Origin: a virus
Lineage: Duplodnaviria > Caudoviricetes
IMG/VR virus record: IMGVR_UViG_3300043220_000070
Span: 1-64,000 of that record
Strand: one strand, 5' to 3'
DNA length: 64,000 nucleotides
Shown one piece after another: positions 1 to 64,000 of this stretch. The stretch's first letter is position 1; the number at the start of each line of letters is the position of its first letter. The position numbers were made by a program, and so were the translations under genes. The notes beneath the pieces were generated by a model. It did not search any database. It worked only from the letters and a program-made list of their open reading frames with translations, and was not told the DNA's origin.

Positions 1-29
1 GGGGGCGGTGGGGCGCAAGGGTTGGGGGT

Positions 30-356
30 AAAAGAACAACGTGGGAGCAGGGGCGGTTAATCCCCGACGTTCCCACGTCGTTAGCCTGGGGTTGCCCATC
101 GACCAGACAGACCACTCCCAGGGGGGCAGCCCTGGCGGTTCGGCACTTGCCTCACGCCAGGGAACAGTTAGGCCAGCTACCCCGTCGGGAGAGCTCCTTG
201 AGCTCGTATCACTGACCCTTCAAAAAGCCGGCCAGCTCCCACCTTCGGCTCCCGGGAGCCATACCCACCCATCAACTGCTGATACCGGCGCATCCTTGCG
301 GACAGGAACCCGTAGGCCCCTGTCCACCCACCGTGGCCTGCACGACGGTGGGTGGC
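30..356 (-). ncRNA. candidate ~325-nt structured non-coding RNA
   Basis: Follows a sigma70 promoter (363-391). Stems at 324-334/345-355 (11 bp), 300-306/319-325, 130-137/155-162 and 35-46/71-82; the last is followed on the minus strand by a short U-run. No convincing ORF with an RBS. Confidence 0.5.
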
Positions 357-362
357 TTTCAC

Positions 363-391
363 ATTATACCCCTTAATAAGGCATGAATCAA
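363..391 (-). promoter_or_regulatory. sigma70-type promoter TTGATT-N17-TATAAT
   Basis: Motif read on the minus strand. Confidence 0.7.
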
Positions 392-414
392 GGACGCTTT
401 TTAGGGAGCTGCGG

Positions 415-1143
415 TTAGCGCTTTTGGCGGGCTTCCCACTGGCGCGCTCCTCGATGCGCCCGGCCAAGGCGCACGTCTCGTACCTCCGCTTTCCGCATCT
501 GCCCAAAGCGGAGTTTCTCCTGCCGCCGCTTTAGCCGCTCACCCCACGACGACCCTCCAACCTGCTGAGCTTTCCGGGCTGTACCCAGCAGCCCGAAGTG
601 AAGCCGGCTTCCACCACCAGCCTGCGCCACCTTACTCTGGCTAATCAGTTTATGGTGTACATCCTGCCTCCCCTCTACACCTCGCCTCGCTAGAATGTGG
701 TGAGCGGCTTCATGTCGCACTGCACCCGGAATATCTGAAGGGCGCTGGGCGGAGCCAAAGGTTAGGGCAATTTCGGTCTTGGGTGCGGAGGGCGGAGTAA
801 GCACAGAAAGACCAAGTTTCTCGGCCAGTCGCATTGCCGAAGCTATAGGCTCTTTAGTCACCCGCAACGTCGCTTGCCCCACAACACGGCTGTCCGCACC
901 CCCCAACCGTTCAACAGCACGGGGTTCGGGTAGCTTTCCCAAGCGACGCTGGCCCCCGGTCATCTCTGAGGCTACGACTTGCTGGTGTATCCGACTAATC
1001 CGCTTCTGGAGAGTTTTTAGGCGCCCTGGAATAGGAGAGGGGGTAGGTCGAGCCGGCGGAGGTGTAGGATGTGCCTTAGCCTTCGGCTGTGAGGGGCGGC
1101 GTGTAGGACGCAGGGGGCCTTTATATAGAGGCATCTCCCTCAC
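415..1143 (-). CDS. basic protein with HExxH zinc-metallopeptidase-like motif
   Basis: 242-aa ORF with VRHEAAHHIL (HExxH) and a Pro/Arg-rich N-terminus. TATAAT lies just upstream (1144-1149); the start may be ATG 1134. Confidence 0.55.
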   Translation of the reverse strand: MREMPLYKGPLRPTRRPSQPKAKAHPTPPPARPTPSPIPGRLKTLQKRISRIHQQVVASEMTGGQRRLGKLPEPRAVERLGGADSRVVGQATLRVTKEPIASAMRLAEKLGLSVLTPPSAPKTEIALTFGSAQRPSDIPGAVRHEAAHHILARRGVEGRQDVHHKLISQSKVAQAGGGSRLHFGLLGTARKAQQVGGSSWGERLKRRQEKLRFGQMRKAEVRDVRLGRAHRGARQWEARQKR

Positions 1144-1155
1144 ATTATACCAGTC

Positions 1156-1184
1156 TTGACATCCTCAACGCAAGGGGCTATCCT
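1156..1184 (+). promoter_or_regulatory. sigma70 promoter TTGACA-N17-TATCCT, overlapping a divergent minus-strand promoter (TTGCGT-N18-TATAAT, 1144-1173)
   Basis: Motifs read directly; AGGAGG RBS and ATG 1203 follow. Confidence 0.75.
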
Positions 1185-1202
1185 GGAGACAGGAGGTATT
1201 CC

Positions 1203-1391
1203 ATGCCCACCCAAGAGTATGAATGTCCCAAATGCCACATCACCTTCGACGTGACCATACCCACCCACGCCAAGGTACCCCGTGCCCTCCAATGCCCTAA
1301 TGGACAGCACTACGGCTACTGGCGCCCTTCCGCCCCCTACTTCATCGTGGAGGGCGGCACCGGCGCCGGGAAGGAGAGTCACCACCGATGA
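1203..1391 (+). CDS. FmdB-family zinc-ribbon protein
   Basis: MPTQEYECPKC...CPNG..SAP.F pattern typical of FmdB-like regulators; good RBS. Confidence 0.7.
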   Translation: MPTQEYECPKCHITFDVTIPTHAKVPRALQCPNGQHYGYWRPSAPYFIVEGGTGAGKESHHR

Positions 1392-1416
1392 AGCACCCAA
1401 GAAAGGAAGAAGTAAC

Positions 1417-1596
1417 ATGGCCTACCTAGTTAAATGTAACCGATGTGGAACAACAGCGGATGTGGTCTTCCTAAACGTAGACACAGGCTACTGGACACAG
1501 CCCCCCGATTGGCTGGTAGTTGAACCCTCCCAGGTGCATCTCTGCCCGCCCTGCAAGGCACGAGCCTTAGAAAACGAGGAGGAGACCAGTGAATAG
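1417..1596 (+). CDS. small zinc-finger protein (CxxC...CxxC)
   Basis: MAYLVKCNRCG...HLCPPCK; overlaps the next gene's start. Confidence 0.65.
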   Translation: MAYLVKCNRCGTTADVVFLNVDTGYWTQPPDWLVVEPSQVHLCPPCKARALENEEETSE

Positions 1597-1921
1597 GCAC
1601 GGGCACGAAGACTGCACACACGGCCCGGGGAGCGCCTGGACGCTGGAACCAGACAGGAGGTGGTTCACACGCTGCGACACCTGCGGCCGGTTCCGACTAT
1701 GGGCGGACTACTTCGAGGTCTACGGCGCCCGCTCGAACTGGTGGTGGGAGTGCGAGCGGTGCCTGCTGGCGACCGTAACGGCCTACGCCGAGGAGAAGGC
1801 CCGAGAGAGCAAAGACCGGACAGTAGAACCCCCACAGGCGTGCTACTGTTGCCGGGCAGAGTGCACTTACGATGGGTGCATCTGTGAACTGTATGCTGGA
1901 CGGGCCACGGAAGACGACTAA
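1589..1921 (+). CDS. Cys-rich hypothetical protein
   Basis: Several CxxC pairs; coupled start/stop overlaps at both ends. Confidence 0.6.
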   Translation: MNRHGHEDCTHGPGSAWTLEPDRRWFTRCDTCGRFRLWADYFEVYGARSNWWWECERCLLATVTAYAEEKARESKDRTVEPPQACYCCRAECTYDGCICELYAGRATEDD

Positions 1922-2022
1922 TGGGAGAGACGATTCTATTCTGCCTGATAGTGGTGGCGGCACCTGCGGCGGGGGTGTTGTGCCTCATCACGGCCGTAAC
2001 GCTGCGGTGGCTGCACAGGTAA
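1921..2022 (+). CDS. 33-aa single-TM microprotein (not in ORF track)
   Basis: TAATG overlap; MGETILFCLIVVAAPAAGVLCLITAVTLRWLHR is hydrophobic. Confidence 0.5.
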   Translation: MGETILFCLIVVAAPAAGVLCLITAVTLRWLHR

Positions 2023-2053
2023 TTGACCCGGCGTATGGGCGGTTGCAGTACTA

Positions 2054-2587
2054 CTATGAGTAGTTGTTGGCGTCCACTACCAGAAGCTTCTTGAGTAGAG
2101 CGTGTGCAAGCGCCGGCGACATCGTTAGGGTGATTTTACCGGGGGCGTCACACCATTCCCCGCGGACGCACTCACCAACCTCCGACTGCCGGAAGACGAC
2201 ACCAATTGCTCGGTCATCGTCCACCAACTGGATTTCAACGTGTTTCTCCACCTCATCCGCCCGAACACTGGCATACCCACGGTCTAGGTTAGGCGTTGTG
2301 GGTGTCAGCTTCTCCCCACGGGGCCTTGTACCAGCATCCAGGATAGACCCCTGCCGCTGGGCCGTCTCGTGACGGGTATCAACAGGCCCGTCTACAGGGG
2401 GCGGGGCGTCTTCATACTCCCCCTCGAAGACCTCTACAAAAACGTCACCGGCGCCCTGGCAGTCCTTCTTGTGCGGGAATCGACCCACGAAGACCGACCC
2501 CGGCAGACCACCGTAGGTAATGCCCCAGGTAACACCCCGGCACTCAGCCTTACAATCTGGACAGAAGAAACGGACTACTAGATTCAT
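2054..2587 (-). CDS. hypothetical protein with N-terminal CxxC/H-x3-C domain (paralogue of the 2652-3269 C-terminus)
   Basis: AGGAGG RBS and own promoter; FCPDC..RGVT..GGLP..GRFPHKKDC..RHETAQRQG. Confidence 0.75.
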   Translation of the reverse strand: MNLVVRFFCPDCKAECRGVTWGITYGGLPGSVFVGRFPHKKDCQGAGDVFVEVFEGEYEDAPPPVDGPVDTRHETAQRQGSILDAGTRPRGEKLTPTTPNLDRGYASVRADEVEKHVEIQLVDDDRAIGVVFRQSEVGECVRGEWCDAPGKITLTMSPALAHALLKKLLVVDANNYS

Positions 2588-2605
2588 CGTACACCTCCTA
2601 GATTC

Positions 2606-2634
2606 AGCATATCGGTCTGTGGAGCCGGTGTCAA
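2606..2634 (-). promoter_or_regulatory. sigma70 promoter TTGACA-N17-TATGCT
   Basis: Motif read directly; shares TTGACACCGG with the 3319-3347 promoter. Confidence 0.8.
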
Positions 2635-2651
2635 GGCCCGGAGCCAGGGCC

Positions 2652-3269
2652 TTACTCTGTTGGCGTACAGTCGGGTGGGGCGTCCGTTTCGGTAGTGAAC
2701 AGCTCGGGGTTTACTTGAATGGCGCCTAACCCATGGCGCTGGGCCATCTCGTGGCGGGCCTCCACACCTTCGTTTGAGGAGGGGTCGAAAGAGGGAGGCG
2801 TGTCGTCGCCCGCCCACTCATAAGTCTGTACCCAGATGTCACCGTCACACGGGCAGTCGCTCTTGTGTGGGAATCGACCAATCAGGAACTGTACAGGTAG
2901 ACCCCCTTCAGTGACACCGCGGATATCCACCCCACAATCAGGGCAGAAGAGCCGCGTCACTACCTCCCGGGCGGCCGTAGTGGTGAGCTGGTCGTCGACG
3001 ACCACACGAATGAGGGAGTCAACAGGAGGAAGCTCCCCAGGTTCGCTGACCTCGTAGAATAGTGAAGCCCGTAGCGCTTGCGGGTGCTTCCCAACATAAT
3101 GGTCAGCGTCGGCTCTCACTACCCATACCCGCGCTCTATCCCCCCTACCTACGGAGATACGGTCTTTCGCTTGCTCATTCTCCTCTTTCGACATCCATTG
3201 GTTTGAACCGGGGGGGCGTCGGGCCTCCTTTACGGAGAAGACTCGGAGGAGGCAATGCTTTATTTTCAT
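2652..3269 (-). CDS. hypothetical protein with C-terminal CxxC/H-x3-C domain
   Basis: AAGGAG RBS; FCPDC..RGVTEGGLP..GRFPHKSDC..RHEMAQRHG. Confidence 0.75.
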   Translation of the reverse strand: MKIKHCLLRVFSVKEARRPPGSNQWMSKEENEQAKDRISVGRGDRARVWVVRADADHYVGKHPQALRASLFYEVSEPGELPPVDSLIRVVVDDQLTTTAAREVVTRLFCPDCGVDIRGVTEGGLPVQFLIGRFPHKSDCPCDGDIWVQTYEWAGDDTPPSFDPSSNEGVEARHEMAQRHGLGAIQVNPELFTTETDAPPDCTPTE

Positions 3270-3318
3270 GTTCTGCTCCTTTCGTAGCTCTCGGGCTCAT
3301 GGCTCCGGGCCTAAGTTC

Positions 3319-3347
3319 ACTATAGCCGGCCGTGGGGCCGGTGTCAA
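3319..3347 (-). promoter_or_regulatory. sigma70 promoter TTGACA-N17-TATAGT
   Basis: Near-consensus motif. Confidence 0.85.
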
Positions 3348-3514
3348 GGCAAGATGATATGAATAGGGCGTACAGTCATCAGGTGTACCCAGAGACGATT
3401 CTTCCCGTAATAGATTACGAAGAGGAACCCCCACTTTTGAAGGTAGAAGTTGATGCCATAACTCGTGTAGGGTATAGCCTGTTCCTCCCTATAACAAAGC
3501 AATTTGAGTCTCAT
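3344..3514 (-). CDS. 56-aa aromatic-rich microprotein (not in ORF track)
   Basis: GAGGAGG RBS and ATGA overlap; MRLKLLCYREEQAIPYTSYGINFYLQKWGFLFVIYYGKNRLWVHL... Confidence 0.55.
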   Translation of the reverse strand: MRLKLLCYREEQAIPYTSYGINFYLQKWGFLFVIYYGKNRLWVHLMTVRPIHIILP

Positions 3515-3783
3515 GATACCTCCTCGTCAATGTTGATGACGGGGTACTGCACCTCCGTCTTGGAGCTGAACTCGTAGATACCACCATGCCACCCCCCTAC
3601 ATGCTCACCGGCCCTACAGAAGCAGAACCTATCCCACCGTGCGTGGAGAAGCCCCGCGGGACAGCGCTTGAAGAGAATAGGTACGTGGCGCCTAAGAGTG
3701 CGACCTAATGGAGTTCCTACTGATGCCGCTGGCATGTCTGCACCTCCTAACCTCAGAATAGCAGTCTCAGAAGGCCCTGTCAA
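3511..3783 (-). CDS. hypothetical protein
   Basis: ATGA-coupled at both ends within the small minus-strand operon. Confidence 0.5.
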   Translation of the reverse strand: MTGPSETAILRLGGADMPAASVGTPLGRTLRRHVPILFKRCPAGLLHARWDRFCFCRAGEHVGGWHGGIYEFSSKTEVQYPVINIDEEVS

Positions 3784-4136
3784 GGTCGGCCTAAGCCCTC
3801 ACAGGAGCAATCCCATGCACAGCGCATACAATCGTCACAGTAATGCGAATAGCCAATTTGAGCCTCACAGCGGGTACAATCCCCACACCGCTCACAGTAT
3901 ACATGCTCAGGCGCTTCGTATTCATCCTCTACATTCCACTCAAGGCGGTACATTGGGCCTTCTGGCCCACATGAACAGTATAGTTGGGGGTACCTGGAGA
4001 CGCAGCGGACAAGGAAAGGTTCAGGTAGCGACACTCCCGCCAAAGCGTCCTCTATACGGAAGGAGGGGGGTAAGGCGTGTTCAAAAGTACGCAAACCTCT
4101 CGGTACATGTAGCACTTGGAACTTATCACAGGCCAT
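3780..4136 (-). CDS. Cys-rich protein with C-terminal multi-CxxC module
   Basis: AGGAGGTG RBS before ATG 4136; YCERCGDCTRCE..HYCDDCMRCAWDCSC. Confidence 0.7.
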   Translation of the reverse strand: MACDKFQVLHVPRGLRTFEHALPPSFRIEDALAGVSLPEPFLVRCVSRYPQLYCSCGPEGPMYRLEWNVEDEYEAPEHVYCERCGDCTRCEAQIGYSHYCDDCMRCAWDCSCEGLGRP

Positions 4137-4146
4137 GTTGCACCTC

Positions 4147-4293
4147 CTATTTCTCCCCCAACAGTACCCATTTCCAACAAGTCCAGCATCTAGCACTACC
4201 CCGTGTCTTGGGGCCTTCGCACTCTGGGCAGACAATCGTTGGTCGAGCCTGTCGGATGTAGGCGGGTTCCCGGGGGAAAGTTGTTGTAGTCAC
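4147..4293 (-). CDS. 48-aa zinc-finger microprotein (not in ORF track)
   Basis: AGGAGG RBS, GTG start; CPECEGPKTRGSARCWTC. Confidence 0.6.
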   Translation of the reverse strand: MTTTTFPREPAYIRQARPTIVCPECEGPKTRGSARCWTCWKWVLLGEK

Positions 4294-4317
4294 TTCCAGC
4301 ACCTCCTATTTTTCTCC

Positions 4318-4346
4318 ATTTTAGCATTTTCTCACGTGTCAAGCAA
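4318..4346 (-). promoter_or_regulatory. promoter TTGCTT-N17-TAAAAT with extended -10 (TGn)
   Basis: Motif read directly, upstream of the minus-strand operon. Confidence 0.7.
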
Positions 4347-4484
4347 GGGGTCTAACCATCACATCACCCCCCATCCATACCAACGTCACCGTCCAGCAAC
4401 ATTACCTCACGAACCCACAACCATCCCAGCCTAGACCAGTAGCCCCTACACGCGCACTATGACGGGCGCAAGGCCAGCAACAAT

Positions 4485-4700
4485 GTGTAGTCAGGTACAA
4501 TGGGTTGTGGGTCACAATGGATAAGGCGCACCACCTGGCCCCTCACGCGCGTAAACCCTAGGTGAGTCACAACACATTAGCGCGAATAACCCTAGGTGCC
4601 TCACAATGGGTTGTGGGTGACTACAGGTTTACCGGCCTAGCGCCTACACGAGGGGCATAAACACCTAGTGAGTCACAATGGGTTGTGATACACTAGGGGT
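4485..4700. repeat. iteron/operator cluster A (CACAATGGGTTGTG; GTG-N3-CACAA)
   Basis: Copies at 4496-4509, 4602-4615 and 4674-4687, plus partial AAACCCTAGGTG-N3-CACAA units, in a non-coding gap between divergent operons. Confidence 0.8.
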
Positions 4701-4813
4701 TTACCGGCGTTAGGGTAGGTAGAGGGCTGCACCATCGTTACCCCTTGCAGGAGTCTACGTCTGACGTTTACGTAAAGGTATGAAATTGCCCCCAAGATTG
4801 CCCCTTAGACCCC

Positions 4814-4841
4814 TTCAGGTCGGCTCAAGGGTGCCGATACT
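4814..4841 (+). promoter_or_regulatory. putative phage early promoter TTCAGG-N16-GATACT
   Basis: Same motif and spacing recur at 7092-7119 and 8946-8973. Confidence 0.55.
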
Positions 4842-4894
4842 GAAGCTAGGAAGGCCGCAAGGGTGGCCTAGCACCTTCACAAGAGAATATGAAT

Positions 4895-5212
4895 TGAGGC
4901 ACGTGGGGAGCGGGTGGTTAGACTGCCCAGCTTCACATTGGAGGTAGGAATGAACAACATCGAGCGTATGCAAGCACAAACCGAGGCCCACGCCACATTC
5001 AGGCTTGTGGACGATGGGACACTCGATACGGTTGTACAGTGTACCTACTGCGGGGGTGAGGAGCGGTTCGATTCGCTGGCCCTACTCGACGATGATGAGG
5101 AGATAGACGCTCTAGGCGATAGTGTGGACGATGTACGAAGGCGGCGCGCAATCTCCAGCGCCGAAGCCGACCACGAGTGCGAAGGCTAACCCTTCGCTCC
5201 CCGCGTACCTCA
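4895..5212 (+). repeat. inverted-repeat-bounded unit 1 (arms 4895-4923 / 5184-5212)
   Basis: 29-nt arms, 23/29 complementary (26/29 allowing G-U); encloses CDS 4950-5189. Confidence 0.85.
4950..5189 (+). CDS. small acidic early protein with CxxC
   Basis: GGAGG RBS; FRLVDDGTLDTVVQCTYCGGEERF; ends ...CEG* inside the right repeat arm. Confidence 0.75.
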   Translation: MNNIERMQAQTEAHATFRLVDDGTLDTVVQCTYCGGEERFDSLALLDDDEEIDALGDSVDDVRRRRAISSAEADHECEG

Positions 5213-5268
5213 CCGAGACACGTGGGGAGCGGGGCGTCAGCCCCAGCTTCACATTGGAGGTATACCCA

Positions 5269-5454
5269 GTGATACACCTACTCATAATCGACGGACTGTG
5301 GCACGCAAGGTTCGCGGACGGTACGGAGGGACGTATCCGGGAGCTGTTCGGCACCGATACGCTACCAACGCCCTACAGAGCCCACGTGAAGGCAGAAACG
5401 GTCATGCGGGCGATAGCCAAGCGAAACGTTGGAGCGACAGTAACGGTGGAGTAG
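5269..5454 (+). CDS. 61-aa early phage protein
   Basis: GGAGG RBS, GTG start; WHARF..IRELFGTDTLPTPY. Confidence 0.65.
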   Translation: MIHLLIIDGLWHARFADGTEGRIRELFGTDTLPTPYRAHVKAETVMRAIAKRNVGATVTVE

Positions 5455-5466
5455 GAGGTACAAGAA

Positions 5467-5733
5467 ATGCGACGTATAAGGGTTGACGCCACCACGGTTG
5501 ACCAGCGTACCAACACGGTCGATGTAAAGGTCGAGGGGCCAGCAACATACTACCTGCGCTTCTACGTTGACGGGACGTTTGACGTTTTCGCGAAGGTAGC
5601 GGGCGAGCTCGTGGCTATTGGGGGAGTGGGCACAGATGGCGTAGTGTCCGGCTCCTCCCTAGTGGCCCGCCTGGATAGATTCATACGGGAGTGTGCGCCC
5701 TTCAGTAAGAGTAAGAGTAAGAGCGAGGGCTAA
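5467..5733 (+). CDS. small early protein
   Basis: AGGAGG RBS; ends ...KSEG* inside the repeat arm. Confidence 0.7.
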   Translation: MRRIRVDATTVDQRTNTVDVKVEGPATYYLRFYVDGTFDVFAKVAGELVAIGGVGTDGVVSGSSLVARLDRFIRECAPFSKSKSKSEG

Positions 5734-5756
5734 CCCTTCGCTCCCCGCATGTCTCG

Positions 5757-5990
5757 GAGATGTCTAACGGGCGGGCGGTTAGCCAACTGCCTACTTAGTG
5801 GAGGTATGGTCAATGTTCCGGTCGACGCTGAGCCTTCTACCAACGCTTCGGTTACTGACCCGACGCTGCGGCCAGTGTGACGGCACGCTGGTATCGACAC
5901 CAGCGGCTATCACCATCATCTGCCAGGGGTGTTGGAGGAGTGAGGCAAGCTGCAAGTGCGAGGGTTAGTCCCTCGCCCGTTAGACATCTC
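5757..5990 (+). repeat. inverted-repeat-bounded unit 3 (arms 5757-5784 / 5963-5990)
   Basis: 28-nt arms, 23/28 complementary (27/28 allowing G-U), including a perfect 17-bp match 5757-5773/5974-5990. Confidence 0.9.
5813..5968 (+). CDS. 51-aa zinc-finger microprotein (not in ORF track)
   Basis: GGAGG-N8-ATG; RRCGQCDG..ICQGCWRSEASCKCEG*, with the stop inside the repeat arm. Confidence 0.6.
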   Translation: MFRSTLSLLPTLRLLTRRCGQCDGTLVSTPAAITIICQGCWRSEASCKCEG

Positions 5991-6009
5991 AGGAGTAGGA
6001 GGTAGGACA

Positions 6010-6201
6010 ATGAAAAGCACCGACGCGCAATCCGCCGACTTGAAACGACGGTTACGGACAATACCCGTTACCCCGGCATTGCGGGCAGAGGCAGAAAGAT
6101 TTCCGGTAGAGACTGACGAAGCTATCGAAGAAGTAGAACGGGGCCTTATCGCTGCCCTACCAGGAAGCTACGTTTCCCACGTTCTGAGGAGAGGCGTGTA
6201 G
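6010..6201 (+). CDS. small early protein
   Basis: AGGAGG RBS, 63 aa. Confidence 0.65.
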   Translation: MKSTDAQSADLKRRLRTIPVTPALRAEAERFPVETDEAIEEVERGLIAALPGSYVSHVLRRGV

Positions 6202-6274
6202 AGGCTTTGGCGGATGCTGACCTCAGGTTGGCGGGGGAGACGGGGATACGGAGCCGAAGATTCTAGCAGGCGAG

Positions 6275-6302
6275 GGCTAGCCCCTCACCCATCGGGCATC
6301 TC
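6275..6302 (+). repeat. orphan right-type repeat arm
   Basis: 28 nt, GGCTAG...CATCTC, preceded by GCGAG like the other right arms; no full partner arm found. Confidence 0.65.
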
Positions 6303-6324
6303 AATAGCAGAAGGGAGTGAAGGT

Positions 6325-6582
6325 ATGCAACCCGTCATCGTGGTAATCCGACACCCCGACTTCGAGACAGAAGTCCAACTGTTTGGGGTCGAGGCTCAGG
6401 TGATAGACATCGACATGGGCGCGGGCTTCGATGCTGGCTCATTGCACTCCGACGACCTGCCGCAAGTCAAGGAGTGGGCAGAGCACCTACAGGGAGAGGT
6501 GGCTAGGCTACCGACAGACCATCCGGCCAGGCAGTCAGTCGAGGAGGTGTGCCACACCTTGCTTGAGAGATTCGACCAATGA
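6325..6582 (+). CDS. small acidic early protein
   Basis: MQPVIVVIRHPDFETEVQLFG..VIDIDMG; RBS present. Confidence 0.65.
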   Translation: MQPVIVVIRHPDFETEVQLFGVEAQVIDIDMGAGFDAGSLHSDDLPQVKEWAEHLQGEVARLPTDHPARQSVEEVCHTLLERFDQ

Positions 6583-6674
6583 GCGAGTATTGCAGTAACG
6601 GACAGCACACCCGCTGTCACCCACCACTAGAACAAGGCGGGTGCTCTTGTTCCTGCCATAGAAAGGAATAGAAC

Positions 6675-6923
6675 ATGAGGCACAAGCACAACTGGGTCAT
6701 AGAGCCCGCTACTCAGTCCCGCCGGATGGATAGCGGCGAGGTGGACGGCGAGCTCTACACGCCCCGATGTACGCGGGGCAATCTACACGGCGAATGCAGG
6801 TGTGGAGCGGAAAGGCGCTTCCACCCACTCGCCGGCGGAGCCCTGCTGTTCGGTAGCATAGCGCCGGCCTTTGACCTGGCGTTGGCAGTCAAACCCGAAT
6901 TGGCGGCCGCCACTATCGCCTAG
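6675..6923 (+). CDS. small Cys/His protein
   Basis: RHKHNWVI..ECRCGAER; RBS present. Confidence 0.6.
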   Translation: MRHKHNWVIEPATQSRRMDSGEVDGELYTPRCTRGNLHGECRCGAERRFHPLAGGALLFGSIAPAFDLALAVKPELAAATIA

Positions 6924-6937
6924 AGAGGGGTAAAAGC

Positions 6938-7060
6938 ATGGACTATTGCGGGAGGCTACGGCCTAATGGGGTAGAATATCATCGAGGCCCATTCAAAAAT
7001 GGTCGCTGCGAATCATGCGGCTGGAAGATACGCATAGCGACGACTGCCACCATCGCCTAG
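6938..7060 (+). CDS. 40-aa microprotein (not in ORF track)
   Basis: AGAGGGG RBS; CESCG; ends ATIA* like the preceding gene. Confidence 0.5.
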   Translation: MDYCGRLRPNGVEYHRGPFKNGRCESCGWKIRIATTATIA

Positions 7061-7091
7061 GATGTGAGGGGCTGACCTTTCAGGTTGGCCC

Positions 7092-7119
7092 TTCAGACTT
7101 CAGGCGATAGGCCGATACT
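7092..7119 (+). promoter_or_regulatory. putative phage early promoter TTCAGA-N16-GATACT
   Basis: Repeated motif, followed by TAGAGTAG and an RBS. Confidence 0.55.
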
Positions 7120-7260
7120 TAGAGTAGAGAGGGGTGAAAGCATGACGGTGACGACTGAGATAGACGCGGGCCACATTGTAGCCGTTGACTACGGTTCGCA
7201 AGCGATAGGCGGGAGTGAGGGTTACGCTTCCCTCTACGCCCGCGCAGAGGAGGTGAACGT

Positions 7261-7407
7261 ATGCGTTGTAGGCTATGTGGATGGCTAGTCAAGAAGCTAT
7301 GCTCTAGGGGCGAAACTTGCCCGGCGTGTACCAACGGTCGCCATCCAGTAGGGGCGCGCACCTGGGAGCCTTGCCAGTATGAGGAGGTGACAACATGCAA
7401 GGACTAG
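7261..7407 (+). CDS. 48-aa Cys-rich microprotein (not in ORF track)
   Basis: GAGGAGG RBS; MRCRLCG..CSRGETCPACTNGRH. Confidence 0.5.
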   Translation: MRCRLCGWLVKKLCSRGETCPACTNGRHPVGARTWEPCQYEEVTTCKD

Positions 7408-7601
7408 AACAACTCAAGGCCGACAACTACAGAGCCGCGGCCCGGGAGCTGGCCGACTTGAGGGCCGACACTCTCAAGGGCCTAGCCTACGCCTACCAAA
7501 CGAGGGGGGTGACGGGCGTTCTTGACCTGCTGACAGATGCGGAAGTGTTGGGGCCTGTATTCGACGCCTTCGCCGACTTGAGGCGAGACAATGAGGGATA
7601 G
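7395..7601 (+). CDS. small helical protein
   Basis: GAGGAGG RBS, 68 aa. Confidence 0.65.
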   Translation: MQGLEQLKADNYRAAARELADLRADTLKGLAYAYQTRGVTGVLDLLTDAEVLGPVFDAFADLRRDNEG

Positions 7602-7672
7602 GCTGGCGCTTGTCCTGCTGGTACTGCTGGGCTTCGGCCCCGCACTCCTGGCGTTGAGGCGGAAGCGGTAAA

Positions 7673-7981
7673 ATGGACGGGAGGCCAGACATCCTGACCC
7701 TGCTCCATGCCGTATCATGCGCTACAAGCATTGATGAGGCCAAAATTGCGTTCGCGCTGCTGGCAGCCGAAGACTTGCAGGCGGCGAAGGGCCTGGCGGA
7801 AGTCCTGATACGGGCTATCCCCCAGACCGCCCCAGTGTGGGCGGCCGTCCTGGACGGGGCCAGGGAGCAGGGAGTCACGCGGGCCAAGCCGAAGTCGTTC
7901 CGTTGGGGCCAACGCGACGCGCAGCACACCGCCGACAAGATAGCCGCCCGCATGGGCTGGCGGGATATAGAGAGGAGGTGA
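7673..7981 (+). CDS. hypothetical protein
   Basis: 102-aa ORF within the operon. Confidence 0.6.
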   Translation: MDGRPDILTLLHAVSCATSIDEAKIAFALLAAEDLQAAKGLAEVLIRAIPQTAPVWAAVLDGAREQGVTRAKPKSFRWGQRDAQHTADKIAARMGWRDIERR

Positions 7982-7985
7982 AAGC

Positions 7986-8318
7986 ATGACATACATTGAG
8001 GCGCGGCTGATAGTACCGACCGAGCCGAACGCGGTGAAGCGCGAGAGTTGGCGGGAGGCTTACGAGACACAGCTGGCGCTACTTGAGCGTGACCTAGTGC
8101 GGACGTTTGGGGGCTACACGGCCACAGAGGGACGTGGCGCATGGGACACAGGCGAGGGTGCTGTGCAGTACGAGCGAGTGCGGGTGTACCTACTCAGCTT
8201 TGAGGGGCTGGCCCATGACCCACGGTTACACTACTTGCGGGACATGGTGAAAGAACGGCTAGACCAGAAGGCCGTGTACCTAAGTCACACGATAATCGAA
8301 GATGAGGCGGTGCTATAG
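7986..8318 (+). CDS. DUF3574 / phage SAM-lyase-like (PII/ferredoxin fold) protein
   Basis: FGGYT..EGRGAW...G..QYE...DQKAVYL pattern. Confidence 0.55.
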   Translation: MTYIEARLIVPTEPNAVKRESWREAYETQLALLERDLVRTFGGYTATEGRGAWDTGEGAVQYERVRVYLLSFEGLAHDPRLHYLRDMVKERLDQKAVYLSHTIIEDEAVL

Positions 8319-8328
8319 GAGGTACGCC

Positions 8329-8583
8329 ATGGGTGAGCACAAGTGCGAAGTGTCGTTTGATACCGTCTACGCCAAAGCTAAAGGAATGGCCGACACCCTA
8401 AAGTGGGACGGCGTCTCGCAGGAGCTAATGGACTACGCTCTAGTGGCAGAGGTGACGGACACGCCACTAGACAGGGCCATCGTCTACCTGAAGGACACGG
8501 GCAGCCCCAAGCACGCGCTGGGGCGTCTACTGATACGAGCTGCTGAACGTGCACTACGCGCGGCCGGTGATACTGTCGAGTAG
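8329..8583 (+). CDS. hypothetical protein
   Basis: AGGAGG RBS. Confidence 0.65.
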   Translation: MGEHKCEVSFDTVYAKAKGMADTLKWDGVSQELMDYALVAEVTDTPLDRAIVYLKDTGSPKHALGRLLIRAAERALRAAGDTVE

Positions 8584-8593
8584 GAGGTGAACC

Positions 8594-8773
8594 ATGGACG
8601 AAAGAATCTGTACCGGGTGTGGAGGGCCAGAGAGTGAGCACGTCCTATCAATCGTGAACGACAACTTCATCGCTCGTCGAACCTACGATATAGTACGGGC
8701 GCATCTCTGCCCAGGCCAACTAGAGGACATCGACACTTTCGAGCCGGGGGATGAGGAAGAAGACGCTACATAG
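8594..8773 (+). CDS. 59-aa acidic CxxC..H microprotein (not in ORF track)
   Basis: AGGAGG RBS; ICTGCGGPESEH. Confidence 0.6.
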   Translation: MDERICTGCGGPESEHVLSIVNDNFIARRTYDIVRAHLCPGQLEDIDTFEPGDEEEDAT

Positions 8774-8945
8774 GCTGCACGAGGAGTGCAGTAGGGGAGG
8801 CGGCGGCTCACGCCTTGCCGGTTTCACCCGCCTCCCCTTACACTCCCTCTACAGCGGCGGGGTACGCCCTGCCGCTTCTGGGCCTCTGGTCATGGAGCCG
8901 ATTGCAGGCCGATGCGCTGCGCTAGCCTTTGCATTGGGCTAGGGG

Positions 8946-8973
8946 TTCAGAAGCGGCTGGATGTGTCGATACT
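8946..8973 (+). promoter_or_regulatory. putative phage early promoter TTCAGA-N16-GATACT
   Basis: Repeated motif. Confidence 0.55.
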
Positions 8974-8991
8974 TAGAGTAGGAGGTGAGCA

Positions 8992-9216
8992 ATGGCCAAC
9001 GTGATAGTGGGCGAGACGGCCCAGTACGCGGAGATTGTCGATGCACTCGACGGCCTCAAGGAGCTACGCATCGACCTTGCGGACTGGGCAGAGCACAAGC
9101 ACACGCTCGATGAGGTAGGGTTGCTGCTGCTCAGCATCACGGAGCCTGGCATCATCGAGGGCGTGGAGCCTTGTAGGAAGGTAGGCGATGACGAAGACGA
9201 AGACAGCGAAGCGTGA
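8992..9216 (+). CDS. small acidic protein
   Basis: AGGAGG RBS; acidic tail. Confidence 0.65.
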   Translation: MANVIVGETAQYAEIVDALDGLKELRIDLADWAEHKHTLDEVGLLLLSITEPGIIEGVEPCRKVGDDEDEDSEA

Positions 9217-9392
9217 CAAGGGCTACGGGATGCGCCGGCGCCAGTCGCTAGCGGCCCGCCACGACCACCATAAGGTCAAGGTGCACACCTGCCCACGGTG
9301 TAACCCTGGTGGGTGGCACCCAGATGACGTGTCTATGCCCACCACTAAGGTCGATACCGGTTGATTGGGAACCTACCAAGAGGAGGTGCAAC

Positions 9393-9740
9393 ATGGCATA
9401 CCTAGACCTACGTGACCTGGCCGACGAGCTAGAGGAGCTAGAACGCCTAGAGGAGCTAGACGCCACAGAACAAGAGCGGCTAGAGGCCCTCCGTGAGCTA
9501 CAAGGAGAGCTGTTCACCGACACGCTGGCCGAGTACGCGGAGCACGAGTCGGCCATGATTCCCGAAGGGGAGTTTGCGGAGTACGCCGAGGAGTTTGCCT
9601 ATGATGTGGGTTATGCCGACCATGCCGACAACAACCCGCTCCACGCCTACATCGATTGGGAGGAGTGGGCGGAGGACTTGAAGTCGGACTACAGGGAAGT
9701 CACGTTCGAGGGGGAAACCTACCTCATGCGGGCGTACTGA
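9393..9740 (+). CDS. ArdA-like antirestriction (DNA-mimic) protein
   Basis: Very acidic 115-aa protein; C-terminal LHAYIDWEEWAEDLKSDY..F.GETYL.R resembles the ArdA C-terminus. Confidence 0.65.
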   Translation: MAYLDLRDLADELEELERLEELDATEQERLEALRELQGELFTDTLAEYAEHESAMIPEGEFAEYAEEFAYDVGYADHADNNPLHAYIDWEEWAEDLKSDYREVTFEGETYLMRAY

Positions 9741-9922
9741 GAGGAGGAGGACAATGGCTAACGCACGAGCGGGCTTCTGCCCCGGGAGGCAGTTGCCCTT
9801 CATCCGTCAGGTGGTGAAGCAACCAGACCGCGGGCCGCCACGCTGCCAGACGTGCGGACGGGCCTCGAATTGTTGTTGCGGCCCTGACTGTACCTGCCAA
9901 GTGACGAAGGAGGGGGAGGCAA

Positions 9923-10189
9923 ATGTTCTACGTGGGAGTGACTGACGGGCCAACACTCGTCGTCCTGGCAATCGTGGTCTTGGTGGTACACATGGCGCTC
10001 GACGGCTACCGCATGTTGCGGAACCTGCGCTTCCTGCGGCACATCAAGTACGAGCGTGGCTGGACGGCTCTGTGCCCGCGCTGCATCTACATCGAGGAGA
10101 AGTTGGGAGCCATGCGCCACGAGGCCATCTGGACGGCGGCCGCCGTCGTCGCCCTTGCCGGTCACATCACGCTGGACTTTGTAGGATAG
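9923..10189 (+). CDS. small membrane protein
   Basis: Two hydrophobic segments; RBS present. Confidence 0.55.
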   Translation: MFYVGVTDGPTLVVLAIVVLVVHMALDGYRMLRNLRFLRHIKYERGWTALCPRCIYIEEKLGAMRHEAIWTAAAVVALAGHITLDFVG

Positions 10190-10200
10190 GAGGTGTAGAG

Positions 10201-10644
10201 ATGCAATGTAAAAGTTGCGGTGGCCCCCTAGCGGCACGCCACATCCGGGACTACCTTGTAGACGAGAACGGAGTGAGTTGCTTCACAGGGACGGATTGGG
10301 ATTACATGCAAGTGGTTTGCCTCTCGTGTGGAGCCCAACATGCCCACGAGGTGATACATAAGAGCGGCGACCAGCACACCATCGCCCTTGAAGCCAACAG
10401 CGACCCGGAACCCGTGGCGACGGTCGCTATTTACTTCCAAAAAGGCCACCTCATAGGTATACGTGCTGACCGATGGGTGGGGCTACTCATCATTGACGAA
10501 GACCGCCAGGAGATAGGCCGGTTCAACACCCACCCAGACGAGGGCAACTGGGAGGCAGTGAAGAAGCTAGAGGCACTCATCCCTAAGGGGGAACACAAAG
10601 CGAGCTTCAAGGAGGTGGAGGATGACGACACGGAAGCCAATTGA
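10201..10644 (+). CDS. zinc-ribbon hypothetical protein
   Basis: MQCKSCGG...VCLSCG; AGGAGG RBS. Confidence 0.65.
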   Translation: MQCKSCGGPLAARHIRDYLVDENGVSCFTGTDWDYMQVVCLSCGAQHAHEVIHKSGDQHTIALEANSDPEPVATVAIYFQKGHLIGIRADRWVGLLIIDEDRQEIGRFNTHPDEGNWEAVKKLEALIPKGEHKASFKEVEDDDTEAN

Positions 10645-11101
10645 CCCATTCCTACAGCTCAAATACAAGGGTCAGGCCCTACGGGGCTACCAGCACCTAA
10701 ACAACCAACCCCTCGACCTGATGCACAACCACGAGAAGGGTCAGGGGGGCATTAGGTACGCCGGCTTCTGCGAGACGGCGCCGGAGTACCACCTGTTTGT
10801 GTGCATAGGCCACAGCCCACCACCCCGCAAGGAGGTGAAGCTGTTGACCTTTGACCGGCAGTCCTTCGACCCGGAGTCAAAGGCGGGACTAGGTGGGTGC
10901 TCCATGCGGGGCTGCCCGGGAGACGCCGTAGCGATGGACACCACTGCCCGCAGAGCGTACTGCGAACCGTGCGCCTTGCGCGCCAGGGGCATCATACCCT
11001 GCCCGTCGGCGTTTATTCTACCGTGTAACCACCGGCTGGGCCTTGACCTGTGGCCTCACGCCACGCCCTGCCCAACATGTACAGCATTTGAGGAGGACTG
11101 A
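10622..11101 (+). CDS. Cys-rich hypothetical protein
   Basis: Several CxxC motifs. Confidence 0.6.
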   Translation: MTTRKPIDPFLQLKYKGQALRGYQHLNNQPLDLMHNHEKGQGGIRYAGFCETAPEYHLFVCIGHSPPPRKEVKLLTFDRQSFDPESKAGLGGCSMRGCPGDAVAMDTTARRAYCEPCALRARGIIPCPSAFILPCNHRLGLDLWPHATPCPTCTAFEED

Positions 11102-11102
11102 G

Positions 11103-11345
11103 ATGGAGTGGAAAGCGACGTTTAGGTTGAAGGATTTACTCACGCCGGAGGACGTGGAGCCTGAGACCGCGCGAGGTCTAGCAGCTACTGTTCTTGAACG
11201 GCTACAGGGTGGGTCGCCATTCTCGCTCAGGGCTCGGTCGGAATTGGCCACCTGGTTCAACGATGTAGATGACCAAGAACTGTTCAACGAAGCACTCGAC
11301 GTGCTGTATTCGATAGCCGACGCTGAGCGCATCTGGGTTGAGTAA
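11103..11345 (+). CDS. small phage protein
   Basis: GAGGAGG RBS; C-terminal FNEALDVLYSIADAERIWVE. Confidence 0.7.
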   Translation: MEWKATFRLKDLLTPEDVEPETARGLAATVLERLQGGSPFSLRARSELATWFNDVDDQELFNEALDVLYSIADAERIWVE

Positions 11346-11512
11346 CATGGCTGAACAAGAGGAGGAGCTACGCCAGTGCGACGGCTGCCGCACCACTAGG
11401 CGCTGCCGGCCGTTCCGGGAGCTGTGGCTTTGTGTGAGCGGGCCACAGAAGTGCTGGAAGCACCGGCACGTCATTGGTAATGCCCGACGGTAGCGCTGCG
11501 TTATAGTAGATA

Positions 11513-11582
11513 GGGCTGGAAGGGCAGGCTACAGCAGGCCGGACGAGTTTCCCTAACCCGGGCTAAATTCCCGGGCCAGCCC
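11513..11582 (+). ncRNA. candidate tRNA-like (minihelix) RNA
   Basis: 7-bp GGGCTGG/CCAGCCC stem stacked on a 6-bp, 7-nt-loop hairpin; TATAGT 6 nt upstream; no canonical D arm or anticodon arm. Confidence 0.3.
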
Positions 11583-11606
11583 CCTACCCAAATCAGGAGG
11601 TGCAAC

Positions 11607-11786
11607 ATGAAGACATTTCGAGTCGTGACCACAGAGACCCTGGAGACCGTCTACCTCGTGGAGGCGGCAAACGAAGACGAGGCCGGCGAGATGGCCCTTG
11701 CGGGCGACGGTGAGGTACTCTATACTGACACCTCGAACCTGGAAATATCCGAGGTTACAGAAGTACCCGAAGAGGAGGGCGATTGA
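11607..11786 (+). CDS. 59-aa acidic microprotein (not in ORF track)
   Basis: AGGAGG RBS; MKTFRVVTTETLETVYLVEAANEDEAGEMAL. Confidence 0.7.
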   Translation: MKTFRVVTTETLETVYLVEAANEDEAGEMALAGDGEVLYTDTSNLEISEVTEVPEEEGD

Positions 11787-11953
11787 GCCCCATAGCCTAC
11801 GCCCTCTACACCTACCTCCGGCGCCGGGCAGACGGTGACAATATCGTGATGGAGGAGTTGACGCGCGTACTGCGGGCGAGTAAGACCACCATCAGAGCGG
11901 CGTTTGAAGAGCTGAGCCAAGAAGGACTCCTATCCTATTCCCAGGAGGCGTAA
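11783..11953 (+). CDS. 56-aa winged-helix DNA-binding microprotein (not in ORF track)
   Basis: TTG start with GAGGAGG RBS; EELTRVLRASKTTIRAAFEELSQEGLL is a wHTH signature. Confidence 0.6.
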   Translation: MSPIAYALYTYLRRRADGDNIVMEELTRVLRASKTTIRAAFEELSQEGLLSYSQEA

Positions 11954-11954
11954 C

Positions 11955-12101
11955 ATGAGTAGAAACGACCTACACGCACGGCAACGCCGCTTCCTAGCCA
12001 ACCTAGTGGCCCTACTCGTCGTCGGTACGGTGTTGGTGGCGGTCTACGGAGTCATCATCCTCGCCTTCTTCGGCGTGGACGTGTTGGGTTATGGGCATTA
12101 G
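11955..12101 (+). CDS. 48-aa membrane microprotein (not in ORF track)
   Basis: AGGAGG RBS; long hydrophobic stretch. Confidence 0.6.
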   Translation: MSRNDLHARQRRFLANLVALLVVGTVLVAVYGVIILAFFGVDVLGYGH

Positions 12102-12103
12102 CC

Positions 12104-13633
12104 TTGAGTTCTGGGCGGATACCTACCCGCCATGTCAGACGGGCCGCAACATCTGGGACTGGCTTCTCTCGGTGGCATCATGGGGGCCTAAGCATGATGC
12201 CATCTGCCGGGCATGGTGGAAGAGGCACGTTGGTGGGCCGTAACACCATCGTCATGACCAACACCTGGGCTCAGTTCGCCGGCCCCAATGTCTTCCAGGC
12301 AAGGGAGGTACTGAGCTACCAGCAACACGGGTACAAGTACACGCAGGCGCACCGCCGCGGCGGGTGGGATGGCACTGTATACTTGATGCGGGCCAAGGGC
12401 CGTTTCGCCGCCGGGCTGGTGCCGTGGCTCGTAGACCGACTGGCGAGGGAGGGTATCAGGGTGGAGGTGGACGACCAGAGACCGGAGCCCCTACCCCAGG
12501 ACACTCACCTTGCCAAACTTCGTAGTACCACGGACTTCAGGATTCACCAACGTAATGCGATTGAGCAGGCACTAGACCAGGAACGGGGAGTTGTACACCA
12601 CCCAACAGCGGCCGGCAAAACGGAAATAATGATTGCCCTCACGGAGTGTATTGGCCGGCCGGCACTGGTGCTGGTGCACCGCAAGGACTTGATGTACCAG
12701 GCGGCAGAGCGTTTCATGAAGACGCTCGGCTGCGGTAAGGAGACCGTTGGAATCGTCGGTGACGGGCTGTGGGAGCCCCGGGTCATTACCATAGCCACCT
12801 TCCAAACGCTGTACATGCGCCTCAAGGAGGGGGTGACGGACGTACAGAACTGGCTACAGAAGGAGATAGGACAGGTGCACGTAGATGAGTGTCACCACCT
12901 ACCTGCTAGGAGCTACGAGAAGGTGATGGCCCAGCTCTGGTCGGCACGTTGGCGCTACGGCTATTCAGCGACCCCCTACAAGGAGGCCGACCCTGAGACA
13001 CAGTTCAAGGTGATGGCCTGGCTTGGGCCAACGGTGCACCAGGTGGGGGCCGAGGAGCTAGCGGAGCGGGGCCACCTGGTGCCGGCGGATGTCTTCATGA
13101 TTCGCCTGAAGCCCTCCCCCGTTACCTACAAGGACTGGCCAATGGCGGTACAGGGCGGCATCGTGGATAACTACGCGCGCAACGACATGATAGTGCGACT
13201 GGCCCGGGAGTTGCCCAAGCCCGTCGTCATCCTCGTGGAGCGCCTGGCACACGGGGAGTACCTGGCCCGGGAGCTCGGCACTCAGTTCGTAGCGGGGAAC
13301 GCCAGCACCAGCACACGCCAGACAGCATGGTCAGCGCTACGTCAAGGGGTACTTCAGGTTCTCGTGGCCTCAAGGATTGCTGACGAAGGCTTGGATATAC
13401 CCCAGATTCGTTCGCTCATACTGGCGGGGGGAGGGAAGGCACCACATCTCACGGTTCAACGTATCGGGCGTGGGATGAGGGTCGCCGGCGGGAAGGAAAG
13501 AATTTTTTGCTTCGATTTCCTCGACCGGGGGAAGTGGTTGGGAGCCCACGCCAAGCGCCGGCTCCAAACGTATAACGAACAGCCGGCCTACACTGTGGCT
13601 GAAGTAGACATTGAGGAGGTACTAGGGACATGA
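12104..13633 (+). CDS. SF2 DEAD/DEAH-box (UvsW/ResIII-like) helicase
   Basis: HPTAAGKT (Walker A), DECH, SATP, QRIGRGMR; true start probably near 12230-12260. Confidence 0.9.
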   Translation: MSSGRIPTRHVRRAATSGTGFSRWHHGGLSMMPSAGHGGRGTLVGRNTIVMTNTWAQFAGPNVFQAREVLSYQQHGYKYTQAHRRGGWDGTVYLMRAKGRFAAGLVPWLVDRLAREGIRVEVDDQRPEPLPQDTHLAKLRSTTDFRIHQRNAIEQALDQERGVVHHPTAAGKTEIMIALTECIGRPALVLVHRKDLMYQAAERFMKTLGCGKETVGIVGDGLWEPRVITIATFQTLYMRLKEGVTDVQNWLQKEIGQVHVDECHHLPARSYEKVMAQLWSARWRYGYSATPYKEADPETQFKVMAWLGPTVHQVGAEELAERGHLVPADVFMIRLKPSPVTYKDWPMAVQGGIVDNYARNDMIVRLARELPKPVVILVERLAHGEYLARELGTQFVAGNASTSTRQTAWSALRQGVLQVLVASRIADEGLDIPQIRSLILAGGGKAPHLTVQRIGRGMRVAGGKERIFCFDFLDRGKWLGAHAKRRLQTYNEQPAYTVAEVDIEEVLGT

Positions 13634-13785
13634 CCCCACCGAAAGAGAACCCAGGACTGCAACTGTACCCAGTTTGTGACTTCTGTCCCCGGGTGGCGCC
13701 AGTGTTCAGGCTCAAGCCACGCAGGGGTTACACGGAGCTGTTCCTCTGCCTGTCCTGCATCAAAGAGCTGGACAATGCCTGGTAG
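13630..13785 (+). CDS. 51-aa C4 zinc-finger microprotein (not in ORF track)
   Basis: ATGA overlap; VCDFC...LCLSCIKEL. Confidence 0.6.
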   Translation: MTPPKENPGLQLYPVCDFCPRVAPVFRLKPRRGYTELFLCLSCIKELDNAW

Positions 13786-13828
13786 ACTGAGTGAGCTCGA
13801 GCGTCGAAGAAGCCAAGGAGTGGCGGTC

Positions 13829-14101
13829 GTGCACTACACGGACGGGGACTATAGATGCAAATGGTTTACCCCTACCTACTTCACCGACAACGAGGACGAG
13901 TGGTGGGAGGTGGACGCTGAGCGGGTGAAGCGGGAGTACGTTCCCACCTTTAACTACGACCTTGGACGAATGCGGGAGGAGCCGGGCGAGCCGCAGCACC
14001 TTCTCTACGAGGTCTATTGGAACAGCGAGCTGGTGTGGGAGCTGTTCCTTGCGAGCTATGACCCAGTTGCGCTACCATCAGAGGAGGAGGTGCAGCAATG
14101 A
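13829..14101 (+). CDS. acidic hypothetical protein
   Basis: GTG with AAGGAG RBS inside the 13676-14101 ORF. Confidence 0.55.
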   Translation: MHYTDGDYRCKWFTPTYFTDNEDEWWEVDAERVKREYVPTFNYDLGRMREEPGEPQHLLYEVYWNSELVWELFLASYDPVALPSEEEVQQ

Positions 14102-14406
14102 CCGCACGAACCGAAAAAATACTTGAGTTACAACGAGACCTAGACATTCTCCGGGAGAAATACGACACTCTATGCACCCAGAGCGGGACAATGGCAGGCG
14201 AGGTACGGAGCCTTAGCGCTTCGCTGGGCACGCAGATAGAGCAGAACGTGGCGCTGCTGGCGGCCCTGCAAAGGGCCTTTCCCATCCTTGTCGGTCTATG
14301 TAACAGGGCGGGCTTAGACCCTGACTTGTTGGGCTACACAAGTGACGGTTGGGCAGCAAAAGAGGCAGTTCGCGCCGTCATCGCCGGCCGGGAGGCGCAG
14401 CAATGA
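14098..14406 (+). CDS. coiled-coil protein
   Basis: Heptad pattern; ATGA overlaps. Confidence 0.65.
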   Translation: MTARTEKILELQRDLDILREKYDTLCTQSGTMAGEVRSLSASLGTQIEQNVALLAALQRAFPILVGLCNRAGLDPDLLGYTSDGWAAKEAVRAVIAGREAQQ

Positions 14407-14684
14407 AGTCAAGGCGTATTGAGACGGTAACGCAGCGTCTAACGCTGGAGATAGGGTTCGCCGGGGAGCTCGGAGCGGCCGGACTCACCGAGGCCATCAT
14501 TGAGGCGCTCGAGAAGGGTGGCGTCCTCGAAGAGGCGGGCATCATCTACATCCGGGCTGAAGCTCCCGGTGAGAGGCTGATGGCCATCGACCTCTGGGCG
14601 CCGGAGCCCGAAGCACCGCCGGCTGAGCCGCCAATGACCCCCGAGGCTGTCGAGGACGACCCGCCACCAGAGCCAAACGTATGA
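14403..14684 (+). CDS. hypothetical protein with Pro/Glu tail
   Basis: ATGA overlap; GGAGG RBS. Confidence 0.6.
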   Translation: MKSRRIETVTQRLTLEIGFAGELGAAGLTEAIIEALEKGGVLEEAGIIYIRAEAPGERLMAIDLWAPEPEAPPAEPPMTPEAVEDDPPPEPNV

Positions 14685-14689
14685 AACCT

Positions 14690-14930
14690 AGTGTGACCCA
14701 CAAAACGTGTAGTCAGGCACAAGGGGTTGTGGGTTACAATGGGTTGTGCCTCACAACCGTTTTTGTACCTGAGGAGGTGGCGAAAATGTGTTGTGGGTCA
14801 CAACCCGTTGTGAGGCACCTTTCATTAGCAGTGTAAGTAAGGAGAAGGAATGGGTACAGCAATACAAAGGCTAAACCCTAGGTGGGTCACAACCCTTTTG
14901 CCCCTAAACCCTAGGTGAGCCACAATGGAT
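14690..14930. repeat. iteron/operator cluster B (same family as 4485-4700)
   Basis: 17-bp-period copies at 14718, 14735 and 14752, an inverted copy at 14799-14812, and AAACCCTAGGTG-N3-CACAA units near 14873 and 14907. Confidence 0.8.
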
Positions 14931-15113
14931 TACCCCATCCGTCGCACACCACCACCCAGAAGGGAGAAACGACTAGTATACAAGCCGGGGCAGACGGTAG
15001 GGCTCTGTAACATCTGCCGTATCTACCGCGTTTTTGAATTCACACCCGCCCTGACGTGCAGGTGCACCACCTGTGGGTGGGAGATAAGCCTAGAGGAGGT
15101 ACAAGGTGCTTGA
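14925..15113 (+). CDS. zinc-ribbon microprotein
   Basis: CNIC...CTTCGW. Confidence 0.55.
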   Translation: MDYPIRRTPPPRREKRLVYKPGQTVGLCNICRIYRVFEFTPALTCRCTTCGWEISLEEVQGA

Positions 15114-15219
15114 AGAAGAAATCTACCACATCATCAATTACTTTCCCCATTGGGTCTGGGCTTGGGTGTTGCTCACTGCACTAGCAGCTAGCGCAGTCAA
15201 GAAGTAGAGGAGGTGCACA

Positions 15220-15432
15220 ATGACCGAGCTAAGAAGTCACCCTGACAACGTGAAGGTCGGACAGGTATGGCAGGACAACGACCCAAGAATGTGGGAAAGG
15301 AAGCTACGTGTGGTGGGGGTAGGGTTTGGCTTTGTCTTCATGGAGGACTCAGGGGGGAAGAAGAGGCGCTACCTGCTCCGGCGAATGCGTGACAACAGCC
15401 GGGGCTTTCGCCTGGTAGAGGAGGTATCATGA
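15220..15432 (+). CDS. small beta-barrel-like protein
   Basis: VKVGQVWQDND..RKLRVV; RBS present. Confidence 0.65.
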   Translation: MTELRSHPDNVKVGQVWQDNDPRMWERKLRVVGVGFGFVFMEDSGGKKRRYLLRRMRDNSRGFRLVEEVS

Positions 15433-15749
15433 CGAACGCAATAGACGAGGCGAAGCGGCTGCTGGCGGCGGCAGAGCAAAAGGGGGGCTGCACGGGCTTC
15501 AAAGCCGGACGCGATTATTGCCCCGGATGTTCCGCTGATGCCGCACTAAGTCTGATTATGGAGCGGGGCAAGGAGTTCCTGCGCGTCCTCATAATCACGG
15601 CGGAGGCGCTGAGGGAGGATGGTCACGACTCACAGAAGTACATGTGCCTGGTAGGGAGAACAGTGCCACTTGAGAAGGCTAGTTGCTCAGGTTGCACGGC
15701 CCTCGCCGAGTTTGAGAAGCTGTTTCCGAAGGAGGTACAAGATGACTAA
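15429..15749 (+). CDS. hypothetical protein
   Basis: ATGA overlap; GAGG RBS. Confidence 0.6.
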   Translation: MTNAIDEAKRLLAAAEQKGGCTGFKAGRDYCPGCSADAALSLIMERGKEFLRVLIITAEALREDGHDSQKYMCLVGRTVPLEKASCSGCTALAEFEKLFPKEVQDD

Positions 15750-16014
15750 GCCCGTATGTATAGTTGAATGTGTGGTAGGCGACCATTGTGCACTGTCCCT
15801 TCACCTGGATGAGGCGGATGGCTGGGTGTACTTCTCCATCTTCATTGGGGCGTTCTACGCCGGCCAGTCCTCCCTCATGAGCCGGTGGGTAGAGAGATTC
15901 AAGATGGTCTTCACCATACTGGTAGGCAGGGAGTATCAGTTCGAGGATATTATCCTCGACCGTGAGGCGGTGAAGAAGGTGACGGACTTCCTCCTCCTAG
16001 TGGAGGACGACTGA
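15742..16014 (+). CDS. hypothetical protein
   Basis: AGGAGG RBS before ATG 15742. Confidence 0.6.
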   Translation: MTKPVCIVECVVGDHCALSLHLDEADGWVYFSIFIGAFYAGQSSLMSRWVERFKMVFTILVGREYQFEDIILDREAVKKVTDFLLLVEDD

Positions 16015-16015
16015 G

Positions 16016-16231
16016 ATGAAGTCTGTGTTCCTCGTAACCCACAGTGACTACGATGAGTACAGCATCGAGGGGATTTTCGAGTCGGAGGCTGACGCAAAGG
16101 CTGCGCTTCAATTCCGGGGTTTCCGCATCTACAAGACGGGCAGGGCAAGGGGACTCTGGTCGAAGCGCGGGTGGTGGTATCCCTTAAAGATTGAGGAATA
16201 TCCCATCGGCTGGCGGGGGGAGGACGACTGA
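16016..16231 (+). CDS. small phage protein
   Basis: VFLVT..DYDEYSIEGIFESEADA, a common phage microprotein pattern. Confidence 0.65.
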   Translation: MKSVFLVTHSDYDEYSIEGIFESEADAKAALQFRGFRIYKTGRARGLWSKRGWWYPLKIEEYPIGWRGEDD

Positions 16232-16232
16232 G

Positions 16233-16520
16233 ATGAATGTCACCTGCCCCCAGTTTCGTTCCACCTCCTCAGGCGCCGACATTCAACCAAAAACCGACGA
16301 CCTGTGTGGGACATGTGCCTTCGCCCGGGGAGACCACGAAGAGGAGGTGGGAGAGCCCCGCGGCGCCAACTGTGAGGTGGTGGCGGATGTCCTCCTGAAG
16401 TGCGGACATCACTACTGTTGGCTCTGTTACGAACGGGGACGGGACGAGTGCAACCACCTCGTCAAGGTGAGGAGGCGTAGCGGGACTCGGTTGGTCTGGG
16501 AGAAAGCGGAGGCTCCATGA
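16233..16520 (+). CDS. Cys/His-rich protein
   Basis: CGTC...H and KCGHHYCWLC motifs. Confidence 0.6.
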   Translation: MNVTCPQFRSTSSGADIQPKTDDLCGTCAFARGDHEEEVGEPRGANCEVVADVLLKCGHHYCWLCYERGRDECNHLVKVRRRSGTRLVWEKAEAP

Positions 16521-16637
16521 GCCCCCTCTGCTTCCTGGTGTGGGCGTGGGTTGACTTTAACCTGGTGCTGGGCCTCCACCTCAACTCGCTGGCCCGAGAA
16601 CTGCTGGAGTGGCCACTCTATTTCCAAGGAGGTGCTG

Positions 16638-17138
16638 ATGGAGACAACATGGAGATACTGCCCCGATGGGCACAAGCACCAAACACAACCTCAGTTCCTC
16701 CCGTGCTGTCCGAAAGCCCACCCTCCCGGTTCTAAGGAAAGAAGCAGGCGCCGTCCGCCGGCGCATCCACGCTTACGGGCGAAGGCAAGGAGCTTCATCC
16801 AACTGCGGGACAGGGGTCTGTGTAGGTACTGTGGCCAGCATGGTCAGGAAGTTGACCATGTGGTGCCGAGGTGTAATGGTGGGGGGGATTATGCGTTTGA
16901 TAACTTGGTATGGAGCTGCAAGAGGTGCAACGGTATCAAGGGTAGGGAGGCCGGCTTCACCCTCAAGAAGGAGCGGCTCTACTGGCACGGCCGCCTTGTA
17001 GCTCCCGGCCACCTCTTCGGCCCGGAGTTGCTGGCGAAAATAGAAGCTCAACGTTTGGAGCGCCAGGTTGCGGCCGGCCTCACGGGCGTGGTAGAATATA
17101 AGCAGAAGCAAGAACAGAATTCAGGAGGTGCATCATGA
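16638..17138 (+). CDS. HNH endonuclease
   Basis: RDRGLCRYCG..EVDHVVPRCNGG...NLVWSCKRCNGIKG; AGGAGG RBS. Confidence 0.9.
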   Translation: METTWRYCPDGHKHQTQPQFLPCCPKAHPPGSKERSRRRPPAHPRLRAKARSFIQLRDRGLCRYCGQHGQEVDHVVPRCNGGGDYAFDNLVWSCKRCNGIKGREAGFTLKKERLYWHGRLVAPGHLFGPELLAKIEAQRLERQVAAGLTGVVEYKQKQEQNSGGAS

Positions 17139-17599
17139 GTAACCCTATTAGTAGGTTCTTCAAGTCAAGGGAGGCGGTACATGTCCGGGAGGCGATACGG
17201 ACACATGGCATCTTCGTTATCGAACCCACCACTTGCTGTGCTGAGTGTGGTGGGTACTTCCGAACGGAGAAGATGAAGACCATCGTCCGGGGCGAGACCG
17301 TCCTGAAACAGGACAGGGGCGTGGGTCTTCCCCACTTCGAGTCGGTCTCCTACTGCCAGGGCTGCAAGCCTCTGGCGACCATCATCTTCGTCCTGCGAGA
17401 CACCCAGGGTGAGGTGCTGGACAGGCGGTTCTTCACGGCGGACAATGGCTGGTTCCAGGACGTGGATGAGAGAACGGGTGAAGACCGGTACGTCGTCTCG
17501 CTGGATGAGTACAACCACACATTCTGCGGAGAGTGCGGCGAGCTCATCGAGGAGACGGAGTGCCAGGACTGCCGCAAGCCTAAGAAGGCTGAGAAGTAG
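17135..17599 (+). CDS. zinc-binding hypothetical protein
   Basis: Four CxxC pairs. Confidence 0.65.
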   Translation: MSNPISRFFKSREAVHVREAIRTHGIFVIEPTTCCAECGGYFRTEKMKTIVRGETVLKQDRGVGLPHFESVSYCQGCKPLATIIFVLRDTQGEVLDRRFFTADNGWFQDVDERTGEDRYVVSLDEYNHTFCGECGELIEETECQDCRKPKKAEK

Positions 17600-17602
17600 C
17601 TT

Positions 17603-17953
17603 TTGAAGACCTTGACAATTTCGGACAGCGGCCACCGCTATCTCCTACTCGTAAGGGAGGACACCGACCTGCCTTCTCTGCCGGAGAAGGAGGAGCCTCC
17701 CCACATGCGGTTCATGGGTTGGTGGAGGGGGCAGTGCGAGCGGATGGGCATCCCCTACGTCTTCCGTGTGGCGGAGCCTCAGGGCGTCCGTATCATCCAG
17801 TCGCTGCTGAAGAAGCATACACTCGAGGAGCTCCAGGAACTGGCCCTTCACTTCCTTCTTGACCACGGCGACCGGCTCCGGGAAGATGCACGGCATTTTT
17901 CGATTTTCGCCAGCATGGTACCCACCATGCAACAGGAGTTGAAAAGAGAGTAA
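17603..17953 (+). CDS. hypothetical protein (possible helicase loader/initiator-like)
   Basis: Helical 116-aa ORF near the replicative helicase; function inferred from position only. Confidence 0.45.
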   Translation: MKTLTISDSGHRYLLLVREDTDLPSLPEKEEPPHMRFMGWWRGQCERMGIPYVFRVAEPQGVRIIQSLLKKHTLEELQELALHFLLDHGDRLREDARHFSIFASMVPTMQQELKRE

Positions 17954-17956
17954 GCT

Positions 17957-18421
17957 ATGCCCTCGGGAGTGTACCAACGCCCCTCCTGGTTCGAGCGCTT
18001 CTGGAAGTGGGTATCTGTTCCCTCGGATGCTACAAGGTGTTGGTTGTGGAAGGGTGCCCTCCATCACGGGTACGGGTACCTGCGTATTGACGGTCGTGAG
18101 TGGGAAAGCCATCGAGTCTCTTATTTATTGCACTATGGAGACCTGCCCCCACAACTAGACCACCTTTGTCGGGTGCGCCATTGTGCTAACCCCTACCACT
18201 TGGAATCGGTCACGGCTAAGGAGAATATACTACGTGGCGAGTCTCCCTCGGCGCGGAATGCCCGGAAGACCCACTGCCCCAAAAGGCACCCCTACAATGA
18301 GGAGAACACCTACCTCTGTTTGAGAAGACGAAACAACCATCCGAATAAATGGAGTCGGGAGTGTCGTATATGTGCACGAGAGCGTCAACTAAAGTATGCG
18401 GAAAGGAGAAAGGTGGCGTGA
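17957..18421 (+). CDS. HNH homing endonuclease (HNH_3 type)
   Basis: CWLWKG..GYG..SHRVSY..LDHLCRVRHCANPYHLESVTAKEN..RKTHCPKRH. Confidence 0.92.
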   Translation: MPSGVYQRPSWFERFWKWVSVPSDATRCWLWKGALHHGYGYLRIDGREWESHRVSYLLHYGDLPPQLDHLCRVRHCANPYHLESVTAKENILRGESPSARNARKTHCPKRHPYNEENTYLCLRRRNNHPNKWSRECRICARERQLKYAERRKVA

Positions 18422-18651
18422 ATAGTTTTTTGAAGAGGTTGTTCCGAAGAACCTGTCGTTCACATGACATGGAGCCGGTCATCTTTCCCCCTCCTAAGTT
18501 CGAGTGTCTTTATGACGGCTACCTTTGGGGGGCAACGATTATGGTGTGTAGGCACTGTTGGCAAGTGGAAGTCAGGGAACAGCGGGTAGATACGGCGGAG
18601 GAAAAGGTCTACGTGCGCCAGACTGTATTGAACAGGGGGAGGGCACAATAA
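18418..18651 (+). CDS. small hypothetical protein
   Basis: GTGA overlap; AAAGG RBS. Confidence 0.5.
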   Translation: MNSFLKRLFRRTCRSHDMEPVIFPPPKFECLYDGYLWGATIMVCRHCWQVEVREQRVDTAEEKVYVRQTVLNRGRAQ

Positions 18652-19946
18652 CCGGCTTATTCTGGGCCATGTCCCTAGTGCTGTCCGACCCCACCTTCCT
18701 GGAGAAGTGGAGGCACGCGCTCGTCCCTGAGTCGCTCCCCAAAGGGCCAACACGGTTCCTTCTGGCGTCCGCTCTCGAGCACTGGGATGCCCACCACCAG
18801 CTCATGGACTGGGCGGCCTACCTCTACTGGGTAGATAGTGCCATTGAAGATGAAGATTTGCATAAGGACTACCGGCAAATCTTCCTTGACATCCAGTCCG
18901 CCTATCCCATCACCGCCTCCAGCCACCCTACTGCATGGGAGGCGGCAGAGGAATGGCTCCAGAGCTACCATGTGGGGATGGCACTCGACCGTGCCCGAGC
19001 CGCTCTTGTCGCCGGCGACCGGGGTGGCGCCTTTTCTGAGCTCTTAGGACTACGGGAGGTGACTGGTGAAGAAAGAGAAGACCCTATTGAACTGGTACCT
19101 AGTGATGCCCTCGGGGACATTATTCGCTCTCGGCGCTCTACCAACTGGAGAGACGCCCCAATTCCACTGGGTATCGACCTCATGGACGAAGCGCTGGAGG
19201 GGGGAGTACAGCGAGGTGACCTAGCCATCATCGCTGGCCCTACCAACCTAGGTAAGTCGATGTTCCTATGCTATCTGGCAGCGTCGGCGTACAAAGCAAA
19301 CCGGCGTGTCCTCTACCTCACATATGAGCTCAGCCGCCTCCATATTGGGGAGCGTATCTTGATGGCACTCTTCGAGAAGCCGAAGCAAGACCTCAACCCC
19401 GACACGGTAGCGGACGAATTGATAGCCCGGAGGGAACGGTGGGGAGTGACTGACCGCGGGAGTGTGGTGATTGAGGATGGGCTGCGTACAGTCACCGACC
19501 TGCGGCACCGGTTGGAGGAGGACGATGTTGACCTCGTGCTACTGGACAGTGCGGACGACATTTCCCCCCGACAGAACTACCCCAATTTGTATCTGTCGCA
19601 AGGCGAGGTGTACTCGGACATTTTGCTGGACATTTGCCACGGCATGAACCTCCCAGTTTGGACTTCGGTTCAGTTAAACCGCGAATCGGTAGAGCGCGCC
19701 CGTGTCAACCTCCGTCACATCGGAGACAGCTTCAAGAAGGTGCAGAGGTCGACGTTGTGTGTAGCCGTCTCCCAATCCCGGGAGGAGGAGGATTATTACC
19801 TAGCCCCACTCGTCAAACTCTCCGTGCTGAAGGACAGCCAGCACGGGGCGAAGGGAAAATGGTGGAGGTACACCACTGCATTTGGACGGGGGGCCAAGGG
19901 TTGGCCTGGGTTCAGCCACTTCCCGGAAAGGGGCTCGCTGGAATGA
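18558..19946 (+). CDS. DnaB-like (SF4) replicative helicase
   Basis: IAGPTNLGKS (Walker A), YLTYEL, LVLLDS (Walker B), SVQLNR; start possibly ATG 18669. Confidence 0.9.
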   Translation: MASGSQGTAGRYGGGKGLRAPDCIEQGEGTITGLFWAMSLVLSDPTFLEKWRHALVPESLPKGPTRFLLASALEHWDAHHQLMDWAAYLYWVDSAIEDEDLHKDYRQIFLDIQSAYPITASSHPTAWEAAEEWLQSYHVGMALDRARAALVAGDRGGAFSELLGLREVTGEEREDPIELVPSDALGDIIRSRRSTNWRDAPIPLGIDLMDEALEGGVQRGDLAIIAGPTNLGKSMFLCYLAASAYKANRRVLYLTYELSRLHIGERILMALFEKPKQDLNPDTVADELIARRERWGVTDRGSVVIEDGLRTVTDLRHRLEEDDVDLVLLDSADDISPRQNYPNLYLSQGEVYSDILLDICHGMNLPVWTSVQLNRESVERARVNLRHIGDSFKKVQRSTLCVAVSQSREEEDYYLAPLVKLSVLKDSQHGAKGKWWRYTTAFGRGAKGWPGFSHFPERGSLE

Positions 19947-20098
19947 ATGCTAAAGAGACCCACCTCCTGGCCACTGGTTCTGGCTACTACTGGCTCAAGA
20001 CGGTATGCGGAACAGTAATCAGCCGGCGGGAGTACCACGAATCGCTCGGCTCTAAGTACATCTGTTCCGCTTGTCTCCCCAGAGAGAGGTGACCTTGA

Positions 20099-20233
20099 GT
20101 GACCGAAGAAGATGAACACGCCTTCTGTGAGCAGTGTGGGGACTGCATCGTCTGCGAGCCCGACCACTACTGCGACGTTTGCAAGGGGTGCAGGTGGGCC
20201 TGCGGTGGCTGTGAAGAGGAGCAAGAGGGATGA
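20099..20233 (+). CDS. 44-aa Cys-rich microprotein (not in ORF track), paralogous to the 3780-4136 C-terminus
   Basis: FCEQCGDCIVCEPDHYCDVCKGCRWACGGC. Confidence 0.65.
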   Translation: MTEEDEHAFCEQCGDCIVCEPDHYCDVCKGCRWACGGCEEEQEG

Positions 20234-20601
20234 CTGGAACCACACCCAACCATAAGATTCCGTTCTGGTTGGAGTACCCCCTCAATTTCCCCGGGCGCGT
20301 CACCGATGAGATACGCGTCCTCTGGGTATCCACTGTTCCCCTACTCGCAGACGTGTGGGGTGTCTCTAAAGCCGAGGCTCGGCGCCGTCTTCAACAGCAG
20401 CAGGTGCGGGAATGCGGGCTGTCTGGCCCCCCCGTCCAGCCGGGGGAGGTAATGGTGCAGCTCGGTTGTGCTTGGGTGATGCCCCACGGCAACAGCTTTC
20501 ATACCATTGTATTCGTGGACATCCCAAGACCCTGGCACCGGCGCCTCACCGACTGGCTCCTAAGCCGGTGGGAGCATTCCCCCTGGAGGAGGTACAGATG
20601 A
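20230..20601 (+). CDS. S4-like RNA-binding domain protein
   Basis: LLADVWGVSKAEARRRLQQQQVR resembles the S4 motif (SxSEARRLIxQGxV). Confidence 0.55.
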   Translation: MTGTTPNHKIPFWLEYPLNFPGRVTDEIRVLWVSTVPLLADVWGVSKAEARRRLQQQQVRECGLSGPPVQPGEVMVQLGCAWVMPHGNSFHTIVFVDIPRPWHRRLTDWLLSRWEHSPWRRYR

Positions 20602-21551
20602 ACGTCCAAGCACTCATCAGCACAATAGAGAACGCCGGCTTCACGGTCGACCTGGTGGAGGGAGGCACGGAGTTGGTGATGGCCTGCCCCCTCTGCTTTT
20701 CGGAGGTGCGCAAACTCTACATCTCCACTGACCACGGGGCCTTCATCTGCTTCGTCTGCAACGAGCGGGGCTCTCTCCGGCGTCTCCTCATCAGCGTATG
20801 CGAGCTGAGCTTCAACGACGCCGCCGTGCTGGAGCGCTCCATCCTCGGGGGGAAGAAGCGAGCCGCCATCACCGTCCCCCGGCCGGCGCCGCCATCTACT
20901 GTGGAGCTACCTTCTGGCTTCCAATACGACCCCGGGAATGGTTTGGCCGCGGTCTACCTAGCATCTCGTGGACTACTCCCAGCGTGGGTGAACGCTTTGG
21001 ATATTGGCTACTGCCTCGTGGGGAGATATGCCTGCCGTGTCATCGTCCCCGTCTATACCCAGGGCGCCCTGCGCACCTTTGTGGCCCGAACCTGGCGCCC
21101 GGAAGAGAAGAAGAAAGTATTGATGCCTGAGGGCAGCCAGGCCAGCCGCGCTCTATTCGGGTACGACGGACTCCTCACCGACCGAGCCTACTGGAAGAAC
21201 CTCATTTTGGTCGAGGGTATCTTCGATGCCCTCCGCATGTGGGAGTACGGCTACCGCGAGACGCTAGCCACCTTAGGCGCCCACACTACGGAGCTCCAAA
21301 GAAGCCTGGTGAAACACTTGAAGCCTGAGCGCGTTATAATCTTGATGGACGCGGACGACGCCGGCCGGGAGGCTGCTATCAAGGAGGCCCGGGAGTTCGT
21401 CTACGACATGCTCCCGGTCTCAATTGCTCAGCTCCCTGAGTGTACTGACCCGGCATCAGCATCACCCGCGGACATCCGACGGGCGCTTGACACAGCAAAG
21501 CCCGTTACGTTAGACTACGGAATCGAGAGTCAGAAGGAGATGCATCAATGA
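20598..21551 (+). CDS. DNA primase (zinc finger + TOPRIM)
   Basis: CPLC..FICFVC zinc finger; LVEGIFDA; MDADDAGREA. Confidence 0.92.
   Translation: MNVQALISTIENAGFTVDLVEGGTELVMACPLCFSEVRKLYISTDHGAFICFVCNERGSLRRLLISVCELSFNDAAVLERSILGGKKRAAITVPRPAPPSTVELPSGFQYDPGNGLAAVYLASRGLLPAWVNALDIGYCLVGRYACRVIVPVYTQGALRTFVARTWRPEEKKKVLMPEGSQASRALFGYDGLLTDRAYWKNLILVEGIFDALRMWEYGYRETLATLGAHTTELQRSLVKHLKPERVIILMDADDAGREAAIKEAREFVYDMLPVSIAQLPECTDPASASPADIRRALDTAKPVTLDYGIESQKEMHQ
21487..21516 (+). promoter_or_regulatory. promoter TTGACA-N18-TAGACT upstream of the SSB/RecA genes
   Basis: Motif read directly. Confidence 0.55.
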
Positions 21552-21817
21552 CTACAATAACCGAGGCAGAGCAGTTCGCGCAGATGCTCCGCTCCCACGG
21601 AGCGCCGGAGGAGGTAGATTTCCTCCACCTTGGCCTTTATATCACAGCGTCGGAGCGGAAGATTACTCTTAGAGAGGCGGCCGAGGCTCGCTCAGCGGTA
21701 ATAGTAGCCCTTAAAAACCTCGACTTGGGCTACGACGCTGGTGAGAGGGTGGGTGACTGGAAAGATATAGCAACAGAGGAGGTGCAACACAATGGTAAAA
21801 CCCAAGAACGACCTTAG
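21548..21817 (+). CDS. hypothetical protein
   Basis: AAGGAG RBS; ATGA overlap. Confidence 0.55.
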   Translation: MTTITEAEQFAQMLRSHGAPEEVDFLHLGLYITASERKITLREAAEARSAVIVALKNLDLGYDAGERVGDWKDIATEEVQHNGKTQERP

Positions 21818-22754
21818 TGGGTGGGCATCGGACATCGACACAGAGGCGACCCGTGCCCTCATCTCGGAGCTCCAGACCTCTGGGATGCCCTGGGATAAGC
21901 TGGACTCCGACCCAAAGAAGTACGTCACGAACTACCGACGTATCTGTCCGAAGCGTCCCGAGTGGCCGAACCCCTACCAAATCGTGCCTGTGCACTACCT
22001 AGGGCCGAACAACCGAATGGTGGTCTGCCCGAAGGAGGCAGGTATGGGGGAGTGCCCCGTCTGCCAACTGCGCTGGCAGCTCCAGGAAGGTGGAGACGAG
22101 CAGGGAGCCCGGAAACTCCGAGCCTCGATACGCACGTTCCTGAACGTCGTGCGTATTGACCAGGATGGGAACCTGGCGGAGGAGGGGGTCTTCCTTATGG
22201 GCCTCAACCAGCTCCAGTTCCTTGGCAAGCGCGACACCGCTTATGACCCAGATGAGGAGTCGGAGCTTCCTTTGTTCTACTTCTTCGAGAAGTACGGCGA
22301 CCTGTCCCATGTCGAGACGGGTCGTGACCTGCTTATCAAGGCGAAGCAGGACAAGCAGGGTGAGTACGACGTGCTCGCCATGAAGTTCTCAGTGGCCGAC
22401 CCCAGTCCCTTCCCCGGCACAGGCGAGCTTTTAGAGGAGGGGCTTACCGACCTGCCAACGGTAGCGGCCGTCGTCGAGCCAAGTGAGATGATTGGCATCC
22501 TTGAGGGCCGGGCTACTGGCGCCATGATGCTGCCCGCCGCCACACCAGGGGCCTCGGCCCAGATTGCAGCTCCGGCCGCGACTAAGAGCCGGTTCGGTGG
22601 CGCAGAGGAGGAGGGAGAGGAGGCAACACCCGAGGAGGAGACTGCCGAGGAGCCGGAAGAGACGCCGGAAAACCCTAGGGCATCCAAGGCTCCTCCGAAG
22701 ACCGACCCTAAGGAGGCGCTCGAGAGGCTACGGGCGACTCAAGGGAAGAAGTAG
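21792..22754 (+). CDS. single-stranded DNA-binding protein (T4 gp32-like)
   Basis: VHY...VCP...GECPVC zinc motif, acidic flexible C-terminus, and position between primase and RecA. Confidence 0.7.
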   Translation: MVKPKNDLSGWASDIDTEATRALISELQTSGMPWDKLDSDPKKYVTNYRRICPKRPEWPNPYQIVPVHYLGPNNRMVVCPKEAGMGECPVCQLRWQLQEGGDEQGARKLRASIRTFLNVVRIDQDGNLAEEGVFLMGLNQLQFLGKRDTAYDPDEESELPLFYFFEKYGDLSHVETGRDLLIKAKQDKQGEYDVLAMKFSVADPSPFPGTGELLEEGLTDLPTVAAVVEPSEMIGILEGRATGAMMLPAATPGASAQIAAPAATKSRFGGAEEEGEEATPEEETAEEPEETPENPRASKAPPKTDPKEALERLRATQGKK

Positions 22755-22760
22755 TTAGGG

Positions 22761-23795
22761 ATGGCTGACCCCCAGGCTGTCATCAAGCGCCTCCAAGAGG
22801 GAGATTCCGAGCTGACCGTACAGGTGGGGCGGGAGGGGGCCATCATCGCTGAGCCCACGGGCTATGTCTCCACCCGCTGTCCCACACTAGACTACCTTAT
22901 CGGTCGGCCCGGTATCCCCCTGGGGGGTATCACCGTCCTAGTTGGGGCTTACGGTGCCGGCAAGAGTACCATCTGCCTCAACATCCTAGCGGAGTGCCAG
23001 GCACAAGGCGGTCAGGCAGTGGTGTTCGACACTGAAGGTAGGCTCAACTTTGACCGCGCACAGAAGCTGGGTATCGACCTCGACACCCTCATCGTCGCTC
23101 AGCCCGATACCCTAGAGGAGATGTTTACAGGGGTAAAGGAGCTCATCGGTGCCGCGCGGGAGGTGCTGGAAGAGGATGACCACATCGTCATCGTCGTCGA
23201 TGGTGTCGCGGGCGCCCCGCTGGAGAAGGAGGCCAAGGGTGAGAACCTGTCATTGGGCGCCCAATCACTCCTTATAAGGCGAGAGCTTCGAGTCCTGACC
23301 AACCTAGTGAACCGGCAGCGCATCGGGCTGGTCATCACCACCCAGCCCCGGCAGAAAATCAGCCTTGGAAAATGGGGCAAGCCAGAAGACCATTGGTTGG
23401 GGAGAGACCCTCTGGGCCACGCCGCTATGACGGTCATCAAGTTGGACGTACAGAAGAAGTTCGGCGAAGACCTCAATAGCCCTATTGGGCACGTCATCAT
23501 GGCGACGCTGGTGGACACCCGCATTGCCGGCTGCACCACCCCGGGCTGTAAGGACTGCCGCCGCAAGGACTTCCGCCGCACCTTCGACTTCTACGATGCC
23601 ACCGGCCCCGACTTCTTCAGCTCAGCACTTGAAGTGCTCATGGAGAAGAAGGTGGTTAGTTATAGTGGTGGTTGGTACCGGTTTGGGGAAGGGAAGCCAT
23701 TCCGACGCGATGCAGTAGAGGAGAAGCTGACCGAGGAGCCGGCGATGTTAGACGCACTCCGGGAAACCCTACAAGGAGGACACCATGGTAGCTGA
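22761..23795 (+). CDS. recA: RecA/UvsX-like recombinase
   Basis: STRCPTLDYLIG..GIPLG; GAYGAGKST; FDTEGR; IVVDGVA. Confidence 0.92.
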   Translation: MADPQAVIKRLQEGDSELTVQVGREGAIIAEPTGYVSTRCPTLDYLIGRPGIPLGGITVLVGAYGAGKSTICLNILAECQAQGGQAVVFDTEGRLNFDRAQKLGIDLDTLIVAQPDTLEEMFTGVKELIGAAREVLEEDDHIVIVVDGVAGAPLEKEAKGENLSLGAQSLLIRRELRVLTNLVNRQRIGLVITTQPRQKISLGKWGKPEDHWLGRDPLGHAAMTVIKLDVQKKFGEDLNSPIGHVIMATLVDTRIAGCTTPGCKDCRRKDFRRTFDFYDATGPDFFSSALEVLMEKKVVSYSGGWYRFGEGKPFRRDAVEEKLTEEPAMLDALRETLQGGHHGS

Positions 23796-24015
23796 TACGA
23801 CAATGGTAGTCCGGGGCTGTGCATTCTGTGACGGTACCCTACCAACTATCCGGCTCAGCACGACCCAGTTGGGAGGGGATAATGTGCGCATGTGTATTTG
23901 CCGGGCCTGTATCCTCGTGGCCCTGAAGGAAATTGAAAACCCCAGCGAGTACCCAGCCGTCATAGAAGCCCGTGATTGCGACTTGAGTGTGATTAGCCAG
24001 GGGCAGGATTCGTGA
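23785..24015 (+). CDS. ClpX-type C4 zinc-finger protein
   Basis: CAFCDG...ICRACILVALKEI. Confidence 0.6.
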   Translation: MVADTTMVVRGCAFCDGTLPTIRLSTTQLGGDNVRMCICRACILVALKEIENPSEYPAVIEARDCDLSVISQGQDS

Positions 24016-24257
24016 CCGGCCAAACACCTAGCTGTCAGTTCTTCCCCTCCTCCTCCTCGAGCTGCCTTCGCCGGCCGACGGTGTTCCTTCATAGCCTGGA
24101 GCGTGGCCTTTTGTGGCTATGCGTGGGCGTGCACCTGCGAGAGCAGGACGAGCGTGACGGGCAGATGCGCGAGGCTGAGATGGAGGTAATTCTCCAAGAG
24201 AAGATGCAGGAGTGGGCGCTCGAGTCTGCTCTTATAGCGTTCGGGTTACGACCATGA
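24012..24257 (+). CDS. hypothetical protein
   Basis: GTGA and ATGA overlaps. Confidence 0.5.
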   Translation: MTGQTPSCQFFPSSSSSCLRRPTVFLHSLERGLLWLCVGVHLREQDERDGQMREAEMEVILQEKMQEWALESALIAFGLRP

Positions 24258-25237
24258 CCCAGACCTACTCACCAATCACAAGCGTCAGGATTAAGAATTT
24301 CCAATCGTTGGAAGACTCTACTCTCTACCTCGGGCAACTGTCCGTTCTAGTCGGCCCCGGAGACGCAGGTAAGAGCGCTGTCCTCCGTGCCCTGCGCGCG
24401 GCCTTCCTCAACGACGCTTCCGATGACGACATCCGCCATGGGGCTAAGAAGATGGAGGTAGCACTCACCTTTGAAGATGGGGTGGTCATTGAATGGTGGA
24501 AGCAGAAGGGACAGGGTGGGTGTTACCGGATGACGGACAGCGCCCCTGAGCGAGAGTTCACCAAGACGGGAGGCGCCGTACCAGATGAGGTCGCTGAGTA
24601 CCTAGGTATCGGGCGCATTGAGGTGGACGCTACTACCGAGCTCACCCCTCAGCTCAGCGACCAGCACGACGTGCCGTTTATCCTCTGGGAGACGGGGAGT
24701 AAGCGTGCCCGCATACTTGGGAAGGCAACTCGTTTGGACATGGTGGTGTCGGCCCAGATGTTGTGCAAGAAGGAGCTAGACCAGACGAGGCGGGGGGCGG
24801 AGGAAGCCACTACTGCCCTCGCTGATGTTGAGGTGCGCCTCGAGGAGCTACCGGATTACCGGGCCATTGAGGGCGAGCTGGACGAGGCGGAGGCCAATCT
24901 TAAGACCATTGGCGACAACATCCTTCTAGCGGGCCGGGCTCGGGAGTTGGCTGACCAAATTGCGGAGGTGAACTCCCGAGCCACGGCCATAGACGTGCCG
25001 TCCCTGCTCAAACGGGTGGAGGTATCGTCCGACGCACTGGAGGTAGCGGCGCGTGGGCACTTCCTGGCCCAGCGCATCCCCGAGGTTACGAGCCTAGTAG
25101 CCAACCTAGGCAAGCGCCACGCCGACCACCAGGAGGCCCTAGCGAGCTTCCAAACCCAGCTCACTGTAGTCTGCGAGGAGGCAGGGGTTTGTGAAACCTG
25201 TGGTGGGTTGCTTAGTCATAAGGAGTGTGGAGGATGA
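24254..25237 (+). CDS. Rad50/SbcC-like ATPase, N-terminal half
   Basis: IKNFQS, GPGDAGKS (Walker A), coiled coil, ending in CETCGG (zinc-hook-like). Confidence 0.88.
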   Translation: MTQTYSPITSVRIKNFQSLEDSTLYLGQLSVLVGPGDAGKSAVLRALRAAFLNDASDDDIRHGAKKMEVALTFEDGVVIEWWKQKGQGGCYRMTDSAPEREFTKTGGAVPDEVAEYLGIGRIEVDATTELTPQLSDQHDVPFILWETGSKRARILGKATRLDMVVSAQMLCKKELDQTRRGAEEATTALADVEVRLEELPDYRAIEGELDEAEANLKTIGDNILLAGRARELADQIAEVNSRATAIDVPSLLKRVEVSSDALEVAARGHFLAQRIPEVTSLVANLGKRHADHQEALASFQTQLTVVCEEAGVCETCGGLLSHKECGG

Positions 25238-25392
25238 AAGTTTATATGCCGCACCACTGGTGGAGGTATACCCGAGAGCATACCAGCTACGGGTTCTCCC
25301 TCCACTTCCATTGCTTTGGGTTCTCGTTCGTGTTGGACTGGGGCAGACACACGGGTATGCTGGGCGTCTATGTTGATTGGGGGCAGTCGTGA
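25234..25392 (+). CDS. 52-aa aromatic-rich microprotein (not in ORF track)
   Basis: ATGA overlap; HTSYGFSLHFHCFGFSFVLDWG resembles 3344-3514. Confidence 0.5.
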   Translation: MKVYMPHHWWRYTREHTSYGFSLHFHCFGFSFVLDWGRHTGMLGVYVDWGQS

Positions 25393-25901
25393 GGGCAGTA
25401 GCCGTGGGCGCCCAAAGAGCAGTTGCAGTTCCAACACAAAATGCGGATGCCCGGAGGGAACCCGGCCTTCCTCAATTGGTAGTACAGCCCGCTCCCTCCC
25501 CGCCGCTCAGGGCTTCCTATCTTATCAGGGCGGCCGTTGATATGGTCGACCGTAAGAAATTCTGTACGCTGCTCCCCACAGCAGGTGCAGCTATGGCCAT
25601 AAGCATCCAAGATTTCATTTTTCAACCGCCGATACGAGGTGCGCCCGCTGGGGCGCTGTCTCGCAATACAAGAAGGACAGGTTACGGTGGTAGCGTTCTC
25701 GGGCAGAGGGTTCGCGCAAGAAATACACCGTCCTTCTTGTTTGTACCTTGCAACCCGCTTTCGGTGACGGGCCTTGAGTTTCTCGGCGCAGACACTGCAC
25801 CACTTCCTCTCGGGAAGACAAGGGCGGCAGCCACAGTTACCACACAGCCCTTTATTCAACCAGCGCCGACGGAGTTCTTTTCGGTATTGCGGTGTACGCA
25901 T
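25368..25901 (-). CDS. free-standing HNH endonuclease inserted antisense
   Basis: YGHSCTCCGE..FLTVDHING...ILCWNCN..GYCPH; start ATG 25901, 6 nt after TATACT. Confidence 0.88.
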   Translation of the reverse strand: MRTPQYRKELRRRWLNKGLCGNCGCRPCLPERKWCSVCAEKLKARHRKRVARYKQEGRCISCANPLPENATTVTCPSCIARQRPSGRTSYRRLKNEILDAYGHSCTCCGEQRTEFLTVDHINGRPDKIGSPERRGGSGLYYQLRKAGFPPGIRILCWNCNCSLGAHGYCPHDCPQST

Positions 25902-25907
25902 ACTTGT

Positions 25908-25937
25908 AGTATAATGGACTGGGGCTACTAATGTCAA
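25908..25937 (-). promoter_or_regulatory. promoter TTGACA-N18-TATACT (leaderless HNH transcript)
   Basis: The -35 box overlaps the start codon of the Mre11-like gene. Confidence 0.7.
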
Positions 25938-26914
25938 GCAAAATCCTCATCTTCGGAGACCTACATCTAGCTGACCGTCCGCCGGGGGGGCGGGTAGATG
26001 ACTACGCAACCACCGTGCTGGGCAAGCTACAGGAAATTGGTAGCCTCTGCGAACGCGAAGGAGCCGGACTCGCACTCTCCCTCGGGGACTGGTTTCACAT
26101 CAAGCAACCTAACCGGGTGTCTCACCACTTGGTGCGAAAAACCATTGAGGTCTGTCAAGCCTTCCCTTGTGAAATCTGGGGGGTTTACGGTAACCACGAC
26201 ATTTCTCCTGATGGCACCTTCGACCGCCAGCCCTTAGGGGTGCTCCAGGAGGCGGGGGCTGTACAAGTACCCCGGGAAGCCGTTTTATTTGCTGAGTTCT
26301 GGCTCGTCCCTCGTCCTTACAATGCCTCGGCCGAGGGCGTACACGATGGGCAGACCGACCCCTCATACTACTCTCTGGCCGACGAGGAACGAGAGCTCAT
26401 CGCCAAGAACCCAGCGCCGGTCATCGGCCTGGCCCACGGCTCCATCGTAGGCCCCGGTGACAGCCGGCCGTACCCCTGGGTCAACGTCGACCAGATACCG
26501 GGACTCGAGGATTACGACCTGTTTATCTCTGGCCATCTGCACGAGTGCCTTGGAGTGGTGCAGGTGGGGAAGACCATCTTCGCCAACCCCGGGTCTATAG
26601 GTCGGACGCGGCGGGACATCGCCTCCTACGCCCGCACGGTGGAGGTGTTGGTGGTCAGCATTGACGAGAAGGGGTTGACGGTGGAGGAGGTGCCACTGCC
26701 GGGTGTGGCGCCGGCACTCGAGGTGTTTGGGAAGCGGGAGGCGGAGGATGCTCCCGACCTACCGGCGGACGAAATCACTCAATTCGTTGACGTGCTGGGT
26801 GAGGGCTTGCGTGCAGACGAACTTTCGGTGCCCGAGCTGCTGGCGGAGCTCGGAGACATCGAGCCTGAAGTGAAGGCTGAGGTGGAACGTTTACTAGAGG
26901 AGGTATCAACATGA
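25931..26914 (+). CDS. Mre11/SbcD-like nuclease
   Basis: GDLH, GDWFH, GNHD, LAHG, SGHLH metallophosphoesterase motifs. Confidence 0.93.
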   Translation: MSSKILIFGDLHLADRPPGGRVDDYATTVLGKLQEIGSLCEREGAGLALSLGDWFHIKQPNRVSHHLVRKTIEVCQAFPCEIWGVYGNHDISPDGTFDRQPLGVLQEAGAVQVPREAVLFAEFWLVPRPYNASAEGVHDGQTDPSYYSLADEERELIAKNPAPVIGLAHGSIVGPGDSRPYPWVNVDQIPGLEDYDLFISGHLHECLGVVQVGKTIFANPGSIGRTRRDIASYARTVEVLVVSIDEKGLTVEEVPLPGVAPALEVFGKREAEDAPDLPADEITQFVDVLGEGLRADELSVPELLAELGDIEPEVKAEVERLLEEVST

Positions 26915-27138
26915 GAATCTACTTAGGCCCAGGAACTTATGACCCGCCCGCCCTTGAGGTGGTACCTTACAAGGAACTCCCGGGAACATGTCCGACTTGT
27001 GGTAATGAAGGTACCCCCGCTCGTAACGGTCACGCTTACAAGGCGGGGAGAGACTTTGGAGACTGGGTTCGTTCCTACATTACGGGGCGCTTTGCCGACG
27101 GCTTACGGGACGAGTTAAACGACCCACGAGGGGAGTAA
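26911..27138 (+). CDS. small CxxC protein
   Basis: ATGA overlap; RBS present. Confidence 0.55.
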   Translation: MRIYLGPGTYDPPALEVVPYKELPGTCPTCGNEGTPARNGHAYKAGRDFGDWVRSYITGRFADGLRDELNDPRGE

Positions 27139-27141
27139 GTC

Positions 27142-27324
27142 ATGAATATACTATGTCGACTACTTGGCCATGTACCCTCACTTGATTTGCTCGTGGAGCA
27201 CCGGGGGGAACCACTCCCGATACGGGTGGGCCAACCCTGTCGTCGATGTCTCACCCTTTTTGAGAGTCTAGTCTATGCCGGAAACGGGGTTGCCGGCCTC
27301 ATACCAAAGAAGGAAGCATCATGA
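27142..27324 (+). CDS. small protein (CRLLGH motif)
   Basis: MNILCRLLGH..CRRC. Confidence 0.6.
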   Translation: MNILCRLLGHVPSLDLLVEHRGEPLPIRVGQPCRRCLTLFESLVYAGNGVAGLIPKKEAS

Positions 27325-27575
27325 CCGTCACACCCACCATCGAACAGTTGCGGAAAGACATAGAGTCCGCGCGTACTGACCTCACTCGCCTTGAAGGTCA
27401 GCAGGAGAGTGCCCAAGAGGAGCTCGTTAAGTTAGAGGAGGAGGCGCAGAACCTGGGCATCGACCCGGCGCACCTCACTAGTGAGGCCGTCCGCATCATG
27501 GATGACGTGGCGGAAGCACTGGTCGGTATTCGGGAGGAGATGCAGGTGTTGGTGAAGGAGACAGAGCATGAGTGA
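27321..27575 (+). CDS. coiled-coil protein, possibly a detached Rad50 arm segment
   Basis: Continuous heptad repeats. Confidence 0.6.
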   Translation: MTVTPTIEQLRKDIESARTDLTRLEGQQESAQEELVKLEEEAQNLGIDPAHLTSEAVRIMDDVAEALVGIREEMQVLVKETEHE

Positions 27576-27765
27576 CATGCACCCCCTACTTCTTATGCAG
27601 CGCTTTGAAGACTGGGCACTAGACAAGGTAGGGGGTAAGCGAGGTGCCTTGATTTTCGCTATTGGATTCTTTCCGATAGTCTTGGTGAGCTTACTTACCT
27701 GCCTCATCCCAAGCTACGTAGTGTTAATCCGAGAGGAAGGGCGTAAAAGGAGGAGGCATGGATGA
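27568..27765 (+). CDS. small membrane protein
   Basis: Hydrophobic core with a basic tail. Confidence 0.5.
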   Translation: MSDMHPLLLMQRFEDWALDKVGGKRGALIFAIGFFPIVLVSLLTCLIPSYVVLIREEGRKRRRHG

Positions 27766-28405
27766 ACTAACCCAGCTCCGGTCTGACCTGAGCCGCGTCC
27801 GCCAACGGTGCAGCGAATGGCGGGGACAGGCAACGATGCTGGAGGCCCAGCAGCAGACCCATGAGGTACAGAGGAAGGAGCTACTGACCCGGTTCGACGT
27901 GCTGGAGAAGGCCCAGAGGGTGCTTCAATTGTTAGAGGATACATGGCGCGGCCGCTACGAACAGGCATTGGCAGCTCTGGGTAGCCAGGGTCTGAGTGCT
28001 GTGTTCGACAAGAAGATGGAGGTCATCTTGGAATCGACTATCAAGAGAGGCGCCGCCAGCATGGACATCGCCCTAATCACTGATGGTCTACGAACCCGAA
28101 TCAAGGGTGCAAAGGGCGGTTCGGTAGCCCAGGTGCTGGCAGTGCTGCTACGGCTGCTGTTGGCGCTCTCCGGCCGGCCAGCGATGCGTCCGTTGCTGAC
28201 CTTAGATGAGCCTTTTTCGATGGTGAGTGCAGAGTACCGCCCGGCTTTGTGTGCTATGTTGCAGGAGACCACCCGGCGCCTCAACTTCCAAATGTTATTT
28301 ACCGCGCATGAGGGGGAACTCCTGGACGCCGCGGATGTGGCGTACATGGTGCACCCAGGCGGGCGGGTGGAACAACTCAAGAGTTCAAGGGAAGACAGAG
28401 CATGA
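27758..28405 (+). CDS. Rad50/SbcC-like ATPase, C-terminal half
   Basis: Coiled coil, then KGGS (signature-like), LLTLDEPFSMV (Walker B/D-loop), FTAHE (H-loop). Confidence 0.85.
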   Translation: MDELTQLRSDLSRVRQRCSEWRGQATMLEAQQQTHEVQRKELLTRFDVLEKAQRVLQLLEDTWRGRYEQALAALGSQGLSAVFDKKMEVILESTIKRGAASMDIALITDGLRTRIKGAKGGSVAQVLAVLLRLLLALSGRPAMRPLLTLDEPFSMVSAEYRPALCAMLQETTRRLNFQMLFTAHEGELLDAADVAYMVHPGGRVEQLKSSREDRA

Positions 28406-28722
28406 GTAAACGCAGCACAGTCGCCCAGAGCAAAGAGGCCGAGAGGGAGGTGGCGCGCATCCTTGGAGGGCGGCGCCTTCACGCCGGTGAGTGGCATGGG
28501 AAAGGGGACGTTGACGTTCTTGGTGAGTCCTTTGCGGCCCAGGTCAAGCACCGGTCGGGAGTACCTGACTACCTCCTTGAGGGAATGCGCCAGATTCAAG
28601 AAGCCACTGCCGACACGTACCTTACCCCCCTCCTCGTGATTCGCACGAAGCCTGGGCGGGGGCGTGAGGCCCAGACGTTTATAGTAATGGAAGCAGAAAC
28701 CTGGAGGAGAACCCATGTCTAA
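28402..28722 (+). CDS. PD-(D/E)xK Holliday-junction resolvase-like nuclease
   Basis: EAEREVARILGG..GDVDV..AQVKHR. Confidence 0.75.
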   Translation: MSKRSTVAQSKEAEREVARILGGRRLHAGEWHGKGDVDVLGESFAAQVKHRSGVPDYLLEGMRQIQEATADTYLTPLLVIRTKPGRGREAQTFIVMEAETWRRTHV

Positions 28723-29095
28723 CCAAGATACCCTCAACGTGCCATTCTCACCCCATCTAGCCAGTATCAACCCGCTTCGGGACTATCTACACGAAGCAAC
28801 CACGAGCGTTATATGGCACTTCCACGCTCTCAAGAACGGGCGTATCATCCTGGTCAATCCACTGAGGAAGACACGCCTCTGCCAAGAAGAGGGGCGCTGT
28901 GTCCTCATTTCAGTCAATGATATGCAGGTGCTGAGGGACTACCACCACCTGGGGTGCTCAGACCCCCAGTGCTGCCCACGCCAGATTTTTGGAGTGGGTA
29001 AAGACGGGGCGACCGATATAGCACCGGGCCTAAGGGGGTTGAACACCCTAGCGGAGGAACATGACCTCGACGTTGCCCCCGAATCAAAAGTGTAG
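28715..29095 (+). CDS. hypothetical protein
   Basis: GGAGG RBS, 126 aa. Confidence 0.55.
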   Translation: MSNQDTLNVPFSPHLASINPLRDYLHEATTSVIWHFHALKNGRIILVNPLRKTRLCQEEGRCVLISVNDMQVLRDYHHLGCSDPQCCPRQIFGVGKDGATDIAPGLRGLNTLAEEHDLDVAPESKV

Positions 29096-31727
29096 CCACT
29101 GTCCTGCCTTAGCCAAGACCCGGCGCTGCATTGTGAGTGGCGCCGGTGTCCGGGACGCCACGATAGCGTTCGTTGGGGAAGGCCCGGGACAGGTTGAGGA
29201 CGACAAGAACCGGCCGTTTGTGGGTAAGGCGGGGAGGGTGCTGCACGTCATCCAGTGGGCGGCCGGTATCGACCAGTACAAGGTCTTCCACACTAATGCC
29301 ACACGCTGCTGGGGCAAGCGGAACCCGAAGCCTGCCGAAGTAGACGCCTGCCACGACTACCTCATTGAGGAACTGCGGGAGCTCAACCCAACCGTCATTG
29401 TGGCGCTGGGAGGCGCCGCCATCCGTTCCCTCTATCGCCCGGGCATCACTGTGGGCTCGGTGATGGGCTTCACCCTGTACAACGACGAGCTCCCCGGTAC
29501 CCCCATCATCCCAACCTATCATCCCTCCTACATCATGCGCGGCCACTGGAATGAGGTAGCGTTGGTCATCTCCCACTTCCGCAAGGCAAAGCGCATCGCT
29601 GAGGCGGGGGGTATTGAGGAGAAGCTGGGCTCCTACGTGGGCGTCACCACCCTGGAAGACCTACGGGCGCTTCGGGACTATCTGCTCGGGCCGGACGTGG
29701 AGAGCATCGCCATCGACACGGAGACTACGGGTCTTTCCTGGATGGATTCAGAGCTCCTCTGCATCAGCTTCTCTGGTGAGGTGGGTACGGGCTTCAGCGT
29801 CCCCATCCTCCACCGCGGTGAGCGTACTGTCATGAAGGAGAAGGGGCGGGGTAAGAACCGCAAGGAAGTAGAGGAGACGGAGTGGTGCCCCGTCCCCTAC
29901 TGGCCGGACGATGAGTTTGAAGAGGTCTACACTATTCTCGGTGAAATCCTCAGTTCCGATAAGCCTAAGGCGGGTCAGAACATCGGGTTCGACCTACGGA
30001 TGCTGGAGCGCTCGCCCTATGAGGCAGCGGTGACGGCCCGGACTGCTCTAGGGTTCCAAGTAAACAACGTGAGGCACGACACCCGGCTGCTCTCCTCTCT
30101 CCTATCGGAGGTGAGCCCCGCCAACCTCACGGCCCTTACTGCCTACTGGACAGATATTCCATATTATGAGGCTGAGGTGGCCGGCATGAAGTCCCGGATG
30201 TGGGAGGTTGAAGATAAAACTCTATGGGAATACGGAGGAGCCGATGTCGATGTGGTGCAGACCCTCGTGCCCCTGCTCCACCCCAAAGTGCAGGACGAGG
30301 GCACCGACTGGGTGTATGAAAACATCTCAATCCCACTAATTCGCTGCGCTACGAAACTAGAGGAGCGGGGTGTCTACATCGACCAAGAAGCCTTCGACAA
30401 GCTCTGTCGGTATTACAAGGCGCACCTGAAGGAGAAGAAGGAGGAGCTGAACGAGACGGTGGGTCGGGTGGTGGAGCACCCAACGCACTACCAGCACGTC
30501 CAGAAGCTCGTCTTTGAAGACCTGGGGCTCCCCTTAACTAATGAAGCAACCGATGGGGCCGCCAATGAATGCGATAAGTGCCGGAAGCTAAGTAGCCCCT
30601 GCTCATCGGCCCACGCTAAGACCTCAGCCGATTCCTTGAAGGAGCTGAATGAACGGTCTCCTCACCCCGTCCTACCCCTACTCATTGACATCCGCACTGA
30701 TGAGAAGCTCTACAGCACCTACCTTGAGGGGGGTGGGGGTGGTGGGTTCCGCCCCCACATCCGCGCCGATGGTCGCATCCACGCCCGCTGGAATGCGGCC
30801 CGTGCCGCTACCGGCCGCTTCGCCTGTGAAGAGCCCAACCTTATGAACCTACCCAAGGGGGTGGAGATTCAATCCGACGAGTACGACATCCACTCCAAGG
30901 ATGCCCTACGCGCTATGCTTGGTGCACCCCCCGGCTACGGGCTACTCAACGCCGACTGGAGTCAGGCGGAGGTCTGGGTCATGGCCTATGAGACCAAGGA
31001 TGAGACGCTACTCCGGCTGCTGATGGAGGGAAAGGACATCCATGCCTACGTCGCCCGGGAGCTCTGCAAGCTGGGAGTCTCCAGCAAGTTCCCCAAGGGG
31101 AGCGTGGATGAGCCCCTCTCACTAGAGGAGTGGAGGGACAAGTACAAGGACATCCGCGACCGCGGAAAGACTTTCGTTTTTGGCATGAACTACGGTCTGA
31201 CGGCCGAAGGAGCAGCGCAACGCCTAGGATGCTCCAAGGAGGAGGTATCCCCCCTCCTAGCGTACTACGTCCAGCACATCTTCCCCGGAATGGGGCCGTA
31301 CTTCATCTGCATTCGTGAAGAAATGTTCCGAGACGGGTCAGTTAGTGACCGCTTTGAGCGCCGGCGCCACTTCGCTGAGGTGCCCCTCCTGGCGGCGCTA
31401 CGCTACCGCGGAGACCTGGAGGGAGCGGTGCGCCAGGGGTACAACATGCCTATCCAGGGTGGGGCGCACGACCTGCACTCTCTAGCGCACATCGCCACCG
31501 AGCGGGAGCTCTCGCCGTTCATTGAGCCTGTACTCGAAATGCATGACAGCCTTATGTCCTACCCCCCTCTCGACCGCCTTGAAGAGGCGGCGGCCGCCAT
31601 CAAGGAACTGTGGGAGGACGTGGCGCGCAATACCATCCTACCGTCCGGCGAGCGGCTTGCGTGGGAGATTCCCGTGGAGGTACAATGGGGGAGGAGCTTC
31701 GGAGATTTGGAGGTGCGCCTTGAGTGA
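29061..31727 (+). CDS. polA: family A DNA polymerase with N-terminal family-4 uracil-DNA glycosylase domain (SPO1-like) and 3'-5' exonuclease
   Basis: CxxC..GEGPG..PFVGKAG..YHPS (UDG4); DTETTG (Exo I); ADWSQAE (motif A); RGKTFVFGMNYG (B); MHDS (C). Confidence 0.95.
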   Translation: MTSTLPPNQKCSHCPALAKTRRCIVSGAGVRDATIAFVGEGPGQVEDDKNRPFVGKAGRVLHVIQWAAGIDQYKVFHTNATRCWGKRNPKPAEVDACHDYLIEELRELNPTVIVALGGAAIRSLYRPGITVGSVMGFTLYNDELPGTPIIPTYHPSYIMRGHWNEVALVISHFRKAKRIAEAGGIEEKLGSYVGVTTLEDLRALRDYLLGPDVESIAIDTETTGLSWMDSELLCISFSGEVGTGFSVPILHRGERTVMKEKGRGKNRKEVEETEWCPVPYWPDDEFEEVYTILGEILSSDKPKAGQNIGFDLRMLERSPYEAAVTARTALGFQVNNVRHDTRLLSSLLSEVSPANLTALTAYWTDIPYYEAEVAGMKSRMWEVEDKTLWEYGGADVDVVQTLVPLLHPKVQDEGTDWVYENISIPLIRCATKLEERGVYIDQEAFDKLCRYYKAHLKEKKEELNETVGRVVEHPTHYQHVQKLVFEDLGLPLTNEATDGAANECDKCRKLSSPCSSAHAKTSADSLKELNERSPHPVLPLLIDIRTDEKLYSTYLEGGGGGGFRPHIRADGRIHARWNAARAATGRFACEEPNLMNLPKGVEIQSDEYDIHSKDALRAMLGAPPGYGLLNADWSQAEVWVMAYETKDETLLRLLMEGKDIHAYVARELCKLGVSSKFPKGSVDEPLSLEEWRDKYKDIRDRGKTFVFGMNYGLTAEGAAQRLGCSKEEVSPLLAYYVQHIFPGMGPYFICIREEMFRDGSVSDRFERRRHFAEVPLLAALRYRGDLEGAVRQGYNMPIQGGAHDLHSLAHIATERELSPFIEPVLEMHDSLMSYPPLDRLEEAAAAIKELWEDVARNTILPSGERLAWEIPVEVQWGRSFGDLEVRLE

Positions 31728-31858
31728 GCACACACCACCCTTACACATCGTCTGCGGCCGGCGTCACTGGCCCGGGTCGTGCCCCCAGGAGGATGGGTTG
31801 AAGGCTCGGGTGTGGTACAAGCTGTCCGTCCTGGCTGGATGGATTACCCCCTGGAGAA

Positions 31859-32497
31859 ATGGGCACGATGACTAGGGGTAAGGAGCCCATTACCCGTGGG
31901 CCAGATGGTCTGATGCCGGCACAGCGAGAGTATCTTCAGAAATATGCTGAGACCGGTACTGAGGCTGAGGCGCGTCAAGCCCTAGGTCTCTCGAATCGGC
32001 GTATCGCGCGCTGGCACCGGGAAGAGGAAGCCTTCCGCAAAGCCTACGACGAGACGATTGGCAGCGTCCACGAGGCTGTTGCCCAACGCCTCAAGGGTGT
32101 GGAGGAGGAGCTGCCAGACGCCATCCGCCGGCTGATGCACGGTGTGAAGCCCATCCCAGTCAAGTGCCCCGGCTGCGGTGAGAAGTTCACGGTGGACGTG
32201 GAGAACCAGACTGTCCAGGCGCGCATTGTCGAGATGATGATGAAGGCCCAGGGGCACCTAAAGGACGTACGGCGCCTCGAGGGTGAGGCGCTTATCACAC
32301 ACTTGACATTGGGACAGCGCATGGCGCTCTCCCTGCACAATTTGGGCAAAGAAATTAGCGCGCAGAGCCGCCGCGACCTCATTAATCTAAGGCTCATTGA
32401 GGAGGAGGTGCGGCCCCCTGACGACCCCAACGTGGTGGAGGGCGAAGTCCGCGAGGTCGATGCAGAGAAGGAGGAAAGCGATGACGATTCGCGGTGA
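31859..32497 (+). CDS. HTH protein, terminase small-subunit-like
   Basis: QREYLQKYAETGTEAEARQALGLSNRRIARWHREEEAFRKAYDE. Confidence 0.55.
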   Translation: MGTMTRGKEPITRGPDGLMPAQREYLQKYAETGTEAEARQALGLSNRRIARWHREEEAFRKAYDETIGSVHEAVAQRLKGVEEELPDAIRRLMHGVKPIPVKCPGCGEKFTVDVENQTVQARIVEMMMKAQGHLKDVRRLEGEALITHLTLGQRMALSLHNLGKEISAQSRRDLINLRLIEEEVRPPDDPNVVEGEVREVDAEKEESDDDSR

Positions 32498-32672
32498 GAC
32501 AAGCGACTTACTCAAAGATGTCTACCTAATCGCTCATGTGCAGGCGATGCTGGATAAGGACGCCCTGAGCTTGGCCGTCGACTGGGCGAGTCTTCGGGTG
32601 CGTGCCGAGGGTGTGCTAATCCGTGAGGGCGTTAGCCTGCCCAAGTTGCCAGACCCACCCAGTGTGGAGTAG
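32481..32672 (+). CDS. small hypothetical protein
   Basis: AGGAGG RBS. Confidence 0.55.
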   Translation: MTIRGETSDLLKDVYLIAHVQAMLDKDALSLAVDWASLRVRAEGVLIREGVSLPKLPDPPSVE

Positions 32673-32692
32673 GGTGCAACTAGCGAAAACTA

Positions 32693-32705
32693 TTGTGTAA
32701 CACAA
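32693..32705. promoter_or_regulatory. single perfect TTGTG-N3-CACAA operator-like palindrome
   Basis: Intergenic; same motif family as clusters A and B. Confidence 0.5.
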
Positions 32706-32745
32706 CCAATTTCGTAACGTTGTAGGTAGTGAAAGGAGGTGCCCC

Positions 32746-32982
32746 GTGGCTAAGTTTTTACCGGTAGTCTCACAGGCACTAGTCTCCGTGAAGTACGAAA
32801 GGGAGCAGGCCCGACTGGTCGTCCAATTCGGAGAAGACAGCTTCTACGAGTACGATGGCGTGCCGGGGGACGTGGTGCTGGACTTCATGTTCGCCGACTC
32901 CATCGGCTCCGCCTTCTCCGCTTTGGTGAAGAAGGGCGGCTTCCAGTTCAGGAAGCTACCCGCAGACCAGGCCGGCATCTAA
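32746..32982 (+). CDS. KTSC-domain protein
   Basis: SQALVSVKYE..LVVQFG..YEYDGVP...ADSIGSAF. Confidence 0.88.
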   Translation: MAKFLPVVSQALVSVKYEREQARLVVQFGEDSFYEYDGVPGDVVLDFMFADSIGSAFSALVKKGGFQFRKLPADQAGI

Positions 32983-32989
32983 GGGAGAA

Positions 32990-33295
32990 GTGATGGCATG
33001 GGAAAACGAAAGCGGCGACAACGACCCAAGCAGGTGGCCAACCGCCAGCACCCGGTTGAACTGGGCCAGGAACAATTATCTGAAGAGCGAGTACACGATG
33101 CAGCAGAAGCTCCAGAAGTTCCTGGTGCAGTTGATGAACCTGATAGCCCTGGCCGACCTAATCGAGGAGGAGGGCGGGGAGGCGGTAGTGACGCCCAAGC
33201 AGAAGAGGGCGTGGGTGGAGCTATACCAGGTGTGGCGCCCTACCAAGCAGGTGGGCCGGCCGAAGAACGGTTCCTCAACTGGCCCCACCGAGTAG
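32990..33295 (+). CDS. hypothetical protein
   Basis: AAGGGAG RBS and a globular-looking sequence; more plausible than the overlapping N-terminus of the 32998 ORF. Confidence 0.6.
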   Translation: MMAWENESGDNDPSRWPTASTRLNWARNNYLKSEYTMQQKLQKFLVQLMNLIALADLIEEEGGEAVVTPKQKRAWVELYQVWRPTKQVGRPKNGSSTGPTE

Positions 33296-34455
33296 TCCAG
33301 ACCCCGGAAGACCTGCTGGAATTCGGGGAGTGGCTCCAGGTACTGGGGGGAGAGGTGGACAAGACACCGGTGGGTATCGCCGCCTCACGTAACGAGCTGG
33401 CGCTAGCGACTAAGGCCCAGGGCTGGCTCCTCATGATGCGCGATTGGCCCCCCCTCACATCCCAACCTATCGTCCAGAGCGTGCTGGGTAAGGCCCTCAC
33501 AACCGAGCGGACAGCCCCCGCCCTCGTCACCCGAGACACCGGCCGGCTCATGGTGGCCCTAGACGAATGGCTGGGAGAGTACGACCGAGACACCCTGCTC
33601 CCCAACATCGTACACGACATGGGCGCATTGGAATACGCGACGGGGCGGGCTATCGCTCGAGACCAATCACCTCTCAAGGACGCACTGGATTGCGCCGTTG
33701 TGGGGCCAGGGCTGGCGCTAGAAGCCCCCCGCTTCTACCGGGAGGTGGGAATGCCCCTCGTGCGGCATAACGCCCGGGGGCTCAATTATGAGTCTCTCGG
33801 TACCAATTCTGAGACAAGTCGCTGGACTCTCACCTATGATTGGCTCCTGTTCAAGATGCTGGCCCACTACACCCGTGACCCTACTCTCATCCGGTGGTTC
33901 CAGGAGGGTAGGAGCCCCATGCAGGAGTTCGCCAGCTACCTGGAGCTCGACTCGAAGGAGGCAGTGGCGTTCCTCTTGTGGATGGTGTGTGGAGAGAGCG
34001 GGGAGCTCGTCAGCCGCTACTACCCCGACTGGGCTGCTTGCCTACCGGAGTCCCTCCAGCTCATCAAGGCGTCCCGGGTGGACAAGAACCTCCCAAACCT
34101 CCGCATGGGGCTCATCCGCCTGACCGACCAGTACGCCACAGCCCGCAAGACCACAACGATGTACGGGCGCCGCTCCCCGTGGGGCCTGCGGCCGGAGGAG
34201 CTCCTGCACTTCGTCATCATGGGTTCGGTAAATGATTTACTGGATGTCGTGGTGGCCTCCATTATCGACATGGGAAGCGAGCAGCATTGGCTCGTCCCCG
34301 CGTCCGAGTCCAAATACAGTCACTGGCTCCGAGCTCAGATAGTGGGTTACACTAAGGAAAACTCTATGGAGTGGCAACAGAATCTAGAGAAGTTGGGGAC
34401 GCTTAACAATCCCTTGGGTGTGGTGCCACTCGAGCCCCGGGTGAGTGTTGAATGA
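33210..34455 (+). CDS. degenerate, probably catalytically inactive family A DNA polymerase paralogue
   Basis: Collinear similarity to 29061-31727 with catalytic motifs eroded. The open frame starts at 32998; the true start is probably a GTG at about 33210-33230 (start coordinate approximate). Confidence 0.7.
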
Positions 34456-34651
34456 TATACATCACGCCTACATATGACCCCTACAAGGGCGGGATACAGT
34501 GCGCCGCATGGGTCTGGAAACGAGACACGTACCGGTACACGGGGGGAACTCCCAGTGGATTCACAATGCACTACAAGAAAACCCACTGTAGACGTTCTAC
34601 CAAGCGAGGATTTACCCTCTGTTGGCAGCACGAGAGGATGAGGTAGAACAT

Positions 34652-35134
34652 ATGAGCTGCCACCCCACCCATTTTGAGGCACCTCCCCTACCCAACGTTC
34701 CCGAAGAGCAGGTAGAGAAGAACTGGGAGGAGTTTCGGAAGGAAGACCGCGTTGACCCGCGGGCTATCCGCCGCCAGCACCGCTTCAAGCCCGGCCACGA
34801 GCCGGATTACCTCGAACCTGAATCAGGTTGGAAGTATGTGCGGTTGGAGCAGGAGTCCGACGCGGAGCCCGACCAACTTGACCTCCTCACTGGCGGCCCT
34901 GAGAGTGGATTACCTTGCGAGCGATGTGGTACAATGACTGTGGTGGGTGGCGAGACCACCATGTGGGAAATCTACCAGCAAGAGAACGTGAGCGTAGTCA
35001 ACATCGACGACATCACCGAGAGCCGACGCCAGGAGCTTCAGGAAACGATAGTCGTCATCCTGGTGTGCCCGGAGTGCAAGCTGAAGACGCAGTGGCTCGA
35101 GGAGTTTCTGCCGCGGAAGTTGGGCCACGACTAG
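34652..35134 (+). CDS. zinc-ribbon hypothetical protein
   Basis: CERCG...VCPECK. Confidence 0.6.
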   Translation: MSCHPTHFEAPPLPNVPEEQVEKNWEEFRKEDRVDPRAIRRQHRFKPGHEPDYLEPESGWKYVRLEQESDAEPDQLDLLTGGPESGLPCERCGTMTVVGGETTMWEIYQQENVSVVNIDDITESRRQELQETIVVILVCPECKLKTQWLEEFLPRKLGHD

Positions 35135-35145
35135 GGAGGTGTGAA

Positions 35146-35379
35146 GTGAAAATCAACGTTGAGATTTCCCAGAACCAATACGTAGGGGAGCATCAGTATG
35201 TGCCTGCTCTCATCGGTCTAACCATTGCCAACCCCACAGGTGCTAAAGGCCCCCATGCTTACTTGCGCCCAGAGGTAGTCACCTTCATTGACCTCACAGC
35301 TAAACAGGCCCGCGAGCTGGCCCAGGAGCTTCTTCGTAACGTTGAGAAGGTTGAGAAGGGGGAGGTGCGGGACGGGTGA
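35146..35379 (+). CDS. hypothetical protein
   Basis: GGGAGG RBS, GTG start. Confidence 0.6.
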   Translation: MKINVEISQNQYVGEHQYVPALIGLTIANPTGAKGPHAYLRPEVVTFIDLTAKQARELAQELLRNVEKVEKGEVRDG

Positions 35380-35663
35380 CTGACGAGCTGAAAAGCCGGT
35401 TCCTAGAACTGTACCCCCCACACACCTGCGACCAGTGTGGCCTGGAGCACGTCCGTGTCCCCCACATCCACATAACTGCCCATGTGGAGGGTAAGGAGGT
35501 GCAGGTGGGTTTCGCTCCCTTCGAGCTGGTGGGAGTCGTCGAGGGCTCGGTGCGACCGGGTAAGGATACGGAATTGGACACCCCGGCCCATGTCTACGGG
35601 CTGTTTTGGGGGCCGCCCGGAGCCCAAGAGCCTGCTTACACGAGCATCCTCTACATGAATTAG
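35376..35663 (+). CDS. hypothetical protein
   Basis: GTGA overlap. Confidence 0.55.
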   Translation: MTDELKSRFLELYPPHTCDQCGLEHVRVPHIHITAHVEGKEVQVGFAPFELVGVVEGSVRPGKDTELDTPAHVYGLFWGPPGAQEPAYTSILYMN

Positions 35664-35664
35664 A

Positions 35665-35850
35665 ATGCTAGCGAAGGTAAAAGTGCGAGGTTCGCCCTAC
35701 CGGGCTGTAAAGCCGGGAGCTATTGGGGAGGTAGTGGAGGTGAAATTCCGCGACACCCGTCAGGAGCATTTCAAGGTGCGCTTCAAGGACGGTTCCCTGT
35801 GGTCGTTCTACTTCAATGAACTGGAGATACTCGATGCCTCCCAAGTGTGA
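35665..35850 (+). CDS. small SH3/KOW-like protein
   Basis: GAIGEVVEV..KVRFKDG...NELEIL. Confidence 0.6.
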   Translation: MLAKVKVRGSPYRAVKPGAIGEVVEVKFRDTRQEHFKVRFKDGSLWSFYFNELEILDASQV

Positions 35851-36280
35851 ACACAAACAGCCAACATTCCGCGCTAAGATGCACATCCCCGCCACATCGT
35901 GGCACCCACACACAGACCGGACGCTGGAGGTGAAGAAGACCACCGAGTGGGAGGCATGGGCGCACCTGATGCGCGCCACTCTTACAGCCCTTACGCATGG
36001 GAACGGCCGGCTGATGGTGGGCTATTGGGGGGATGCGTTGAACACCCTGCCACCCGAGGTGCGGACGGCGATGGTCTCCGTTCTCGCCCAGGGCTTGGGT
36101 CTGGAGATACGGCCGGCCAAGGACGTTCCCGACACCATCGAAATCACCCTTGTCCCCCGGTACCCACCGTTGGTGGGGGAGCAGAAAACGGAGTCCGGCC
36201 TGGTTCTTCCGAAGGGCGCTGGTGGGAAATCGGAATTGGTTCTTCCTAATGACCCGCGGTTCGGTAAGAAGGAGAAGTAG
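35834..36280 (+). CDS. hypothetical protein
   Basis: GGAG RBS; C-terminal ESGLVLP..SELVLP. Confidence 0.6.
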   Translation: MPPKCEHKQPTFRAKMHIPATSWHPHTDRTLEVKKTTEWEAWAHLMRATLTALTHGNGRLMVGYWGDALNTLPPEVRTAMVSVLAQGLGLEIRPAKDVPDTIEITLVPRYPPLVGEQKTESGLVLPKGAGGKSELVLPNDPRFGKKEK

Positions 36281-37429
36281 ATGGCTGACAGAATATGTGC
36301 TCTCCCCTCGTGTAACGCCCCGGCGCGTGCCCGGTCGAAGTATAGTAGTGACGCGCACCGTAAGGAAGCCGCGCGAGCTACCTACCGTACTAGGAATAGC
36401 GTGCAAGACCATCGGACGGATAAGGTCAACGGGCAGCCCATGAGCCCCGACGAGTTCCGGGAGGTAGCTGACCAGTACCTCCACGACCGTATCCCCCTTC
36501 CGGCGCCGCCGGACAAGGTGGTGGCAACTGCCATTGAAGACATGGGATTCGATACCCCCCAGCACGCCGTTGCCTGCTTCTCTGACTACCACTTTGGTGG
36601 CAAGGTAGACCCACAGGTGACGGGGGGGATTGGCGGGTACGATGTCGCCACAGCCCGCTACCGGCTCCTCGACTGGAGGGATGGTGTCCTACGGTTCACC
36701 CAGATGATGCAGGCCCTCATGCCCGTCCCTGAGCTCCACATCCTCGCTCTCGGCGACGACATGGAGGGGAACGGCCACATGTTCCCGACTCAGGCCCTCC
36801 AAATGGAGATTTCGGCCTACTTCCAGTACCTGGGTTTCGTAGAGGACATGACGGAGGTCTTGGTCTCCTTCCTCCAGAGGTTCGAGAAGGTGCACATTTA
36901 TAAAGTTTTCGGCAACCACGGGCGCCTGTCCAGCTCAAAAAAGGAGAGCTTTGACCCCGATAACTTCGAGCTGATGGCCTGGCAGACCATTGCGGCACGA
37001 GTAGAGGCCGCGGTGCCGGGGCGCTTCACGTTCGACATTAGTCCTGCGTTCTTCATGCTGGTCGACATCCTGGGGTGGGAATTCTACCTCCGGCATGGTG
37101 ATGGAGTGAACCTACGCGCGACCTACACCGGGGCTCTCGACACGAAGTTGGCGACAAACAGCATCGTGGGGAAGGTCATTCCCTACATGGTGCTGGGCCA
37201 CCACCACACCGCCACGGAGGATGAGGCGGAAATCGACGGGGACATCATCTCCAATGGTTGCTTCGTCGGGCCTTCTCTACTGGCACTACGGATGCGCCGG
37301 CCGCGGGCTAATCGCCCCAGTCAGGAGGTCTTCTTCATCCACCCCCGTAAGGGCATCACCCACCGCCACCGGGTTCATCTCGCCACCCGGGAGGAAGTCC
37401 GCCAAATCAACACCATTAAGCGCACCTAG
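36281..37429 (+). CDS. calcineurin-like metallophosphoesterase
   Basis: SDYHFG, LGDDMEG, GNHGR, HGD, GHHH motifs. Confidence 0.85.
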   Translation: MADRICALPSCNAPARARSKYSSDAHRKEAARATYRTRNSVQDHRTDKVNGQPMSPDEFREVADQYLHDRIPLPAPPDKVVATAIEDMGFDTPQHAVACFSDYHFGGKVDPQVTGGIGGYDVATARYRLLDWRDGVLRFTQMMQALMPVPELHILALGDDMEGNGHMFPTQALQMEISAYFQYLGFVEDMTEVLVSFLQRFEKVHIYKVFGNHGRLSSSKKESFDPDNFELMAWQTIAARVEAAVPGRFTFDISPAFFMLVDILGWEFYLRHGDGVNLRATYTGALDTKLATNSIVGKVIPYMVLGHHHTATEDEAEIDGDIISNGCFVGPSLLALRMRRPRANRPSQEVFFIHPRKGITHRHRVHLATREEVRQINTIKRT

Positions 37430-37479
37430 AGGTGAAACGTCTGGCGCAAGGATGCGTTGTACTGGGAGAGGAGGTGCAT

Positions 37480-37869
37480 ATGGAAGGCTTTTTGTATATC
37501 GCAGGCCCCTACCGTGGGCCGCGTGGTACCCACGACCACTCTGAATACTTCGCAGTCGACGCCAACATCAACAAAGCCCGCGAATGGGCAGCGAAGTTTG
37601 CCCGTGCGGGTATACCCTTCTTCTGTCCCCATACAAACAGTGCCCATTGCGAGGTCATCACTCCCGATGTGCCCGCCGACTTCTGGTTGGCGATGGACTT
37701 GAACATTCTCGTTTCTGCAAGGGCTCTCTTTCTCATCCCAGATTGGACGCTCAGCGCCGGCGCCTTGGCAGAGCACCGGTTTGCGGCTGAGCATCGAATC
37801 CCTACCTTCTTTTACGACGGTTTTGATGCCCTCCTACAGTGGTGGAAGGAGGAACCATCCGATGACTGA
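37480..37869 (+). CDS. DUF4406/DUF1937 nucleoside-deoxyribosyltransferase-fold protein
   Basis: LYIAGPY..PFFCPH..W..SAGALAE. Confidence 0.75.
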   Translation: MEGFLYIAGPYRGPRGTHDHSEYFAVDANINKAREWAAKFARAGIPFFCPHTNSAHCEVITPDVPADFWLAMDLNILVSARALFLIPDWTLSAGALAEHRFAAEHRIPTFFYDGFDALLQWWKEEPSDD

Positions 37870-38050
37870 TATGTACATTCGTCTCACATACGACGAGTAC
37901 AAAGCCCTGGAGGAAGCACTGAAGAATTTCGCCGCGCTGGAGAAGACACACACCTCCGGCGACAAAGACGAGATGTTCTACCACTGTTCCTTCCGCATCC
38001 CCCTGGGAAGCCTCACCCTAGAGGTACACGGCCCGCTCGTGAAGCCCTAA
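37862..38050 (+). CDS. small hypothetical protein
   Basis: GGAGG RBS. Confidence 0.55.
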   Translation: MTDMYIRLTYDEYKALEEALKNFAALEKTHTSGDKDEMFYHCSFRIPLGSLTLEVHGPLVKP

Positions 38051-38052
38051 CC

Positions 38053-38475
38053 ATGAAGCTCTACTTAATTGGGTCGTTGAGGAACCCCCAAGTCCCCCTG
38101 CTCGGCAAGCGCATCCGAGCCCTAGGCTTCGACGTATTTGATGAGTGGTTCGGAGCTGGGAGGGATGCAGATAAATCCTGGCAGGCTTATGAGGAGACTC
38201 GTGGGCGACACTATGGAGAGGCACTTTATGGCCGGGCAGCCGTGAACACCTTCCAGTTCGACCTTCGCAACCTAAACAACTCCGACCTCGGCGTCTTACT
38301 GCTACCTGCTGGGAAATCGGGCCATCTCGAGCTGGGGTACCTCATCGGACAAGGCAAGCCGGGCTTCGTCCTTTTCCCTGAAGTGCCAGCTCATTGGGAC
38401 TTGATGTATCAATTCGCTCAGGGGGTGTTCTTCCATCCAGACGCCCTTCTGCACACACTGAAGGAGTTCCTATGA
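38053..38475 (+). CDS. nucleoside 2-deoxyribosyltransferase-like N-glycosidase
   Basis: LYLIGS..FDL..L..SD..VLLLPAGKSGHLELGY (catalytic Glu retained). Confidence 0.8.
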   Translation: MKLYLIGSLRNPQVPLLGKRIRALGFDVFDEWFGAGRDADKSWQAYEETRGRHYGEALYGRAAVNTFQFDLRNLNNSDLGVLLLPAGKSGHLELGYLIGQGKPGFVLFPEVPAHWDLMYQFAQGVFFHPDALLHTLKEFL

Positions 38476-38804
38476 CCTACCCCTCACTCAACGCTCTTGC
38501 CGCAGAAATACACCAGACTGCCAAGGAGAAAGGCTGGTGGGAGGATGATTCCCGCAGCTTTGGTGTACAACTCGCCCTAATGCACAGCGAATTGTCTGAA
38601 GCGCTGGAGGCTTGGCGGGAACATCACTCTTGGTTCTACCTCCAGGATGGTAAGCCCGAGGGTATTGGAGTCGAGTTGGTGGACTGCATAATCCGCATTC
38701 TAGACACCCTCCAAGCTAATAGCGTAGACATCGACGTGGTTATACGGGCCAAGATGGATTACAATAAGACAAGGCCCTGGAAGCACGGAGGTAAAAGAGC
38801 ATGA
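38472..38804 (+). CDS. MazG-like nucleotide pyrophosphohydrolase
   Basis: LALMHSELSEALEAWR..KPEGIGVELVDCIIRILD. Confidence 0.88.
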   Translation: MTYPSLNALAAEIHQTAKEKGWWEDDSRSFGVQLALMHSELSEALEAWREHHSWFYLQDGKPEGIGVELVDCIIRILDTLQANSVDIDVVIRAKMDYNKTRPWKHGGKRA

Positions 38805-39826
38805 GAGCCGTCGACAGCAGTTACGACTTACTCACATGGGCGGAAGCCCGTTGCCTGAAGGAGAACGGGTGGCCCCTGTTCGTACAGTGTCTCTTGGCAC
38901 TCCCCCGCACCGGGCCGGAGCAACCTAGGTATCGCATCGCCAGCCTGCGGAACGCTCAGCAGGAGCACCTATCCATTGCGGCGTACATCGTCATAGGCTC
39001 CACCCTACCCGGGGCTAAGTATGTCGACCTGGCGCGCGCGGGAGTACCCAACGACCTCTGGGATGCTTTGAAGTTCGTTGCCGTCGACGTAGAGGTACCG
39101 GGAATTCAGGCAGAAGAGATTTGGGGGGCTCTTACGCGCCTGCAAGAGCTTGGCAAAGACTGGGCCATTTCTCACGAGGACGTTTCCGAAGCCGGTATCT
39201 ACACGAGCTACAACATCTGGTTGAACTACGTCTCTCCGTCCAACCCTATGGGTTTCTCTGGGGCCGGCGTCTGGCTTTGGAACGGCTATTGGGACGGAGA
39301 CCCTGATGTGGACTTTGCCTCTCTACCTTTTGGAGGTTGGACATCCGAACAGGTGGCGTTGGAGCAATGGTCGGGGGGCACCCACATCTGCGGCCAGTTC
39401 GTAGACCGCAACACCATCGTACATCCCGAACTCATAGGCTTAGGAGGAGGTGACCACATGCCAACACCGGAATACAACGAGTTGAAGCAACGTCTTGACG
39501 ACCTACTGGCCGGCGGTGCGGCCGCGGCTGCGCAGCTAGACGAGCGTCTCAAGGGGGTGGAGGACGGTACCCTTGAGGTACCCATCTGGCCGGTGGGGGA
39601 GGTAGCCCTTACAGTGGTGAGGCACCGGGGCTACCACTCCCCGAACCAGATAGAGAAGCTCACGGCCGCTGTGGTGGAGGCCCGGGGCGCTCTGGAGACG
39701 CACATCAAGATGCACAACCAGAGTGGTGGGGCGATAGACCGGGACGCCGGCGCGTTCCTGGGGCGGATGGCCGACATTCTAGACGAGTTAGAGCAGGAGG
39801 TACGGAACCTTGCGAGCACTCAGTAG
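38801..39826 (+). CDS. GH25 lysozyme-type endolysin with C-terminal helical extension
   Basis: N-terminal AVDSS, VDVE (DxE) motif, YTS..W, LW..YW, QWS. Confidence 0.75.
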   Translation: MRAVDSSYDLLTWAEARCLKENGWPLFVQCLLALPRTGPEQPRYRIASLRNAQQEHLSIAAYIVIGSTLPGAKYVDLARAGVPNDLWDALKFVAVDVEVPGIQAEEIWGALTRLQELGKDWAISHEDVSEAGIYTSYNIWLNYVSPSNPMGFSGAGVWLWNGYWDGDPDVDFASLPFGGWTSEQVALEQWSGGTHICGQFVDRNTIVHPELIGLGGGDHMPTPEYNELKQRLDDLLAGGAAAAAQLDERLKGVEDGTLEVPIWPVGEVALTVVRHRGYHSPNQIEKLTAAVVEARGALETHIKMHNQSGGAIDRDAGAFLGRMADILDELEQEVRNLASTQ

Positions 39827-39850
39827 CCACATCGACGAGATTGAACGCTA

Positions 39851-40345
39851 ATGCCCGGCCTGTGTCCAGCCAACTGTGGTAGCACAGGGGGTTGCCCTCG
39901 CTGCAACCCCACCCTCAACGTACCGATTGAGCCCGCTCCTTCCGACAAGGCGGGTAACACGGTGCTTTTTACCCACTTCGTAGGCGACGACTGCCCCGGG
40001 GGTCACACCCCCAAGAGTGAAGGCCACCCAGGAAGTGCCCGCTTCCACGCCATCCTTCGTGAGTTAGGGGAGCTGCACGATAAGAAGCAGCAGGACTACG
40101 GCACCGCTGCCGACCCGTTCGCTAATGTCCGGGGAAGTAAGGAGTGGGGGATAGAGCCCTGGATTGGAGCTCTCGTGCGGGCCACGGACAAGCTGAAGCG
40201 ACTACAGAAGTTCGCCCGAGAAGGCAGGCTGGCTAATGAACCAGTGTTAGACAGCTTTCGGGACATGGCTGTATACACCATCATCGCCCTCGTTCTCTAC
40301 GAGGAGACACCAAAGGAGGTACCTAATGACTCAGAAACCGAATAG
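39851..40345 (+). CDS. DUF1599 / nucleotide-modification-associated domain 1 protein
   Basis: LHDKKQQDYG..PFAN..DKLKRL..DSFRDMAVY. Confidence 0.82.
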   Translation: MPGLCPANCGSTGGCPRCNPTLNVPIEPAPSDKAGNTVLFTHFVGDDCPGGHTPKSEGHPGSARFHAILRELGELHDKKQQDYGTAADPFANVRGSKEWGIEPWIGALVRATDKLKRLQKFAREGRLANEPVLDSFRDMAVYTIIALVLYEETPKEVPNDSETE

Positions 40346-40685
40346 CGACCAGTCCGGTCGTGCCACACGCCGGCGCGAAGAGCAGGAAGTGACGAGGGCG
40401 CAAAGAACGGTGGCCCGGGCTCAGGCCCAACCACGACCTGTTGAGGGGGGATTGAATATATCCATCGACGACCTGCTGCGTAAGATTGGTGTCCTGACGG
40501 TGGAGCGGGATGCTATGCAACTACAGATAACACAGCAGCAGACACAGATAACCCAGCAGCAGGCACAGATAGAGCGCCTACTGGCGACTCTTAACCCTCA
40601 GGGGGAAGAGGCGGAGGAGGAGACCCAGGAGGAGCCAAAGGAGGAGCTAACGGAAGAGGCGCCGGAGGCCGAGCCTCTTGACTAG
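40326..40685 (+). CDS. coiled-coil protein
   Basis: AGGAGG RBS; Gln-rich coil and acidic tail; its stop overlaps the convergent gene's stop. Confidence 0.65.
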   Translation: MTQKPNSDQSGRATRRREEQEVTRAQRTVARAQAQPRPVEGGLNISIDDLLRKIGVLTVERDAMQLQITQQQTQITQQQAQIERLLATLNPQGEEAEEETQEEPKEELTEEAPEAEPLD

Positions 40686-40921
40686 AGTACGAACTGCCTG
40701 ATAACTTCTGCAATGGCGGCGAGGACGGCGAGCACGGCTCCAATGCTCACCGTCCTCTTCACTTCCGAGGTGCGCCCATGATGATTTTTGGTATGGGTCT
40801 GGAGATGATTCAGAACGAGCTGAAGCATGTCGGCGTCGTCGCCATGCCGCTCTTCATGCCGCGCGGCCCACGCCCGTAGCTCCTTCATGTCGTTCTCTAG
40901 CCGGGTGAGTTGGTCAGCCAC
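40682..40921 (-). CDS. holin-like protein (coiled coil + C-terminal TM)
   Basis: XhlA-like architecture. Confidence 0.55.
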   Translation of the reverse strand: MADQLTRLENDMKELRAWAARHEERHGDDADMLQLVLNHLQTHTKNHHGRTSEVKRTVSIGAVLAVLAAIAEVIRQFVL

Positions 40922-41124
40922 TACACTACTTCCTCTATCAACTTATCGACACGCTTCCAGACTTGAGCGCCCTCGAACGTACAGAGAGCGGCGAGGAAGG
41001 CCGACGGGAGCAGCTTCCAGTATCGTTTCTGTTCGATACCCCATAGAGCCCATTCCGCTGAGGTTGCGGCGAAGACAACGCCGGCTAGGGCGGAGAAGCA
41101 GCCTCTGACGATTTGTTCCTTCAT
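40921..41124 (-). CDS. two-TM holin-like protein
   Basis: Two hydrophobic helices; ATG lies 6 nt after TATAAT (41131-41136). Confidence 0.55.
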   Translation of the reverse strand: MKEQIVRGCFSALAGVVFAATSAEWALWGIEQKRYWKLLPSAFLAALCTFEGAQVWKRVDKLIEEVV

Positions 41125-41285
41125 GGTCTTATTATACTCTATCCTATGGGAGCCACGACAGCACCAACAACATCACCCGACCACCGTCCCGAATCCGCGC
41201 GGCACGGCGGCTATGGGAGCCGCAGGAGCGCCGAACAGCAGTCTCGCAAATTCATCGTCGAACAGCAGGAAGGCACGTCGCCGCT

Positions 41286-41963
41286 TCATGCGCTGGAGTC
41301 CCTTCCGATGGGCTGATACCACGTCCGCGTAGAGCCGTCAATCGTCGCCGACACCTTCGCCACGTAGCCGTCGCCAGCGACAATCCGCTCAGCACCTGTC
41401 GCCTCATCCCACTTGTACAGGCCCAGCGCCCCAATCTGCGCCAGCGTTTCGATGCCGTCCCCACCCTGGTCGAGAAGGTTACTACCGTCGGATGATTTGT
41501 AGACACGAATGGTTGGACTTGTGATTCCCGATACGACGGGCTCCGAGTTCTTATAGAAGACCACAAGGTAGCGGTCGGTGGTACTGTTCTCGTCATCCAA
41601 GAGCCACACCTTAGCCTGATAGCTATCCCCCGGGTCGTCCAGGTCAAAGGCGTGCTGGGCGCTGGCGTTACCGTAGGTATCAACAAGGGCGGATTGGTCT
41701 TCCCAGACCTTCGTGGCCGAGTCGATGATGGTAACGACGATGCGAGCGGCCTGCATCTCGGTTGCGGTGAGCGTTATTGAGTAGATGCCGTTGCCTTCGT
41801 GGACGAAGGCGTTTGACGTGTTGGCGAAGGAGCCCTCGTCCTTGCTGATTTTGGTGTCACCGCTGGCGTGGCTCGCACTACCCTCAAAGTCCACTGCGTC
41901 CCGTGTGATGAGCGGAAACAGAATTTTGGTCTCTACTCCATACTTCCTCAACTCAGCCATCAT
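41286..41963 (-). CDS. virion structural protein
   Basis: In the tail operon; KISKDEG..GNGIYSITLTATEM pattern. Confidence 0.65.
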   Translation of the reverse strand: MMAELRKYGVETKILFPLITRDAVDFEGSASHASGDTKISKDEGSFANTSNAFVHEGNGIYSITLTATEMQAARIVVTIIDSATKVWEDQSALVDTYGNASAQHAFDLDDPGDSYQAKVWLLDDENSTTDRYLVVFYKNSEPVVSGITSPTIRVYKSSDGSNLLDQGGDGIETLAQIGALGLYKWDEATGAERIVAGDGYVAKVSATIDGSTRTWYQPIGRDSSA

Positions 41964-42610
41964 GTTCCTCCACGCTCAAAGCCTCTTTGAAACCCCCGCA
42001 GGAAGCCGCGTCCTGGATGGCGGTGCAACCCAATCGGGTCGCCGCTGTGGTCGACTACCAGCCGCCATCTACCGCCCCCCGTCGATTCCTTCGAGTGCCA
42101 ATTGACGTACTTGGTCGTGCCTGGGTCTTCGTCGTCGGCCCTCATAATCAGCGAGACGAGACCACTGCGCAGGCTGAGAGCATCCGTCACGAAGCTTCCC
42201 ATGCCGCTAATCTCATGGCGGCCCGTGCTGCTTGTTTCGGTCAGTGTCTTTGGTGTCGGTGTGGTCTCGTCAAGGTCTCCTCCCTCGCTCGTCCAGGTGT
42301 TGGCGCCGTCGTACTTGTTCCAGGTCACGCCGCCCTCCGTCCAGGTCGAGGGGCGAGTGCAACGGTAGATAGTGGCCGCCCAGCCCCCTCCTTGGACGGA
42401 GAATATGTAGCGCACAAGCTTGGCGCTGTTGATGGTTCGACCGGAGAGGGCGGACACGTCGAAGTTCACGATGGCCCGAAACAGGAGCGTCTTGATTTCA
42501 CCAGCATAGAACACGCCCCAGTCGCACGTCCCACCGGCTCCGTAGTTCACGTCGGGGTCTTCCATGTTCATCTCGGAATCAATCTCAGGCGGTGCGGTGT
42601 AGATGGACAT
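41960..42610 (-). CDS. DNRLRE/CBM96-domain protein
   Basis: RAIVNFDVSALSG.TINSAKL..Y..WTEGGVTWN. Confidence 0.8.
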   Translation of the reverse strand: MSIYTAPPEIDSEMNMEDPDVNYGAGGTCDWGVFYAGEIKTLLFRAIVNFDVSALSGRTINSAKLVRYIFSVQGGGWAATIYRCTRPSTWTEGGVTWNKYDGANTWTSEGGDLDETTPTPKTLTETSSTGRHEISGMGSFVTDALSLRSGLVSLIMRADDEDPGTTKYVNWHSKESTGGGRWRLVVDHSGDPIGLHRHPGRGFLRGFQRGFERGGT

Positions 42611-43051
42611 CTACGTCACCGCCTTCAACTGGGCCAGGAAGTCCCGCAGGTTGCCCGCATAGCGCCACTGTACGGGCTTACCCGTTGTCGGGTTCCATCC
42701 CGACGGCTCGCCGTCCATACCGAAGGTATCCTTGAAGTGGCGCGTGAGCCGCGCGCTCCTAACCTGGCTCATGCCAATCTCAAAGCCGTGCTCGATGGCA
42801 TACTCGACCGCACTGATGATGAGGCCGTGGAACACGTCCCAGCGGCGGGCATCCTTCAGCAGCACCGGCCCTAGGTAAGCCTCCTCACCCGCCGTGGGCA
42901 AAACGCCCACCGTAACACCAATTATCTCACCACCCTCCTCAGCCACCCGAACGCAGGTGTTGGGTGAGTCTAGACCCCTAGCGTCGCCCAGCAGCGGGAG
43001 CACCTTCGGGAGGTCATCGGGCTGGTAGGGCCGGATTCTTGCGGGACTCAT
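42611..43051 (-). CDS. GNAT-family acetyltransferase-like protein
   Basis: IRPYQPDDL..VAEEGGEIIG..GLIISAVEYAIEHGF; translationally coupled to the tail fibre gene. Confidence 0.7.
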   Translation of the reverse strand: MSPARIRPYQPDDLPKVLPLLGDARGLDSPNTCVRVAEEGGEIIGVTVGVLPTAGEEAYLGPVLLKDARRWDVFHGLIISAVEYAIEHGFEIGMSQVRSARLTRHFKDTFGMDGEPSGWNPTTGKPVQWRYAGNLRDFLAQLKAVT

Positions 43052-44939
43052 GTCTTGTCTACCTCCAATACAACAAGGCACCTCTCAATCGCCGTCACGC
43101 TGTCTACATTGTAGTAGATGATGTCGCCCTTTGCAAGTGCCGTAGTCCAGCTCGTTAGACTCGTGTCCTCATCCTTGACGCCGCTGGCGGCAATCTCTGG
43201 CTCGTTACCCCCTGTGATAGTGTCGTCGTTCGTGGGTGGGTAGTTTGCGTAGCTGTCTACCCACAGGTCAATCTTGATTGCGCCGCTTTGGTCTGCGAGT
43301 AAGCGCACGGCTTTGATAGTGCAAGCAAATGGTACTGCCAACCAGCCCGCAGTACCTGTGGATATTGTGCTACCTCCGCCGTCAATCATGAACTCGATGC
43401 CCGCCTCATCATCCTCGAACGCCGGCGCACCCGTAGCACTGGTGCCTTTGTATACCTGGCCGTCCGTACCCACGGCCGTTTCCTGCTCATCACCTGAGCC
43501 GTCGGTGTAGAGTACCTTCCAGTCTGCATGACCAGTGTGGGCGGAGATACCGTGATTAGCTACGTCAATACCGTCCACCAAGCCGTCTTTCAGGAGCACG
43601 CTGTCGATGGTCACACCCACACCGGCCCCTAATTCGTTGATAACGTTAGTCTGTAGACCTGAGGCCGACAGTTGCATTCTGACGCTGCCAACCGAGAACA
43701 TCATTACATCCGACTCAAGAAGAATGTAGTCGAATCCGTCAAAGGCGATTGTTGGCTTTGACGGGCTTGAAACCCCCAGCCAGAAGTTGGGGAAGTTATC
43801 GAAGTCGGGATATAGTGCGTTGTCTTTATGCAGGATGCCATCTACCGTGACGCCAGCGGCGCCCGTGTACTCGTTGATGATATCGACCGTGAGTGTTCCC
43901 GACAGTGCGGGCGAACCTGAGTATGAGGGGTCGTTGGCGCCCCCGATGAGGACGGTACCCGCGGCCCCCAGAGCCAGCCTGGAAGCGACTGGTGTGTTAT
44001 TCCATACAAGAAGGTCGCCCCGGGTCGTACCGATACCCAGCGCGTGTACGTGGTCACCGCGGGGAACGGTGTCGTCGCTGCCTGCCGCCTCGGACGCAGC
44101 AACATTAGCTAGCTCACCCGTACCTGACCGGCCAATCCACTTCAGCCCGGTCGCTTCGCCGCTGTCGGCGATGAGGATGGTGTCGTTAGACCCTACACCA
44201 AGCTCCGCCGGCGTTGAGGCACCCGAAGCGCCATAGATGCTTCCCTTGGCCGTCAAGGTGGATTTTAGAGTGTAGAGGGCGTGGTCATCATCCCCCAGCC
44301 CCGCGAGGTTACCGTGGTCGGTAACGCCCTGGGACTCCAGGGTGACCGTCGCTCCAGCATTTGTGCGCACGCTGAGCTCACCAGTAGCGGTGTCGACGAA
44401 GAGCCGCCGTACCCCAACCCCAGGCTCCGTGGGGGGGGGGCAATGTCGTCGATGTCGAGGTAGTACGCACCCAGGTTTTCATTGGCGCCGGGAAGGACGG
44501 CCGCGTTGTGCTGGGCTGCCGCGTGTGCTTCGTTGTGTAGCTCTGAGTCCCTAGCAATGGCCGCAGGGATGTCGGCATCCACCAACGCACGGAACGTGGG
44601 GGTGGCATCACCCCCCGAGGTAGGGCCGGCGAATACCAGGTTGGAGCTCTGGGAGTCTAGGGTGAGCTGCTGCCCTGAAATACTAAGGAACAGGTCGACA
44701 TCTGTGTCGAGGGTGACGGAAACGTGCTGGCTTGAGTCGACCTGTACCCACGAGAGACCAGACCACACCCAGGAGTCTTCATCCTCATTGAGGGCCATAT
44801 CCCCCGGCTCAACTTGGTTGGCTTCGATAACGTCGGGGTCAGACCCTATGAAGTTCCAGACGAAGACTGACCGGGCAATCGTCCAGGGAACCGATTCCTG
44901 TGTTTCTCGGGGTCTCTGCTGGCCGAAATGGTGAGGCAC
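43048..44939 (-). CDS. tail fibre protein (~630 aa) interrupted by a -1 frameshift at a C10 tract
   Basis: ORFs 44265-44939 and 43048-44370 join (…DDIAPP(P)TEPGVGVRRLFVDTATGELSVRTNAG…) if the G10 at 44431-44440 is G11 or G8. Confidence 0.8.
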
Positions 44940-45244
44940 TACGCCTCCGTATTGCCTGGCGTCTTCTTCCTACGGATTTTACGGTTCAAATCCCTCATCC
45001 GGCGCCGGCGCTTCTTCGTCGTTTCTGGTTCCTCTTCCTCCGCGGGGAAGACCAGTACCTCTTCAGGCACCACAAACCGCCGCGGGAACCCCTCAGGCAG
45101 CTTATCGCGTAGTTCCTCCCCCGACTCCATCTCCACATCCCGCCCTACTTGGTCGAGAGACTCCCTAACCTGACGGGGCATCAGTTTCTTGAGTCGTTTT
45201 CGGGCCTCCTGGCCCTCGATGTTGATGATAATGATGTCGCCCAT
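44939..45244 (-). CDS. small basic protein with its own promoter
   Basis: TAGAAT -10 and GAGG RBS upstream. Confidence 0.55.
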   Translation of the reverse strand: MGDIIIINIEGQEARKRLKKLMPRQVRESLDQVGRDVEMESGEELRDKLPEGFPRRFVVPEEVLVFPAEEEEPETTKKRRRRMRDLNRKIRRKKTPGNTEA

Positions 45245-45256
45245 GCTACCTCTATT

Positions 45257-45403
45257 CTACTGTATTAGGGAAGGGTTCAGCAAGTAAGAAGCTGCCTGTG
45301 TCAAGGTACCGGGGTCGTGGTCAACAGCCAACTTTCGGCCAGAGGAACATGTCCGCTGGCAAATGGCGACGGCCACGTTGTGGATGTATCTTAGCGCAGC
45401 CAT
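45257..45403 (-). pseudogene. internally deleted endonuclease VII (HNH) relic
   Basis: Translates as ...AICQRTCSSGRKLAVDHD-PG-TLTQAASYLLNP, lacking the VRGLLC..CN core. Confidence 0.65.
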
Positions 45404-45407
45404 AGGG

Positions 45408-46880
45408 TTAGAACAGCTCTCCCCAGCTTAGGGCAACAACTGCCTCGTGGTTGCTGCCACTTGTTGCTTCAGCAGTGATGGTGAAGACATCTCCAGGGTG
45501 CAGACGTTCCTTGAGCTCATTGAGGAAAATCAATTCCGAATCGGTCTTGCCCAAAAGAACCGTGAGGATGTCCTCCCCGCCAGTCAAACCGCTTGCTGCT
45601 GTATCAACGGATGCTGTCGAGACGGCTGCATCAAAGGCCGAAAAGGCAGGCGTCCCTGTCAGCGTTGGGTTAAGCCTAATTCTGATGATGATTGGCTTAG
45701 CGCCCTCAGTCGCAACCGACAGATACTCGGGACGTATTTGTACTCGGTTGAGTTTCGACTGATGGATGATGTCGTTCTTGATGGAGAGAATAGGTAGCTC
45801 CGTTGTGCCTACTGCTGTACTCTTGCCACTCGCCGCCCTCTGTAGCGGGTATTCTTCAATTCTGCCCTCGACAAATCCGGCCATGGAGGAGGTCTTTACC
45901 GTAAGGTTTGAAGTGTTTGAAGTATTCTTTGACATGATGTGTAGAGGTAGCGTAGGGTTCTGCAACGAAGGTACCGTGTTAGCGTTGGCATAGCGAATCT
46001 GGTGGACATCAATGAACCTGCCTGTAGTGGGATTCTCGATGGCGAACGTCAAGAGGCCGAATCCTAGCCACTGGTATCGAATCTGATACACGTTTCCCTT
46101 TGTCGGGTCAAGGGTAGGAAGTGTACCAGTACCGTCGGCTGGGTCTAGGTTCCACGACGCCTGTGCTATCCATTCGTTTGAGACGGATGCGCCAGCAAGC
46201 GTCTCAGCAAGACTGGCCGCAACTCCAGTCGAGTCAGTATCGGCGAAAGACATGGTTCCTGATTTGTCCCCGTCGCTCCACGACTTCAGGATGACCGTAG
46301 CGTTATTGACGTAGGCTGTCCAACCCAGACCTACGTCTGTCCAGTCGGCATTCGCTATCTTCACGGCCACCTCGCGCGCTGTATCATCCTCCACCACCGC
46401 TACTACTCGTGTTTCACCGTCTAGGGTGATAGTAATGTTCCCACTAGTTACAGTCGCCCCGTTAGTCACGGTGATAGTCTGGATTTCTGGCCCGCCCAGC
46501 CGGCGCCGAAGGATGGAGAATGCGGCACCGTTCAAGCCAAAGAACAGTCCATCGCCTACATCACCAATCCCAGCAAGTTGAACTGAGTTTGCGGCACCAG
46601 CAGTGAAGAGGGCTGTGAAGCGCACGAGGGCGCCTTGGCCTGGTTCATACTTCAGAGGCTCAATGGATAGCATGTGCGCCGCGGAGTTGGCGATGGCACC
46701 GCTCTGGATAACAGCCATACCCTGGGATTCCGTCACCGTGCCTAATGCGTTCTCCCGGCTTTCAACCAGGTCGGCGTTGATGTTATAGGGAAATTGGAGC
46801 TGAATAACGGGGGTTGGCTCGGCTACGAGTAGTTCACCAAACGCGGACTTGTAATCCTCTCGTACTGGTTGATATGTCAT
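45408..46880 (-). CDS. virion structural protein (tail/lectin-like)
   Basis: SAFGELLVAE.TP..Q..F..N, YEPGQG, YQIRYQWLGFG motifs; in the tail operon. Confidence 0.7.
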   Translation of the reverse strand: MTYQPVREDYKSAFGELLVAEPTPVIQLQFPYNINADLVESRENALGTVTESQGMAVIQSGAIANSAAHMLSIEPLKYEPGQGALVRFTALFTAGAANSVQLAGIGDVGDGLFFGLNGAAFSILRRRLGGPEIQTITVTNGATVTSGNITITLDGETRVVAVVEDDTAREVAVKIANADWTDVGLGWTAYVNNATVILKSWSDGDKSGTMSFADTDSTGVAASLAETLAGASVSNEWIAQASWNLDPADGTGTLPTLDPTKGNVYQIRYQWLGFGLLTFAIENPTTGRFIDVHQIRYANANTVPSLQNPTLPLHIMSKNTSNTSNLTVKTSSMAGFVEGRIEEYPLQRAASGKSTAVGTTELPILSIKNDIIHQSKLNRVQIRPEYLSVATEGAKPIIIRIRLNPTLTGTPAFSAFDAAVSTASVDTAASGLTGGEDILTVLLGKTDSELIFLNELKERLHPGDVFTITAEATSGSNHEAVVALSWGELF

Positions 46881-46892
46881 CTAAGCCCCTTT

Positions 46893-49292
46893 CTACACCA
46901 CCCACCACTCGGTGCCGTCGCTAACCACAGTAATAGCTTCGTATTGGACAAGAAGGGTGGCTGTAGCCCCCCCATCTATCGTCTCGGCCGCATTTGCATC
47001 TATCGTCACTGCATTCGCGGTGGCATCGGTTTTCTTCACTCGATACATCCTACCAGTAATGCCTACCGCTGTGGGGAGGGTAAGAGTAAATGTCCCTCCC
47101 GAGGCGTCTGCGAGGACTAATCCATCTTCTGCCGTTAGTGTATAGGCTCCAGATTTAGCAACGACGAGAAGTCGAACATCCGCAGCATCTAGGTAGGCAC
47201 CGTTCAAGAGGTCGAGTTTGGTTCCGTTGAGGCGCATGTACTCAGTTGAGCCGATGACCCAAGAGTAGTAATTGGAGCCCCGGTTGTACTCCTGGTAGTC
47301 GTTTGTGTCGAACGTCAGGCGAGGTGAGACTGGAGTACCTGTGATATAGATGCTGAGGTCTCGTGAGCCGCCAGAACCGCCACTCCAAGGGTCTTCAGGG
47401 CCGTTCCAGGTAGTTGGATTAGCGTCGTGGGATGTACCGCTGCCGTCGTAGTACCAGGTGAAGGTAAAGCCCCCACCCCCACGGCTCATGACCGCAATCC
47501 AGTAGTCTCCTCCGGCGAGGTCGATGTCGGAAATGGCGCCGGCGGCGGCGTTAAAGGCTATATCCCCCGACCACCAATCGGGTGAGCCGGAGGCCGAGAC
47601 TGTGATGTCGGCAGTGTAGGCCACCAAATTCCCTGGGGCGCCGCCGTCGTCGTCGTAGATGACCAGCTTAATCTGACGGGTTGAGGTGTTGAGGCTGCCG
47701 TAGACGCTGAGGCTAGTGTAGTTCCCACCTACCAACGTTACCTTACGGGCGTCCTGTTGCTGGGCGGAGACATTGAAGGTACTGCCCCCAATACCCGTGT
47801 TTCCATAGTTAGTTGAGGAACCCGGGTTCAAGAATAGATGCAGGGTGGAGTCGATTAGGAGCTGCTTGGCTGTAATCGTGAAGGCCCCAACGTCCCAGTT
47901 GCCGGTCAGCTCACGAGTACCATCTGCCAGGAGGTACAGGGTATGGTCGTCGTCTCCAAGCCCACCGAGACCACCGTGGTCACCTCCCGTGCCGGTAGGC
48001 CCCACGGTACCTCCCACGTTGGTATCCCAATCGCGGTAGGAGTTGAGGATGAGACAGTCAGTGTTGGCAAGGTCGATAGCGACGGCAACGTGCGTGTTGG
48101 AGCCCGTAGGCCCCCTGAGCGCGTTGCCCACGATTGAAATGTTCTTAGCAGTACCGCCACCGCCAGTAATTGTGATGGCCCGGGTACCGTTGTTGTCCGT
48201 GCTACAACGGATATAATTACCATCCACGGTGGCGTCCACCGGGCTCGTTGTACCCGCGGTTCCAATTGAGAGGAACGAGGCAGTGCCGCTGTAGTTGAGC
48301 ACGTCGTTGTTCGAGAAGACGAATGGGTAATTGTGCGTCCTTGTCCATCCGTAGCCCGTGACGGAACGGAAGAGGTTGTTCTCAATGAGGATGCCATCCC
48401 TCCCTAGGTCGACATCGGTGCTGGCATCCCGTTCCTGAATGTTGGTAAGTGCCGCAAAGTCACAGTCTCGGATGGTGAGCTTACCAACGGTCGCCATATT
48501 GGAAGCAACAGCGAATAAGGCTGTAATGGCCTCGCGCGTGTGGACTTTATCTAAAACTAGGTCAGACACATTGGCGGAACTACCCGTGTCGAGGTCAAAG
48601 AGATATGTCCAGTTGTCCCCCTCAAAGGCAACATCGTAGAACTCCATTCTGGGCAGAATGTAGCCCCCGTTTCCCTGGAAGAAGGGGCCGGCCGAAGCGC
48701 CATCACCGGAGCTGCGCGCGAAGGCGACACCTTTGAAAATCAGAGTGCTATTGATGTGGCTATTGGCGCTCTGGTGGTCAATAAACGGGTTCGTGCTGAG
48801 GGTATCGTCGCAGTTGATTACTGGGCGGTTCCTTCCACCGGAGAACACTACAATGCGCTGCTGCTCGGCCAGTTCGGTGATGTCATGCTTTGCTTCAACC
48901 GTCTCACTATGGGAAGTGCAGACCCAGATGGTGCGGTCGCCACCAGTAGCGATGGCGGCCTCGAGTGCCCCGGTGGTGCCAAACAGCAACAGGTGGGTGC
49001 CCATCCCCGTGGAGTCCACCACGTAGTCGACATTGACCCCCTCCCCCAGGGCAATGACCTGTATATCCACCACACCGGTGTAGACACGCCCACCTACCGT
49101 GGCAGACGTGCGCCGAACGCGGGGCCGGAACCAATGAGGCCCCGACAGACCCGTGAACTGGACAACACCCGCCCGTCCTGTCGTCGCGGTGGCGGAGACG
49201 GCCGGCCAGCTATTGAGGGAGATGGCTTCAACCACCACCCCAGATATGGGGCGCTGCTCTTCGTTTACACAAGCGACTCGGTAGGCTGCCAA
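46893..49292 (-). CDS. tail spike/fibre with parallel beta-helix (pectin-lyase-like) domain
   Basis: Repeated I.GN/DGN beta-helix rungs, HGGLGGLGDDDH motif, Gly/Thr-rich C-terminus. Confidence 0.8.
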   Translation of the reverse strand: MAAYRVACVNEEQRPISGVVVEAISLNSWPAVSATATTGRAGVVQFTGLSGPHWFRPRVRRTSATVGGRVYTGVVDIQVIALGEGVNVDYVVDSTGMGTHLLLFGTTGALEAAIATGGDRTIWVCTSHSETVEAKHDITELAEQQRIVVFSGGRNRPVINCDDTLSTNPFIDHQSANSHINSTLIFKGVAFARSSGDGASAGPFFQGNGGYILPRMEFYDVAFEGDNWTYLFDLDTGSSANVSDLVLDKVHTREAITALFAVASNMATVGKLTIRDCDFAALTNIQERDASTDVDLGRDGILIENNLFRSVTGYGWTRTHNYPFVFSNNDVLNYSGTASFLSIGTAGTTSPVDATVDGNYIRCSTDNNGTRAITITGGGGTAKNISIVGNALRGPTGSNTHVAVAIDLANTDCLILNSYRDWDTNVGGTVGPTGTGGDHGGLGGLGDDDHTLYLLADGTRELTGNWDVGAFTITAKQLLIDSTLHLFLNPGSSTNYGNTGIGGSTFNVSAQQQDARKVTLVGGNYTSLSVYGSLNTSTRQIKLVIYDDDGGAPGNLVAYTADITVSASGSPDWWSGDIAFNAAAGAISDIDLAGGDYWIAVMSRGGGGFTFTWYYDGSGTSHDANPTTWNGPEDPWSGGSGGSRDLSIYITGTPVSPRLTFDTNDYQEYNRGSNYYSWVIGSTEYMRLNGTKLDLLNGAYLDAADVRLLVVAKSGAYTLTAEDGLVLADASGGTFTLTLPTAVGITGRMYRVKKTDATANAVTIDANAAETIDGGATATLLVQYEAITVVSDGTEWWVV

Positions 49293-49353
49293 ACCAGTTC
49301 TCCGTACTCTCTATGATACACCGTGCTGCCCCGGAGAGCGTGCTCAGGGAGTT

Positions 49354-49887
49354 TTAAGACGGTGCCCGGGAAATGACACCAACCCCCCGCTCCCACGCGA
49401 GGTTGAGGATGAAATCCCTTCGCTCCATTATGTCACTTTCCCAGAGGTCAATTATCTTCATGCCCTGGGACGCCAGTTGCGCCTTCATGATGGCGTCCCG
49501 CGCGCGGTCTTCCGGTTGCTCCAGGTGCCAGCGCTCCCCCATCACACGCCAGCCCTCTAGCCGATTGGGAAAGTAGTAGTCGAGAATGTAACCACCGAAG
49601 CGAGTGCGGCCCCCGAAAACGGGGTGTTGGAAATAGAAGTCCACGTTGGGTACCTGCTTCTTCTCTACCACTAGGAACTCAAAAACCAAAAATTCGGGTA
49701 AGCTACCGTTCCACTGGGCCTTCCATGCCTCGTAGCGGGCCAGCAGCGCCTCCTCCTGCTCGGGGGGGATGGGCACTTCGGGCTCGGCAGGTATACGGGG
49801 CTCCTCTTCCTCTCCCCCCGGGACTCGGGGCCGGCGAGGGGCCACTAGTTGCGGCCGGACACTTAGCTCACCGGGACGGCGTGGCAT
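49354..49887 (-). CDS. DUF559/Vsr-like endonuclease
   Basis: YILDYYF..WRVMGERWH..RD..L...GMKIIDLWESDI. Confidence 0.7.
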   Translation of the reverse strand: MPRRPGELSVRPQLVAPRRPRVPGGEEEEPRIPAEPEVPIPPEQEEALLARYEAWKAQWNGSLPEFLVFEFLVVEKKQVPNVDFYFQHPVFGGRTRFGGYILDYYFPNRLEGWRVMGERWHLEQPEDRARDAIMKAQLASQGMKIIDLWESDIMERRDFILNLAWERGVGVISRAPS

Positions 49888-49889
49888 AG

Positions 49890-52176
49890 CTAATCGGCCG
49901 CCGGCTCGATGAGCTGGATTTCTACGAAGCCACGACCCCCCACCGCTTCACGAAATTCTGAAATCGTCGCCGGCATGTCGGTGATTCGCACGTTGATACC
50001 CCCACTCTCCATCGACGGAATCACCAGGTGGAGGAGCTTGGGCGTGTTCACTAGGGACTTCAGGAACTGCCAGATACTCTCTGTCGTCATCGTCTCATCC
50101 CCGATAAGCAGTTTTCGCTCTACCGTCCGGCTCACATCAATACGGATTGTCCAGGCGGTGCGAATTCTTGGCTTCTTATCAAAGAGTAGGATGAGCGCCC
50201 GCAGTTCAGGCGTCTCGGGGAGCTCCGTGTAGATACCGTCCCCATTGTCGTGAGTCGCAGCGGTTGTGTTGTTGTAGCCACGGGTGACGTTGATAACGTC
50301 GGGGGTAGCGAATGTGAATCCGGTAATCAGCATCTGCTCGGTGCCCACTCGAATGATGTCCCCCACCATCATCCCCATGTCCTCGATGTCGTCATTCGTG
50401 TCAATGGCCGTCTCAGAGTCGTCCAAAGCCTCCCCAATGTTGAACCCGGAATCCTCCCAGAGGGTACCGAGTCCACGGTTGAGGGTGATGCGGAACTGTA
50501 CTGACTTAAAGGCGACCCCCAGGTGGTCTGGGTCGAACCAGATTTCCTGCTGGTTCTGAGTGTAGGTACCCAGGTTTTCGTAGGTCGCCCCCTCGTTGTT
50601 GTTGAGACGGTACTCAACCCGCACCGTCTCGGTGGCGCTCAGGTTGTAACCATCGAGGGACATCCGCAACAGCGCGCCTTCCAACTCGATGAACCCCCCG
50701 TCGAACCAGCCTGTCTCAAAGGAGAGAGGGCCGTCCTCAAATACCTGGCGGCCGCCTGAAGCGGGAACATCGCTCGCCACGGGAAGCTGATAGGTATGGA
50801 GTGTGAGGGTCGTACCATTCTGGTCGTTCAGGGCTGCTACGTCGATGAAGCGAGTGACTTCCGTCAGAGAAACGGAGAGGGGGAAGCGGTCAACTATGGC
50901 GCTATAAGGCTGCGAATTCGCCACCTCCGACCCAAGCCAGCTCCACCCAACACCATTGTAGACCAGCAGGCGCCAACTCCGCGGCGCTGCCAGGCTACTG
51001 GCGATGGCGAAGAGGTCGCTCGTCCCCGGGAGAAAGTGTGTGATGTGGTAGTTGTCTCCACCCACTTGGGCCGACCCTGCAACATTACCCACCCAACTTG
51101 GAGGGGGGCCATCCTTCCCAAAGAGCCCCACCTTCCGCACCGTCTGCGCGTTGCCCGGGTTGTACTCCCACACGTTGTACCCATCCGAGACAAGGATGGC
51201 TCCATTCCAGACAGTCCCCACAGACAGCCAGTTGTCATCGCCAACGTCCTTGATTTCAACGGCGTTGTAGACGTACCAGTCGAGTACCCAGAGCCGCCCC
51301 CCGCTGAGGAAGTAGACGGCGCTGGCGCCCCAAGGAGCCATCGCTGTGCCAATGAACCCTACCGCAACACCGCCCGTGCGCCAGTGGGGGTCAAGAGCGT
51401 CGGCCGAATCCGTAAGCCAGGCGATACCGTCCGCCGAGCCGATGATTTGGTCTCCTTCAGCGTGGCCTATGACCAACCCATCCCAGACAATCATGTCGGA
51501 AAACTGCGCTACTCCTGCGGGGGTGGCGGGGAGATTAGCGGCATCTGTCCACGTACCCCCGTCTGGGGAGCGGTAGTAGGTCGAGCTCGAGCCGAGGGTT
51601 GCGTCCGAACCACAAGCCAGGAGGAACCTGGTGCCGTCCGAAGCTCTGCTCTCAACAATACGCCCGAACCTCTGGGCGCTGAAACCATCGCCCGAAGCAT
51701 CCTCAATCTCCGCTAGGTTGATACGGTCAACGTCGAAGGTATAGATACTGTCCAGGACACCTAGGTACATCCGGTCAGCCCCACTGATGTTGGAGAGGAG
51801 CATTGCATTGGGGTTGGAGAAGAGGGCCCCCACACTCGGGTTGTTGTCGGGACTGTGCGTCGTCCGCTGAGGTGGCAGCGTGACGTGCCGCGGGCGCCGG
51901 AGGTCAACGCCATCTTGGTTGTCCCAGTGCGTTCCGCCTGCCTCCCGCACCTCAGACCGGCGGAAGGAGAATCCGCCACTAAAAAGTCGTCAAAAACCAT
52001 CCAGAAAGCGTGTTCACGGGTCACCGCTCGTCGTAAGTGGCCTTTCCAATCTTCAAACCAGTGGCGAATTCAGATACCATTCCACCCCTAATCGGCCCAT
52101 TAACGACGAGCTGCACACCATTTAACGTGACGCTGTTGTCCTGGTATTCCCCAGAATCAACTACTGCACTAGGCAT
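49890..52176 (-). CDS. tail nozzle/tubular-protein-B-like virion protein; 5' end broken by two frameshifts
   Basis: 686-aa ORF 49890-51950 plus an upstream AGGAGG-ATG (52176) segment; a protein-like reading passes through three frames around 52030 and 51983. Confidence 0.65.
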
Positions 52177-52757
52177 GACGACTTCTCACCTCCTTCGAGA
52201 GACAACATTGTCCAGATAGGACGGTCTCCCTTCTTCCGGTTGCAACTCCAGCAGCAGGGAGCCAAGTTCTCAAAGAGTGTCTCCCCTCCTTTTGCTACTG
52301 GAGTCAGGTGGTCAAAGCCGGAAGCGTCACCACCGCAATAAACACACGCGGGGCCGTAGTATTCAACAACCTCCGCAGTTACCTGTTTGGGAATATGACT
52401 TGCCCGCAAGCGGCCTTGCTCCCTCAAGGCGTCTCGGTGACTATTTCGGTAGCGAGCACTCGCCTCCCGATGTACTTCCCGCCCTCGCGGGGTTTGAAGG
52501 TACGCCTTCGCACGAGCAAGCCAGCGGTTCCGGTGCCTTATGTACGACGTACGAGTATATGCCTGAATACGCCCAGGGTTTGCTTTTTCCCACACCCGTT
52601 TCGTCTCTTTCTCCCTCTCCGAACGGGGGGGCCTGCTATTGAGTACCCTCCGTTTCTGGGTACTCTCGATGGCACACCTCCGACAGGAATTGTTGGCGTA
52701 AACCCCTGTCACAAGAACGTCATGATTCCGGCGGCAGTACCTATCTAGTTTCCTCAT
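52161..52757 (-). CDS. HNH endonuclease
   Basis: ACVYCGG..GFDHLTPVAKGG...NLAPCCWSCNRKKG; extended -10 TGGTATACT 6 nt before the ATG. Confidence 0.92.
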   Translation of the reverse strand: MRKLDRYCRRNHDVLVTGVYANNSCRRCAIESTQKRRVLNSRPPRSEREKETKRVWEKANPGRIQAYTRTSYIRHRNRWLARAKAYLQTPRGREVHREASARYRNSHRDALREQGRLRASHIPKQVTAEVVEYYGPACVYCGGDASGFDHLTPVAKGGETLFENLAPCCWSCNRKKGDRPIWTMLSLEGGEKSSCLVQ

Positions 52758-52980
52758 AATCCCAGTATACCACCTACCGTCCCGGTCTAAAGACGAGGGG
52801 TAGCTTCTTCTCTTCTTTCGTGAGGAAGGGCGGTCGGGCTAAATTCCGCTCTATCCATAATAATGGGCGGCAGGACTGTAGCCGAACAAGTCGGTTTCTT
52901 GTCACTAGGTCAATACGGATATACATGTTACACCTCCTGAACTCGGCTCGTGACTCTAGTAGTCCTATTGTACCACATTT

Positions 52981-53865
52981 CTATCTCCCCGGGACTCGTG
53001 TCGAATTGGGGCGGACGCGAAACTCCGCGGGGTGCAGAGACAGGAAGTGCGAACTGACCGCCCAGGACTGCCGGTATACGGTGTCCAAGTGTGGGTGGTC
53101 GCCCTGCGCGAAGAGGAAGCGCGCGGCGTATGCCGTGGCGCGCTCGACTACGAAGGATTCCATCTGCGCGTCAAGCGTGTCGGTGCCGGCGCTGTAGGTG
53201 CTAGGTCGTTTCTGTCCAACAATCTGAAGGGGCGTGCCGGCCGTGTAGCTGAAGAGGGCGGCGTTGAAGATGATTTGTGGCCGCGACCCTAGAGCGGCTG
53301 TGGTGGTGTTGGCCCCACCCGTCTGGAGCTTCAGGTGCCAGTAAGCCCGGGGGACAATGGTGTCGAATATGGTGTTAGCGTTAGGGCGGTCTACGTCCGT
53401 GCTGTTGTCGTGCGTAGCTGCTGTCGTGCTGAAGTACCCTCGCGTCACCGTGAGGGTGGTGCTGGAGGGGACGGCCGTCACCAACATGATTTCGTCGTCC
53501 ACCTGGATGAGGTCGTTGACGGTGAAGATGCTGCTGTCACCTACTGTGATGGTGGTGGCGGTAGTGTCGGCGATGGCGGCGCCCAGGTCGGTACCAGAGT
53601 CTAGCGTGTCCGCGTTCCCTGCCGTCAGGTCACCCACACGAATTTCCTTGATGTAGGCAAACCGGGCTGGTACGTCGTACTCGTACTCGGTGGTGAACAA
53701 CTCGATATTCTCAGCGTGCTCCTGAGGTAGCAGCCAGCCGGAGTTGATAAGGTCGCGCGCGGCCCTGTTGATAAAGGTCAGCAGCACCGGCTCAGTGACC
53801 CGAACCATAAAAGGGTCACCGACATTCAGCGCGATTTCTTCTCGATGGGTGTTTACGCTACCCAC
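52981..53865 (-). CDS. head-tail adaptor / tail tubular-protein-A-like (paralogue 2)
   Basis: FINRAARDL..EYEYDVPA..ERATAYAAR..RVPGR; inserted TRGY..TTAATHD module. Confidence 0.7.
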   Translation of the reverse strand: MGSVNTHREEIALNVGDPFMVRVTEPVLLTFINRAARDLINSGWLLPQEHAENIELFTTEYEYDVPARFAYIKEIRVGDLTAGNADTLDSGTDLGAAIADTTATTITVGDSSIFTVNDLIQVDDEIMLVTAVPSSTTLTVTRGYFSTTAATHDNSTDVDRPNANTIFDTIVPRAYWHLKLQTGGANTTTAALGSRPQIIFNAALFSYTAGTPLQIVGQKRPSTYSAGTDTLDAQMESFVVERATAYAARFLFAQGDHPHLDTVYRQSWAVSSHFLSLHPAEFRVRPNSTRVPGR

Positions 53866-53867
53866 AA

Positions 53868-54488
53868 CTACCTCCCAGGCACAGCGCGCGCGTATCGCTT
53901 CGGCCTGAAAAACTCGGCCTGCTGTTGGAGCAGGGACTCACTGGCCGCCATCGCTATCTGTTCCATCTGGGCGTACTGTTGCGCGTGGGCGCCGCCATGA
54001 CTCGACAGGTTGCGCGCGGCGTAGGTAATGGCACGCTCGCGGATGAAGCTCTCCATCCCCGGGTCGATTTCGTCACTGCCCTCACTGTACTCTGAGGTGG
54101 GCCGCGTCTGTCCCTTGAGCCTTAGGTCAATACTCACCACGGGGGTGTAGGACTCTCGGCTGAAGTGGATAGCCGGCGTGCCACTGGCGTCCACGACTAT
54201 CTCCCACTGGTACCAGGGGATGAAGGTGGGGTAGGTACCCGCGGCCGCCACAGACTCCGCCCAGATTTCGTGGATGTACGCTAGGCCCGCCGGCACATCG
54301 TACTCGTAGTCGTTGCTCGCAAGGGTGAGGCTCTCGTCCTGAGTCTCGAGTACCCAGCCCTCAGCGGCCGCGTCCCATGCGGCCGAATTTATCATCTCTA
54401 GCAGTTGCTGTCTGTTGAGTAGCTGACTGGCGGGGTCTTGGATGTGATGGGCAATTTCATCGCGGAGCTCGTCAACTGTTAGGGCCAT
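53868..54488 (-). CDS. head-tail adaptor / tail tubular-protein-A-like (paralogue 1)
   Basis: MINSAAWD..DYEYDVPA..ERAITYAAR..AVPGR. Confidence 0.7.
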   Translation of the reverse strand: MALTVDELRDEIAHHIQDPASQLLNRQQLLEMINSAAWDAAAEGWVLETQDESLTLASNDYEYDVPAGLAYIHEIWAESVAAAGTYPTFIPWYQWEIVVDASGTPAIHFSRESYTPVVSIDLRLKGQTRPTSEYSEGSDEIDPGMESFIRERAITYAARNLSSHGGAHAQQYAQMEQIAMAASESLLQQQAEFFRPKRYARAVPGR

Positions 54489-54497
54489 GACGACCTC

Positions 54498-54884
54498 CTA
54501 ATATAGAATGACGAGCCAAACATCAACCGCGAAGGTCTTGGTAGCGTCGGTACCTGTAGCGGTCACGAGGACGCGGATGTAGTCCAACACGTCCTCGGGC
54601 GACAGCGACACCACATCATCCTCCGTGGCGGTGTACGTCACGCTAGCGGCCGGGGCGTCAGTTCCGGCGTCCGTTAGGAGCTTGTCATAGCTAATGAGCG
54701 TCTGCCCGTCGTCGGGGGAGAACTCCACCGAGAGCACCACATTAGTGGGGGTGCTGGACTTTACGATTTGGACGTAAAGGCTGACACGCCGAGGCGTGAC
54801 GCCCTGGAAGTCGAAGACTCCAGCCAGACTAGTCGGGCTATCGTCCAGCGTGACATTTATGAGGTGCTCTGTCCGAATCGGCAT
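54498..54884 (-). CDS. small virion beta-sandwich protein
   Basis: Beta-rich; VEFSPDDG motif; in the structural operon. Confidence 0.6.
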   Translation of the reverse strand: MPIRTEHLINVTLDDSPTSLAGVFDFQGVTPRRVSLYVQIVKSSTPTNVVLSVEFSPDDGQTLISYDKLLTDAGTDAPAASVTYTATEDDVVSLSPEDVLDYIRVLVTATGTDATKTFAVDVWLVILY

Positions 54885-54894
54885 AAAGCCCTCC

Positions 54895-55488
54895 CTACGT
54901 CACGCTAGGACTAGCGGCAGCTCGCTCCTGCTCGGCCCGCTCCACAAGCTGGTCGCCCGAGGAACCGGGCTTGGCAGCCTGCTCACGCAGGTTGTTCACC
55001 AGGTTAGGAGGGAATGCTTCGTCAGCATCCATCTCACTAGTGTCGAGGAGCTGTTCCCGGTTGGACTTACGCGCCTGAAGCTCCTTGAGAGTCGCCCAGC
55101 TCTTGGTCGTGGGGTCGTCTGACCGCCGGCAAATCGTCGGGTGCTCGTCGCACCACTTAATGACCTTAGGGTCGTCCGTCGTCAGAACACCGGACGTGAA
55201 CTTGGCCCACACGTCGCCATCCCTCTTCACGATAGGAATCATTCCAGGCGTGGTGCCGGCGGTAAAGGGCGCCTTGACCAGCTTACCCGCTTCCACGAGG
55301 TAGTCGCTGTTGGCGTGCTCCGCCGCGGCGACGAATGCCACCATACCCTCGGGGGCCTCCACCGCCACTTCCGTAGTCTTGAGCTGCTCCGCAGCCTCCT
55401 GGCGACCAGGAAGACCCGGCGCTGCTTCGTTTCGCTCCGCAGGTGTTACAACACCCTCTGCCGGAGCACCGCTGTTACCGTATCCCAT
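54895..55488 (-). CDS. hypothetical head-associated protein
   Basis: GAGGAGG RBS, 197 aa. Confidence 0.6.
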   Translation of the reverse strand: MGYGNSGAPAEGVVTPAERNEAAPGLPGRQEAAEQLKTTEVAVEAPEGMVAFVAAAEHANSDYLVEAGKLVKAPFTAGTTPGMIPIVKRDGDVWAKFTSGVLTTDDPKVIKWCDEHPTICRRSDDPTTKSWATLKELQARKSNREQLLDTSEMDADEAFPPNLVNNLREQAAKPGSSGDQLVERAEQERAAASPSVT

Positions 55489-55584
55489 TGTCCTTCTCCT
55501 CCTCTGAATTCACTCACAAGCGGCTGGCCGGCGGAGGTGCAGTCGAGGAGGTGACCAGCCAACCGCTTGATGAGCGCACCTTGA

Positions 55585-56382
55585 TTATGAGTGCTGTAGC
55601 ACTCTGTACTCCGTGATGAACGTGTACCCTTCACCAACAGTCGTAACGGTGTCGAGGGTAAGTTCAGCGTTCAAACTGTCGCCACTCTCAAGGATTTGGC
55701 TCCCAACGAACAGGGAGTTGTAGTCCTGGATGGAGGCGTTCTCCAAGTTCGAGGTTGTGGAGTCCAGCGTCAAGTCACTACGCGGGCGCAAGTCCGTAAT
55801 GAGCGTGGCCAGAATGTCCGCAAGCACCTGGTCACTCGGTGGGCCGCTCATGTCAGCATCGCGGTCGGTCGTGATGTTGGTCAGGTTGTAGTACGGAAGC
55901 GAGCCGGTAAAAAGGTCGTTGATAAACGTCCCTAGAATATCGGCAATTACCGCATCCGCCGGCGGGCCGCTAATATCGGCATCACGGTCGGTCGTGAGAC
56001 TGGTGATGGTGTAGGCCGGGATGCTTAGGCCGTAGGTCTCCAAGTCTGACACGAGCGTGCCGAGAACGTTTGCCAGCTCCTGGTTGGCTGCTGTATCGGC
56101 GTCGAATACGCGGTCTTCCGAAGCGTTCGTCAGTGAGAACGCCTGGACTGCTGTGGTCAGAGCCGTTCCCGTCAGCAGCGAGTCTAGGAACTCAATGTCA
56201 ACAGTAGCGGTGGTGCCAGCTACGGCTACTTCAGCCATGTAGCCAATTCGCAGCACCTCGATGCGGAAGTTTGCTCCCCGAGGGACGGCCAGAAGGCCGA
56301 CATTGGGGGGACGCTCGCTGGCGTCTATGTCGCCAAGAGCGGCAACTGCCAGATGTACCGCACTCTGTGGTTCAAAAGCCAT
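55585..56382 (-). CDS. capsid decoration-like protein with three internal ~38-aa repeats
   Basis: (TN/TS)..TDR.DAD.....LADILGT...DL x3. Confidence 0.65.
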   Translation of the reverse strand: MAFEPQSAVHLAVAALGDIDASERPPNVGLLAVPRGANFRIEVLRIGYMAEVAVAGTTATVDIEFLDSLLTGTALTTAVQAFSLTNASEDRVFDADTAANQELANVLGTLVSDLETYGLSIPAYTITSLTTDRDADISGPPADAVIADILGTFINDLFTGSLPYYNLTNITTDRDADMSGPPSDQVLADILATLITDLRPRSDLTLDSTTSNLENASIQDYNSLFVGSQILESGDSLNAELTLDTVTTVGEGYTFITEYRVLQHS

Positions 56383-56461
56383 TTTCTCTTCTCCCTGTTC
56401 TTAGCGGTTCTACCCTTTAGGGGGGCTACTCTGCGCCGCTCCCCGGGGGCGCACTAGACAC

Positions 56462-56743
56462 TTACGGTTGTAGCGCGACCTTGATAGTGGGCCGAAGATA
56501 AATTGGGCTGGGGCCGGGTGGAGGGTCGCCACTGTGTGGTTCCTGCTCCTCCTGTAGTACAAGGGTGACATCGCCGACCCTATAGGTCACTTCCTCACCA
56601 GCGAGGTTCCTATACGTGACGTACATACCCTCAAAAGGTAGCACGTCAATACTGGATACACTCAGTACTAATTCCTCACCCAGCCAGAACTCGGCGTGGC
56701 TTCTACGCCAACCCGGGTCATTAGGCCCTTCAAACCAAAGCAC
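56462..56743 (-). CDS. small hypothetical protein
   Basis: GGAGG RBS. Confidence 0.55.
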   Translation of the reverse strand: MLWFEGPNDPGWRRSHAEFWLGEELVLSVSSIDVLPFEGMYVTYRNLAGEEVTYRVGDVTLVLQEEQEPHSGDPPPGPSPIYLRPTIKVALQP

Positions 56744-56766
56744 TGTCCTTCCTCCAACTCGCCGGG

Positions 56767-57693
56767 TTACGGCTCGATGTAGTGATTTCCGGCCAACGTC
56801 CAGGTCGCCGTTATCATGGCGGCGTGGTCGATGTCAAAGGCGCTGTCGTCATTCACCTCAAAGTAATTGTCCGTGATGAAGCCGTTACCTGCACCGCCAA
56901 GGGTGTGGATTGGCGTCGTCACGTCCTGGAACCGGTTCGAGTGGAGGAAGTTGTCCTGGGGCGTTCCAGAACGTGTTGCAATCCCGATAGCACAGTTCGA
57001 GAACAAGCAATCCTCGACGACGTTCCGCACAGGGTTGTTCGTGCCCGAGCCACGGAACGAGACCCCTGCACCACTGTTGGCGAGAGCATCGAACGTGCAA
57101 CGCCTCACAGCACATAGGCTCGCGCCTCTCATCTCGAACCCGTCATAACCGGTGCCCCACCCATGAAAGAGGCACTCGAATAGCTCGGTGTAGAAGGCGT
57201 TCACTCCTGTTCCACCATCGCTCGTCGCCCGCACAGAGGGGCCTGTGGCGAAACGCGAAGCGAATGTGAAGCCAATCCACTTACATCCTGCCGTGATTTC
57301 CACGACTGGGCCAGTCGTGTAACCTGAAGCGGCGATAATCCAGTGCTCATCAGTGTTCTGACGATTCACGCCGTACGTGTCGGCCATGAGGGTAATGCCA
57401 CGCTTGTCACAGGTGATGGCGGACGTAACGGTATGCCCCCCGCGACTAACGATGATTACGTCGCCACGCTGGGATACGCACAAGTCAATCGCAGCCTGGA
57501 TAGTCGCCAGAGGTTGTCTGGGGTCAATCCCATTATCCCCATCGTTCCCATTTGTAGGGTCAACGAAGAAGATGTGAGGTCGGTTAACCCCCTGCCCGTG
57601 AGGGCCACCACGCTCAACTGGCGACTGGGGGCCAATCAATTCTCCAGTCCGCAGATAGCGGTCAATCAGATTGGAGCTAAGGTTTGGTTCCAT
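56767..57693 (-). CDS. beta-helix (pectin-lyase-like) head fibre/spike
   Basis: FFVDPTNGNDGDNG..PLATIQAAID..GDVI, followed by beta-helix rungs. Confidence 0.8.
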   Translation of the reverse strand: MEPNLSSNLIDRYLRTGELIGPQSPVERGGPHGQGVNRPHIFFVDPTNGNDGDNGIDPRQPLATIQAAIDLCVSQRGDVIIVSRGGHTVTSAITCDKRGITLMADTYGVNRQNTDEHWIIAASGYTTGPVVEITAGCKWIGFTFASRFATGPSVRATSDGGTGVNAFYTELFECLFHGWGTGYDGFEMRGASLCAVRRCTFDALANSGAGVSFRGSGTNNPVRNVVEDCLFSNCAIGIATRSGTPQDNFLHSNRFQDVTTPIHTLGGAGNGFITDNYFEVNDDSAFDIDHAAMITATWTLAGNHYIEP

Positions 57694-57705
57694 GTTTCTA
57701 CTCTC

Positions 57706-57972
57706 CTAGATGCTCGTCCACGTGTCGTTCCGCTTCTGCCACAGAGTTCCTGCACCATCTACGGCACTAATGTAGAGCGAGCCGTCTGCGTATTTGGCAT
57801 CAGCCCCCACCTCGGTTACGATGTCGGCATTTGACGTAGCTACCCCTATGAAGAGGACTACGGGCTCGCCGGCGTCGTTCGCACCAATTACAACCCCCCC
57901 TATGGCCCCTACACCCGTAGGTGTGAGGCCGGGGAGGTTGGCCAGTGCGCGTCCAACTGAGGTCTGACTCAC
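57706..57972 (-). CDS. small capsid-associated protein
   Basis: Directly after the MCP; GSLYI..AGTLW.K. Confidence 0.6.
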   Translation of the reverse strand: MSQTSVGRALANLPGLTPTGVGAIGGVVIGANDAGEPVVLFIGVATSNADIVTEVGADAKYADGSLYISAVDGAGTLWQKRNDTWTSI

Positions 57973-58001
57973 AACTCTAATCCCTCTTCCAGCCCCTCAA
58001 C

Positions 58002-59204
58002 TTACGTCGTCAGGCTGAAGTTGTGAATCCGGGCCTCTGCACGCGGGCCGCTGTGAATAGCGGACACGTCCGCGTAGAAGGCCTGCTGGATTCGCGGGCC
58101 AGTCGAGCTGGGCGGAAGCTGCCGGAGCTGAGGCCGGCCAAGCGTCCCGTGGTGACCCATCCGGTGGTTCTCCCGCCGAATGAGAATCATCTCGTCCTGC
58201 GCCACCGCGGTGTGCAGAAGGATGTCCACAACACCGAAGTCGGTGTTGAGGCGGTCGACCGTGATACCAGCCGTCTGGCCAGTGCCCGGGCCGAGTCGCT
58301 CGGCACCGCTGAAGAACGAGCTGACCTTCCTCTTCGCCCAGGCGGAGCACACAAAGGTCTTCGCCATCTTGTCGCCGCCAACTTCGTAGAAGAGGTCTTC
58401 CAGCTCATCGTCGATGTCACTACGGGCAAGAGCGGCGCCGCTCAGGTCGGTCACCTGTGCGCCGTTGGCTGCCGTCACGAAGTCCTTGATACCACCCAGA
58501 AGGGAGGGAACCGAGGACGAGCCGGCAAACCGGTCACCGTGCACGAACTCCGCCTCCATGAGGACGAACTGCTCGGCTACCGTATCGGCAGCCTGCTTGT
58601 CCAGGTCGTTCCCCTGAAGGCCATACTGCTGTGTCTCGACCATGCGGAACGTCGCCTGGACGCCCACGCTGTGCACCTGGCTGTAGTTGAACGGCATGGT
58701 GGTCAGACTAGTGGGTCGGAAGACCCAGTTATCGTTCTCATGCATCGCAAAACCGGCCACAAACACCTCATCGGTCGAGGCCCAGGCGCCTTCTGTCACG
58801 CGACTGGTGATGTCGCGCTGAATGGTGAGGGCGTTGACACTTGCGTGCCCCGTCACCCGCACGAACTCATTATCGTTGCGGTTGTACAGAATCGTACCCA
58901 CCGGGAAGCGGTGAGCCGCGCCTGTAACGGTCAGGGAGGTGGTGGTACCAGCCGCAAGGCCGCTATGCGACAGGCGGCGGTTCCACGGGTCGTCTTCCAC
59001 CCACTCAATTCGAGTGTGGGTGTACTGGAACTGCTCTACGCCACCGGTGTACTTGAGCAGGTCGGTCGAGCGCTCGCTCATGTTCACCAGAAGCGGCGCC
59101 ACCCAGCGGACTCGCAGCGACGTGGTACCGTCGAGCAAGAACTCCGCAGGATAGCCACTGTCGGGCATACCGGCAAAGCGCATTGTTTCTAATGTTCCGG
59201 CCAT
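58002..59204 (-). CDS. major capsid protein (SU10/DUF5309-like, HK97 fold)
   Basis: 400 aa; TRIEWVED..L, NYSQV, ME..F..G, LGGI motifs; follows the scaffold gene. Confidence 0.88.
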   Translation of the reverse strand: MAGTLETMRFAGMPDSGYPAEFLLDGTTSLRVRWVAPLLVNMSERSTDLLKYTGGVEQFQYTHTRIEWVEDDPWNRRLSHSGLAAGTTTSLTVTGAAHRFPVGTILYNRNDNEFVRVTGHASVNALTIQRDITSRVTEGAWASTDEVFVAGFAMHENDNWVFRPTSLTTMPFNYSQVHSVGVQATFRMVETQQYGLQGNDLDKQAADTVAEQFVLMEAEFVHGDRFAGSSSVPSLLGGIKDFVTAANGAQVTDLSGAALARSDIDDELEDLFYEVGGDKMAKTFVCSAWAKRKVSSFFSGAERLGPGTGQTAGITVDRLNTDFGVVDILLHTAVAQDEMILIRRENHRMGHHGTLGRPQLRQLPPSSTGPRIQQAFYADVSAIHSGPRAEARIHNFSLTT

Positions 59205-59226
59205 TTCACTTTGCTCCTAAGCTGCT

Positions 59227-60294
59227 TTACGCTTGTCGAACACGGACTGAATTCCAGTCCATGTCCCTTAAATTCTGCTTCATGGCGTCAGCACTCTGTT
59301 CCTCAGAGAACTTCTTGCCTTCTTCAACAGTACCACCTGAACCTATGTCGCTCTGGGCGGTGGCCCCCGCCGGAACTCCGGCGTTTGGCTGCGGCTGCGG
59401 CTCTGGAGCCGCGGTCGCCGCCGGCTGAGCGGCTGGTTCGGCCGGTACTGCTGGGGCGGGCGCCGGCTCTACCGGGGCCGTACCCTCAGCCAGCTTCTTC
59501 TCCAAGAAGGCTGACTTCTGCTGCTCGCAATAGAGCTCCATTTCCTCTGGACTCCCAATTGCCTCGATAGCATCGCGTGCTACACCGAACTGCGTGTATT
59601 CCAGGACTAGGCTGTCAATCATTAAGGCCTTCTGGATTCCAATCAACTCGGTGCGGTCGGCGTCGAGCTTAACCCACTCGTCATCCTGCGCGAATTTGGC
59701 ACGTGCCGTCTCTTGTTCCGCAGGTGTCAGTTCACGGGTCTGGAGTTCACGAATCTGATTCGTAAGCTCCTGAGAGCGCGTGCTCGATTCCTGCAACTGG
59801 CGGTCGACCTGCGCAGAACGTTTGTCGCTCTGGCTCTGCGCAGCCCTTTGCGCCTCTTGCACGATTTCCGTGCGTTGCTCCTCAAGGAAGGTGCCTAACC
59901 TTCCAAGAGCAGCCGCCTCCTCTGGCGTAGCCTCCGGTGTGGCTGCGGCTGGCGCGGTCTTCGCAACAACCGGGGCTGCCGGCTGTTGGGCCGTCGGTGG
60001 GACGACCTCTACAACGGGCGGTGGCGTCGGCTCAACTACCTGCTGAGCCGGAGCCTGGGGCTCTCCTGCCGGGGCTGCTGGAGTCTGAGCTGTCGATGGA
60101 GACTGCGGCTCTGGCTGCGAACCCGCCGGCTCCGCTGCGGCTCCAGCTTGTGAAGCCTGTGGCGAAGGGTCGGCCTGATTCTGCGAACTCAAAGGACGCG
60201 CTTCTCCAGTCTCTAGGTTCAACTCTACGGTGTCTTGCCCACCTAGCTTTTCCACCATCTCAGGGGATGCCTGTGCAGGGTTGTTACCCGTCAT
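59227..60294 (-). CDS. capsid scaffolding protein
   Basis: Pro/Ala/Gln-rich disordered ends and a central coiled coil; GAGGAGG RBS; directly upstream of the MCP. Confidence 0.75.
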   Translation of the reverse strand: MTGNNPAQASPEMVEKLGGQDTVELNLETGEARPLSSQNQADPSPQASQAGAAAEPAGSQPEPQSPSTAQTPAAPAGEPQAPAQQVVEPTPPPVVEVVPPTAQQPAAPVVAKTAPAAATPEATPEEAAALGRLGTFLEEQRTEIVQEAQRAAQSQSDKRSAQVDRQLQESSTRSQELTNQIRELQTRELTPAEQETARAKFAQDDEWVKLDADRTELIGIQKALMIDSLVLEYTQFGVARDAIEAIGSPEEMELYCEQQKSAFLEKKLAEGTAPVEPAPAPAVPAEPAAQPAATAAPEPQPQPNAGVPAGATAQSDIGSGGTVEEGKKFSEEQSADAMKQNLRDMDWNSVRVRQA

Positions 60295-60323
60295 AAGATA
60301 TAGTCCTCCTCTCACCTATGTTC

Positions 60324-60353
60324 ATTATAGGGGGTTCAGGGGCTTAATGTCAA
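60324..60353 (-). promoter_or_regulatory. consensus promoter TTGACA-N18-TATAAT for the head operon
   Basis: Perfect hexamers; an iteron-family motif lies 7 nt upstream of the -35. Confidence 0.85.
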
Positions 60354-60359
60354 GTGAGG

Positions 60360-60380
60360 GACAACGGGTTGTGGGTTACA
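60360..60380. repeat. iteron/operator-family copy GACAACGGGTTGTGGGTTACA
   Basis: Matches clusters A and B. Confidence 0.7.
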
Positions 60381-60386
60381 GGGGGT

Positions 60387-63300
60387 TTAGCGCCGCTCTC
60401 GCTTCAGACGCTCGGCAATATCACCAGAAAGGGGAGCCTCAAAGTAACCCATGTCGGGCCATTTTTGCTGGGAGCGCCTGAGGTACTCTTGGGCCGCCTC
60501 AGAACGAACGGTCGTTGTGAATCCCTGACGGAAGAGTTCAGCGTCCATAACGGGGTTTATCTCCCGTAGGGTCTGCCGCAGCTCGGAAATACTGGGTGCA
60601 CCATCCCCATAGGCCGATTCGAGCATCATGTTCAGATACTTGTCGGTGAGCCGCGCTACATCCCCGGGAGAGGCTCGGCGGTCTTTCCCCCGGAAATCCT
60701 TGACTATTTGGGCCTCCAAATCATCTAGGGAGATGCCAAGAGCTACCGAGACTTCCTCACGCATTCGGAGGTACCCTGTAGGTTCAACGACCTCCTCAAA
60801 GCGTCCTCGCATGTGGCGCCGCACCTCAGTCTCCCGCCGGCGGAGCCACGTCTCCACTAGTGGTAGGAACTCCTCAGGCACCTGGGCCAGGGCCGCATCC
60901 CTATCGGCAAAGAACGCCTCCCAGTCAGGCACGAGGGTGTCCTTATCCCGGTAGTCGTCGAGGTCGACAGCGTAATAGGCATCTAGGGCGGAGTTCACCG
61001 TGCCGGTGGGGGCCACTCCCTGGTCGGTGAAGTCGACACCCAGGCCCTCGCGGAAGCCCCGAAGCTCGAAGTACTCCGCCGCCTGAGCCTCCCCGTACTG
61101 CTCCCGGTAGTCAGAACCGTTCATGCGGCCGGCGGTGTAGGAGTCCTCAACTCTCTGCCGCGTCTCAACATGAGTCTCAGCGATGGTCTCGCGCCCCTCA
61201 CGGTACCGCCTCCAGAAGCGCTCCTGTGGGCGGTCGCGGATGGGGCGAACACGACCTTCAGTAACCGCCACCACGTCAGGATTGTTCCGAACGAGGTCTT
61301 GGGCCGGGGTGTTGTTCTCCAAGTCGCTCCAAGGCACCCCGAAGGCGTACTGAGAGACGCGGTTCAGAACGGGTTCCAGCGCCTCCCACGCCGTCTCGGG
61401 GGACGTGCGGAGGCCAAAGAACTCGGCAATGAACCGCGGCGTGCCGCGCTGGATGCTCCCCCCTTGGAGGAGAGCGTCGAGTGTAATGGGGGCAAAATTG
61501 TCGAGAGCGTAGTCCCCGAGCACCCGGGGGTCATCCACCATCTCAGAGATGTTGACCGAGTAACCAAGGAAGTCAGACCCTTCAATTTCCGTATTCCCCG
61601 TTAGGAGCCCCGCAAGACTCGGGCCGAAGTTCATCATCTGACCGGTAAAGGGGGCGGCACGGCTCCTCCAGCCCCGAACGATGGGGTTCTGGACAAGTGC
61701 CTCTTCCCAGTTCTCGAACTCCCAGTTGTCCTTATTGGCCAACCCACCTGCAAGGGCGAAACCCGCGCGGTAGGTACCCCCCAGCCCGTACCAGTCCTTG
61801 CCAATCTTCATTGACATGAACTTCTTACCGCCGGCCGGGTTGAGCGCCTCCTTGATTTCATCAAAGATTTCGTCTTGGCTCTTACCAGTCGACACACCCC
61901 GGGCGGCGATGAGGCCTGACACAATGGATGCCCCACCAACCAACATCTTCGCTATGATGGCCCGAGCCTGGGCTGGAGTATAACCACGCCCCAATGCGTA
62001 GGACAGCGTACCGAGGAACGACCGCGTGTAGCGAGTGGCGAACCAGACGAAGGCGGATTCTGCTTGGTGCTGACTGGCCGAGATGACCCCGCCTAGCTTC
62101 GGCTGTCCAATGAGCGTATCGGTAAAGCGCGCCAGGCGGAACAGCTCTTCATGGAGGGCCGCTCCCTCCAAGGGCCGGGCTCCCAGGCGGGCGCCCATTG
62201 CCTCTACCAACAGACCGGGTTTGGTCGCCACTTCTGCCATCGTATCGAAGGCCAACACCCGGCCGTAGGATAGCGAGGCGTCGAAGCCCACCGTCATCCG
62301 ATTGATGAAAGAGCGCATAGGAAAGGTGGCTACATCGAGAACAGGGGAGACGACCGGAGCACGCGGGAGCCCTAAACCCCCCATACGGGCCGCCTCCATG
62401 AGCTCCGAAGTGAACCCCATGTCCCCGCCGTACATAGCGTAACGCTGAGCCGCGGGGCTGCCGGCCATCCAGCGGTAGAACTGCTTTGGCTCTATCAGAG
62501 CGTTGTAGAACCCCCGGGCCATCGCCTCTCCCCATGCCGTGGGGTTGAGCGCCGCAAGTGTGACGAGCTGAATGGCACCCCATCCCGTATCCAACGTACC
62601 TGTCAGCATCAGACGGGCGACGGCATTCACCTTCTGGGGCAGGACAATCACGGGGTTTTTCGTACCCTGGCCAACGACCGTCATAATTTCTCGGGCGTGC
62701 GCCTTGCTCACGATACCCCGAATGGTCGTACCAAGCTCGGTGGCGTAGGTCTCAGTTATACGTGGCCCCTTACCAAAGCGCAGTATGCCCTCTTCCTTCA
62801 TGTAGCGCCCCATGAGAGAATCCCTCGTGAGCTTCTGCATTCCCTCAATAGCACCCTCCATCTGGTTTAAGAGACCTGGGCGGTACTTAATGCCGTACTC
62901 GGCAATAGCCTCCTGCTGTACCTCGAACTGGCGCTGGAAGAGAGCTGGTGGCTTCCCGCGGCGGGCGCCGGCAGTGACACTCCAAAGTTTACTCTCTGGG
63001 TCAACTGCGAAGCGGGGCCACCACACATCCCGCTTCTTAATGGTCATCCCCGTCGCCTGCTCCGCGAAGCTAATGTGGGGCTCCATTGCGGCCCGTGCTT
63101 GTGAGATGAAGCCAAGCTGCTCTTCGGTTAGCCGACCCAGGTAGGTCTTCTCACCACGCATGACGCTCTCAAACACATCACCGCCGGCAACCCACTCACC
63201 TTCACCGCGGCGGAAGAGGTTCCCCGCCTTAGAAGCCTCAAAACGGGTCAGCGCGCGCGCCGGTAGCCCCGTCGAAACGGGAGCCTTTGTTGGTACCCAG

Positions 63301-64000
63301 ATTTGACCGGCTGCATTCTCAATGAAAGGTACCCTTGAGCCTCGGAACGGCGCCATCGTCATCCAGCGGGCCGCGTTGTCCTCTGCGAGCTGGAACTGCC
63401 AACCGAAGGCCGCCTTGAGTGCGGGCTCGTCCGCCACAGCCAACCGGTTAATAATCTCCTGGAGGCGCTTCCCACCTCCCATCGGAACCCAGTTGGCTAC
63501 CTTCCCCGCCATGAGGCGTAAGAAGTCCCGGGCCTCAGGGCGCTCAATGTGGGCACGAATCTTTAAGCGGAACCCTTCAATACTGGGGCCAGTGGCACCA
63601 CCCGCCATAGGGGGGAAGGGGAGCTCCCCAGGCTGTAGCGCGCGCACCCCCTCTGGGTTTGCCACCCGAACGCCTCCCCGAGCGCCGGCGAGACTTTCCT
63701 CGGCCGACATGGAGATGACGGCGCCCTCATCCACCACGACCGTCTGGACAACTGGTTTCCCGCCATGTGCGCGGACATTGACCCCCGCGTAGACTTCAGC
63801 GTCCTTGGCCGAAGCTGTTAGGAAGGCCCCCTCTCCCAGGGCCGCCTCTTGGTTTGTGGATGTACCACGGAAATAGACCCGGCGCTCACCCGCCATTGCC
63901 CCGAGTTCCCCCAGGTCAGCCGGGAGCTTGCCTTCCGCAATAAGCATCTCTGTTGCGGGCTCGCCCCGCACCGGGCGCCAGGCAGACCGCGCCGACCGGT
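60387..64000 (-). CDS. giant internal virion/ejection protein (5'-truncated), with an ART-like segment
   Basis: Frame is open to the window edge (>1200 aa); VYFRGTS..GEGAFLT..DAEVYA near the start, then long helical regions. Confidence 0.7.
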   Translation of the reverse strand, partial: RSARSAWRPVRGEPATEMLIAEGKLPADLGELGAMAGERRVYFRGTSTNQEAALGEGAFLTASAKDAEVYAGVNVRAHGGKPVVQTVVVDEGAVISMSAEESLAGARGGVRVANPEGVRALQPGELPFPPMAGGATGPSIEGFRLKIRAHIERPEARDFLRLMAGKVANWVPMGGGKRLQEIINRLAVADEPALKAAFGWQFQLAEDNAARWMTMAPFRGSRVPFIENAAGQIWVPTKAPVSTGLPARALTRFEASKAGNLFRRGEGEWVAGGDVFESVMRGEKTYLGRLTEEQLGFISQARAAMEPHISFAEQATGMTIKKRDVWWPRFAVDPESKLWSVTAGARRGKPPALFQRQFEVQQEAIAEYGIKYRPGLLNQMEGAIEGMQKLTRDSLMGRYMKEEGILRFGKGPRITETYATELGTTIRGIVSKAHAREIMTVVGQGTKNPVIVLPQKVNAVARLMLTGTLDTGWGAIQLVTLAALNPTAWGEAMARGFYNALIEPKQFYRWMAGSPAAQRYAMYGGDMGFTSELMEAARMGGLGLPRAPVVSPVLDVATFPMRSFINRMTVGFDASLSYGRVLAFDTMAEVATKPGLLVEAMGARLGARPLEGAALHEELFRLARFTDTLIGQPKLGGVISASQHQAESAFVWFATRYTRSFLGTLSYALGRGYTPAQARAIIAKMLVGGASIVSGLIAARGVSTGKSQDEIFDEIKEALNPAGGKKFMSMKIGKDWYGLGGTYRAGFALAGGLANKDNWEFENWEEALVQNPIVRGWRSRAAPFTGQMMNFGPSLAGLLTGNTEIEGSDFLGYSVNISEMVDDPRVLGDYALDNFAPITLDALLQGGSIQRGTPRFIAEFFGLRTSPETAWEALEPVLNRVSQYAFGVPWSDLENNTPAQDLVRNNPDVVAVTEGRVRPIRDRPQERFWRRYREGRETIAETHVETRQRVEDSYTAGRMNGSDYREQYGEAQAAEYFELRGFREGLGVDFTDQGVAPTGTVNSALDAYYAVDLDDYRDKDTLVPDWEAFFADRDAALAQVPEEFLPLVETWLRRRETEVRRHMRGRFEEVVEPTGYLRMREEVSVALGISLDDLEAQIVKDFRGKDRRASPGDVARLTDKYLNMMLESAYGDGAPSISELRQTLREINPVMDAELFRQGFTTTVRSEAAQEYLRRSQQKWPDMGYFEAPLSGDIAERLKRERR

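Follow-up and report, generated by a model that had tools for sequence, protein, structure and literature searches.

In an uncultured marine-sediment phage and its relatives, the early genes that come first in their operon sit between paired complementary arms of about 17–30 nt. The complementarity of these arms is maintained by compensatory change, their position and orientation are fixed, and the ORFs that they enclose are replaced or lost from one relative to the next. With a probability of roughly 0.5, we read the arms as the two strands of long-range helices in the sense transcript, which would close each early cistron and act as processing or stabilising stems, the arms also serving as homology patches. 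A preliminary description of this DNA had proposed either an RNA panhandle system within the early polycistron or a cassette system for shuffling host-takeover genes. The first proposal, read as a panhandle around each early cistron, is the better supported of the two, with compensatory change in eight distinct units from six contigs; the second can be retained in part, as detailed below.

Architecture of the bracketed units

The window, i.e., the whole 64-kb stretch of DNA that was analysed, contains three abutting units (4896–5211, 5215–5755 and 5757–5990), each with a left and a right arm (L1 and R1 for unit 1, and so on), followed by an orphan right arm, R4 (6270–6302). This layout had been drawn in the preliminary description, and its coordinates and numbers hold; the junctions do span 59 and 57 nt. 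The arm pairs measure 35 nt with 77% complementarity in unit 1 (4895–4929/5178–5212), 42 nt with 76% in unit 2 (5207–5248/5722–5763) and 28 nt with 82% in unit 3 (5757–5784/5963–5990). They rank first, third and fifth by length among the 35 inverted-repeat pairs of the 64-kb window whose arms lie at most 700 nt apart. In the predicted fold, an outer strand of about 17 nt pairs across the gene, and the inner part of each arm, left and right, folds into a local hairpin. The hairpin consensus is GGGYGG-TTAGA-CYGCCC on the left and GCGARGG-YTARY-CCYTCGC on the right, where the loop holds the stop codon.

All features of the three units lie on the plus strand. In unit 1, the outer left arm GAGGCACGTGGGGAGCG (4896–4912) pairs with the outer right arm CGCTCCCCGCGTACCTC (5195–5211) over 17 positions, including one C·A and one U·G, and this stem closes the fold predicted for the isolated unit. 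The inner left hairpin GGGTGG-TTAGA-CTGCCC (4912–4928) is part of the MFE structure of the isolated unit, and its motif is also kept in the related contigs L024, L025, L027 and L046. The inner right hairpin GCGAAGG-CTAAC-CCTTCGC (5179–5197), with a pair probability of about 0.9, holds in its loop the stop codon of g1, a 79-aa ORFan ending in ECEG (4950–5189). The left arm of unit 2 (5215–5244) combines the outer strand GAGACACGTGGGGAGCG with the hairpin GGGGC-GTCA-GCCCC and is followed by a 21-nt RBS leader (5242–5262) that is the same as that of unit 1. Two genes are enclosed, g2a (61 aa, 5269–5454) and g2b (88 aa, ending in KSEG, 5467–5733), before the right arm (5723–5755), which consists of the hairpin GCGAGGG-CTAAC-CCTTCGC, with a G·U at stem position 5, and the outer strand CGCTCCCCGCATGTCTC. 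In unit 3, the left arm (5757–5791) is composed of the outer strand GAGATGTCTAACGGGCG and the hairpin GGCGG-TTAGCCAA-CTGCC, and the right arm (5958–5990) of the hairpin GCGAGGG-TTAGT-CCCTCGC and the outer strand CGCCCGTTAGACATCTC. The outer left strand forms a perfect 17-bp stem with 5974–5990 (pair probability about 1.0). The enclosed g3 (51 aa, 5813–5968) has two CxxC motifs and ends in KCEG. The shared EG end of g1, g2b and g3, pointed out before, is confirmed, the stop codon that follows it being placed in a hairpin loop. The next gene, g4 (63 aa, 6010–6201, plus strand), is unbracketed, with no left arm between R3 and its RBS. The bracketed and neighbouring small proteins are all ORFans, with no match in Pfam or PHROGs.

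The fourth right arm, R4 (hairpin GCGAGGG-CTAGC-CCCTCAC followed by CCATCGGGCATCTC, plus strand), is non-coding here. Its hairpin is predicted with a probability of about 0.98, and it is indeed an orphan, since its best partner (−24 kcal/mol) falls inside the background (minimum −25.5). The whole genome (75.6 kb) contains four copies of the right-hairpin motif (5179, 5723, 5958 and 6270), none of them on the minus strand, versus 0.04 expected by shuffling. In 8 of the 10 right arms checked, a CTAAC/YTARY motif with the stop codon in or beside it stands directly 5′ of the outer right strand. On the other side of the gene, the left hairpin is located 10–20 nt 5′ of the Shine–Dalgarno sequence.

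The first early operon is headed by a promoter-like sequence, CCTTCAG-N17-GATACT..CTAG (4812–4849, plus strand), whose promoter function is putative. Its 3′ part, CGATACTnArnsTAG, recurs on the plus strand at 4835, 7113 and 8967, and the motif also precedes the arms in L024, L025, L027, L046, L056 and L066. It differs from the sigma-70 consensus. No sigma-70-like promoter was found in 4300–7300, and the sole terminator-like site belongs to the minus strand and falls in none of the arms. A conserved 5′-leader hairpin of the GGCCGCAAGGGTGGCC type, then AGCACCTTCACAAGAGAATA, follows (4850–4875, plus strand) and aligns between the window and the contigs L024, L025 and L046. All brackets are found on the coding strand and 3′ of the promoter-like motif, and they overlap the ORFs by the final codons only.

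Pairing across the gene

Covariation was analysed over eight distinct units (units 1–3 of the window and those of L025, L027, L056, L064 and L066), which represent six phage contigs of one small clade. In their outer stems, standard pairs occupy 96% of the 136 cells, and 14 of the 17 columns have changed on both sides. Mismatched arm partners reach only 64% pairing on average (maximum 79%), and sliding the register by 1–3 positions lowers it to 33–59% in six of the eight units. The outer 20-nt duplexes are likewise more stable between cognate arms (−32 to −40 kcal/mol) than between non-cognate ones (−10 to −30), and the cognate assignment ranks first or second among 720 permutations by duplex energy. 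Isolated units are predicted to fold into a closing stem, a left hairpin and a right hairpin, with z = −5.36 (unit 3) and −2.66 relative to shuffles.

The full tandem-array RNA is predicted to behave differently. At equilibrium, L3–R3 pairs as initially claimed, but L1–R2 is favoured together with a local R1–L2 hairpin (96–99%). Because of this preference, the pairing of each arm with the arm across its own gene, which the preliminary description had put forward for all three units, rests on covariation and on the relatives, not on energy. The R1–L2 hairpin (28 nt, 75% complementary, 3-nt loop) also speaks for a local alternative, in which each right arm and the next left arm would form an intercistronic hairpin, acting as a T7-like RNase III site or a U-less terminator. 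The complementarity across genes would then be a by-product of junction hairpins descended from one palindrome. T7 early mRNA is indeed cut at such hairpins. However, the R2–L3 junction is a poor one (−34.7 kcal/mol versus −48.7 and −53.8 for the cognate pairs), with a pair probability of 0, and the compensated difference between unit 1 (GAGG/CCUC) and unit 2 (GAGA/UCUC) favours L1–R1 and L2–R2. The relatives also speak against it. In L024, L027, L056 (unit 1) and L064, left and right arms face each other across a gene with no complete left arm after the right one, and the two arms of L025 pair with each other; only a partial copy devoid of the outer strand follows the right arm in L056, L064 and L066. 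Since these single-unit relatives have no complete neighbouring arm, the bracket, and not the junction hairpin, is the conserved entity, which makes the purely local explanation very unlikely.

The strand on which the arms act is less directly read from the pairs themselves. A G–U bias towards the sense strand (10 versus 3) had been noted in the window; it persists as 10 versus 4 in the window arms and is thus weaker than stated. Over six units that are not fully independent of one another, the counts are 20 versus 9, and in the outer stems of the eight distinct units only 5 versus 4. As G·U (5) is no commoner than A·C (4) in these outer stems, the strand of action and the choice between RNA and DNA can be read only from the context and from the inner parts. 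Among the latter, position 5 of the right-hairpin stem is A–U in R1, G·U in R2 and G–C in R3, a series readable on the sense strand only.

Turnover of the bracket content

The same bracket heads the early operon in L024, L025, L027, L056 and L064/L066, which come from other assemblies. The window and L024 are 95% and 86% identical in the flanks; the homology stops at 4946 and restarts at 5181, with no DNA similarity in between and E = 0.07 in the comparison of the proteins. L064 and L066 enclose different ORFs in arms of one type, which differ by a single compensated change. The L025 bracket is empty, with 127 nt from arm end to arm end and no ORF. The arms of L056 unit 1 pair over a perfect 17 bp and those of L064 over a perfect 24 bp (−57.7 kcal/mol). 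Incomplete copies are observed as well, such as the left arm alone in L046 and the hairpins without an outer stem in unit 2 of L056.

A g1 homologue in L066 (33%, E = 7e-11) is bracketed by a different arm core and ends in SLPD, and g2a is 40% identical to L024 698–985, a position outside any bracket. The EG end is missing from the g2b homologues in L064, L065 and L067 and from the copy in L066, which is interrupted. All of them are outside complete brackets: the L064 and L066 copies follow only a partial left arm, and L065 and L067 are without arms. In the source metagenome, contig depth falls from about 125–146 to 46 directly past the left arm, and a minor contig substitutes 4946–5190, which indicates that arm-sharing relatives co-occur. 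The shuffling of cassettes envisaged in the preliminary description thus agrees with ORFs that differ within identical arms and with one empty bracket, but its analogy with attC sites fails.

Such a turnover could also reflect an action of the arms as DNA, the units being mobile cassettes or MITE-like elements on which a recombinase or transposase would act, as at attC sites, Gin/Hin sites or TIRs. The inverted-repeat geometry, the TG...CA ends of some arms, the variation of ORFs inside identical arms, the empty L025 unit and the lack of a G·U strand bias in the outer stems are all compatible with this. In L056, an extra right-arm copy or decayed unit lies in the operator region, 5′ of the presumed promoter motif, and the L066 contig ends on an inverted right arm and gene end, with the breakpoint exactly at the outer end of the arm; this tail may, however, be an assembly or library chimera. 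Against this explanation, neither a tyrosine recombinase (PF00589, controls positive) nor a serine recombinase, resolvase or invertase (PF00239) was matched in the complete 75,576-bp genome, which extends to the whole phage the absence of a recombinase reported earlier for the window. The 25 Pfam families found most often in 100 ORFs include no transposase. No target-site duplications were found, the flanks of the window, L024 and L027 not being duplicated, and the arms are confined to one locus per genome and, by exact-pattern scans of IMG/VR, to the known relatives. Their cores vary by unit, so that a separate DNA-binding specificity would be needed for each. The bracketed genes have a single orientation in all seven contigs, and no strand-switch joints were detected in the source-metagenome contigs. 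We therefore consider a DNA-level system highly improbable. Its particular forms were rejected in turn: the attC and MITE readings fail because the genome encodes no integrase or resolvase and the arms are not dispersed, and an invertible segment of the Gin/Hin/Cin type finds no invertase, one orientation only and no strand-switch joints, the L066 tail being the sole oddity.

Distribution beyond the early locus

An exact scan of IMG/VR with the left-arm patterns retrieved only the known relatives and unrelated small terminator-like hairpins, and the right-hairpin pattern gave 19 single matches that, judged by pattern alone, are apparently due to chance. Rfam yielded no match over the window at gathering thresholds and, with permissive settings over 4400–7300, only a chance miRNA-like match on the R1–L2 hairpin. 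The tRNA/tmRNA search was negative. Among sequencing runs, 4750–6350 was located in the source DNA metagenome only, and in no RNA run. No DNA match was found among GenBank phages, the closest DNA-polymerase relatives being below 26% identity, and a helicase-based scan of metagenome contigs returned short contigs only, without the early region. A generic scan of other loci (272 kb) detected nine inverted repeats of at least 16/17, 60–800 nt apart; the five inspected are AT-rich or inside ORFs, and not analogous.

A model for closed early cistrons

In the favoured model, RNA starting from the promoter-like site at about 4812–4849 would pair its outer strands of about 17 nt 5′ and 3′ of the cistron, and the inner parts would fold as local hairpins, one directly 5′ of the RBS and the other around the stop codon. 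In this way every cistron, or pair of cistrons, would be closed into its own multibranch domain. The helix of 17–24 bp, possibly lengthened by stacking on the inner hairpin, may constitute a double-strand-specific processing or stabilising site. Compared with a classical RNase III substrate, a stem of 17 bp is short. No match to the RNase III family model was obtained in the whole genome; cleavage by the host enzyme would free cistrons with their 5′ and 3′ ends still paired. Even uncleaved, the stem could insulate the folding of the cistron and shield its ends. Archaeal bulge-helix-bulge processing was discarded, because the stems run uninterrupted for 17–24 bp and the phage has a recombinase like the RecA of bacteria.

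At the DNA level, the phage encodes RecA-like (bacterial RecA type) and Rad50/Mre11-like proteins, and with these proteins the ORF that lies between the RBS and the right hairpin could be replaced, deleted or duplicated. The arms would serve as homology patches, since no other DNA around the highly variable ORFs is conserved, and unrelated proteins would therefore inherit the arm-encoded EG end. The exchange of ORFs is more simply explained by such homologous recombination at conserved arms. The extra right-arm copy of L056, 5′ of the presumed promoter, is not predicted by a purely transcript-level model.

Alternatively, uncleaved stems might work as hok-type switches of translation or stability: a closed 5′–3′ fold-back would be stable and poorly translated until opened by the ribosome at the stop codon or by 3′ trimming. 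The position of the stop codon in 8 of 10 right arms fits this, since a ribosome that terminates there has to open the right hairpin together with a part of the outer stem, and so does the position of the left hairpin 5′ of the Shine–Dalgarno sequence. The mRNAs of the hok family have a comparable covarying 5′–3′ pairing that spans the gene. However, the Shine–Dalgarno sequences have an unpaired probability of 0.34–0.55 versus a mean of 0.37, so no specific sequestration is predicted. Neither an antisense RNA nor a toxin signature is seen, and L056 unit 1 has retained the CTAAC loop with the stop codon 12 nt upstream. A hok-type switch is therefore unlikely.

Taking the processing model one step further, the brackets might be “expression sockets”, whose conserved RNA frame (leader hairpin, RBS, stop-codon hairpin and closing stem) would receive host-takeover ORFs of the early region, each exchanged as one unit between co-infecting phages. 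Filled sockets would be cut out of the polycistron as mRNAs with paired, possibly ligatable ends. We hold this extended version to be quite unlikely. If true, it would combine a dedicated RNA-processing architecture with cassette exchange, without a described counterpart in phages.

Comparison with known systems

A close formal parallel is found in rRNA operons, where the flanks of the 16S and 23S RNAs pair over the mature RNA and form RNase III substrates. In both cases, complementary flanks around the product are kept by compensatory change, the complementarity links distant 5′ and 3′ positions of a polycistronic transcript, and the helices make about two turns. The enclosed product is here, in contrast, an mRNA cistron of 50–150 codons with variable content. 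The phage stems are 17–24 bp long with flanking hairpins, show no sequence or Rfam similarity, and their cleavage is putative.

In T7 early mRNA, each of the RNase III sites (R0.3–R1.3) forms a local hairpin that contains an internal loop. Like them, the arms are structured intercistronic elements of an early polycistronic phage RNA, which would separate cistrons and leave protective stems. A T7-type local stem-loop can be formed by R1–L2, but not by R2–L3 or the single-unit relatives, and the pairing spans the gene according to covariation and these relatives. Unlike T7, this phage has no close cultured relative and no match to the T7-type RNA polymerase model in its whole genome, a weak negative because the control of this model gave no signal anywhere.

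In the hyperplastic early regions of T4-type phages, PeSLs (promoter-early/stem-loop cassettes) mediate modular shuffling, the direct repeats being made of a sigma-70 promoter and a terminator (PMC2839356, PMC4122927). The present arms resemble them as short conserved regulatory repeats around small ORFans in a hyperplastic early region, with a presumably homology-driven, recombinase-independent exchange. The breakpoints of replacements and indels between close relatives fall at the repeats, as seen for window/L024, L064/L066 and L025. The arms differ from PeSLs in lacking a sigma-70-like promoter or terminator, the promoter-like motif being outside, and in being mutually inverted and covarying pairwise.

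The hok mRNA is monocistronic, with an antisense partner and a toxin, and its fbi/tac 5′–3′ pairing yields a helix that governs stability and translation in this family. As in hok, a gene-spanning helix supported by covariation joins the ends of a small-protein mRNA; the phage units are, however, arranged in tandem within an operon, and an antisense RNA is not evident.

Integron cassettes recall the units by their tandem promoterless small ORFs, their imperfect junction palindromes of 57–59 nt and their ends resembling RYYYAAC/GTTRRRY. The likeness is limited, as GGCTAAC has a G at a Y position and GTCAGCC/GTTAGCC a C at an R position. There is no integrase, the pairing is conserved across the gene and not in the junction, and single units have no second half of an “attC” with which to fold locally.

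Significance

Unknown host-takeover and anti-defence genes of phages are found mainly in early regions, and their gain, loss and correct expression are poorly understood. A covarying stem that is kept while the ORF changes would mean, if confirmed, that these phages preserve the frame for expression and not the gene itself. A gene-spanning type would then stand beside T7 RNase III sites and PeSLs among the few elements by which phage mRNA is processed or stabilised. The design of the bracket is close to that of the insulators used in synthetic biology. Paired arms with a stop codon in a hairpin loop would, if the reading is true, also provide a sequence-independent signature in metagenomes, by which early accessory genes and their exchange boundaries could be located.

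Two-Part Arms Around the Early Genes

The arm positions of the preliminary description, with left (L1–L3) and right (R1–R3) arms enclosing the small genes of three units (4896–5211, 5215–5755 and 5757–5990), are borne out on re-examination of the sequence; the pairs are the first, third and fifth longest inverted-repeat pairs of the window. The right-arm motif GCGARGGYTARYCCYTCRC is found four times in the genome, always on the plus strand (5179–6288), against 0.04 expected from shuffles. R4 (6270–6302) is indeed an orphan right arm, with no partner above background. The calls for g1 (4950–5189, unit 1), g2a and g2b (5269–5454 and 5467–5733, unit 2) and g3 (5813–5968, unit 3), all on the plus strand, match those of JGI. 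A 21-nt leader, CCCAGCTTCACATTGGAGGTA, lies 3′ of the left arm and is exactly duplicated ahead of g1 and g2a.

Each arm consists of two parts. The outer stretch of ~17 nt (left, GAGR...; right, ...YCTC) forms pairs with its counterpart across the gene. The inner part forms a local hairpin: the left one, GGGYGG-TTAGA-CYGCCC, precedes the Shine-Dalgarno sequence by 10–20 nt, and the right one is GCGARGG-YTARY-CCYTCGC. The fold of isolated units has precisely this form, a closing stem with a left and a right hairpin, and its energy is well under that of shuffled sequences (unit 3, z = -5.36; unit 1, z = -2.66). At stem position 5 of the right hairpin, R1 has A-U, R2 G.U and R3 G-C. The longer 28–35-nt arm initially described takes in a GGTTAG/CTAACC island, which can either join an extended imperfect duplex or make a loop–loop contact.

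The shared ...EG* protein ends are explained by this anatomy, since the reading frames of g1, g2b and g3 extend into the right hairpin through its 5′ half and terminate within the loop. Whereas g1 ends in ...HECEG*, its homologue in the related contig L066 ends in ...HDCSLPD*, and the ...SKSEG end is absent from g2b homologues elsewhere; the last codons thus belong to the arm and not to the gene. In 8 of the 10 right arms checked, the outer right strand is directly preceded on its 5′ side by a CTAAC/YTARY pentamer that contains the stop codon. Stop codons in or by the pentamer are located at 5187, 5731 and 5966 in the window, and in the relatives at L024 651, L027 1702, L064 ~676, L066 ~723 and L056 ~4021. 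Unit 1 of L056 retains the CTAAC loop despite a stop codon 12 nt upstream, so the pentamer itself seems conserved.

Source Genome and Relatives

The IMG/VR record (75,576 bp, 127-bp terminal overlap), of which the window covers the initial 64 kb, originates from a marine-sediment metagenome. Early and replication genes occupy the plus strand (~4.9–41 kb), and structural genes the minus strand. A Pfam sweep of 100 ORFs revealed PolA, DnaB-like helicase, RecA-like and Rad50/Mre11-like proteins, three HNH endonucleases and an SU10-type capsid protein. A 115-aa early ORF (~9393–9740, plus strand) has a weak ArdA (anti-restriction) match among JGI precomputed hits, which fits an early region encoding counter-defence functions. 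GenBank phages gave no DNA match, and the DNA polymerase is less than 26% identical to any of theirs; by these comparisons there is no close cultured phage.

A helicase search, neighbouring conserved proteins and g2b homologues led to six informative contigs, drawn from several assemblies and archives. The leader is the same in all relatives: the promoter-like motif CCTTCAG-N17-GATACT, a hairpin and ...AGAATA-GGAAT, followed by a left arm. L024 (helicase 86%) has unit-1-type arms around a different ORF, then a g2a homologue without left arm. L025/L026 (helicase 68%) has a different arm core, 127 nt end to end, with no ORF enclosed, and L027 (helicase 57%) yet another core around a 106-aa ORF. 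The more distant L056 has its own core with a perfect 17 bp and a second unit in which only the hairpins are kept; upstream of its promoter motif lies one more copy of the right arm. L064 and L066, from another sediment study, have a core of their own, perfect over 24 bp in L064 and changed in L066 by a compensated G-C to U-A; the enclosed ORF is a g1 homologue in L066 (33%, E 7e-11) and an unrelated one in L064. L046, with a W_6675 homologue (78%), has a left arm and no convincing right arm.

In the 8 distinct units compared, standard pairs make up 96% of the outer-stem cells, with two-sided changes in 14 of 17 columns. With deranged partners, standard pairs average 64% and peak at 79%, and a slid register (six of the units) gives 33–59%. 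This excess over controls makes selection on left–right complementarity across the gene a well-supported reading of the alignments.

Pairing of each arm across its own gene was also proposed. Outer 20-nt duplexes between cognate arms reach -32 to -40 kcal/mol (non-cognate, -10 to -30), the cognate assignment ranks 1–2 among 720 permutations by duplex energy, and units 1 and 2, otherwise near-duplicates, show a compensated difference (GAGG/CCUC versus GAGA/UCUC). However, the predicted RNA ensemble of 4846–6340 favours L1–R2 plus a local R1–L2 hairpin (99%), with L3–R3 at ~100% and R2–L3 at 0%. Thermodynamic modelling alone is thus not decisive for units 1 and 2, and the choice is settled by the relatives, which show left–right pairing across the gene.

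RNA or DNA Level

The arms probably act in the sense transcript. They keep a constant orientation downstream of a promoter-like motif, sit in untranslated spacers and go with a leader that carries the ribosome-binding site and with the stop codon; the G.U intermediate of the right hairpin is readable on the sense strand only; varied sequence with pairing kept suits a helix and not a DNA-binding protein; and sense duplex energies are slightly better than antisense in 4 of 6 units. The reported G-U strand bias is weaker than described: the larger counts (20 versus 9) come from inner parts and related units, G.U and A.C being equally frequent in the outer stems of the 8 distinct units (5 versus 4).

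A DNA-level process at the arms has a low probability. In its favour are an extra decayed unit within the operator region of L056 and the L066 tail, where an inverted, ~97% identical right arm and gene end are joined exactly at the arm's outer end, although this tail may be a chimera. Against an invertible segment, no invertase was found in the whole genome and no inverted forms among the source contigs. The inverted L066 stretch (932–1046) carries a right arm with the 3′ end of its bracketed gene, its join interrupts the g2b homologue, and either a genuine rearrangement at an arm or a chimera could underlie it. The L056 unit (L0/R0, 3190–3360) is half-decayed and ORF-less, inside a palindrome cluster upstream of the promoter-like motif; its R0 is 95% complementary to the unit 1 left arm 229 nt downstream.

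Family-model searches of the whole genome, extending the recombinase search beyond the window, gave no match to tyrosine integrase, resolvase or RNase III, and none to T7-type RNA polymerase, for which the control was uninformative. The attC-like reading was rejected on three defining features: there is no integrase, single units lack a local attC, and the core motifs do not strictly fit. A MITE origin was likewise discarded, on the copy distribution in the genome, the relatives and IMG/VR and on the absence of target-site duplications.

ORF Turnover Within Conserved Arms

If the attC analogy fails, the cassette idea stands in part, as ORFs are swapped or absent within kept arms. Window and L024 DNA are 95% identical up to the ribosome-binding site (4870–4946) and 86% from the right hairpin (5181–5217), with nothing alignable in between (4946–5181). 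L064 and L066 likewise have similar flanks around different ORFs, and L025 has the look of a bracket from which the ORF was removed. Contigs of the source metagenome have a depth of ~125–146 as far as the left arm and of 46 just beyond it, several contigs branch at 4894–4946, and a minor contig substitutes for 4946–5190. Arm-sharing relatives therefore co-occur: at least 2–3 related phages with the same leader and left arm coexist in the sample. ORF turnover, co-occurrence and the RecA-like and Mre11/Rad50-like genes fit homologous exchange at the arms, as described at PeSLs of T4-type phages (PMC2839356, PMC4122927). Units could likewise be lost or duplicated through the direct repeats (L1/L2 85–100%, R1/R2 86%).

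Neighbouring Non-Coding Elements

A repeated promoter-like motif, CCTTCAG-N17-GATACT-(N)-TAG, stands at the start of three early transcription units in succession (plus strand, 4812–4849, ~7090–7127 and ~8945–8981) and is kept in all relatives. It is unlike the sigma-70 consensus and may hint at the type of promoter used by the host or at a phage-specific factor. Long local hairpins at 7052–7108 (27-nt arms, 3-nt loop) and 8868–8960 (20-nt arms, 53-nt loop) sit right ahead of the second and third copies and extend into their upstream part, with L024 equivalents at 2755–2858 and 3929–4035; they may mark operon ends or provide additional sites of double-strand processing. Palindromes of the CACAATGGGTTGTG type, probably operators or origin sites, cluster in two non-coding stretches, one separating the divergent operons (4486–4715) and one 10 kb downstream (14690–14890). 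Relatives have their own variants (L027 1060–1160; L056 3080–3160 and 3395–3409).

Overall Reading

Processing stems of rRNA operons, T7 RNase III sites and PeSLs are among the closest systems in logic, but the brackets belong to none of them. The finding is real and reaches beyond the window: judging from the compared contigs, a family of co-varying gene-spanning brackets heads the early operon in an uncultured phage clade. Most likely, an RNA closing stem around the early cistron would serve processing, stability or insulation, the arms secondarily guiding ORF exchange.
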